A stretch of 62,512 nucleotides of DNA, counting the filler, from Kipferlia bialata (Eukaryota), in assembly GCA_003568945.1 (NCBI GenBank). It is 5 parts of 5 records of this genome, joined end to end, with 100 filler letters (N's around TTAATTAATTAA, not from the genome) between each part and the next. Parts side by side here need not be neighbours in the genome. Positions count along the whole stretch, not along the records: positions 14,782 to 34,276 come from BDIP01000419.1; 4 more parts are not named here. One strand, written 5' to 3'. Both the position numbers and the translations under genes were made by a program. Shown one piece after another: positions 1-62,512 of this stretch (its first letter is position 1; every line of letters begins with the position of its first letter). The notes under the pieces are model-generated. The model was not told where the DNA came from and did not search any database. It saw only the letters and a list, made by a program, of their open reading frames with translations.

Positions 1-226
1 TGTCCCTCTGTTTGCCAGTCTCTCTCTCTCTCCCCCCCCCCCATCTTACTATAGGTGTCTGGTCAGCTTCCCCAAGTGGAAGCCTCTGTCTGTGTGCCTC
101 TATCTCTCTCTCTCTCTCTCTCTCCCCCCTCTCTAACTATAGGTGTCTGGTTAATCCCCAAGTGGAAGCCTCTGTCTGCGTGTCTCTATCTCTCTCTGTC
201 TCTCTCTCTCACCATTCTTACTCTAG

Positions 227-3200
227 GTGTCTGGCCAACTTCCCCAAGTGGAAGAGGGAGGCTCTGATGAAGACACTCTCTGATGCTATAGGGTCAGAGG
301 CAGAGGGAGATGGAGATGGAGAGGGAGAGGGAGAGGGAGAGGGAGAGGGAGAGAGGTTTGGTCCCTGGGCAGGTGAGGATGATGAATGTATTCTATCCGT
401 ATTTGCATTCACCACATACAACAAGGGGGTGGCACTCTCTCTCTTTCTCTCTGTATGTATATCTTACTCTCAGGTACTGATAGCATGAGGGATGCCTTCA
501 CCACATACAATAAGGGTGTGGCATCCAGTGGCGGGAGGGCCCTGGACACACACTCCCTCACACTCTTTGACAGTCTGTGTGATGGGGCAGTGTACCATTT
601 AGTGAATGAGGTACATATATATGTATATACTCTCTCTCTTTATATATATATGCTGTATATATACTCTTTTGGCATTCTCTGCGATGGGGCAGTGTATCAC
701 TTGGTCAATGAGGTACTGATACACATATAGTTAATATGTGTAAATATATCGTACATGTCTGTTGTAATTATTTGGATGGTTTGTACTCACTCCTAGGTCC
801 GGCGAGCCAGACGCGGCCTGTCCCTGGAGAAGGAGAGAGAGAGGGTGGCAGAGAAGGAGAGAGAGACAGATGAAGTGGGGGCACTCACACTGGTCCTACC
901 TCCTCACAGGTGTGTGTGTATGTATGAATATGTCTCTATGTATGTATATGTACATTCATCAATGTATGTGTATAGAAGTATATTTCCGTCTAACCTCTAG
1001 TGTTGCAGATACTGACACCTCTGGCAAGGGCAAGAGAGATATCATACTAGCCACTCAATTACTATATGTGTATAGAAATTTCCTTATATTCATATATACA
1101 TACCCAAACCTAACCCATAGTGTTCCAGACACCCCTGGCAAGGGCAGGAGAGAGGCTGTGTCCTCTAGGTTCCCATCTGAGTTCCCATCAGACCTCTACT
1201 GCTGTGAGAGGTATGAGTACATAATACAATAATAAGACAGGATTACAATATACATATAATAGTAGTATTGGTGTTAGTGTCCAATACGTCTCTGATTCTT
1301 CGAGTCGTCTAGTTACTACTGTGAGATTTACCATCGTTAATTGTGTAGTATACACTACAGTATATAACTGTGGGTATATTAGTCTAATTATATATATATT
1401 CATTGTGTAGTGCTTACTCACAGGTCTTGTCTGGCTGCATATGATGAGCCTGAGAGACATGCAGAGAGGGACGCACTCATGGCTAAGGTACCAAACCTAT
1501 ACGCTTGTGTATACATTGGGTATAGAAGTATCTAATGCGAGACTGTATCCATGTGACAGGCACACATATGTATATACTATAACTATGTTATTTTACCTCT
1601 AATCTTTAGATCCGTGTCCTGGCCAAGAGGTGGAAGTTCATATTGATTTTATTCACATACACAAATTACATTTTATATATACTATATACTATACATACCT
1701 CTAACCCCCAGATCCGTGTCCTGGCCAAGAGGTGCAAGTTCCTGGGGGAGTCCAGGAAGCAGCCCCATCTGCAGGTAGTATATATATCGTCATTTTAGAC
1801 TCAAGTATGCGTATGCAGATGCCTATGCTAACCCCTTAGAACTTCATCATAGACCATGTGATTTATCCAGTATTTGCACTTGTGTACGTATCCTTCCTCT
1901 ATTCTTCTATTCTAACCCTCTAGAACTTCATCATGGACCATCTGTATGACATTGAGGCCAGGCAGTTCAAGTGGGGGCTGTGCGAACAGGTGGGGGATCA
2001 CCTTTATGATAAGACTATTGGTACATTAATCAGTAAACCTTACTCTCGTACTGGTTATCTTCCTCTTGTGTGTAGTGATATCATTCCCTCTTACTTTAGG
2101 CCGTGATGCGCATGATTGGCTGTCCCTCGCCCCAGAAGCTGACCCTTCTCATCCAGAGGGGGCTGGCATCAGGTATATATGGATGTATATATATATGGAT
2201 GTATTTGGATACATACACCTCACTCAAGATTGAGTGTTATATGTGTCATTTATATCCCCCCATTCCCCTCACCGTTGTAAAGAGCTCCCATACCATTCAC
2301 TCTGAGCGTCTCCCTCTCTCTCTCCCCCTCTCCTTACCCCCAGGCATAGACCAATTGTGTTCCCTCTCCATCCTGCCCTTACTCTCTCTCTCGTCACCCC
2401 CAGGCATAGCCCGTGACACATCTGTCAGGTGGAGGAGGGGAGGCAAGCAGGTATGGGCAGATATAGATAGTTTATACCTAGTATGTCTTGTATACTATGA
2501 CTAGTATATATAGAGAGGAAGAGAGAGAAGGTGAGGTAGACTTGTGCCACATCAGTCAGGTGGAGGAGGGATTGGAAACAAGTGCATGATATATATACCT
2601 TATCTATGTATAGTACCTGTGAGTGTATTTTGCATGTCTATTCTTTTACTTCAGGACGACTCTGATTCTGATGACACCCCTGTTGTCAAGAGTGAGAGAC
2701 TCAAGACTAGGGCCAGAGGGACACCAAGGGGGAAGGGTGGCAGGTATAGTTGATATGTGCATGTTCATCCCTTGCCTCGACTGTTGTATGCTGTTTTCTC
2801 TCTCTAATTAATATAAATGTATATTAATTCCCCACTCTTTAGCTCACCTCCCATGCCCTCTCCGTGCGTACACATCTATATTTGCCTCTATTTCAATTTC
2901 CATCTTCTCCATTAGTCTCTCTAACTACCAGATTCATCGCCTTCAATATTTTGTTTTACAATGCTCTCTTTCAGTATGATTATATATCTATATATATACT
3001 AATTCTCAGATTCACCTCCCATGCCCTGCCCATGCGTACCAGTGTCCCCAGCACACCTGCCGCACCTGCTGCCTCTGGTGCAGATGCTGCCACGGATGGG
3101 GACGCCAGGCTGGAGCTATTGGAGGGACACCCACAGAATAAGGAGGTGTGTTTGTGTAGTCAATGTTTTACACCGTAAGATGTAAATACATACACATACA

Positions 3201-6200
3201 CTGACCCCAGACTGTCAGTACTGTCATTAGTATACTGCATATATATACTATATACTATGTATACTATTTCTTGCCTCACCTGTATATATATATGTGAATG
3301 TGAATGTACTTCTATGTAACCCATCTGACCCCAGACTGTCCTTGCCGCTGTCATTGGGCTGCATGAGAAGCTCAAGGCTAGGTGGGTAAATTGTCTCTCT
3401 CTCTTAGGATATCTATTCTTATATGACTATTTCTGTGTCATGAGAAGCTAAAGGCTAGGTGAGCAGAAGTGAATATGTGCAATAGTTCTTTTGTTGTGTT
3501 CACAATATTTACATATATGATCCTCTCTAACCTCTTAGGAAGTATGCCGTGTCCAAGGTCAGAGGGGAGGAGAAGAGGAAGTTCATATCAAGGTGAGTAT
3601 ATGCAGTCAATATATTACATCAACCTGTACTGATTCCATTTGTGGGTTGTCTTGTCTCTCCCACTCCCAGGTGGTTCCTGGACCTCACCACTGGCATCTT
3701 TATATTCGTTTCTTCCTATCTTTGTACCATGATACTCTTCTCTATACAGTACCTCTTACTCCCAGGTGGTTCCTGGACCCTACCTCTGGCATGCTGCTAG
3801 TGGATGCCAGATACGTGGGGAAGCTGGTCGGGTCTAAGGTTCGTATATACGTATATCCATTATCTTAATTATTTATTTACTATGTTAATATGTTAGTTAC
3901 GACAGTGTCGTTTGTGTGTTTGCATATTTAGGGTTGTATATAATATGTACATATTATCGTCTGACCCCTAGCCCTACCTGGTTCAGGACGTAGAGGCAGC
4001 TGCCAAGGCTAGGCTAAGGTATAGGATATGTATGGTTATACCTAATTCATATATGAATAGTTAGGTATAGATATATACGTGTAAGCAACTGCCAAGGCGA
4101 GCACTCTTACTTACCCCTTGGAGTGGTGACAATGTGGCCCTTGACTCTGAGTCTGAGTGGATATATATGTACACATTTATAGCGAGATTCTTTAGTATCA
4201 CATTCTATTCTCCATCGGCGTGTGTCCCATAGTCCTCACCCCTAGGAGTGGTGGCAATGTAGCACTAGATTCTGACTCTGAGGCAGAGGCTGAGTCTGAG
4301 AGTGAGGGAGAGGAGGAGGAAGAGAGAGAGAGAGAGAGTGCAGAGGAGGGGGAGGTACCAGTCAAGAAGGAGAGGAGACGCAGAGGTATGGACGAATCTA
4401 CTCCTATAATGCTTTCATGGTTAATCATATGAATACAACTCGTTGTGTCCTACTTATCTCTCTCTCTCTCTCTCTACACCCTTTATTCACCCCAGTTGTT
4501 GTGGACGAGGACCAGGACGGGGAGTGGAAGGTGAGTGGCGTCTTTCGATACGTAGTCTCTGGTGCATATCACCGATCCAAGATAGGACTGCTGGCTACCA
4601 CAATAGAAGTGGTATCTTCACTTGCGCATAGTATCTTATATGTGTTTATAACCCCAGGAGAGTGACCGCCCCACCCCGAGGAGAAGAAGGGACAAGACAC
4701 CACGCACAACACGGGCCAAGAGTGGGAGAGGTACTCTCTCACTCTTTCTCTACACTCTATATTTACTCCAGCTGTTTCGTATTCTCTTTGTCACTCTCCA
4801 TCTCTCTCTCTACACCCTCTATTCACCCCAGCTGTTGGCGATGCCCTAGGTACAGTTGCAGTGGGTGGAGTCACAAGGCACCAGGGGTACGTATATATAT
4901 ACATCTATCATACCTCAAGTATTAACTATCTCAGACCTCTAGTGTTGACTATTATTGACAATTATTGACCCGTTAGGGAGGATAGAGCTGCTGCCATTGC
5001 AGGCTTCTTCAAGAAGTATGGCGTGACATGCTCCTCATCCAGGATGGGCGAGAAGAAGAGGCAGTTCATCAAGGTATCCCTATTCGTGAGAAGTGTTTCA
5101 TGACTCTCTATTGGGATTTGGTGCCTAGAGCGACTGTCTTATGTTTTGGTATTCTACTAGTAACCCCTCAGGACTGGTACATTGACATTGAGACTGGGCA
5201 CTACGTCATGCCACCAAGGTAGGGGACATTTATATATTCATATATATATACTTCTTTTTAAGTATCTGTATCAGTATATTAATACATAATGTATACACCA
5301 CTATTTTCTATGATACTCTTTCTATATTGAGTCTCTGTACTCAATGGTTGTCCCACCGTTTATCCTTACCCCAGGGATGTCCAGAAGCAGATGAAGAGTG
5401 GAGACAGGCTGATAGCAGACGTGGAGATTCAGGTATGATTCTGAGTAGTGTTGAATATCTGTGTATATTTACTTTCCTCTCACATTAGCACCCTTCCAAG
5501 GCAGTCCTTCTCTCTCTTTCATTCTCTCGATACAGTATATACCCTCTTTTACCCCAGGCCCTGGCCCGTCTCAAGGAGAAGGGGTCAGTCTTTGGACCAT
5601 CAGATGATGAGGTATATACATACTCTTTCTCTATACACCATTAAGCTTTCTCTCTATATATTCACCCTTAAGCTTTCTCTCTCTACGTCTCTATTCTCTA
5701 TCTCCTTATACACCCTTATTGTTAGGACGATGATGCCAAGCCTGACCCCCGGTACAGACTGCTCAGACAGTATCCAAGGGTGCGTAAGTATATATATAGT
5801 CTGATAATCAATACATGTATTACTAGTATCCCACACCATAGCAGTTTTGTTGACTGTACTCAAGGGTGCGTGGTTTCCTTCCAGTGTCTATATATGCACA
5901 TATATATATAGGTATGTCCACCCACCCCAGGACAGGAAGCAGCCCCTGCTGGATGCCCTGGACAAGCTGGACCTGCAGCTCAACAGGTGAGTGTATATAT
6001 ACCTTGCGCAATTTCTCTCTCTCCCTATCTTTACTGTTTACATATAATGCCAGGAGTGCCGGTGAGCCCTCCCGGTGTGCCACCCTCAAGAGGGCATTCA
6101 TCGAGGAGTGGTTCCTCAGTGAAGAAGGTGTGTATATTTAGCGAGTATGTATTCAATCTTGTGAGTTACAATGTGTGTGTTGTGTATCTCCCTCACCCTC

Positions 6201-9200
6201 CAGGAGGCCTCATCATATCCTTCTATTATTGTGTCATACTAGTGTTCACAGTATTGTTGTGTAATTCCATAACATGTCTTCCTCCCCATATTGTACATAT
6301 CTTACCCAGGCGGTCTCATCATGTCCTTCACCAGCACCCGAGAGCTGATGCGGTGCTCGGAGGGCACCATCAAGAAGGTATTGAGCTATACAATGACATA
6401 GATGACAGTAACTAGTTTACATATATACTAGATGACACAATGTATTTAGCAACTGATGCGGTGCTCAGAGGGCACCATCAAGAAGGTATAGTCCACCCCA
6501 TTCATTAGACACAGTAACAATGGATATATGGGTATATATGTATATGTACTATATGTTATATACGACTGAGGCGGTGCTCAGAGGGTACCATCAAGAAGGT
6601 ATATAAGTCTACTGAATATCTACGCGTCTCTCTTTGTTCTACACGAGTGTCCTTCTTACCCCTCAGGCTGTCAATGCCGCCAAGGGTATCAAGGAGACTG
6701 GGAGTGCATACAGGTTGAAGCTGCTGCAGGGGTTCCTAGGGGACAAGGATGTGGTGGTTAAGGTATACTGGTATATATCCATGTAAACTTGTAAATTGAG
6801 GAATGAGCAAATGTCTAACCCCAGGCCATGAAGGAGCTAGACACTGTCATTGAGCGCACTGGGAGGGATGCCCAGGGGCCCATCAAGAGGAGGTTCATCA
6901 TCAAGCACTTCTTCGACACAGAGACAGGTATATATATTATCTCTCTTTCTCCCTCTCTCTCTCCCCCACCCCCATTCTCTCTCTTTCGCTCACACGTTCT
7001 CTCTATTTACCTAGCTGCATTCCTTGCTCATACTGAATATGACCTCACCCCATGAGAGCTCTCTACCCCTATGTATACATGTACTCATGTACCATAATTG
7101 AATATGACCGATATATATATTGACGTCATAATTCCTATTTCGGCTCACCCCAGGAGAGCTCTCTTTCTCCCTCTCTATCTCCCTCCCTCTCTCTCCCATT
7201 CTCTATCTTTATATCGGTGGTCTTTGCTCACCCCAGGAGAGCTCTCTCTGCCCCTCTCTACAGATGAACATCTATGTCATTACTGATAGTGACCCATATG
7301 TATTGACGCGTTTTGTCTTTCGCTCACCCCAGGAGAGCTCTCTCTGCCCCGCCGGCGCATAGCCACCCTGCTCAAGTGTGGAGGGGGGTTGGTGACCAGG
7401 GTGAGACCGTCATTATCTTGATGACTATACAGTATTTTTATATACTTATGTGAGTATCGTATAAGGAATGTGTATTGTATTTTTGAATAATACTCTTACC
7501 CCCCAGGCCGTTAGCATTGGTAGGGGTGAGGCCCAGGAGGAGGTGGTGGTGCACTCAGACGAGGACGAGAGGTTAGGATGCTAGACCTATTATTTTTTTT
7601 GTGACTATATACGGAGATAGTAGCGCTGTCAGACGAGGATGAAAGGGAAAGTGTACATATTCATCCCAGTATTTTGTGTGTTGTCATTTCATTATTATGT
7701 ATCCTAACCCAGACCAACAAAGTCCAAGGGCTCCAAGGCCAGGGGTCCTGGCAGGCCCAGGTACATTGTACCATAGAGTATAGTATTCCTTACTGTTAAA
7801 TGATATGTTCTACTCTATTGTATATATATACTAATGTATAGGTCCAGGCGGAGTGCCAGACGTGCTGCCCTGCCTAAGAGTAGCATACCCAGTGACTCGG
7901 AGGAGGAGGAGGAGGAGGTATGTGCTAGAGACCATATTTGTATATTTTCATACTTATATGTGTTGCATCATACCAACCCCAGGACGAGTCTGACCAGGAC
8001 ATCCCGGCAGAGGCATCACTCTCCAGCCAGCAGGTAAGGATACTACTCTATAGACGCAAATGTATCCAAGTATATCTTACCCCACCTGTATACTAGCATT
8101 GTCCTCACCCCTGGCCCGCTGCATGCCTGTCTCTTAGTATGTAAGAGTTTTGCATATATGTATATACTTGAATACTTATACCTTACCTCTCAGGCCCGTG
8201 CTGTACATGCATCTATTGCTGGCCCCTCACCAGGCAGTGGCAAGGCAGCAAACATCGCCAACCTGATGGGTGCGTGTATATATATGTAGAATATGTATGT
8301 GGATTATATTTCATTTTTGTTTATTCCCATATACTTACCCCAGCCATGGGCATGGGCATGGCCCCTGCACGTCCCTCTCTCTCACTCTCTTTCTCTATGT
8401 ATACACATACTGGTTTTCATATATATATACATTACTCTTACCCCCAGCCATGGGCATGGGCATGGCGCCTGCACATGACGAGGAGAGCTCGGCATTCTCA
8501 GAGGTGGGTGATTGTTCACATATGTACACATATATATAGGCATATATAGTAAAGTGTCACACATATTAGTATGATAGTACCTCTTCTAACCCCCAGTCTG
8601 AGCCGCGTCTGATATCGGACACAGAGGCAGAGAGAGAGAGAGCAAAGGAGGAGGAGACCACAGACGAGGAGGAGGAGAGACCTACGCCTGTGTATAGGGG
8701 GCCAGGGGGAGCAGGGTCACGGCCGGCCGTCGAGCCTGACGTGTCCGCCGAGTCTGACGAGTCCATGGAGGCTGACCTAGCCCAGTACCCAGCAGAGAGG
8801 AGACAGGCGCTGAGGGGGGCACTCAGAGAGACAAGTGCCAGGCTGAGGTATTGTCACTCATACGTTCATAACGTTGTCTATCTGATAGTCCAATGTCTCT
8901 TTGTCTCTCCCTATTGTTCTACCACAATAGCTTTGTTTATATATGTGTTTATACCAGGAACATCGCTGCTGGCACCATGCGCACCATGCTGATAGCAGCA
9001 TTCATCAGAGACTGGTGAGTTATGTATTATATATATATATATAGATATATATATATATGTATGTATATATACAGATACATATATGCTAGTATGAGTATAG
9101 CTTGGTGCCATGCTGATAGCAGCATTCATCAGAGACTGGTATGTACTCTTATGTGTATGCAATTAATACTGTTGTTCTACCTACCAGCTCTGCATATGTA

Positions 9201-9755
9201 TCCGTTTGTACTGTGTATATACTATAGGTATATATAGTGCCACTCCATATTTCCGTAGCTCTCCAGGTTTGTGGATGCCACCTACCAGCTGTGCATGTTC
9301 TGTATATACTATTCATATGCATATAATAATAGTTTGTATATTCTGTACTCTCGTCCAATCTAACGCTAGGTTTGTGGATGCCACCTCCCAGCTGTGCATA
9401 CCTGGGGATGCAGTCATGAGGCTGCTCAACTGTGGGTATGTACAAATATGTACATATATACTCTTGTATATACACTGAATTCTATTCAGATTATAATTGC
9501 AGTCATGAGGCTGCTCAACTGTGGGTGAGGACACATTCATTATCATATGTTTACGTATATATATATACGAAATAGATAGATATAATAATTGATAGTATTC
9601 ATTCACATAATGATAGTTGATCTGACCCCGCGTCCAGTAACCTTGTGGCTGTTGTGGTTACTACCTCTCTCTCTCTCTCTCTCTCTTCCTCTCTCTATAA
9701 ATGATATATACTTTTCTAACTCCAGCCCAAGTGACCTTGAGGCTGCTGTCGTTAG

Positions 9756-9789
<34 letters not shown>

Positions 9790-10057
9790 TCTCTCTATAA
9801 ACGTTATATACTTTTCTAACTCCAGCCTTAGTGACCTTGAGGCAGCTGTCGTTGGGTCATCTCTATCTCTCTATATCTCTCTCTCTCTCTCTCTGTGAAT
9901 TATATGTACTCTTCTCACCCCTAGTCCAAGTGACCTTGAGGCTGCTGTGGTTGGCTCCTCTACTGGTCCCTGGGGGCAGAAGAGGGAGAGAGAGAGAGGG
10001 ACAGAGGGGGAGACTGAGCAGTTTGGGGCAGGGAAGAGGAGCTTTGGATACTGATAT
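227..10057 (+). CDS. Large multi-exon hypothetical protein (partial) with ~7 copies of a CC-x-C / FIxx[WH]FxD module and acidic/basic low-complexity linkers
   Basis: GT-AG exons join in frame. Examples: 227-372 (CLANFPKWKREALMKTL...), 474-610, and ...DLYCCER|SCLAAYDEPERHAERDALMAK|IRVLAKRCKFLGESRKQPHLQ|NFIMDHLYDIEARQFKWGLCEQ|AVMRMIGCPSPQ (about 1170-2172). The chain continues to ...IAAFIRD|WFVDATSQLCIPGDAVMRLLNCG|PSDLEAAVVG (about 8960-9960). The 5' end is outside the window and the 3' end runs into a poly-C tract. It could be more than one gene. Confidence 0.65.
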
Positions 10058-10094
<37 letters not shown>

Positions 10095-10225
10095 TTTGTT
10101 TTTTTTCCCCCCTTCCCCCCCCCCCCCCCCCCCCAGGTGCCTTTGTGGCTCTGGTCATCCTCTCTCCGCTTAATATGGAATAAGTTTTCCCTACTGCACT
10201 CCATTGATGTTTCTTCTTACTTCAG

Positions 10226-12938
10226 GTGCCTTTGTAGCCTTGGTCATCAGCAATGTGGAGCCAGACGCACTCCCATCATTTGGTACGGAGAAATACATGG
10301 GTCTTATACTGCTATTTATGTCTGTATCTCTCATACCCCACTACCGTCTTCCCCTCACATCGTATATATCATCATGCTATTTTTCATATGAATGTGTATC
10401 TGTACACTGTCTGACCCCAGCTGCCATCTTCCCGTCCGATGCCATCCTGCTGATACTGATCCCCCCCATCATACTGCATGGGGGGTACGGGCTGGACAAG
10501 GGCATGTTCTTCAGAAACATAGGTATTGTATGTGGTACTGTATGCATATATATGAAAATTGATACACACATTCATATGGAGGAGTATCGGATAACACATA
10601 TATACGTAATATCCAGGGTTTCGCTAGGGTTTGGTGTTCAACGCATAATAACCGTTGGTGTAGTCTATTAGTGTGACAATCCATCCTTTTATGTACGCTC
10701 ACCCCAGGCACCATTCTGTTCCTGGCCTTTGCAGGCACCCTAGTGGCATTCACAATCACAGGTACCGATAGATCGACTATCAATGATATAGAGTATTCAT
10801 TTACACATTCTCGCTAGGGATCTTCTTAGGCACCTTCTGGAGGCATTCACAATCATAGATACTCTGGTGGACACCCTGATACTGATGCGTATGTACATTT
10901 CTATATATCATATTCATACTACTCTATATATATAGAATCTTGATTTCCACTCCCTCTGACACCAGGCCTTGGTCTGTACCTCGTCTGTCTGATCCCATGG
11001 TTCGACACAGACCTCCCAATGAGGTAGAGAGATATTCTTAGCTGATGTGTCGTGTTTACATGTCAGGGTCAATTCGTTGGTAACTGTATATGACCCACTT
11101 ATACCCAGGGACGCCCTAGCCTTCGGTGCCCTGATCAGTGCCGTTGACCCTGTGGCCACCCTGGCTCTGTTTGGCAACATCAGGGTGGACAGGACGCTCT
11201 ACATGCTGGTCTTTGGGGAGAGTGAGTGGATGTATGTAAATAGTATATGTAGTATGTATTGTATCTATTGAGAGAATCACTGTATCGCTCTCTGTCCATC
11301 CCTATGCATATTTACTATTCACCACCTCACCCCAGGCACCCTCAACGATGCCGTGGCCGTTGTGCTCTATAGGACATTCTCAGAGTTTGACGAGACCCAC
11401 TTCAGCATATGGACAGCAGTCTGGCTGGTGTTCAACTTTGCATTCATCGCAGTCATGTCAGCCACAGTCGGAGTAGGTGTGTATGTATACATGAGTGTAT
11501 TTATGTGAGTATATGTATATGGATGTGTATGTATGTTGCTATATATCTCTCTTTGCTCCTCGTATCTTGTTCCACCAACCTTACCCCCAGTGATTGGCCT
11601 CATTGCTGCCCGTCTGTTCGTTATCCTGCCTCTGCACAGACAGCCCAACCTGGAGGTGCATATGTATATATATATATATACATGTTCATGAGATGGTTCT
11701 ATTGCAGCCTTGCATCTCGTCCCCCATAACCCACATCATCACCCTCCCTGTGTACCCTAGTGTCTAACCCCCCAGGTTGTGATGTCGATGCTGTGTGCCT
11801 ACCTGGCCTATGTCGTGGCAGAGGGTCTCTCGTGCTCTGGGGTCATGGCCATCCTGGCAGTGTCCATTGTGCTCAGGTGCTCTCTCTCTCTCTCTCTCTC
11901 TGCCTCTGTCATCCTCATTCCTCACATATCATTTCTCTCTCTCGCTGTGTGTGTGTCTTCTCTCTCACCCCCAGCCACTACATCAGCCACTCCTTGACCA
12001 AGCGTAGTAGGGACACCCTGGGGGACCTGGTACATGCACTGTCATTCCTGTCAGAGACAGTGGTCTTCTTGTTCCTAGGTGAGTGTACAGCCGGGTATTT
12101 GTATATGCGTGTATCTCTCTGTCTCCCTCTCACCCCAGGCCTGGCCCCCTTTGGGTGGGACATGCAGTTCAAGCACTGTATATATATGTATATATGAATA
12201 TGTATGTATAAGCGTATGAATCCCTCTCACCCCAGGTCTTGCCCCCTTTGGGTGGGACATGCAGTTCAAGCCCACCTTCATCATAGCCACCCTCATGCTC
12301 ATTGTGCTGTCGAGGTGTGTATATACACTTTCGTGTATACTTTTGTATGCTTAGCATGCTATAGTGTATACTATCCACCCTCTCCCTCTCACCTCAGACT
12401 GATTGTGGTGTATGGCCTGTCCAATGTGGCCAACAAGTGGAGGAAGCAGAAGATACCCACAGACCACATGTTTGTAATGTTCTGGGGTGGGCTTAGGTAC
12501 TGTATAGATGGTGTATATATGGTGCTTACTTGATATAGGCCTCTCCCTCACCCCCCAGAGGTGCTGTATCCTTCGGCCTTGCCCTTGGGTTTGAACTCGA
12601 GTACAGGGGTCTCATACTGGGTTGCACGGTACGAATATGTATATAGTACTATATACTCTATGCGATATCTATTGGCTGATTGACTCCTCTCCCCCACTGA
12701 CACTCCAGGTGTTTGTCGTTCTGTTCACGGTGGTGGCCTTTGGTGGTACCACATACCCCATTGTCAATGCACTCGCAAGGTGGGGATACTCTCTCTCTGT
12801 GTGTATCTCTCCACCATAGTATACATCTCACTGCCAGTGGTAACAAGAACCCTGCCGAGACTGCACCCCACCCTCAGGAGCACACTTCCAACCAGTCGAG
12901 GTGTGTATAGTATATATGTACTAGCTCACACACCCTAG

Positions 12939-12980
<42 letters not shown>

Positions 12981-13293
12981 CCTTGTGACCCCAGGGAGCA
13001 GAGCATGGACGATGCCTTTGCCAATGCCACGGTCAGCATGGTGGACGGAATGTGAGTGTGTTTAATACTACAGTATACTGATATATATACTACTACTGAT
13101 ATATGTATGTATATATACCCACATACAGCATGGTGGACGGAATGTGAGTGTTTCATATACTGCAGTATTCGTAATAATTTGTTTTGTCTCCCTCTCTGTT
13201 GCTTCTGGTGTTGCATGTTATTGTATTTGCGACTGCCACCATAGAGTGAGGAAGATGTCCTCCCAAATCAAATTCTCATTGCGTGTATATAGA

Positions 13294-13325
<32 letters not shown>

Positions 13326-14235
13326 TCTCTCTCTCCCTCTGACCCAGCCCCGTGGCAGATGTCCAGCTCAACAAGTTTGGGGTGTTTGACGAACGGTATC
13401 TTATGCCCCTATTCAGACGTAACAGCGTGATACCCGAGTACACATCCAACAGGTATATATATAATTATATATACCTTCTCTCGATCACTGATGGAATCAA
13501 TATTACCACCCATCCCAGCGTAGTATATTAATTGCACACTGTATATACTGCATGTCCCCCTACCCCTCACCCTCCAGAGAGGGCACGCTTCGCACAGGCA
13601 TAGCCAGGAGTGTGAGACAGTGGGTGTCTAGGGGGGTGGAGAGGACACGGTCGGAGAGAGACCTGACGCAGAGGCACACACTCCAGGAGGTGGGTATTGC
13701 TCGTCCACCTCTCTATACTATCAGTGCATAGTATAGTTAATCAATGTGAACCTCTCTTCTGACCCGTCAGCTCCCCACCACTGGCTACATCAGAAGTGCT
13801 GCCAACTCTGAGGACATAGATGACGGAGGGGTACTGCTAGGTGGGTTGCATCAATACACACACTCTCTCTCTCTCCCTCGTACTCTCTCTCTCTCTGTGT
13901 CTATGTGTTTATGCCACTCCCTCCCCCTCCCCCCACCCCCAGGGGATGACTCTGAGCTGGATGCCCCCACCTTCTTCAGAGGCAGCATAGAGATGGACAG
14001 ACTCAAGATGCAGCACGGGCTGGTGGACACCACATACCCCCCCGACACCCACACCCTCAGTCTCTCTGCCGCCATCGAGCAGGGGGTAGAGGCGACCTCC
14101 CACATGCACACCCTCGCCAGTGGGGGTGGCATGGGGGTGGAGGGGGAGGGGGAGCGCGAGGAGGGCAAGAGGCGGTTCAGGATGACAAAGGTCAACGTGC
14201 CCCTTCTGCCGGACCACGGCCTGCCCTTTGAGTAG
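10226..14235 (+). CDS. Na+/H+ exchanger (CPA1, NHE/NHX type), multi-exon, 5' end missing
   Basis: Spliced exons give [118 protein letters not shown] and [13 protein letters not shown]. These are hallmark CPA1 motifs. The stop follows LPFE at 14233-14235. Confidence 0.92.
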
Positions 14236-14505
14236 GGTATTTCCAATATAGCATAGTAGTCACAGACACATAAATATGCGTCTTGCAATTGTGAGTGCAG
14301 TGTGCATTCAGTGTGGAGATATATTTGTGGTGATTGGAGCTGGTGAGCTTCCGTGTAGAGGAATCCGGAGAATAGTCAGAAATTTCCGGCTATCCTCCGA
14401 CTGAAACCACAACTTGTTGTGACATAGGTCCTTTAACCAACGTAAACCGACAGTAATGCGAGGTACGGTTACTATGCTGGGAATTAATTACATAAATTCC
14501 ATAGT

Positions 14506-14681
14506 ATGGCATTATCGGCCTCATATAAGGGTGTGTTGCTTTGCTACGCCTATTAACTTATCAACAGGCCTTTTCCTCGCCTCAGCCATCGTGCTGTCAC
14601 TGCTGTCACTGCTATCCGTGGCATATGGCTCTACCTACGAGTACACCTCATCCTCAGGGACCTTTGGAATGAGCAGCTACT
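14506..14681 (+). CDS. 5' fragment of a hydrophobic (signal/TM) protein, truncated by spacer
   Basis: ATG at 14506 and a 37-nt GT-AG intron (14531-14567) give MALSASYKG-LFLASAIVLSLLSLLSVAYGSTYEY..., which runs into the N spacer. Confidence 0.35.
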
Positions 14682-14781
14682 NNNNNNNNNNNNNNNNNNN
14701 NNNNNNNNNNNNNNNNNNNNNNNNNTTAATTAATTAANNNNNNNNNNNNNNNNNNNNNNNNNNNNNNNNNNNNNNNNNNNN
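14682..14781. other. Artificial contig spacer N44-TTAATTAATTAA-N44
   Basis: 100-nt N block centred on a six-frame stop linker. It is identical at four places in the window. Confidence 0.97.
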
Positions 14782-25419: not shown

Positions 25420-27053
25420 TCTCTAGACTCTTTTACCTCCAGTCCTGGCTGCTATGTCTGCCCCCTCCCAGCCTCTCTCTCTCTCTCTATATCCCTATAT
25501 TTACCTCCAGTCCTTGCTGCCATGTCTGCCCCTTCTCTGCATATCTCTCCCTCTCTCTATCTCTGTCTCTCTCTCTCTATATATATATCACTTCATATGT
25601 AGTCTTAACCTCAGTCCTTGCTGCCATGTCTGCCCCCTCTCAGTCTGAGTCCATCCCACCCCCTGCCCTGTCTGACCTGATGCCATCCATACTGGACACA
25701 CTGGTGATAGCAGGTATATACTATATATACTATACTATATGTGCTGTGTAATAGGTATAGTAAGTATATGTATATATATGTGTGTGTATATATGTATATA
25801 CCCCTGCCCTGTCTGACTTGATGCCATCCATCCTGGATACCTTAGTCATTGCAGGTTAGTAAATCTCTCTCTCTCTCTCTCTCTCTTTCTTTCTCTCTCT
25901 CTCTCAATGTGTATATACATGTATATACATGTGTATTTGTATGTATATAAGTCTATGTTCCTCACCCCCCCAGGTTTCATTGTGTCCCCCTCTCAATACT
26001 ACTATATATACTATATATACTATATATACTATATATATAATTATTTTTGTATAAATGTCTTGACCCCAGGTGGCATTGTGTCCCCCCTCTCTCGGTCCAT
26101 GACCATGGGACTGGCAATGGGACTACAGGTATGTACACATAACTGAATACACATTTGTTCTGTATGTGTGTCCACCCTCACCATCAGGCAGTTAGGGCAG
26201 TCGGATGTGCACTCCTGGGACCAAGGTAACACTCTCTCTACATTACATGGTCGTCTTAGTCTAATTCTAATAGTACTATTATACCTATTATACCCACCTC
26301 ACCTCAGGTTCAACCCCCTGCAGCCCATCATGCTCCTGGTATCTGTCTCTGTCTCTCTCTCTCTATCTGTGTTTTGGTATATATATATATATATTAGTAC
26401 ATCCATCTTACCTCAGGTTCAACCCCCTGCAGCCCATCATGCTCCTCGTCTCTCTCTCTCTATATATATATGTATATATGTATATATGTATCATTATATC
26501 CACCTAACCCCAGGTTCAACCCCCTGCAGCCCATCATGCTCCTGGTGTCATTTGTACTCAGACTCGGGGACACGGGGTCTCAGGTACTTAGCTATTTATG
26601 TACTATATACTATATATATATCAGGTGTGTTTGTATATATACATATGTAGAGTCCTCATATGTAGTAGATATATACATAGAACATGTAGTGTACTCAGTC
26701 AACATTCGGGGGCACAGTGTCTCAGGTGTGTATTCTACTTTCCTCTCTCTCTCTATGTATATGTATATTTATAGTATCATGATGTATCCTCATCCTCACC
26801 CCAGGTCAGGAGGTCCAGGAGAAAGACCCCCAAGCCCACTGAGAAGAGTGAGAAGGAGGGTGCTTCCACTGTTGTGAGGCAGGTTGCCCCCACCTCTAGT
26901 ACTCCCTCTGGTACCACACCCTCTACCAAGGGGTCTAAGAAGAGTGCTACCCCTACCAATGTACCCAAGACCCCCTCCACAGGCAGGGGTGGCAAGAAGG
27001 CTGCAATGCTGGAGACACCTGCTGTGACTGGGAGGAGGAGAAACAAGCACTAG
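24461..27053 (+). CDS. Multi-exon membrane protein with basic S/T/P-rich tail; possible TRIC/TMEM38-like; 5' end not found
   Basis: Spliced sequence: LIEPEASHLAKDLSVPFLIRDVVVW|WLAFYCPFEWPRKILQTR|AFVFVDGIISIPGDYAWLEMIVK|ALHQRGTPLYGTIMFSLIPGMACPMLMA|VLAAM...|FNPLQPIMLLVSFVLRLGDTGSQ|VRRSRRK...RRRNKH*. WWLAFYCPF resembles the TRIC WYLIFFCP motif (weak). Confidence 0.6.
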
Positions 27054-27457
27054 AGTGTGTAGAGAGAGAGAGAGAGAATTTGAGTGTGCGACGAGGAAGC
27101 AGTAGTGTGTGTGGGAGTGACATTGGTGGGATCTGCTCTCATACATGTGTTTGTATAGTTTTATATATGGTAACTAGATACACATGTATCAGGGAACAAT
27201 AGAAGGTGTTCAATTTGATAGTCCCAAAGGATCTCTCTATTACACACACCAGTCCCACATGACTCAGTCCCCCTCCCTCCTACTAGCGTAGACACTGCCT
27301 CAAGGGTCCAGTGGAACAGAGAGAGAACGAGACGTAGATTAGTTCCAAATCACCCTATCCCCCTCCCTCTCCAGGAATGCCCCCTCGACCAAGTGTTCAA
27401 GGGCAGCCTTAAGGGTCTAGCAGTAGAGAGAGAGAGAGAGAGAGAGTAAGAGATATC

Positions 27458-30400
27458 CTAGTCCCATATGACTCTGTCCCCCTCCCTCTCCAGGAATGCC
27501 CCCTCGACCAAGTGTTCTAGGGCAGCCTTGAAGTGGTCGTCAGAGAGTGCACACACACTCTCTCTCTCTGCACCCTCTGTACCAATATCACCACTGTTAC
27601 CAATGTTGACACCAATTAGTCTCTCTCTCTCCACCCACAGCCCCTGCACCCTCTGTCTGAGTACTGCTATGGACACACCCTCAGGGCTCTGCTTGACTGC
27701 CTTGCAGACAAGGGCACGGACTAGCTGCTGCACATCCACTAGGGGTCTAGAAGACACAGTAAGAGAGTCACTTCCTGTTGATGCTACACCCTTAGTCTCT
27801 GAGGGTCTGGCTGTACTGCTCATCACAATGTGAAGGGTCTCAACCTCTCCCTCCACCTCTCCCTCTAGCAGTGAGGACACCTCGCTCTCCTCTGCCTCAC
27901 TCTCTCTCTCTCTCTCTGTGCCCTCTACCCCATCACACATGACTACATCTGTATCCACTCCCCATCTGACACCAAAGGTCAGTGGGGTCAGGGAGATAGA
28001 GGACAGACCCCTAGGGTGCACAGTGAGTGTACCACGCTCCCTATCCCAGTTGATGAGAGATGGTCCCTCCCCAGACCCTGTCAGTGGCAGTATATGTGCA
28101 GAGAGAGTCTCTGGTGATACCCCTACGGTAGCATCGCGTAGCTTGGCAGCAGTGACACACTGGCCTGGCTGGGATAGCATGTATGTCATCACAGCATGTT
28201 GCAAGGGTGTCAGTCGCACTGTGTGTGTGGTTGTGGTGGTATCCCCTACTGCCATCTCCACTGATAGTGTCCCACTTACAGTGCTGCTAGAGACATGTAC
28301 TGGTGTAGTGGACCTTCTACCCTTCTCTCTCTTCATCTCAACGTCTGAAGCGTCTGGAACGTATGAAGCGTCTAAGAGAGTACCCAGGCATCTTGATAAA
28401 GCTACGCTCTCTCTGGATATGGCTGCGACAGCTGAGAGAGCAGGGGTCAGGTGAACTGCGCTCCCACTACCCGTGGTGGTGTCTACACCACTTACACTCT
28501 CTGTCCTATTAACAAATGCGGTGGTTGCCGCTATGTAGGACGGGAGTGGACACGAGACGTTGTTGAAGGGCACACTCACAACGTGGGTATCAGAGACAGA
28601 GACTCTTTGGACAGCACTGTCTCCATGCATACCCTCTCCATCCATCAAGGAACGTATCAGACGTCGGGCACTCTGTACAAGGGCCAAGACACTCACCCCA
28701 TCCCTCTCTCCCTCTCTCACTGAAGTAGGGGTGTCTCTCTCCGGTGCCAGTGCGAGTAATGCCACTTCAGTGTCAAGGGACACAGTCTGTGGTCTGGATA
28801 GATAGGCAACCCTTCTCCCTCTGCCTGTTGTGGTTGTTCTCTCTAGCACCATGCTGTGCATGTAGTCAAGGTACCTAGAGTGAGTATAGTAGTAGAGAAA
28901 AGCACATAGATATATATATATGTATATATGTATATATCTGCAATTAGTGTAGCTAGCACCATGCTGTGCATGTAGTCCAGGTACCTAGGGTGAGGGCAAG
29001 TTACATTCACACCAATATAACGTAGTACAGAGGCTGATGAACGAATAATGTACAATGTAGGGAATAACAAACCTAATCTCTAGCAAGCTGCAGTGACACG
29101 TCCAGTCATACACCAAGGGTGCAGTTCCACTCCTAGATGCACTAGTGGTACTGGGGGCTGGTGTCTTGCCCCCCTTCTTCCTCCTCTTTGCCCTCCTCTT
29201 CTCCCTCTCCCTCTCCCGATGCAGAGAGTCCTCGGCCTGGGGTGAGGCCACAAACACGTATAGAGTAAGAAGAGAGAGATAGATATATACATACTACATA
29301 TACATACCTCCACCCCCTCTGCCACCATGTCCTGTATGCACTGCAAACGTACTTACTCACCCTATATACTATATATGTAATATATATTCTATACTCTTCA
29401 TACAACATACACACCTCCACCCCCTGTGCCACCATGTCCTGTATGCACTGCATGATGCCCAGCCAGCCTGGGGTCAGATAGGATACATACGTATATACAC
29501 ATGTATTTTATGTATACTCATACATATATACTTATATATAAATACATATATATTGATATGTATGTATGTCTAGGTGTGAGATGATACTGGCATTCAGTAG
29601 GTATGAAGAGAGAGGATATCCTAACCTTGTATCCCAGCCACCTCCTGTGCCTTGAACACCTGTCTACAGGCAGTGTCCCACATGTAGGCAAGAACCTCTC
29701 CAACTCTATCCCTCTCACTCCCTCTCTCCGTATCTCCCTTGTACACTGTAGACACAACCCTCTTTGCCTCTCTCTCTAGAAGACCTCTCCCCTGAATAGG
29801 AGTCAGGGCAACCCAGGCTAGGGAGAGGATATTGAGGGTCTGGAGGGTTAGATGGTATACTTTCATATTATTATGTATGTGTGAATATATTTGCAGGGTC
29901 ATATGAATACATACGTGTCATGCGCCACTGTATAAGAGTAAGAATATGCACTACTCCTCTATATGTCATGTACCTGTAACACACGTGTGGGTATGTACCA
30001 CCCATATTCCTTGACACTCTCTCCCTCCCCCTCTGTCTGTGTCACAGTGTATCTGACACAGGGTCTGTCCATCCTGGGTTCAGTGGCATATATGCACATC
30101 ATTATACAATAGATATATGATAGTTAAGTTGTACCCTCACTGCTACAGCGGTGGTTAATGGACCCACACCTACATATGACATATAGATCAATGTGTCCCA
30201 TACCTCCCCCTCACTGCTGCACAGAGTGTCTCCCTGGCATCCTGCACCACAGTACTCTCTCCCTCTCCCTCTCCTTCTCCCTCTGTCTCTAAACCTGATA
30301 GAGCACTAGCAGCAGTGTCAAATAGAGAGGCAGCGGCACTGGATGTAAGAGACTGACGAATTACTACAAGGGGTTGATTTGTAAATTCTGATGTATATAT

Positions 30401-30846
30401 TTACCCATATACTTCCAGGAATACATACTCCTATCCCACCTGAATGCCGTGTGGTCCGGGAAGACAGAATAAAGTGTATAAGGCCATGTAATGAACTCAC
30501 ATACATTCAATATGTATATTCCCATATTAAATATATCTATGTATACCTGAATGCCGTGTGGTCTGGGAAGACAGAGGAACCCAATGCGGCATCCAGAACC
30601 TGTAATGAGTGTGATAGTAGTATATATGTATATTACATGTATAATGAGGTTTAGAATGTGACAGATATAACCAGAGCGGCATCCAGAACCAAATAATGAG
30701 AGTAGGGGGGATGTGCTATATGTTCAGTATATATACACATATATACTAAACGCACTATGTACACTATATATGCATGGTACCTCAGGCATCACCGCCACGC
30801 ATGCCTGCATCACAGACATATACTACATATGAATACTTAGGTATAC

Positions 30847-30889
<43 letters not shown>

Positions 30890-32243
30890 TATACCTCAGG
30901 CATCACCGCCACGCATGCCTGCATGACTAGACCTGCAATGGAGACAGACAGGCGCTGGAAGGTGTCCTAGTATGAGGAGAGAGAGAGACAGAGAACGATA
31001 CAGACGCGTGGTGATTACTATTAGGGGAGAGAAAGAGAGAGAGAGAGACAGAGAAAAATACAGGTGCAAGGTGTGGTATGATGTGGAGAGGTTTCTATAG
31101 TGCGCACCATATTCAGTAGACACACATGTAAGCATACACCTTATTTCTGTTAATACCTGTATATAATATATATATGTATATAATACATATATGAATATAT
31201 ATATATATACCTTGTTACTATTCCTCAGTGATGTCTTCCTGACATATGGCTGCACTGCCTGTGGGTATATATATATATATAATATACCTATACAATTATT
31301 GTATACCTATACAATTACCTATACCAATCTATATATACATACCTTATTACTGTTTCTGAGTGATGCCTTCCTGACATATGGCTGCACTGCTAATGGATCC
31401 ACCAACAGCAGTCTCCTCAGTGCCAGGTGGTGACTCTTGATGGCACTCACAAGCAGAGTCTCTCTCTCTCCCTCTGTAAAGGATGTCTCTCTCTCTCTCT
31501 CTCCCTCTGTATTGTCTGTATTGTCTCCCACTGGATCTATCCTGCACCTCTTTGATAGGGCTGTGGATAGGGACTGGGCCTTCCTTGGGGTCAAAGGGAT
31601 TTATAGTAATGTGTATGCATGAAGTAATAGTGCCACTCTGACCACGGTGTCACCGAGACTACTCACTATCCATGTATATACATGTATAGCATAACATGTA
31701 TATATACATATCATACCTTGGGTGTAATAACAGTCCAATCCTTATTATTGCCCTGACCAGGGTGTCACCATGTACATGTATATACAATATGAATATGTAT
31801 AGTACCTTGGATGAAGCAATAGTGCTATCCTTATTATTGCCCTGACCAGGGTGTCACCATGTACATGTACATATATATATGAACAGTGAATGATACATTG
31901 CTATTAGTATAGTACCTTGGATGCAATAGCAGTCCAATCCTAATTATTGCCCTGACCAGAGTGTCACCATGAGACCCAGGCATAGGGACAGACCTCTGGG
32001 TACCATCATCTCTGCACACTAGCCTACCACCAAGGCCGAAACAGGGTGTGCCAGTAGAGAAACTAGAGGACCCTCTATCGCTAGAGGGTTTAGATGCACT
32101 AGATTCACTGACTATGCCTGGAAAAGAACTGGAGGAGGAACTAGACCCTTTAGCACTGACTATGCCGGGTACACTCTCCATCAGACCGGTCAGCCACTTG
32201 GTACGGGCATTGCGAATGATATAGGAAGCAACACACACTTGGG

Positions 32244-32280
<37 letters not shown>

Positions 32281-32803
32281 GGTGACACATTCTGGACAAT
32301 AACATCCACATAGAAAGACATATCTAGTAGGGTATTCAATACGATAACTGTGTGTATCTGCCTATGAAACTCCAGTTGGTATCTCGAATCGAACATGAGT
32401 ATATACATAACTAGATCACATACATCAAATACAACAATATCTCAATTTACTTGAGGGTTACCTATCAGTTCCAGCTGGTGCCTGGAGTACTCGTCTGTGT
32501 AGCTATGGGTGAAGTGGTACATCTCTGCCCTCATGGCCGCATGCTCAACCTGGGAGTAAGGGTGTAGAGGGGGAGAGAGAGAAAAAGAGAGGGAGAGAGA
32601 GAGAGTAGTGTACATCTCAGACCGCATGGCGGCATGCTCAACCTGAGAGTGAGGGTATATATTGATATATGTATATATATATATATATGTATAGAGAGAG
32701 AGAGAGAGTTGGGTACATCTCTGCCCTCATGGCAGCATGCTCAACCTGAGAATAAGGGTATATATATATATATATATATGTATGTATATAGATATATATA
32801 CAT

Positions 32804-32835
<32 letters not shown>

Positions 32836-34039
32836 TAGTGTACATCTCTGCCCTCATGGCAGCATGCTCAACCTGAGAATAAAGGGTGTAGAGGGGGAGA
32901 GAGAGAGACAATGTGACAGAGACAATGAGAGAGGGAGAGAGAGTGGTGATAGTACCTCCCCCATCATGGACCGTGTCGGATATGGCTCAGAGTGGATGAG
33001 GTACCTTGGCATGAGTAATGGCGTGATATAGAGAGAGACAGTGAGAGGTAACGAGAGAGGATATGGCAAAGAGAGTGGCTGAGGCACCTGGGATGGGAAA
33101 AGAGTGGATAGGGAGAGAAAGAGATATAGATAGAAGGAGAGAGAGGCTCAGAGTGGATCTTGTACCTATGTGAGACATACTTGAGAAGGGAGAAGAAGAA
33201 GAAGAGAGAGAAAGGATAGGGCTATGAGTGGATGATGAAAGGGGGGGGGGGGGGGGAGGTGAGGGGGGGTATACTCACAGATATATACATACAGATACAT
33301 ACCCGAAGACTACAAGATACAGGGGCATTACACAGTCCAATGATCGTGCCATGGTCAATAGGGACTGGGTGGAACATGAACCAGGGGTGCTGGAGGCTAA
33401 AGATGAGAGAGACTCTCTCAGATAGAGGGGGGGAGGGGGGGGGAGAGAGAGGGTGAGAAATGGAATTCGATAAACTAGAATTGGAGGAAGAGGAGTGGGG
33501 GGTAATGAACTTGTGTCAGAACTGGATATGCGGTAGACGGGGGAGGGGGAGGGGAGGGGGGGGGGGGTTAAAGTATAATCATACACCCACCTGCTATCTG
33601 TGGAATAATTGTCCCCCTCAGATAGACCCTGAGCACATGTTCATAGGAGAGGGGCACTGTACCCCCACCATCTTTCATACCCCTCTGCACACAGAACATG
33701 GGTAAGTCCCTGACTATAGATACGGTCTGGGCAGTGAGGCTGGACAGTCTGGACATGTCTACAGGGACTCTCTCTCTCTCTCCCTCCTTTCCCTCTGCAT
33801 CTGGGGTATCCTTGGAGCTGTGTGCCTGTAGAGCTGCCTTGATCAGGCTCTTGAGACCCTTGCGGTGGGACCTGGTGTCATGTATATATGTAGTATATAC
33901 AGCACAGAGAATATCACCATATAGATATATACTTCACACTGTGGAGTACCACACACCTTATATCTGGCACTGCGTTGAGCTGGTCTACTAGAGTGTGCAC
34001 ATCGGGTTCTAGGTGCTCTGAGGGTGAGGAATGAGCCAT
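27458..34039 (-). CDS. Large multi-exon protein with a cullin-like C-terminus (divergent cullin/APC2-like)
   Basis: The long last exon (27458-28872) has VRLTPLQHAVMTY, LVRALVCKAVKQ and FKAALEHLVEGAFLEREGDRVIWD*. These resemble cullin VSTYQMAVL, IDAAIVRIMK and IESLIEREYLER. Many upstream GT-AG exons extend to about 34039; the start is uncertain. Confidence 0.6.
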
Positions 34040-34276
34040 AACATGAGGGTCATATATATATAGACAGAGACACTCAAACGTAATACATATACACACTGCT
34101 ATGCCATCAACGCAATGAAAATACAATTCCACACAACACAGAGGCTGTATAGTGAATACGCACTTCCCAGCAATGACATGTCATTATCCAGTAGGGCAAG
34201 AGAAGAAAAAGAAGAAGAAGAAATCTATGTTTTTGGCGGCTATCAAGCCTAGCCCCTTATGTGTTATATAAATATT

Positions 34277-34376
34277 NNNNNNNNNNNNNNNNNNNNNNNN
34301 NNNNNNNNNNNNNNNNNNNNTTAATTAATTAANNNNNNNNNNNNNNNNNNNNNNNNNNNNNNNNNNNNNNNNNNNN
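34277..34376. other. Artificial contig spacer
   Basis: N44-TTAATTAATTAA-N44. Confidence 0.97.
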
Positions 34377-34432
34377 CTTGATGCCATTGTGGGTGGCCAC
34401 ATACATGATGGCCTGGGGTTAGATATATATAT

Positions 34433-34468
<36 letters not shown>

Positions 34469-35319
34469 TGATGCCATTGTGGGTGGCCACATACATGATG
34501 ATTGCTGGATTTAGATAGATAGATATATAGATAGGGAAGGGGAGAGAGAGAGAGAGGTTGTGATGTTACTGTGTGCGGCAAGTAGCGAGATGGCATATGG
34601 TGGGAAAGAGAGATATAGGGAGAGGAATATGGGAGAATCATGTATGGAATATATATATTCACATATTGCAATATATACACAAATATAGACACAGACAGGG
34701 AATAGAAAGGGAGAGAGTATTTGTAGCCATGGGTGACAAGACACACATTCAATTATACACACACACTATACTTGATACCTTGTAGCAGAATGCGGTCTGG
34801 GTCATATCACAGTATAGACACACAAATGTATACTATCTATATACACATTAGTAAGTAAGGGTATAACAACATAGATATATAAATAACTGCACATATATAC
34901 CTTGTAGCAGAATGCAGTCTGGGTCACTCTGTTATACCAATTACTATACACATAGAGTATAGAGACATTATATAAACCACAACACACAAGTATATATTAT
35001 ATATTTACATATTAGTATCAGTATAAGTATATACCTTGTAGCAGAATGCGGTCTGGGTCACTCTGTTGTAACAGTACTTCTGGATCAGGGCAGAGATCTG
35101 GGCCTTCCTGGGATGAGGAATATTTAGGTATACATATATATATACAATACACATAGAGAGAGAGAGAGAGAGTATATCTGGATGAGGGCAGGGATCTGGC
35201 CATTCCTGGGGTCAGTTGCATATATAGTATATATGCAGAGCGAGAAAGCGAAGGGAAGGGATAAATGGAGACATATCCTACCAAGGGGGAGAGCAGAAGC
35301 GAGACTCTCTCACTCTCTT

Positions 35320-35369
<50 letters not shown>

Positions 35370-35538
35370 CATGAATACATATATATACATACCTCTCATT
35401 GGGTGGCAGTGGCTCCTGCTCTGCTATGGCCAGTTTGTATGTATATCTCTCTATATATATATATATATCTATATATATATATATATATACCTCTCATTGG
35501 GTGGCAGTGGGGTCCTGCTCTGCTATGGCCAGTCGGTC

Positions 35539-35590
<52 letters not shown>

Positions 35591-36919
35591 CATATAATTA
35601 CATGTTTATACATACCTCTCATTAGGTGGCAGTGGCTCCTGCTCTGCTATGGCCAGTCTGTCTGCATCTCTCTCTCTCTCTATATATATATATGAATACA
35701 TATATATACATACATATATATATACATACCTCTCATTGGGTGGCAGAGGCTCCTGCTCTGCTATGGCCAGTCTGTCTGCATACATGGCAGCTATCTGCTC
35801 AGGGGTCTGGTTACGAAGACACAGCCTATAATTAGGAGATGTAGCAGAGAGAGAGAGAGAGAGAGAGGGGGAGAGAGAGCTGCATACACATGTCGGCTAT
35901 ATTCTCAGGGGTCTGGTTACACAGACATAATACATAATGAGAGGAAGGCGGAAATACAAGGATATAGAGGGAAGAGGGGAGGTGCAGTAAATGCACATGA
36001 CAGCATAGACAAACGCATTGAGAGAAAGACAGATGAGGGCGAGATGGAGATTGAGATGCATATGTAGGTATGCTAAGGGGGAGGAAGGGGGTGATGTGGG
36101 GATGCAGGGGTGTGTGGGTGTGGGTGATAGAGAGAGAGAGAGAGGTGAACACATAGCCACTGGGATGTATGTATCGTCTCTCTCTCTCTCTGTATGGGTG
36201 ATGAGTGTTGGAGAGGGAGAAGGGAGTATGTAAATCTCGTGTGTCCAGAATATTGATAGAACAGCAGCACATCAATGCATTCTAGTGGTAACATAGTGTA
36301 TGATAGCGAATACAACGAATGTATGGAGTAGGAGAGAGTAGGAGAGAGAGAGTACCCACCTCTTGCAGCACCATTTGCCAGCATAGGATGGGCCAGACTT
36401 CTTCTGCTTCTCGGGCTTCACATCCACCTCAGCCTCTGTCTTGACCTCCTCTGGCTTGAACTCTCTCTCTCTCTCAGCCTCTCCCACCCCTGGAACCATC
36501 TCAGTCTCAGGGGCCTTCTTCTCTCCCTCTCCCTCTGCCTCTCCCTCTCTCTCCTTGACTAGCACCACCTGCTCCTCAGCAGTTTCAGCCACAGCAGTCT
36601 CTCCGGCCTCAGGCGCTGGCTGCTCTCCCTCTCCCCCTGCACCAACACCCTCCACCTCCTCTCTCTCTCCTGAGGGTATCATATCAGTATCGGCACCAGC
36701 CTCTCCCAGTGCACCAGCAGAGAGAGTACCATCTCCAGAGGTGGCAGGAGGCTCCCCTGTCTCAGGGTGTGCATGGGTAGGTGTGGGTGCACCCAAGCCA
36801 GACAGGCTGATCACAAGGGGTGCGACAGTGGTGCCCCCAGACTCAGAGGCAGCTGGGGCCTTGGAGACACCGGGGGCCGCGGAGCCTTGCTCCTCAGGCC
36901 TTCCCTGGGCCTCGGACAT
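34377..36919 (-). CDS. Hypothetical protein (3' truncated), acidic N-terminus followed by one CC-x-C module
   Basis: The first exon runs from ATG 36919 to ...[12 protein letters not shown]. Later exons give [62 protein letters not shown]. One small linking exon was not resolved. Confidence 0.6.
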
Positions 36920-37702
36920 TCCAGTCTGCTATCAAGTGTATTACAATACAGACCAGGCTTGGCGTGGGGGGCTGACAGAGAGTGTACACGCTCAATGGGC
37001 TGGACAGCTGGAGTTTTTGACCTAGTTGGTCTGCACCCTTTCTGCATTGAGCGACAGCTGCCATGCTATCTTGCAATCACCGTCAGTTTAGGGGGAAAGC
37101 ATTACTTCACAGCACTAACAACCTCCATAGGAGTACCAGTTACTTGGGTGGTACACTTGGGTGCTTTTTGACTGGCGAAGGAGCGTTTCTCAGGTATTCA
37201 AATCAAATTGTCTTGCTGTTATGTTGTTTCTGGGTCCTTCGGGATGGGTGTAACGTTGTACCGGACGTATATTGATGATGATGTTGTTATAGCTCGTCAA
37301 TGAACGGCTGGATGAGAATTGGATGAGTGTTATGGGTTGTGATGGGTGTCGACCTATTCCTCTTCTGTCCTCTCTTACCAGTACCGTTGTGGTGTTTATA
37401 ATGTGGTAAAGGCCAGTATCTAGTGGCTGTCTCCGTATATCGTATATGCGGTCGAAGGAGAGGGAGGTGGTGGATGGAAGGGGGCGGTGTATATATATGC
37501 ATATTGTCTTGTGATGTGAGCATTGGGGGTCACGTGTCTCATATCAACGTATACGTGCCACGCAAGCACATATTTGCGGTGTGTGTAGCAATATACCTAT
37601 ACTTGTGAGGGTTAATGCCACACCCCCCCCCTCCCCTCTTTCCAGGTCTCTCTCTCTCTCTCTCTTCTAATAGATTCGATGACTGCTGCTGACTGTAGGC
37701 AT

Positions 37703-40700
37703 ATGGACGGAGGGTCGCGTGCCCCTGCCAGAGGGTGGGAGAGAGGCGCCCAGAGAGCACCACAATCCAGTCGAGACACAGAGACTGCGTGGAGGAGGGA
37801 GAGGGAGAGGTACTCTCAGTCGGGTCCAGAGACCAAGGACCGGAGCCTCGACGCCTACCGGGACAGGCTGAGAGAGAGACAGAGGGAGAAGCAGCAAGAG
37901 GCACCACCCCCTGCGCCTGCCCCTGTAGCTGTACAGGAGGATGAGGCCGAGAGCAGTGAGTCTGAGGTGGTACAGTACGTTGCCACCTCGCTGCCTGTTG
38001 CGGCACCTGCATCTGTACAGAGAGTGGTAGAGAGAGGGGGGGAGAGAGGGAGAGACGCTGCTCGTGTTGATGACTACTGGGCCCGGGAGAGAGAGAGAGA
38101 GCAGAGGAGGGGCTATGACTCCAGGGAGTCCTCTTCATATGGCTCCAGTGGCAGATACCCCAGGGAGAGGGAGAGAGATATGGGGAGGAGAGACAGCTGG
38201 GGTAGGCGTCAGGAGTATGACAGGGAGCGGGGTGCCAGTAGCAGGTCCCAGTACCCTGCCTACTCTGACAGCAGTAGGTCTCGCAGGGACGAGTACTCCC
38301 CCAGAGACAGATACCCTCGGGAGAGGTACGATGAGCGTACCTCTCGCCCTGCCTATAGGAGTCAGCCCTCTGACTACTATGACCGGCATCCCCAGGGCAG
38401 GGTCGTGGAGAGAGACCCCTACCCCAGGGAGAGGTCTAGACCAGTGGAGCCTAGGAGGCAGGGCTGGGAGGGCAGTGACCCCAGATCCACAGGGTACCCC
38501 AGGGAGCAGGAGAGGACACAGGTCCGTTACCCTCCCTTCACCACTCCTGCCACGCACCATCATGTCCCTGCACCTGCCCCTGCATATGCATCTCCTGCCT
38601 ATGTCTCCCCTACTGCTGCCCCTCACTCTGTACCCAGGGTGGCCACTGGATGGGGTCTACAGCACCCATCTGCCGCTGTGCATGAGGTGCCCTCAAGGGA
38701 GGCGTCGAGGGAGGTGTCTCCTGCTAAGGAGGCGGGGAGCCGGGATGTATCCCCACTGGCTGTATCTCACCTCATCAGGTTGGTGTATTACAATGATGAA
38801 CTCTATTTGTTCCGATATTCACCTCAGCTCTGGTGTGCACCAGCGTCAGCCCCACTACTCGTCGGCCGCATCTCCCCCCTCCAACCGCCCTGCTGCACGT
38901 CAGCTTGCCCCTTCCCCTCCTAGGCAGGCTGACACCCGCCCTGGTAAGCATGATGTTGACACCCGTCATAGGGTCATGGCCAGTCCGCTCCTTCTGAGCT
39001 CTGAGGATGAGAAGCGTCAGACCAGGGCGGTAAGCCCGTCTCCATCCTCCATCATCACGCCAGGTCAGTGTGCTTTACTGGAAAAGTACGAATAGCTAGA
39101 AGTGTCATATCCCTGTGGCAATCACTCTTATCCCAGCTCGTTCTGATCCAAACTCCAGCAGGGACGCATTGCTTCTAAGGTTAGTACACTGGTTGTGACC
39201 ATACATTCGAGTATTTAACCATTATTGTCGCTAATGAGTCACTCAACTCCAGGGACGTTGCGATGGCTCCCGGAACCAAGGAGAAGCTCGGCAATGAGGA
39301 GGTCGCCAAGACCGGCAAGAGCCTCGTGAGCATGCGCCTTGACAGCCTCAAGAAGAAGAAGGCTCGGGAGAAGAGAGAGAAGGAGAGGAAGCAGCGCGAG
39401 GAGCAGCGCAAGGAGAAGGAGAGAGAGGAGAGAGAGCGGAAGCAGAGAGAGAAGGAGGATCGGGAGAGAGAGGAGAGGCAGAAGGAGCGTGAGCGTCTCA
39501 AGCAGAAGGAGGCAAAGGAGAAGAGAGAGAGAGAAGCCAAGGACATTGACGACCTCCGTCTTAGAGAGGAGCTTAAGAAGAGAGAGCTGAGGATGGAGAA
39601 GGAGCGGGCCCGTGCTGCTGAGAAGAAGAGGGGTCACGATCTGAAGAAGAGATCCGACAAGGAGAAGCGGAGAGAGAAGAAGGAGAGAGAGGAGAGGGAG
39701 AGGAAGAAGGAAGAGGAGATTCGTGCAGAGAAGAAGCGCAAGAGAGCAGAGCGCAAGCGGAAGGAACAGGCGAGACTAGAGCGTCAGATGGAGAGGGAGA
39801 GGTTGGAGGAGGAGGAGAGGGAGAGAAAGGCGGAGAGAGAGAGAGAGAGACAGTTGAGGAGAGAGAGGGAGAGAGATATCGAGATGCAGGAGGACGTGAT
39901 CAGCGAGTCCGAGGAGTCTGAGGAGTCTAGTGAGGGCGTTGACTACGATACCCTCTTCGACACCAAGTGCTGTGCACCTGCCAAGAGAGGGGACGGCGGG
40001 TACGTAAGTGGATAACACACTCTATTTATATATACAAATCTCACCGCTAGCGCCTGTCTTCACCGCACCAGCATGGATGAGCGCCAGGAGCTCACCCAGT
40101 ACATCATGGACATTGACGCCGAAATCAGAACAAGGTTAGTAGTGTATTGTGATGCCAAAATGACGATTATATCATCATTCAACTGTTGTTCCTAGGTACA
40201 TTCCGTTGTATTTACATCATGCTCACTGACAGGGTTGCTGATGGCGAGGGTCCCGAGGTCGGCATCCGTTCTGAGCTCTATCTGCCATTTGTCAGAGAGT
40301 TCTTTGAGGATAGAAACGATCACAGGATGTACTGCGACAAGGTATTGTTCATTATCCACAGATTCTGTGAGCTTCATTGCAGGTACTTATCTTATACCAG
40401 GCTATATCCACGGTCACCGGTCTTCTGCCTGGTGAGGTCCAGAAGATCAGGAACAGGATCAGAAAGGCATGTGTATGTGATATGTACTATTTCTCATGTC
40501 TTGGTCTTCCTCTCACAACCAGGAACGCAGAGCTGGCCGTGTCACAGAGAAGTGGAACCGGAAGCTGCCAGACACTCCTGTCAGGAGGGCATCCAAGCCC
40601 GCCAAGGTTAAGGTTGCTCCAGCTGCTTCAACCCCCAAGGTCACTCCCAAGAAGGCCCCTGTCAAGAAGACTCCTAAGTCTACACCTAAGAAGACCCCCA

Positions 40701-42318
40701 AGACCAAGGCCACTCCTGCTAAGAAGAAGGCACCATCTCTGGCCAAGGCTGTTCGGGAGAAGCAGAAGAAGACAACTTCTAAGGGAGCGTCGAAGGTGTC
40801 TGCTCAGGGCAAGAAGCCGGAGCCTCGGGTATCTAGAGCACAGTCCAAGCGGGAGAGAGAGCCGGCAGAGGAGGAGGAGTCCTCAAGTGAGGGCATCGAC
40901 TACGACACTCTCTTCGACGGAGAGTGCTGCAAGCGTGGGTACGTAGCATGTCATACACATATACGAGACAATATACATAGATATCACGCCCTTGTATTCT
41001 TACTCCAGACGTTGCCTAGTGACCACCCCCCAGCAGGAGAGAGACGCCCTGATCGAGGAGATCCACACCATCGACACCGAGTATGAGGGGATGGACAAGG
41101 AGCACACACAGGCCGTGGAGGCATACATCGCCAAGCACTTTGTGGACAGGAAGGACGAGAAGGTCTACTGCGCCAAGGTAGGAGACTATATCTATTTACC
41201 TTATTATGTGTGCATTGTGTGGTGTGGTATTCTGACCCCAGGCCATCTCCACCATCACTGGTCTCAGGGAGGCACAGACCAAGCTGGTCATCAGGAAGAT
41301 CAACCAGGTACAATATACATATACATTCACATATAGTTGATAGATCAACCTGCCGGGTACAGTGTATGTGTACGATATACTGTTTGGTGTTATATAGATA
41401 GTCTTACATCAGGCCAGCATCCTGGCCTCCAAGCGGAGGAAGAGGACCCCTGCCCAGTCCCACAAGGCGTCTCTTTCTGCCACACCCACCGTCAAGCCTG
41501 CCAGTGTCACTATATCCAGTCCCAAGGACAAGGTTGCTGACACCAATGGTGATGTTGGTGTGAAGAAGGAGCACGCATTGCTAGTTGTCGAGTTCGAGAC
41601 TGAGCCTGCTGCATCACAGCCTGAGAAGCAGAAGGATCATGTTGTGGAGGCTAAGCACAATCCTCCCATGACAGTAGACTCTGCCACACACGGTGACGGC
41701 ACTCTTCTTGTGGACCCCATGGCCACAGAGGACACTGCAAGGCCCAGTGGCGCGACTGTGAGAGCTACTGGCGGCTCATCTCCCGTACTTCATCCTTCAC
41801 ACTCTCAGAACACCAAGGACGTCCCACCAGTCACCGTTGAGCCGGATGTACCAGTTGCCCCATCTCCCCCTGTTGTTCCTACCACTCCCTCTGAGGTCCC
41901 CATGGAGACACTTCAGATGCTGGCTGGTGGTAAGACAGCAGATGGTGACTTCCTCTACCTGTACAAGGGGGACATGGCACCTGAGAGGACAGAGGTGGCA
42001 TCCTGTGTGGAGATACCCCCAGAGGTGCAGAAGTACCTGCCTCAGCCCACAGTCTATCCAGCTCCCTCGGGTACTAGTGTCACTGCTGGTGTTCTTGCTC
42101 TGTCAGGTACTGACTCCTTGGGTGCTAGTGCTGTCTCTAGTGCTGTCAAGGAGGAGAGCAAGCATGGCCCTACAGTGTCAGTCCCAGCTGAGAGGGAGAG
42201 TGAGAGCCCGTCTCTTGGCCAGAAGCGCCCCAGGTCCGTCACACACTCCAAGGCTGCATCATTCAGCCCCATTGGGCCCCACCTGAGACAGGCAAAGAGA
42301 GTGCCAGAGGACCAGTGA
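37703..42318 (+). CDS. Large hypothetical protein: RE/RY-rich N-terminus, K/E/R coiled coil, two CC-x-C modules, histone-H1-like KKTPK linker
   Basis: Long exons joined by short introns. The two internal repeats are DYDTLFDTKCC...ACLHRTSMDERQEL...FVREFFEDRNDHRMYCDK|AISTVTGL and DYDTLFDGECCKRG|RCLVTTPQQERDAL...YIAKHFVDRKDEKVYCAK|AISTITGL. Stop at 42316-42318. Confidence 0.75.
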
Positions 42319-42667
42319 GACTCATTGGATTCTGTTTGATTTGGATTTGAGTTCAGGTTGAATTCTCATTGAGAATTGTTTCCCTCGTCCTCTGACTGAG
42401 AGACTCAGTTGTTGAGTATATTCAGTATTGTTTCTAATATATTGGTAGTGTCACTCAATCGTTGGGCAATATGGTATGCAACTCTTCATGTGATATGCTA
42501 CTACTTGATATGTAGGAGTGGTAGACGTTGTTTCTCCGTATGAGTCAGGTTTTGACTATATATATATCAACCTTACTAGTGCAAATGATATGCTACATGT
42601 CTATTGTTACTGTTTCTTGGTGGGAGACGTCTCCATCTGGGAGTATCTAGATGGCCCATCCACCCTC

Positions 42668-45600
42668 TCACTGTCCCTCACACGCACAGTGCGGCGCCTG
42701 AAGTTGCTGCCCCTGGCAGTGCCATGGGGCCTGGGGTGAGAATGGTCTGAGTACTGAATGCATACTACTATCTATACATATTAGAGTACCAACCTTGGCC
42801 CCGATGGCGGCAGTGGTGTGTAGCAGGTGCTGAGGATGGACCTGACCTCAGACAGCACACCGTCCCCTGGCCTCTCTCTCTCTCTCTGCCTGCCCTGGGT
42901 GGTCCTGGGTGCTCTCTCTCTCCCCATGTCTCTCTCTCTCTCTCTCCCTGAGCCCTGTCCGCCCTGTGACTTGGTGCCCTCTCTCTGGGCATCGGCTCTC
43001 CACTGCTTGACGTCTCTCTCCATCTCTCTCTCCCTCTCCCTCTCCCTCTCTGTCTCAGTCTGTGTGTCCTCAGATACAGGGGACGCTGGAGAGAAGATGC
43101 TCTGCTGGGTATCTCTCTCTCCACCCTCTCTCTCTCCCTCCCTCTCTCCCTCTTCCTCTGAGGGTGTGTAGTCAGAGCGGCCAGTGTCTGGGGACATGTC
43201 GTCAGACTCATCCTGAGGGTGAGTAGCAAGTCCGTACTCAATACAAATGTATATATAGATATAGATATAGATATAGATATATAATATATAAATAATACCT
43301 GCCCCCCACTCATCCAGGACAGTGTCACTGGTTGGGGCAGGGCTATCCTGGGTCTCTCCCTGGAGACACTCCTCTCCCTGGAGGAGTAGAGACGGTCCTC
43401 AGTCACGCTGGGGGTAAGACACTACATAGATATACTACAATAGAGCTAGAGAGAGATGCCCCACCTGAGCTGTGCCCTCCCTCCTAGGACAAGTGATGGT
43501 GTCAATAAGGGGCTGTTATCCCTCATGGGCAGGGGTGACTGGGAGTAGCCCTGGGTCTCTCTCTCCCTCTCCCTCTGGGGCATGTCTCTCTCTCTCTCCC
43601 TCTCACCATCGAGGGTGGGTCTGGGGGTGGGAGGCAGACGATGCAAATATAAGAGTTGTGCCACTATTAATTCCTAGTAGCTTGAGAGAGAGAGACCTCT
43701 TACCTCCCCTCCATGGGTCTGGGTGCACTAGTGTACGTTTCTTGTACATACTATATACATATACATATACCCACCTCCCCTCCATCGGTCTGGGTGTGCT
43801 CCTAGCACTGTCTGCCTCCACTGCTAGGGGGGCAGGCCTCTCGATGGTCATGGGCTTGGACCGGCTCACACTGCTGATGTCAGGAATATATATAGATATA
43901 GATATAGACATATATGTATACAACGATGGGCTTGGACCGGCTCACGCTGCTGGGGCTGAGTAATTATACAGTAATATTACGATATATACATTGAGATATA
44001 TACATCAGGGGGGTATCATATGCTAACACTGCTGGGGTAAGGACATGAATTGACCTATGAAGACAATTGACAAATCGTGTGGAATAGTGTGTTGAAAATG
44101 GACTCGACTACATAATGGCTACCGTAATTGATATAACGATACGTATACACACACCTGCTGTGGAGTACTGCCCTCTGCCCCATGAAGTCTGGGTTCCACT
44201 CTCCATCCCTGGTGGCCATGGACTCGGGGTGGTAGGACTGGGATAAGATGGTATACATGTATATATCCATACTCATATATGGTATACACTGTACCTGAGT
44301 AGGTATGGCCGATGGCTGCACCCTCTTGTCGACCCTGAAGACTGGTATGTCGACAGGGCTGTCACTGGCTGCCACCCTCTCTCTCTCTCCCCCTTTCTCT
44401 CTCTCTCCCTCAAGTGCACCCTCTCCCATGGGCACTATGGGTATCTCCTCACTCACTCTCTCCTCCTCTACCTCAGAGTGCTCTCCACCGTGGCTCTCGG
44501 CCTAGGGAGTAAGACGCATATCATATATAGTACTTAACATGTATACATACATACCTCTGGGGTGTCCCCCTCCTGGGGTAGGTCTGAGACAGGTCTGTCA
44601 ATGGTGTCGGTGCCCAGCCAGTTGCCAACCTAGGGGTGATGTGAATGCAGTGCACTATAGATCCAACGTACGTAGGGTGAGGATGATAGAGAGCTCAGAC
44701 AACTGTACACTGATACCAACCTCATCGTCGTCTGAGTCGAAGAGGTCACCCGAGAGAGACGACCCATCCTCCATGGCAGAGGACTCCTCTCTCTCCCTCT
44801 CCTCTCTCTCCCTCTCCTCTCTCTCCCTCTGCTCAGCCTCCTCAGCCTCTCTGGCCCTGGCTCTCTCCTCCTCCTCTAGCCTAGCAACCTGGGTATCAGT
44901 ACAAGCTTGTGTATGAATACATACTAACATATATATGTATAAACAGAGAGAGATATATATAGAGAGAGAGACACAGCCTGGTTACCTCGGCCTCAAGAGC
45001 AGCCTCGTCTCTCTCCCTCTGCCTCTCTCTCTCCCACTTGGCGAGGGCCTCTCTCTTCTCAGCGAGCTCGGCTTCTCTATCCCTCTCCTTCTCTCTCTCT
45101 CTCTCCTCCTCCTCCAGTCTCTCTCTCTCTCTCTCTCTCTCAGCAGCAGCCTCCGCCTCGGCTACCCTCTCTGCCTCTCTCTGCCTCTCCTCCTCTCTCT
45201 CTGCCTCTCTAGCAGCGTCAGCCTCTCTCATCCGCTGCTGCATGTTGGCCTGCTCCAGCCTCTCCATCTCAAGGGAGGCCTCTCTCTCTCTCTCCCTCTC
45301 TCTCTCCCCCTCAGCCTCTCTGGCCTGTAGGGCGGCAGTCGCACGGGCCAGACGCTCCTGAGAGGCCCTCTCCTTGGCATGCTGCCTCTCTCTCTCCCTC
45401 TCCCTCTCCTCCTCAGCGAGTCTCTCCACCGCTCTCTCTCTTTCTGCCTCGGCCTCTGCCTCTGTCTCTGCCTCGTGGTCATTCCCGACATCCTGAGGTG
45501 GGTACAAGGGTATATATATATAGAGAGAGACAAATATAGATCTATATGGTTATGTGTACAGAAATGTATATGGTCACTCTCGGCATCCTGAGGTAGGGTT

Positions 45601-48469
45601 GGACATGGAGAACTATATATAAAGCGATTATAGGTATCATATATGAGTAGATAGTACCTCGGGGTAGGTGTCCTTGGGAGCCTCCACATCTACAACAGGC
45701 TCAGCCTCCATCTCCTCGGCAGGTGTATCCTCATTCTCATCTGACTCATCTGACATGAGAAGGAGGGAGAGAGAGAGAAAGAGGTTGCTATGAATGCAAT
45801 AGTAATAGTATATGTCTGACATGAGAGGGAGATAGAGATGGAGACAGATAGGCAGGGAGAGGGGGGGAGAGGGCGGGGCGGGGGAGGTTGCCGGGGGCAG
45901 CGGACTACCCACCAGTATATTTAACTCATATATACCCATACCTGACTCCTCGAGTGAGGTGTCATCAGCTGCATCCAGGGACGAGTCATCTGAGGTGGGA
46001 CATTCATTACACTGGAATACATGTATATATGTATATATATCAGACAAATGAATAAAACATATGCAGGGACGACTCATCTGGGGTGAGAGAGGTTGATGTC
46101 TACTATACACATTGTTCACATATGCAATGGGTCACTCGGTCAAGAGCAATGGGGGAGGATGGGGGATATGGAAACACAAAGATATATACCCATACACGAC
46201 GAGTCATCTGGGGTAAGGGAGGTATAACAGTATAACACATAGAATTTCTATTCACATATGTATATGTATAGACTAATGATACCTGAGAAGTCTGAGCCTG
46301 CATCGAACTGCAGCATGTCAAACCCACCCGCAGCAACCACGGCCTGCTCAGCCTCAGCCTCAGTCTCTCTCTCTGTCTCAGTCTCTGCATCTACTACAGG
46401 TGCAGGGGAAGAGGATGCGGGAGTGGAAGAGTCCTTGGCAGTACCCTCCTCTCTCTCTCTCTCTCTCTCAGTCTCTGTCTCTGTGACATCAGCAGTAGTA
46501 CCCACTGCATAGTACAGCTCTGGGCTGTTGCCTGCCTCCTGGGCAATGTCGCCCTCATGGGTCTCCACCCTCTCCATAGTATCAATACCCTCAACACCCT
46601 CAACACCATCTACACTGCCTAGTAGGGCCTCCTCACCCTCTAGAGTGTCTAGAGTGTCTAGGCCCTCCATTGCCTCATCGGCATGGTCGAAGTCAAGGGA
46701 CAGGTCAGACAGGTTGACATCCTCATGGTCACTCTCTCCCTCTGACTCTCCCTCTCCCTCTCCCTTTCTTTCTGCCTCTACAGGCATAGGGGTGTGGGAC
46801 ATGACAGGAATATCCTCTGTCTCAACATCCACACCATCCTCTCTCTCTCTCTCCCCCTCTGCCTCAGTGGGGAGAGTGGGTACAGTCTGGGTGGGAGGGA
46901 GAGAGAAGGAGGCAGGGGGGAGCACAGCATCCACAACTGGCTCCACAGCAACCTCTACCTCTCTCTCTACCTCTACTAGAGGCTCGGCCTTAGTGACAGT
47001 ATCCTGGTGTCCCTCACTCTCTCTCTCTCGCTCATCCTTGACAGGTGGAGACTCAGGCTCAGGGTGGACAGAGTCCACGGCAGTCTCCTTCTCAACCTCT
47101 CCCTCCTCCTCCTCAGAGGTATCCTCATCGTAGGACTCATCCTCACTGGCCTCATAGTCGTTGAAGCCTAGGATCAGATACACATATACTCCTATATATT
47201 CGAATATATATATATAGAGAGAGAGAGAGAGAGTCACCCTCACTGGCCCTCATAGTCGTTGAAGCCTTGGGTCAGATACACATACAGGTAGAAAACACAT
47301 ATGTATAAATACACATATAGAGAGAGGGAGATATACCTAGGTCCATGTTGTTGAGGTCGTAGTGCTCCCCATCGTCCCCACTGCTGCTCTCCTCCACCTT
47401 GGTCTCTCTCTCTCTCTCTCCCTCTCCCTCTCCCTCTCCCTCCTCTGCGAGTACATAGGGTGTGTATGCAGGTGCCTCCACAGGGTGTATCACAGTGGTG
47501 CCACTCATAGTGTCTACAGGGTCTACAGGGTCTGCAGTATCCATGGGCGTGTGTGTATCAGGCATGTCTGGCACAGGTCTCGAGGGGGGGCTGATGGAAG
47601 GAGATGCAGGGGTGTCACTCTCTCTCTCCTCCACAGCTGTAGCAGGTACACCCTCTCCCTCTCCCTCACTCTCTGTCTCTGTCTCTGATGGGGCAGGGGG
47701 GTCCTCTGTACCCTCTGTGGCCTCATACTCCACAGGGGTGAAGCCAGACACAGGCTGGGGAGGGGCCTTCTCTACCTCTGCCTCTGCCTCTCCATCTCCA
47801 TCTGCTTCCTCTAGTGCAGCTGACATACTGAGGTTAGACATCAGTATACGGTCGCAACAGATAGAAACGAACACACACGGCATGATTATATATACATACA
47901 TAGTATACAGACACACATATGTATACATTATATCGAATTTATGGCCTCATGTCCATCATGTAATACATATATATAGATATAGTGTATATAATATAGTAGC
48001 ATTACATACCTGGCCATGTCCATCATGTCGATGCTCTCACTGTCACTGTCCCTTCCACCCTGCAGGTCCTGGGGTGAGGTATATATATATATATGTATAT
48101 ACGCATATAATAAAAAGAGAGAGAGCGAGAGAGAGAGAGAGAGTGAGAGAGATCGTACCTCCTCTCCCACTATCTCAAAGTCAGCCATGCCCATACAATA
48201 TATATATTGCATATATAGTATATACATATGTATGGATATATATATAGAGACAGAGAGAGAGTATATATAGATAGTGACTCCCTCATACCTCCTCTCCCAC
48301 CATCTCAAAGTCCGCCATGTCCATACCCATGCCCATGCTCTCACTGTCACTCTCTCTCTCCCTCTCACTGCCACTCTCCCCCTCTGTGCTCTCACTGGAG
48401 TCCTCATTGAGACGCACATCGCCCACACGCTCAGACGCCCTGGGGTAAGTAGAGATAGGAAGAGAGATA

Positions 48470-48504
<35 letters not shown>

Positions 48505-48994
48505 ATGTGAGGCCTGGTGAGACTGGGATTCATGTACCGAGATGACACATATAGTTATAGAAACATATTTATAATGCAATGGTAGGTACATTTTCACATG
48601 CCTGAGGGAGGATGCGAGGCCTGGGGACCGACCCCCAAGGTGGCCACGCTCTGGACTATCACTGGGGTGAGAGGGGCTGATAGAGACAGAGAATAGTATG
48701 TAAATAATAACTTGCATTGGATATTTACACACCTCGACCATTTTCAGATATATAGGGTATATATATATATTAATATATACGTATATGTACTAGGGTACCT
48801 CGACCTCCTTCTGTGCAGTGGGGGTGCATCTGCCAGAGTATCATACACACACACACACATATATATATATATATCACATGTATCATAATAATACTACTAG
48901 TATATATACACTCACCTCGACCGCCTTCTGTGGAGTGGGGGTGCATCTGCCAGGATGCCAGGGCCAGACGGGACCTGATATAAGTATACACAGA

Positions 48995-49027
<33 letters not shown>

Positions 49028-51105
49028 AGAGGGGACCTGGGGGTGAGTGCTAATACGTGCACTAAATATTTCTAGAATATACCATGTGTGAAGAGTACCA
49101 GTGGTGAGTACCAGTAGTGAAAACGTGAGTATCTGCTACCATATGAGTAGTACATGATACAAATATAGAGACGGTAGTAATAGAATACAACACATACCTC
49201 CTCCAGTCCGTCTATGGGGGTGAGTATACACATAGTATAAATATATATATATATACATATATATACGTATGATCTAACGTGTATGTATAAACCATGCCAT
49301 ACCTCCTCCAGGCCGTCTATGTAGTATAAATATATATGTATATATATGTATATATATTCTATGACCCACCTCCTCCAGCCCGTCTATGTAGTGTGTGTAG
49401 TAGTCCCCCCTCTTGGACTTGGTCTGGGGGCTGGGGGGTGAGGAGAGAGACAGTACTACATATTCTATATACTACATATATATATGTACATACACATATA
49501 TATATATGTATTCACACTTCATCTTGGACTGGGGGCTGCGGTGAGGGAGAGACGTCGGGACAGAAACACGACATACTATGGATATATACATATAACCATA
49601 CCTGTTCCCCTCTCCTTCTATGTATGCCTCACTGTCCTCTGTGTCTGATGACATGTATACTATAATACAATATATACATAGTGTGTGCACTCTATAGAGT
49701 ACATATAGTATATACCTGTTACCCTCCCCCTCCCCATATGCCTCACTGTCCTCTGTGTCTGATGATACATGCATATATATATACATATACATACACTAGA
49801 GTATATAGTATATATATATAACTATGCCTATCTTATACCTATTTCCCTCCCCCACTATGTATGCCTCACTGTCCTCTGTGTCTGATGGCATCCATACAAT
49901 AATACAATATATACATAGTGTATACACTCTATACAGCTATGCACCTGTTTCCCTCTCCTTCTCCATATGCCTCACTGTCCTCTGTGTCTGAGGGCATGTG
50001 TATATATATATACATATACATATACCAATGTATATATAACTATATGTATACCTGTTCCCTTCTCCCTCTATGTATGCCTCACTGTCCTCTGTGTCGGATG
50101 ATACATACATATATATATATATACATGTATACTATGTCTATATAATAATATATACCTATTTCCTTCCTCTGCATATGCCTCACTGTCCTCTGTGTCTGAT
50201 GGCAGGGGAGGGTCCATGTCAGAAGAGTACATCACAGCTGGGGGTGAGACACTTATACATGTATAATCATAATACAGAGAGGGGAAGAGAAAGAGAAGGG
50301 GGATCCATATCAGACGAGTACATCACAGCTGGGGGTGAGACACTTATACACGTATAATCATAATATATAGAGGGGGAGAGAAAGAAAGAGAAGGGGGATC
50401 CCTGTCAGACGAGTACATCACACCTGGGGGTGAGAGATCACAATCATAATATATATATATGTAGAGAGAGAGAGACATATAGGGGGGGAGAGAGAGATAC
50501 TCACTTGTTGTAGATGCCCTGTTCTCATCCAGCGTGTACATGGATGTCCGGGACTCCTTGAACTTCTCATAGATGGTGGTGTACTCCTCCTAGGGGTGAG
50601 ATGATAATGATGGTATTCACAGTATAGAATATACATATATACGATACCAGTTTATGGAAATGGTAAGATGGTGGTGTACTCCTCCTAGGGTGAGAGGGTA
50701 CACATGGAAGTATATTCCTATAGTGGAAGAGAGAGAGAGAGAGAATGGCTGTATTCTTGAACTTCTCATAGATGGTGGTGTACTCCTCCTAGGGGTAAGG
50801 GTATAGAAATAGACATACACACACACATATATATATATAAATATGTACGATATCAGAACATGGGAATCGTTAGACAGATAGAGAGAGGGAGAGAATACAT
50901 GCATTTGTGAAGACTTGTCTGGTACGTCTGGTGCAGTTGGTATACAATACATACTACATATAGTATATACTAAATAGTATATATATAAATATATATTTAC
51001 AATATACATACCTCTGTGATGTCCCCTGTCTGGTACATCTGATGGAGCTGGGCAATGTCATCCTCGGTGGGGATGTACTCACCTGGGTATGAGTATATAG
51101 TATGT

Positions 51106-51147
<42 letters not shown>

Positions 51148-51583
51148 CTGGGCAATGTCATCCTCGTCAGTCGGGATGTACTCACCTAGGGGTGAGTATA
51201 TAGTGTATATAAATATATATATAGAGGGAGAGAGATGGTTAATGTCATCCTCAGTGGGGATATACTCACCTGGGGGGAAAGACAGGTAAGAGGGAGAGAG
51301 AAAGAGAGAGAGGGAGGGTGAGGGTAACCATAGTACAGTGAGAAAAGAGGGGACGAGTTGCAGGGGGGGGGGAGGGGGGGTATTACATCTCACATATACT
51401 CGCACATCAGAGGACCTATGCAGTATGTTGCCACAGTGGGACGTACGGGTACGTTGTGTATATATAATATTTAGTGCCCATCACTGGCAGGGATCAGGGT
51501 CAAAGTCGATGTGTCCAATTATACACACACACACACACACACGTACCATCGGTGTACTTCTCTGATGTCATGCAGTTCCCCAT
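42668..51583 (-). CDS. Very large acidic low-complexity / coiled-coil protein with N-terminal MGNC acylation motif
   Basis: Exon 1 (51583-51547) MGNCMTSEKYTD joins in frame to GEYIPTEDDIAQLHQMYQTGDITE|EEYTTIYEKFKESRT... Long E/R-rich exons lie at 47338-47828, 46283-47167 and 44986-45492. The last exon ends near 42668. Confidence 0.65.
49600..50240 (-). repeat. Six copies of an exon 3' end + donor site (SDTEDSEAYxE(G)EGN R|GT)
   Basis: The + strand core ATGCCTCACTGTCCTCTGTGTC occurs six times, each copy carrying a GT donor on the - strand. Confidence 0.92.

Positions 51584-62512: not shown

What the first reader, a model, noticed from the sequence alone, without database searches (positions are those of the whole stretch)
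27250..27532. Echo of a stop-codon region: the phenomenon is not limited to splice sites
Seen on the - strand: the last 24 codons of the cullin-like gene (KAALEHLVEGAFLEREGDRVIWD-TAG, about 27529-27458) are repeated in the 3' flank at about 27410-27339. The changes are CTA>CTT, GAC>GAT, AGA>AGG, GTC>GTG, ATA>ATT, TAG>TAA and one D>N. Even the stop changes synonymously. A shorter decayed copy lies at about 27250-27280. Inference: echoes form at coding/non-coding boundaries in general, which favours a DNA-level mechanism over a spliceosomal one.
Basis: partly seen in the sequence, partly recalled or inferred. Interest (0 to 1): 0.7.

Follow-up and report, generated by a model that had tools for sequence, protein, structure and literature searches.

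The report
Silent-site echoes of exon edges
In this intron-rich protist the last 24 codons of a gene are repeated in its untranslated tail, one of about 60 short non-coding copies of exon edges in 62 kb that differ from the working sequence mostly at silent positions, likely because recombination keeps overwriting them with other alleles of the same gene.

Summary
Confirmed. The last 24 codons of a cullin/APC2-like gene (deposited protein P0001, named Kipferlia bialata) recur 119 nt downstream with 6 synonymous and 1 replacement change, and a decayed third unit follows. An RNA contig reads unspliced from copy 1 through its stop into copy 2, so copy 2 is 3' UTR in the main transcript and the repeat is real. 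It is the only stop or start case (1 of 12 stops, 0 of 8 starts) among about 60 families of ~100-nt tandem echoes, almost all at splice sites. Across 93 echoes pN/pS is about 0.2 (bootstrap 0.13-0.33), below the 0.5 expected for a dead copy beside a constrained exon, while the flanking intron DNA is nearly unrelated. In a toy simulation, same-chromosome conversion gave 0.55-0.78; unequal exchange between diverged alleles reproduced the data and predicts synonymous diversity of about 0.15-0.2. A DNA-level origin is supported; "all coding boundaries" is not shown. The allele source is inferred, not observed. This scan noted similar echoes before in sea-urchin DNA (unchecked notes). Paper searches found no description for this species.

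The parts
27458..27529 (-). Copy 1: last 23 codons plus TAG of the cullin/APC2-like gene (coding end)
   Evidence: Deposited protein P0001 ends here; RNA contigs 13 and 12 cover it without gaps
27424..27448 (-). (CT)n tract in the spacer; likely microhomology partner of CTCT at about 27546 in the exon
   Evidence: microhomology role inferred
27417..27419 (-). TAG just before copy 2, acceptor-like
   Evidence: PWM score 4.8, above 8 of 45 real acceptors; RNA contig 12 crosses it unspliced
27339..27410 (-). Copy 2: echo in the 3' UTR, 6 synonymous + 1 replacement difference, ends in TAA
   Evidence: RNA contig 12 reaches 27369
27358..27398 (-). 41-nt block identical to 27477-27517 (homogenised tract)
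   Evidence: separate contig in DNA run X1 at depth 886 vs 402-451 for neighbours
27249..27310 (-). Copy 3: decayed unit; 5' end like copy 2's junction, 3' 31 nt closer to copy 1, middle lost
27458..34179 (-). Host gene, 16 exons, 1119 aa, cullin/APC2-like; 10 of its 30 splice boundaries also carry echoes
28953..28994 (-). Example splice-site echo: acceptor plus first 32 nt of the last exon inside intron 15, one synonymous change
   Evidence: RNA contig 13 stops at the proximal acceptor 28877
25801..25855 (+). Strongest example elsewhere: exon-end echo with 8 synonymous and 0 replacement site differences in 53 nt
   Evidence: frame from my gene finder

Best explanation
Copy 2 is a real ~119-nt tandem duplicate of the gene's coding end that lies in the 3' UTR of the main transcript, and it likely looks like coding sequence because misaligned recombination keeps overwriting it with the working end of other, synonymously diverged alleles. 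Shown: tandem structure; read-through RNA; about 60 such families in the window; pN/pS about 0.2; flanks nearly unrelated even where the exon part is identical. Inferred steps: (1) slippage or microhomology at (CT)n/(TA)n tracts makes ~100-nt duplications, and those that straddle an exon edge are tolerated because the extra copy falls in an intron or UTR; (2) the microsatellite-rich spacers diverge fast, so only the exon-derived part keeps enough homology to pair; (3) that part pairs out of register with the live exon edge of a homologous chromosome and is converted or crossed over, so it carries changes that already passed selection in another allele; (4) replacement changes build up only in the short time since the last refresh, and the far end erodes into microsatellite.
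For:: RNA contig 12 (149 nt, 0 differences, 0 gaps) runs from copy 1 through TAG and the CT tract into copy 2; contig 13 (3337 nt) matches the 3330-nt spliced CDS plus 7 nt; 98 repeat hits at offsets 60-145 vs 0 and 2 at control offsets; 93 echoes in 61 families, 133 synonymous vs 80 replacement differences; deduplicated 115:78 against a null share of 0.36-0.43 (P 6e-11 to 3e-6); S and N rates uncorrelated (rho -0.06); 4-fold sites 82 of 417 vs 0-fold sites 62 of 1737; at 2-fold third positions 36 S vs 10 N, at first positions with a silent option 8 vs 3, so the pattern follows the genetic code and not just a 3-nt rhythm; frames from the deposited protein alone give ratio 0.13 (P=4e-5); intron-side flanks score 0.46-0.47 vs 0.41 for unrelated introns, exon parts 93-94% identical; replacement changes lie toward the far end (P=0.005) and lean GC>AT, synonymous ones do not (P=0.01). 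Stop echo is mosaic; inter-allele exchange at theta 0.1-0.15 gives pS 0.19-0.25 and pN 0.05. Fornicates lack NHEJ and Rad51A and have two Dmc1 paralogs (PMC8516963 passages); Dmc1 tolerates mismatches (PMC7809202, search listing).
Against: No second allele or relative was found: P0001 is the only hit, the metagenome scan was empty, and DNA run X1 lists no other letters in 2 kb (laid at 93% likeness, and contigs drop variants). The model needs synonymous diversity of about 0.15-0.2, which is very high (own knowledge). Five silent changes in the last 7 codons is extreme even then. The simulation is a per-site toy with parameters chosen to match pS, not a fit. A test for microhomology at junctions window-wide was negative (15 of 68 vs 33 of 152). 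Frames outside P0001 come from my own gene finder and reading.
Confidence: 0.5

Rival explanations
1. Copy 2 is a minor or condition-specific alternative terminal exon, spliced from a phase-0 donor at 27556 to the TAG at 27417 (140-nt intron), and translation keeps it synonymous.
For: Acceptor score in the lower fifth of real acceptors; in-frame donor with score 1.6 (real minimum 1.0); stop kept as a stop; contigs drop rare forms.
Against: RNA contig 12 crosses the acceptor unspliced at depth 30 vs 41 for the coding contig. The TAG and frame are explained as decayed exon sequence with small indels. It cannot explain the partial echoes elsewhere: only 3 of 93 have a usable AG|GT switch point.
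Confidence: 0.13
2. Echoes are kept by gene conversion or collapse with the neighbouring exon on the same chromosome, and replacement changes in the echo are purged indirectly because copying them back is harmful.
For: Identical 41-nt block and mosaic copies; identical exon parts with unrelated flanks.
Against: All 4 simulated settings gave pN/pS 0.55-0.78, outside the observed 0.13-0.33.
Confidence: 0.12
3. Echoes are read as coding templates by an unrecognised route (non-canonical splicing, template jumping or rare DNA excision between the direct repeats), so selection acts on them directly.
For: Amino-acid-level conservation, including two-step Leu-to-Leu codon changes (3 of 12 multi-site codon changes); splice dinucleotides kept in 24 of 25 donor and 35 of 42 acceptor echoes; no snRNA candidates were found in this species (PMC6679479 passage).
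Against: The 3337-nt RNA contig is unbranched, with no other letters over the part laid. DNA contigs bridging the copies are about as deep as the flanks (404 and 412 vs 402-451; depth is a poor measure). Some echoes carry stops or frameshifts (4 stops).
Confidence: 0.13
4. The echoes are relics of a past hybrid or long-diverged diploid state: homeologous copies were joined in tandem during loss of heterozygosity, once, not continually.
For: It would explain high local silent divergence without present-day hyperdiversity; S and N are uncorrelated.
Against: 18 of 93 echoes are identical to the exon and ages look continuous; arrays of up to 6 units exist; no second gene copy was found.
Confidence: 0.07
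5. Ordinary one-off tandem duplication followed by neutral decay; the silent bias is chance plus synonymous change in the live copy.
For: For this echo alone P is only 0.019; copy 3 shows 3 replacement-type changes and no silent ones.
Against: Rejected window-wide (P 6e-11 to 3e-6); flanks should stay similar when exon parts are identical, and mostly do not.
Confidence: 0.04
6. Assembly artefact: two haplotypes placed in tandem.
For: Synonymous differences are what alleles show; the window has gaps and poly-C stretches.
Against: One RNA contig joins both copies with the spacer; read-built DNA contigs show the shared block at about twice the depth and single-depth bridges (X1 may be the source of the window).
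Confidence: 0.01

Closest known systems
Human F7 intron 7 37-bp VNTR spanning the exon-intron boundary (PMC1557585, abstract seen)
   Same: Head-to-tail copies that straddle an exon edge and repeat the splice site; the exon-contiguous site is the one used.
   Different: One locus with homogeneous units. Here there are about 60 families in 62 kb, spacers are unrelated, divergence is code-biased, and one case covers a stop codon.
Internal tandem repeats at exon-intron boundaries in human paralogs (PMC2812944, abstract seen)
   Same: Tandem repeats at exon edges reshape gene structure.
   Different: There they make new introns or amino-acid repeats. Here the deposited model and the RNA contig length leave the echoes out of the CDS.
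Intron gain by tandem duplication of an AG|GT segment (PMC3265369, abstract seen; model recalled)
   Same: Short local duplication of exon sequence.
   Different: It needs an internal AG|GT switch point, found in 3 of 93 echoes and not in this one. The echoes lengthen existing introns or the UTR instead of creating introns.
Tandem exon duplication with mutually exclusive or alternative terminal exons (recalled)
   Same: Neighbouring copies differing mostly at silent sites.
   Different: Most echoes are 15-78-nt partial exon edges with a single splice site; the main RNA reads through this one unspliced.
Concerted evolution of tandem duplicates by gene conversion and unequal crossing-over (recalled)
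   Same: Homogenised tracts, mosaic copies, variable copy number.
   Different: One partner is non-coding, the homogenised part is only 25-55 nt, and the low pN/pS needs an inter-allelic donor in my simulation.

Membership tests
Boundary-spanning tandem repeat (F7 IVS7 type) | Head-to-tail units whose first element straddles a coding/non-coding edge | tested here: met
Boundary-spanning tandem repeat (F7 IVS7 type) | The exon-contiguous copy is the one used in the transcript | tested here: met
   contigs 12 and 13; main form only
Boundary-spanning tandem repeat (F7 IVS7 type) | Units alike along their whole length (minisatellite) | tested here: not met
   flanks 0.46-0.47 vs 0.41 control; 4 of 67 above the control's 99th percentile
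Boundary-spanning tandem repeat (F7 IVS7 type) | Copy number varies between individuals | not testable with these tools
   no second isolate found
Alternative terminal exon from exon duplication | Acceptor before the copy and an in-frame donor upstream | tested here: met
   weak sites: acceptor above 8 of 45, donor score 1.6
Alternative terminal exon from exon duplication | Spliced transcript joining into the copy | tested here: inconclusive
   contig 12 crosses the acceptor unspliced; contigs drop rare forms
Intron gain by tandem duplication | AG|GT switch point inside the duplicated segment | tested here: not met
   3 of 93 echoes, not this one
Concerted evolution by conversion / unequal exchange | Homogenised tract and discordant relationships among copies | tested here: met
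   1 difference in 53 nt then 6 in 19; copy 3 shares its junction with copy 2 but its 3' end with copy 1
Concerted evolution by conversion / unequal exchange | Donor identified as another allele; variants shared across isolates | not testable with these tools
   only one genotype available
Cullin / APC2 family (host gene) | Cullin alpha+beta and C-terminal winged-helix domains | tested here: inconclusive
   no cullin Pfam or PDB sequence hit; language-model features score 0.92 to APC2 and cullin clusters, 195 of 256 shared

The most novel reading that the evidence does not exclude
The introns and UTRs of this free-living fornicate are an archive of other alleles: a mismatch-tolerant, Dmc1-only recombination system constantly copies exon edges from diverged homologues into ~100-nt tandem echoes. 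One genome would then record hyperdiversity and frequent inter-homologue exchange (cryptic sex), and its introns would grow mainly by this route.
Probability: 0.4. Interest if true: 0.8.

Novelty: new variant of a known kind. Interest (0 to 1): 0.6.

Why it matters
Non-coding copies that evolve like coding sequence (pN/pS about 0.2) at a large share of exon edges are not expected from duplication and decay. If the allele-exchange reading holds, population diversity and recombination in a lineage whose sexuality is uncertain could be read from a single assembly, and intron length would be shown to grow in ~100-nt modules seeded at exon edges. If instead echoes are used as templates, that would be an unknown form of RNA or DNA processing in an organism where snRNAs were not found. 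In practice the echoes mislead gene finders (mine spliced many in). The stop-codon case adds that the process does not need a working splice site.

Tried and rejected
No whole genome was held, so all counts are for this window only.

RNA run X2 has no contig over 27230-27368 and no joint in the stretch laid. A part without cover is no evidence; it would fit a 3' end near copy 2, but short tips are pruned from contigs. Runs X3 and X4 laid nothing. No holder was on record as RNA; I read X2 as RNA because contig 13 stops at the acceptor where the DNA contig goes on, and its length fits the spliced CDS. Only 26810-28895 was laid, so splicing of the other echoes is unobserved.

Homologue searches: none at near length, only P0001 at longer length, none for a second gene, only P0001 among 1.84 billion representatives, none in metagenomes. 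PDB sequence hits were chance-level.

Period modulo 3 shows no in-frame bias (27/31/40), so use of the distal site with the spacer included was rejected. A recombinase triplet-stepping rhythm was rejected because differences follow the code. Junction microhomology enrichment was not found window-wide. 'Echo-specific' changes (30 S: 27 N) were not counted as proof of selection on echoes, because a younger sister echo can mispolarise them.

Left out of the S/N count: 5 of 64 families (7 and 11 too short, 54 frame unclear, 56 gapped possible micro-exons, 62 intronic); family 1 was merged into family 0 and one merged family was split. The frame of family 63 was changed from my first pick (3 N) to the gene finder's (3 S); one search shows ratio 0.20 before the change.

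My gene finder over-predicts and was used only for frames and gene ends; the starts and stops are putative.

Full report
Observation. Gapped alignment shows three head-to-tail units. The echo begins about 15 nt further upstream, at a CTCT shared between the exon and the (CT)n tract after the stop, with small indels; unit 3 shares copy 2's junction but is closer to copy 1 at its 3' end. One difference lies in the first 53 nt and six in the last 19 (P about 0.002), and 41 nt are identical. The copies are therefore mosaic.

Host gene. The last exon matches one deposited protein at 100%, P0001, 1119 aa, named by NCBI as a Kipferlia bialata hypothetical protein. It ends with copy 1. An exact spliced alignment gives 16 exons and 15 GT-AG introns of 85-406 nt. 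Pfam and PDB sequence searches show no cullin hit. Language-model features of residues 650-1119 score 0.92 to APC2 and cullin clusters, so 'cullin-like' is a lead and not membership. No relative was found.

Real and untranslated in the main transcript. Four coded runs were laid on 26810-28895. In X2, contig 13 (3337 nt) covers 28877-27488 without gaps and stops at the proximal acceptor of the last exon. Its length equals the spliced CDS to that point (3330 nt) plus 7, so I read X2 as spliced RNA and the upstream echoes as excluded from the main form; only the last exon was laid, so this rests on length. Contig 12 (149 nt, no differences, depth 30 vs 41) runs from copy 1 through TAG, the CT tract and the acceptor-like TAG into copy 2. 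In DNA run X1, which may be the window's source, the shared 41-mer has depth 886, the two bridging contigs 404 and 412, and the flanks 402-451. This fits a true tandem repeat, not two haplotypes. Contigs drop rare forms, so a minor spliced form from a weak phase-0 donor at 27556 to the TAG at 27417 is not excluded.

One of many. A masked diagonal scan found 147 repeat pairs in 64 families: 98 hits at offsets 60-145 against 0 and 2 at control offsets, mean period 103 nt, mean length 37 nt. Read by eye, nearly all are an exon start with its acceptor or an exon end with its donor, copied into the adjoining intron. In the host gene 10 of 30 splice boundaries have one. By contrast, 1 of 12 putative stops (this one) and 0 of 8 putative starts have an echo. 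The stop case shows that a working splice site is not required, but not that all coding edges are hit equally. This one has an intron-like (CT)n tract.

The anomaly. Without any gene model, 150 of 294 mismatch pairs lie in the same codon phase, against 93 +/- 7 expected (0 of 5000 permutations). With frames, 93 echoes in 61 families carry 133 synonymous and 80 replacement differences (pS about 0.20, pN about 0.04); the bootstrap ratio is 0.13-0.33. The right null is not 1 but about 0.5, because the live copy adds only silent changes. Deduplicated counts (115:78) reject it at P 6e-11 to 3e-6 for ts/tv ratios of 1-4 (estimated about 1). The 16 echoes framed by the deposited protein give 0.13 (P=4e-5), and 31 echoes in four conserved-looking genes give 0.21. 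Two-fold sites favour the silent change (36:10 at third, 8:3 at first positions), so the signal is the genetic code. S and N rates are uncorrelated across echoes. N changes lie toward the far end and lean GC>AT while S changes do not. Intron-side flanks are barely more alike than unrelated introns (0.46-0.47 vs 0.41), even in most echoes whose exon part is identical. One-off duplication with neutral decay does not fit. For the stop echo alone the excess is modest (P=0.019). Rows left out and one frame change are listed under Tried and rejected.

Mechanism. Direct use by splicing would need an AG|GT switch point inside the repeat, present in 3 of 93, and periods show no in-frame bias. A per-site Wright-Fisher toy model gave pN/pS 0.55-0.78 in 4 of 4 settings with same-chromosome conversion only, and 0.17-0.38 in 7 of 7 settings with exchange between chromosomes. 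At theta 0.1-0.15 and 2-3 exchanges per 2N generations it gave pS 0.19-0.26 and pN 0.05-0.07, with synonymous diversity 0.16-0.21. Parameters were chosen, not fitted. I therefore favour this sequence: birth by local slippage or microhomology (inferred; seen at this junction, not enriched window-wide); fast loss of spacer homology; then repeated out-of-register exchange with the live exon edge of other alleles. For this locus that reads as a crossover or conversion ending in the shared 41 nt, with copy 2's last 19 nt taken from another allele's working end. Fornicates are reported to lack NHEJ and Rad51A and to have two Dmc1 paralogs (PMC8516963, passages), and Dmc1 is mismatch-tolerant (PMC7809202 and PMC11514202, search listing only). 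This makes such exchange plausible but does not show it. Against it: no second allele is visible and the required diversity is very high (own knowledge).

Known systems. The nearest is the human F7 intron 7 minisatellite that spans an exon edge (PMC1557585, abstract), with tandem repeats at exon-intron boundaries in human paralogs (PMC2812944, abstract) and intron gain by duplication (PMC3265369, abstract). It works like the first and fails the whole-unit-homogeneity test; it fails the switch-point test for the last. The species' genome paper reports 124,912 introns and has no occurrence of 'duplicat' in its main text (PMC5874029, passages and methods section). Another paper found no snRNA candidates in this species (PMC6679479, passages). 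Searches found no description of these echoes or of their silent bias. The library lacks most subscription journals and I did not read supplements, which could bear on this. Two unchecked notes of this scan describe similar echoes, one with only silent differences, in sea-urchin DNA; these are leads only. Nothing was noted for this genome or sequence.

Verdict. The stop-codon echo is a genuine but single example. Its interest lies in the window-wide pattern it belongs to: abundant non-coding copies of exon edges that diverge like coding sequence. New variant of a known kind; interest 0.6; best mechanism 0.5.

Noticed in passing
window 15439-15975 (-), 49622-50204 (-), 35388-35782 (-), 32516-32885 (-): Echo arrays of 4-6 units inside single introns. 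In the 49.6-50.2 kb array the extra units carry one more codon than the exon copy and each has a possible CAG acceptor and GT donor (43-nt candidate micro-exons).
   Followed up: partly
window 26287-26544 (+): Three copies of an acceptor plus 36 nt, two of them ending in GT: the best candidates for truly alternative small exons.
   Followed up: partly
acceptors throughout, e.g.: Acceptors share a compact CTNACCCCAG-like motif, suggesting a branch point fused to the 3' splice site; donors are variable GT(A/G)NNN.
   Followed up: partly
window 27050-27350: Convergent genes: a plus-strand gene stops at 27053 and an RNA contig covers it to 27208, leaving copies 2-3 in a gap of about 250 nt between the two 3' ends.
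   Followed up: partly
window 27550-27640 (-): A ~30-residue GA-repeat-rich stretch just before the echoed helix begins with a weak GT donor and could be a retained old intron or a microsatellite insertion.
   Followed up: no
window 10059-10134, 14800-14823, 18755-18777, about 52690, 53940: Long poly-C/G runs, often beside N gaps, look like sequencing or assembly artefacts; one separates an upstream gene from a sodium/hydrogen exchanger (Pfam hit) that seems to lack its start.
   Followed up: no
window 36300-43000 and 53000-59000: Regions with long exons or short introns have almost no echoes (1-3 families per 5 kb vs 5-12 in most other bins).
   Followed up: partly
window 21600-23700 (+), 52100-53000 (-), 15390-18700 (-), 34400-36900 (-): Neighbours: FGGY kinase and ubiquitin-conjugating enzyme; Brix-domain and topoisomerase I labels for the other two are recalled resemblances, and short exons gave no Pfam hit.
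   Followed up: partly

What the first reader, a model, noticed from the sequence alone, without database searches (positions are those of the whole stretch)
31618..31971. Three different synonymous spellings of one exon end in tandem
Seen on the - strand: HGDTLVRAIIRIGLLLHP|GT occurs at 31971-31916, 31861-31806 and 31772-31717, with a degraded fourth copy near 31620-31653. The LLLH codons read CTG CTA TTG CAT, then CTA TTG CTT CAT, then CTG TTA TTA CAC. The only replacement among the three copies is G>A in the middle one. Three independent silent versions are hard to explain by merging two alleles of a diploid. They suggest serial episodes in which each copy was under coding constraint, or polyploid or population-level donors.
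Basis: seen in the sequence. Interest (0 to 1): 0.75.

Follow-up and report, generated by a model that had tools for sequence, protein, structure and literature searches.

The report
Fossil alleles stacked inside introns
In the protist Kipferlia bialata, about a quarter of the exon ends examined have spare copies in the neighbouring intron that differ from the working copy mostly by silent changes; these are likely gene variants captured from other lineages by recombination, which would make one genome a record of sex in a group where sex has not been seen.

Summary
The three copies and a decayed fourth lie in one 332-nt GT-AG intron of K. bialata KIPB_002496. A transcript-like contig splices only copy 1. 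DNA contigs show single-copy depth, a two-fold shared 43-mer and no variant letters, so this is not merged haplotypes. It is one case of a window-wide pattern: 106 spare copies at 70 of 283 exon ends, on donor and acceptor sides and at one stop codon. Spares cannot be translated, yet dN/dS is 0.12-0.21, also between spares (0.16-0.25); single-lineage duplication models give 0.49 or more. Similarity stops at the splice site, divergence is nearly uniform, codon choice is symmetric, and farther spares are more decayed. Best reading (inferred): repeated capture of divergent alleles by recombination that pairs only in exons and ends by end-joining in the intron. No second strain was found to test this. 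The scan had noted F7-type splice-junction minisatellites in other genomes, nothing in this one; my literature searches found no description.

The parts
31916..32237 (-). Working exon of KIPB_002496 (hypothetical protein, 1119 aa)
   Evidence: X2 contig 9 covers it; translation found in P0122
31916..31971 (-). Copy 1: the exon end that is spliced (Gly spelling)
   Evidence: joint skipping 332 nt starts at its GT
31584..31915 (-). 332-nt GT-AG intron holding copies 2-4
   Evidence: table 5 (cut +1)
31862..31915 (-). Spacer 1 (54 nt): working donor plus TA-rich tract
   Evidence: sequence; on X1 record 6, depth 435
31806..31861 (-). Copy 2: spare exon end, Ala spelling, own GT; first 33 nt identical to copy 3
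31773..31805 (-). Spacer 2 (33 nt)
   Evidence: on X1 record 5, depth 437
31717..31772 (-). Copy 3: spare exon end, Gly spelling, 5 silent differences from copy 1, own GT with a different intron start
31616..31659 (-). Copy 4: oldest-looking spare, Ala spelling, 12-nt in-frame gap, donor lost
   Evidence: not found by the ungapped search; most of it lies in a hole of X1 cover
31343..31583 (-). Next working exon
31211..31258 (-). Spare of the next exon's end (4 silent, 1 replacement), flanked by AG and GT, skipped in the transcript contig
   Evidence: loose end of X2 at 31342 continues with sequence from about 30968
32610..32872 (-). Acceptor-side array: three spare exon starts upstream of the working acceptor at 32549
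   Evidence: X2 exon piece ends at 32551
27251..27410 (-). Two spares of the gene's coding end behind the stop codon (5 silent and 1 replacement in the nearer one, stop respelled TAG to TAA)
15435..15967 (-). Largest acceptor-side array: working exon start plus five spares (RPF1-like gene, name recalled from motifs)

Best explanation
The intronic copies are likely displaced alleles: a break inside an exon, near its end, would be repaired by copying the exon end, splice site and about 70 nt of intron from a divergent homologous chromosome, and then joined back end-to-end to the old exon end, which is left behind in the intron. Shown: the array is real; only copy 1 is seen spliced; the copies diverged as if under coding constraint; similarity mostly stops at the splice site. 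Inferred: alleles differ at about 0.28 per silent site and have unalignable introns, so pairing is possible only in exons; the newest arrival sits in the working position and older ones are pushed into the intron and decay; events spanning a splice site or stop codon are harmless and persist, whereas those inside exons would be purged; unequal exchange between arrays made copy 2 or copy 3 a mosaic. This needs sex or parasex among very diverse lineages. Lack of NHEJ and reliance on Dmc1 paralogs in fornicates is a plausible, untested enabling factor.
For: Real and not split by haplotype: X1 records at depth 435, 437 and 459, the shared 43-mer at 885, no other letters. Pervasive: 106 spares at 70 of 283 ends; 1 of 1415 shuffled introns gave a hit. 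Constraint: dN/dS 0.12-0.21, highest bootstrap bound 0.29; differences by codon position 49/46/173; wrong-frame controls give 2.1-2.4; spare vs spare 0.16-0.25; changes private to one spare 19 silent of 27. At two-fold sites 28 transitions to 3 transversions, against 22 to 48 at four-fold sites, P=2e-8. In exons matching public proteins dN/dS is 0.11. Not translated: 4 of 67 alternative sites give an open in-frame extension; copies 2 and 3 give frameshift and stop. Similarity ends at the splice site: exon identity 0.93, adjacent intron 24-mers 0.45-0.53 against background 0.31-0.35; among near-identical exon copies only 2 of 10 donors and 5 of 15 acceptors beat the background 95th percentile. 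Near-fixed divergence: dispersion 1.15, against 1.74 (1.35-2.15) for exponential ages and 0.94 (0.72-1.17) for a fixed distance. Polarity: nearest spares 38 silent to 14 replacement codons, farthest 25 to 26, P=0.016. Codon preference symmetric, 54 vs 58. Three-state silent sites: 4. Repair background: PMC8516963 passages, PMC6719624 abstract.
Against: No donor allele was seen: two metagenome scans found no Kipferlia-like relative (0 matches; 3 loci at 40% identity), so the alleles are inferred. 21 of 67 spares do keep intron similarity to the working copy above background and one is identical over 24 nt, so some are ordinary local duplications. The near-versus-far test falls to P=0.059 after trimming edges. 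The microhomology test at the joins is biased by alignment extension and inconclusive. A silent divergence of about 0.28 between alleles would be extreme. Weakly scoring spares (score 13-20) show about as many replacement as silent codons, 31 silent to 34. Depth comes from contigs of one sample, possibly the source of the window. The data do not separate this one-step route from the two-step rival.
Confidence: 0.55

Rival explanations
1. Two steps, same donors: ordinary short tandem duplications (about 100 bp) first make identical spares, and later unequal crossing-over or conversion with divergent alleles replaces the spare or the working end together with its intron.
For: Some spares keep matching intron flanks (21 of 67 above background). 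Copies 2 and 3 share one 43-nt junction but differ at 7 positions further 3', and the Gly/Ala spellings group 1+3 against 2+4 while the junction groups 2+3. Unit length is tight, median 104, quartiles 94-114.
Against: Needs exchanges inside targets of median 31 nt at most spares. Differences are spread evenly along the copies (5.6, 9.9, 8.7, 9.4, 8.0% per 10 nt from the splice site), with no conserved distal half.
Confidence: 0.2
2. Donors were homeologous chromosome sets of a hybrid or polyploid ancestor or stage, not a broad population.
For: Divergence is nearly the same for all spares.
Against: No variant letters and no second exon version laid at 90% or more over 1.4 kb. 4 three-state silent sites need more than two donors or later mutation. 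Spares are young, at most about 0.03 substitutions per site of decay.
Confidence: 0.08
3. Exon ends are re-synthesised by a very error-prone process with newly made intron filler, and selection keeps only products with silent errors.
For: Would give silent bias, uniform divergence and unrelated intron starts.
Against: Predicts working codons less preferred than spare codons by 0.62 log units; observed 0.03 +/- 0.10 (assumes uniform errors). Survival would be 0.6% for 31 nt and 0.01% for 56 nt.
Confidence: 0.06
4. Serial tandem duplication, pop-out and conversion within one clonal lineage, with copies swapping roles.
For: Farther spares are more decayed; some arrays have similar spacers.
Against: 30 of 30 simulated settings gave pN/pS 0.49-0.74 against observed dN/dS 0.12-0.21; intron flanks mostly unrelated; too little spread in age. 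The simulation is crude (one 32-site unit).
Confidence: 0.04
5. The spares are used by alternative splicing and are constrained because they are translated.
For: A few spares have both AG and GT and an in-frame length, e.g. 31211-31258. Contigs drop rare forms.
Against: Only 4 of 67 alternative sites give an open in-frame extension; reading to copy 2 or 3 adds 110 or 199 nt with a stop. The one X2 contig uses copy 1 and skips 31211-31258. One spare lies behind a stop codon.
Confidence: 0.03
6. Assembly artefact: haplotypes of a mixed culture laid in tandem.
For: Unit length is close to a short-read length; no listed contig spans the whole array; the spacer-to-copy joins are covered with only 22 letters on the copy side; there is a hole in cover at 31503-31646.
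Against: One unbranched record runs from the exon through copy 1 and spacer 1 into the shared 43-mer at depth 435; a second leaves and re-enters the 43-mer at 437; the 43-mer is at 885; no third-depth branches or variant letters. X1 holds 0.96 of the sampled words of 27500-33500.
Confidence: 0.02

Closest known systems
Splice-junction minisatellites such as the human F7 intron 7 37-bp VNTR (PMC1557585, abstract read)
   Same: Tandem copies of an exon end with its donor lie in the intron; the most upstream donor is the one used.
   Different: F7 repeats are a locus-specific minisatellite whose pseudo-sites are identical in sequence. Here there are 1-5 spares at a quarter of exon ends, on both sides of introns and at a stop codon, with silent-biased differences and mostly unrelated intron flanks.
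Intron gain by tandem or internal gene duplication (Rogers model; PMC3265369 seen as search listing only; internal gene duplication seen only as a cited mechanism in PMC9860276)
   Same: Short intragenic duplications next to splice signals.
   Different: There the duplicated exon sequence becomes a new intron using the first copy's GT and the second copy's AG. Here an existing splice site is duplicated, no new intron is made, and the spare is not a neutral twin.
One-sided invasion, i.e. homologous copying finished by non-homologous joining (title seen only in the reference list of PMC4888836; mechanism recalled)
   Same: Gives a duplication with one copy taken from a donor, a homologous junction on one side and a non-homologous one on the other.
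   Different: Known to me as a minority outcome at induced breaks; here it would have left marks at tens of thousands of exon ends if the window is typical (extrapolation).
Introner elements (PMC9860276, passages; Kipferlia and metamonads not mentioned)
   Same: Genome-wide process that reshapes introns in one lineage.
   Different: Introners are families of similar intron sequences at unrelated sites; here the repeated part is each gene's own exon end.

Membership tests
Splice-junction minisatellite (F7 type) | Repeat unit spans the exon-intron boundary | tested here: met
   32 of 35 donor-anchored spares keep GT and 35 of 38 acceptor-anchored spares keep AG
Splice-junction minisatellite (F7 type) | Only the authentic (first) donor is used | tested here: met
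   X2 joint uses copy 1; one contig, rare forms not visible
Splice-junction minisatellite (F7 type) | Units alike over their whole length, intron part included | tested here: not met
   intron identity 0.45-0.53 next to exon identity 0.93; 46 of 67 not above background
Splice-junction minisatellite (F7 type) | Intronic units diverge without regard to codons | tested here: not met
   spare vs spare dN/dS 0.16-0.25; 19.5 of 30 changes silent with one pair per family, P=3e-6
Intron gain by tandem duplication (Rogers model) | Intron runs from the GT in copy 1 to the AG at the end of copy 2 | tested here: not met
   the acceptor used is a normal branch-plus-AG site at 31584, beyond copy 4
Mutually exclusive or cassette exons | Each copy has its own acceptor and donor and an open frame | tested here: not met
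   copies 2-4 have no acceptor in front; 4 of 67 alternative sites open and in frame
One-sided invasion repair product | One copy and its flank match a donor chromosome | not testable with these tools
   no second strain found
One-sided invasion repair product | Non-homologous or microhomology join at the far end of the spare | tested here: inconclusive
   joins are abrupt; repeat continuation 1.67 nt vs 0.40 at 24 periodic joins, but inflated by alignment extension
Introner elements | Similar intron sequences at unrelated insertion sites | not tested
   only background similarity of 24-nt intron ends was computed

The most novel reading that the evidence does not exclude
K. bialata repairs or recombines its genes against very divergent partners (about 0.28 silent substitutions per site, unalignable introns) so often that a quarter of its exon ends carry stacks of displaced alleles. 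A single, apparently homozygous genome then archives its species' polymorphism in order of arrival and gives direct sequence evidence of recurrent sex or parasex in a metamonad.
Probability: 0.6. Interest if true: 0.9.

Novelty: new variant of a known kind. Interest (0 to 1): 0.78.

Why it matters
[quoted passage not shown] If the spares are captured alleles, they are a footprint of outcrossing readable from one genome, give an estimate of silent diversity without population sampling, and show a route of intron turnover relevant to the debate on whether Kipferlia's 124,912 introns are ancestral (PMC5874029 section 12). They also pose a splicing question: the last of several good-looking acceptors is chosen by a spliceosome reported as reduced (PMC6679479 passages). 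One more isolate would test the whole reading.

Tried and rejected
No whole genome was held, so all counts come from this window. Metagenome scans for another strain: 0 matches to a degenerate pattern of the exon end; 3 loci at 40% identity, not examined further. No run on record as RNA was listed; X2 is a guessed RNA run. Host protein: no Pfam family, no PDB match, atlas unreachable; my impression of a cullin-like C-terminus is recalled and unsupported. Microhomology test biased and inconclusive. Unit lengths modulo 3 (15/23/29) show no excess of in-frame lengths. Hole in X1 cover at 31503-31646 treated as no evidence. Rejected: haplotype merge, translation of spares, single-lineage role swapping, uniform error-prone resynthesis (see rivals). 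Search by sequence in earlier findings gave one unrelated note; by place gave none.

Full report
Observation. The three 56-nt copies are present at the stated coordinates, each ending in AG|GT, with the quoted codons and Gly>Ala as the only amino-acid change. A fourth copy at about 31659-31616 has a 12-nt in-frame gap, three conservative or small replacements and no donor. Copies 2 and 3 share an identical 43-mer (10 nt of spacer plus 33 nt of exon copy) and differ at 7 positions further 3'. Copies 1 and 3 share the Gly spelling, copies 2 and 4 the Ala spelling. The two groupings conflict, so at least one copy is a mosaic.

Organism and gene. A long exon of the same gene matches KIPB_002496 of Kipferlia bialata at 100% over 470 aa; the neighbouring xylulokinase exon matches KIPB_002495 at 90%, the difference being a small intron that my model missed. 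The host protein has no Pfam family and no PDB match.

Real or artefact. Two runs of one sample hold the region. Laid on 31215-32640, the one X2 contig has exons 32551-32462, 32237-31915 and 31582-31342; it skips 332 nt with GT-AG ends, so copy 1 is the working end and copies 2-4 are intronic. Only one of three frames is open across these exons. In X1, record 6 (depth 435) runs unbranched from the exon through copy 1 and spacer 1 into the shared 43-mer, record 5 (437) leaves it through copy 2 and spacer 2 and re-enters it, the 43-mer has depth 885, and the upstream record has 459. No variant letters were listed. Three haplotypes with one copy each would give branches at a third of the depth. 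Limits: the donor-to-spacer joins are bridged by more than 31 letters on both sides, the spacer-to-copy joins by only 22 letters on the copy side; 82 pieces were not shown; 31503-31646 has no X1 cover; X1 may be the source of the window; X2 is RNA only by guess, and contigs drop rare forms.

A window-wide pattern. A self-comparison found 82 local repeat families, most at splice signals. I built 13 gene models with a small HMM trained on long ORFs and curated them by hand. Not modelled: about 19800-21500, 37200-42300, 52600-54900 and 58900-60200; one UBC-like exon was dropped for uncertain boundaries. 27 of 28 exons of three models were found in the two public proteins by whole translation or last 12 residues; the miss matched at its start. 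Searching each exon end against its adjoining intron gave 106 spares at 70 of 283 ends, against 1 hit in 1415 shuffled introns. Median spare length is 31 nt, median identity 0.93, 15 of 106 identical. Adjacent copies are a median of 104 nt apart. On the donor side the working copy is the first, on the acceptor side the last; this assignment is by exon continuity and was checked against X2 for three sites only. One case lies at a stop codon, so the feature follows coding/non-coding borders and not splice sites as such. Density differs between segments: 0 of 30 ends in 53939-60113, P=3.5e-4 across five segments. All 106 hits were kept in the counts; copy 4 was missed by the ungapped search.

The copies diverged under coding constraint. 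dN/dS between working and spare copies is 0.12-0.21 across six settings, highest bootstrap bound 0.29; differences fall 49/46/173 on codon positions 1/2/3; shifted frames give 2.1 and 2.4. With one spare per end, 86 of 126 changes are silent against 40% expected if one copy had been neutral since duplication, P=2e-10. Spare against spare gives 0.16-0.25. At two-fold sites transitions outnumber transversions 28 to 3, while four-fold sites show 22 to 48, so this is not a positional mutation bias. Models matching public proteins give 0.11, those resting on my frames alone 0.15-0.20. The weakest-scoring spares show no clear silent excess at codon level, 31 silent to 34 replacement. Spares cannot owe the bias to translation: 4 of 67 alternative sites give an open in-frame extension.

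Where the constraint came from. In one lineage only one copy works at a time, so a working-spare pair should be at least half neutral. A simulation with duplication, pop-out, conversion and rejection of harmful promotions gave pN/pS 0.49-0.74 in 30 of 30 settings. A local duplication should also copy the intron start, but identity falls from about 90% to about 45-60% just past GT, and 46 of 67 spares have flanks no more alike than random intron ends, including exon copies that are identical. Divergence is close to uniform (dispersion 1.15; 1.74 expected for exponential ages, 0.94 for a fixed distance). Codon preference is symmetric between working and nearest spare copies, 54 vs 58 of 113 sites, unlike an error-prone resynthesis model. 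Nearest spares have fewer replacements than farthest ones (38:14 vs 25:26, P=0.016; P=0.059 after trimming; 24 families). Decay since displacement is at most about 0.03 per site against a silent divergence of 0.28. Four silent sites show three states, one of them in this finding.

Mechanism, inferred. A break falls in an exon some 20-70 nt from its edge. One end invades a divergent homologue, where only exons can pair, and copies through the splice site and about 70 nt of that allele's intron. It is then joined end-to-end, without annealing, to the other end, which still carries the old exon edge. The incoming allele works; the old one becomes intronic. Repeats push older alleles inwards, and unequal exchange makes mosaics such as copies 2 and 3. 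Such events are harmless only when they span a splice site or stop codon, which would explain their position. The close rival reaches the same end by local duplication followed by allelic exchange. Both need outcrossing among very diverse lineages. Published context: metamonads lack NHEJ, fornicates lack Rad51A and have two Dmc1 paralogs, and sex has not been observed (PMC8516963, passages); Dmc1 residues stabilise mismatched heteroduplex (PMC6719624, abstract). I did not test these genes in Kipferlia. No donor allele was seen.

Comparison and novelty. It works like an F7-type splice-junction repeat in that the authentic site wins (PMC1557585, abstract), but fails two tests of that kind: units are not alike in their intron part and do not diverge neutrally. 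It is not Rogers-type intron gain and not alternative exons. The genome paper (PMC5874029: term passages and section 12) has no occurrence of 'duplicat', 'heterozyg' or 'ploid' in its main text and reports the introns without this feature in what I read. PMC6679479 (passages) covers spliceosomal proteins only; PMC9860276 (term search) does not mention Kipferlia. Searches listed no description of the pattern; I saw only their listings, the library lacks most subscription papers, and I read no supplements. Names RPF1, NHE and UBC for neighbouring genes are recalled from motifs and come from no call.

Verdict. A real, pervasive and apparently undescribed feature. The coding-constraint signal is solid; its origin in captured alleles is the best-fitting inference and is directly testable with one more isolate.

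Noticed in passing
window 53939-60113 and 21630-23665: Cold regions: 0 of 30 and 0 of 12 exon ends have spares, and their introns have about half the dinucleotide-repeat content (0.07-0.09 vs mostly 0.13-0.19).
   Followed up: partly
window-wide acceptors, e.g. 31584-31600: The branch-like motif sits within about 10 nt of the AG, and acceptor-side arrays have up to five good-looking spare acceptors upstream of the one predicted to be used.
   Followed up: partly
introns with arrays, e.g. 35380-35730 and 15480-15970: Donor-side spacers tend to read GT-(TA)n-(GA)n and acceptor-side spacers (TC)n-(TA)n-branch-AG, which are complementary and could fold an intron back on itself.
   Followed up: no
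all modelled exons (6121 codons): Codons containing CG are strongly avoided (CGA 0.02, CCG 0.04, TCG 0.05, GCG 0.06).
   Followed up: no
window 21630-23665: Xylulokinase gene whose next-best hits after the Kipferlia protein are at 38-48% identity, the named ones bacterial: possible lateral transfer. The public model KIPB_002495 appears to fuse it with the next gene.
   Followed up: partly
window 31211-31258: 48-nt spare with its own AG and GT, in frame, yet skipped in the transcript contig; a possible route to new cassette exons.
   Followed up: partly
window 14682-14781, 34277-34376, 53839-53938, 60114-60213: N-flanked 12-nt linkers join separate segments, so the window is not one contiguous locus.
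   Followed up: yes
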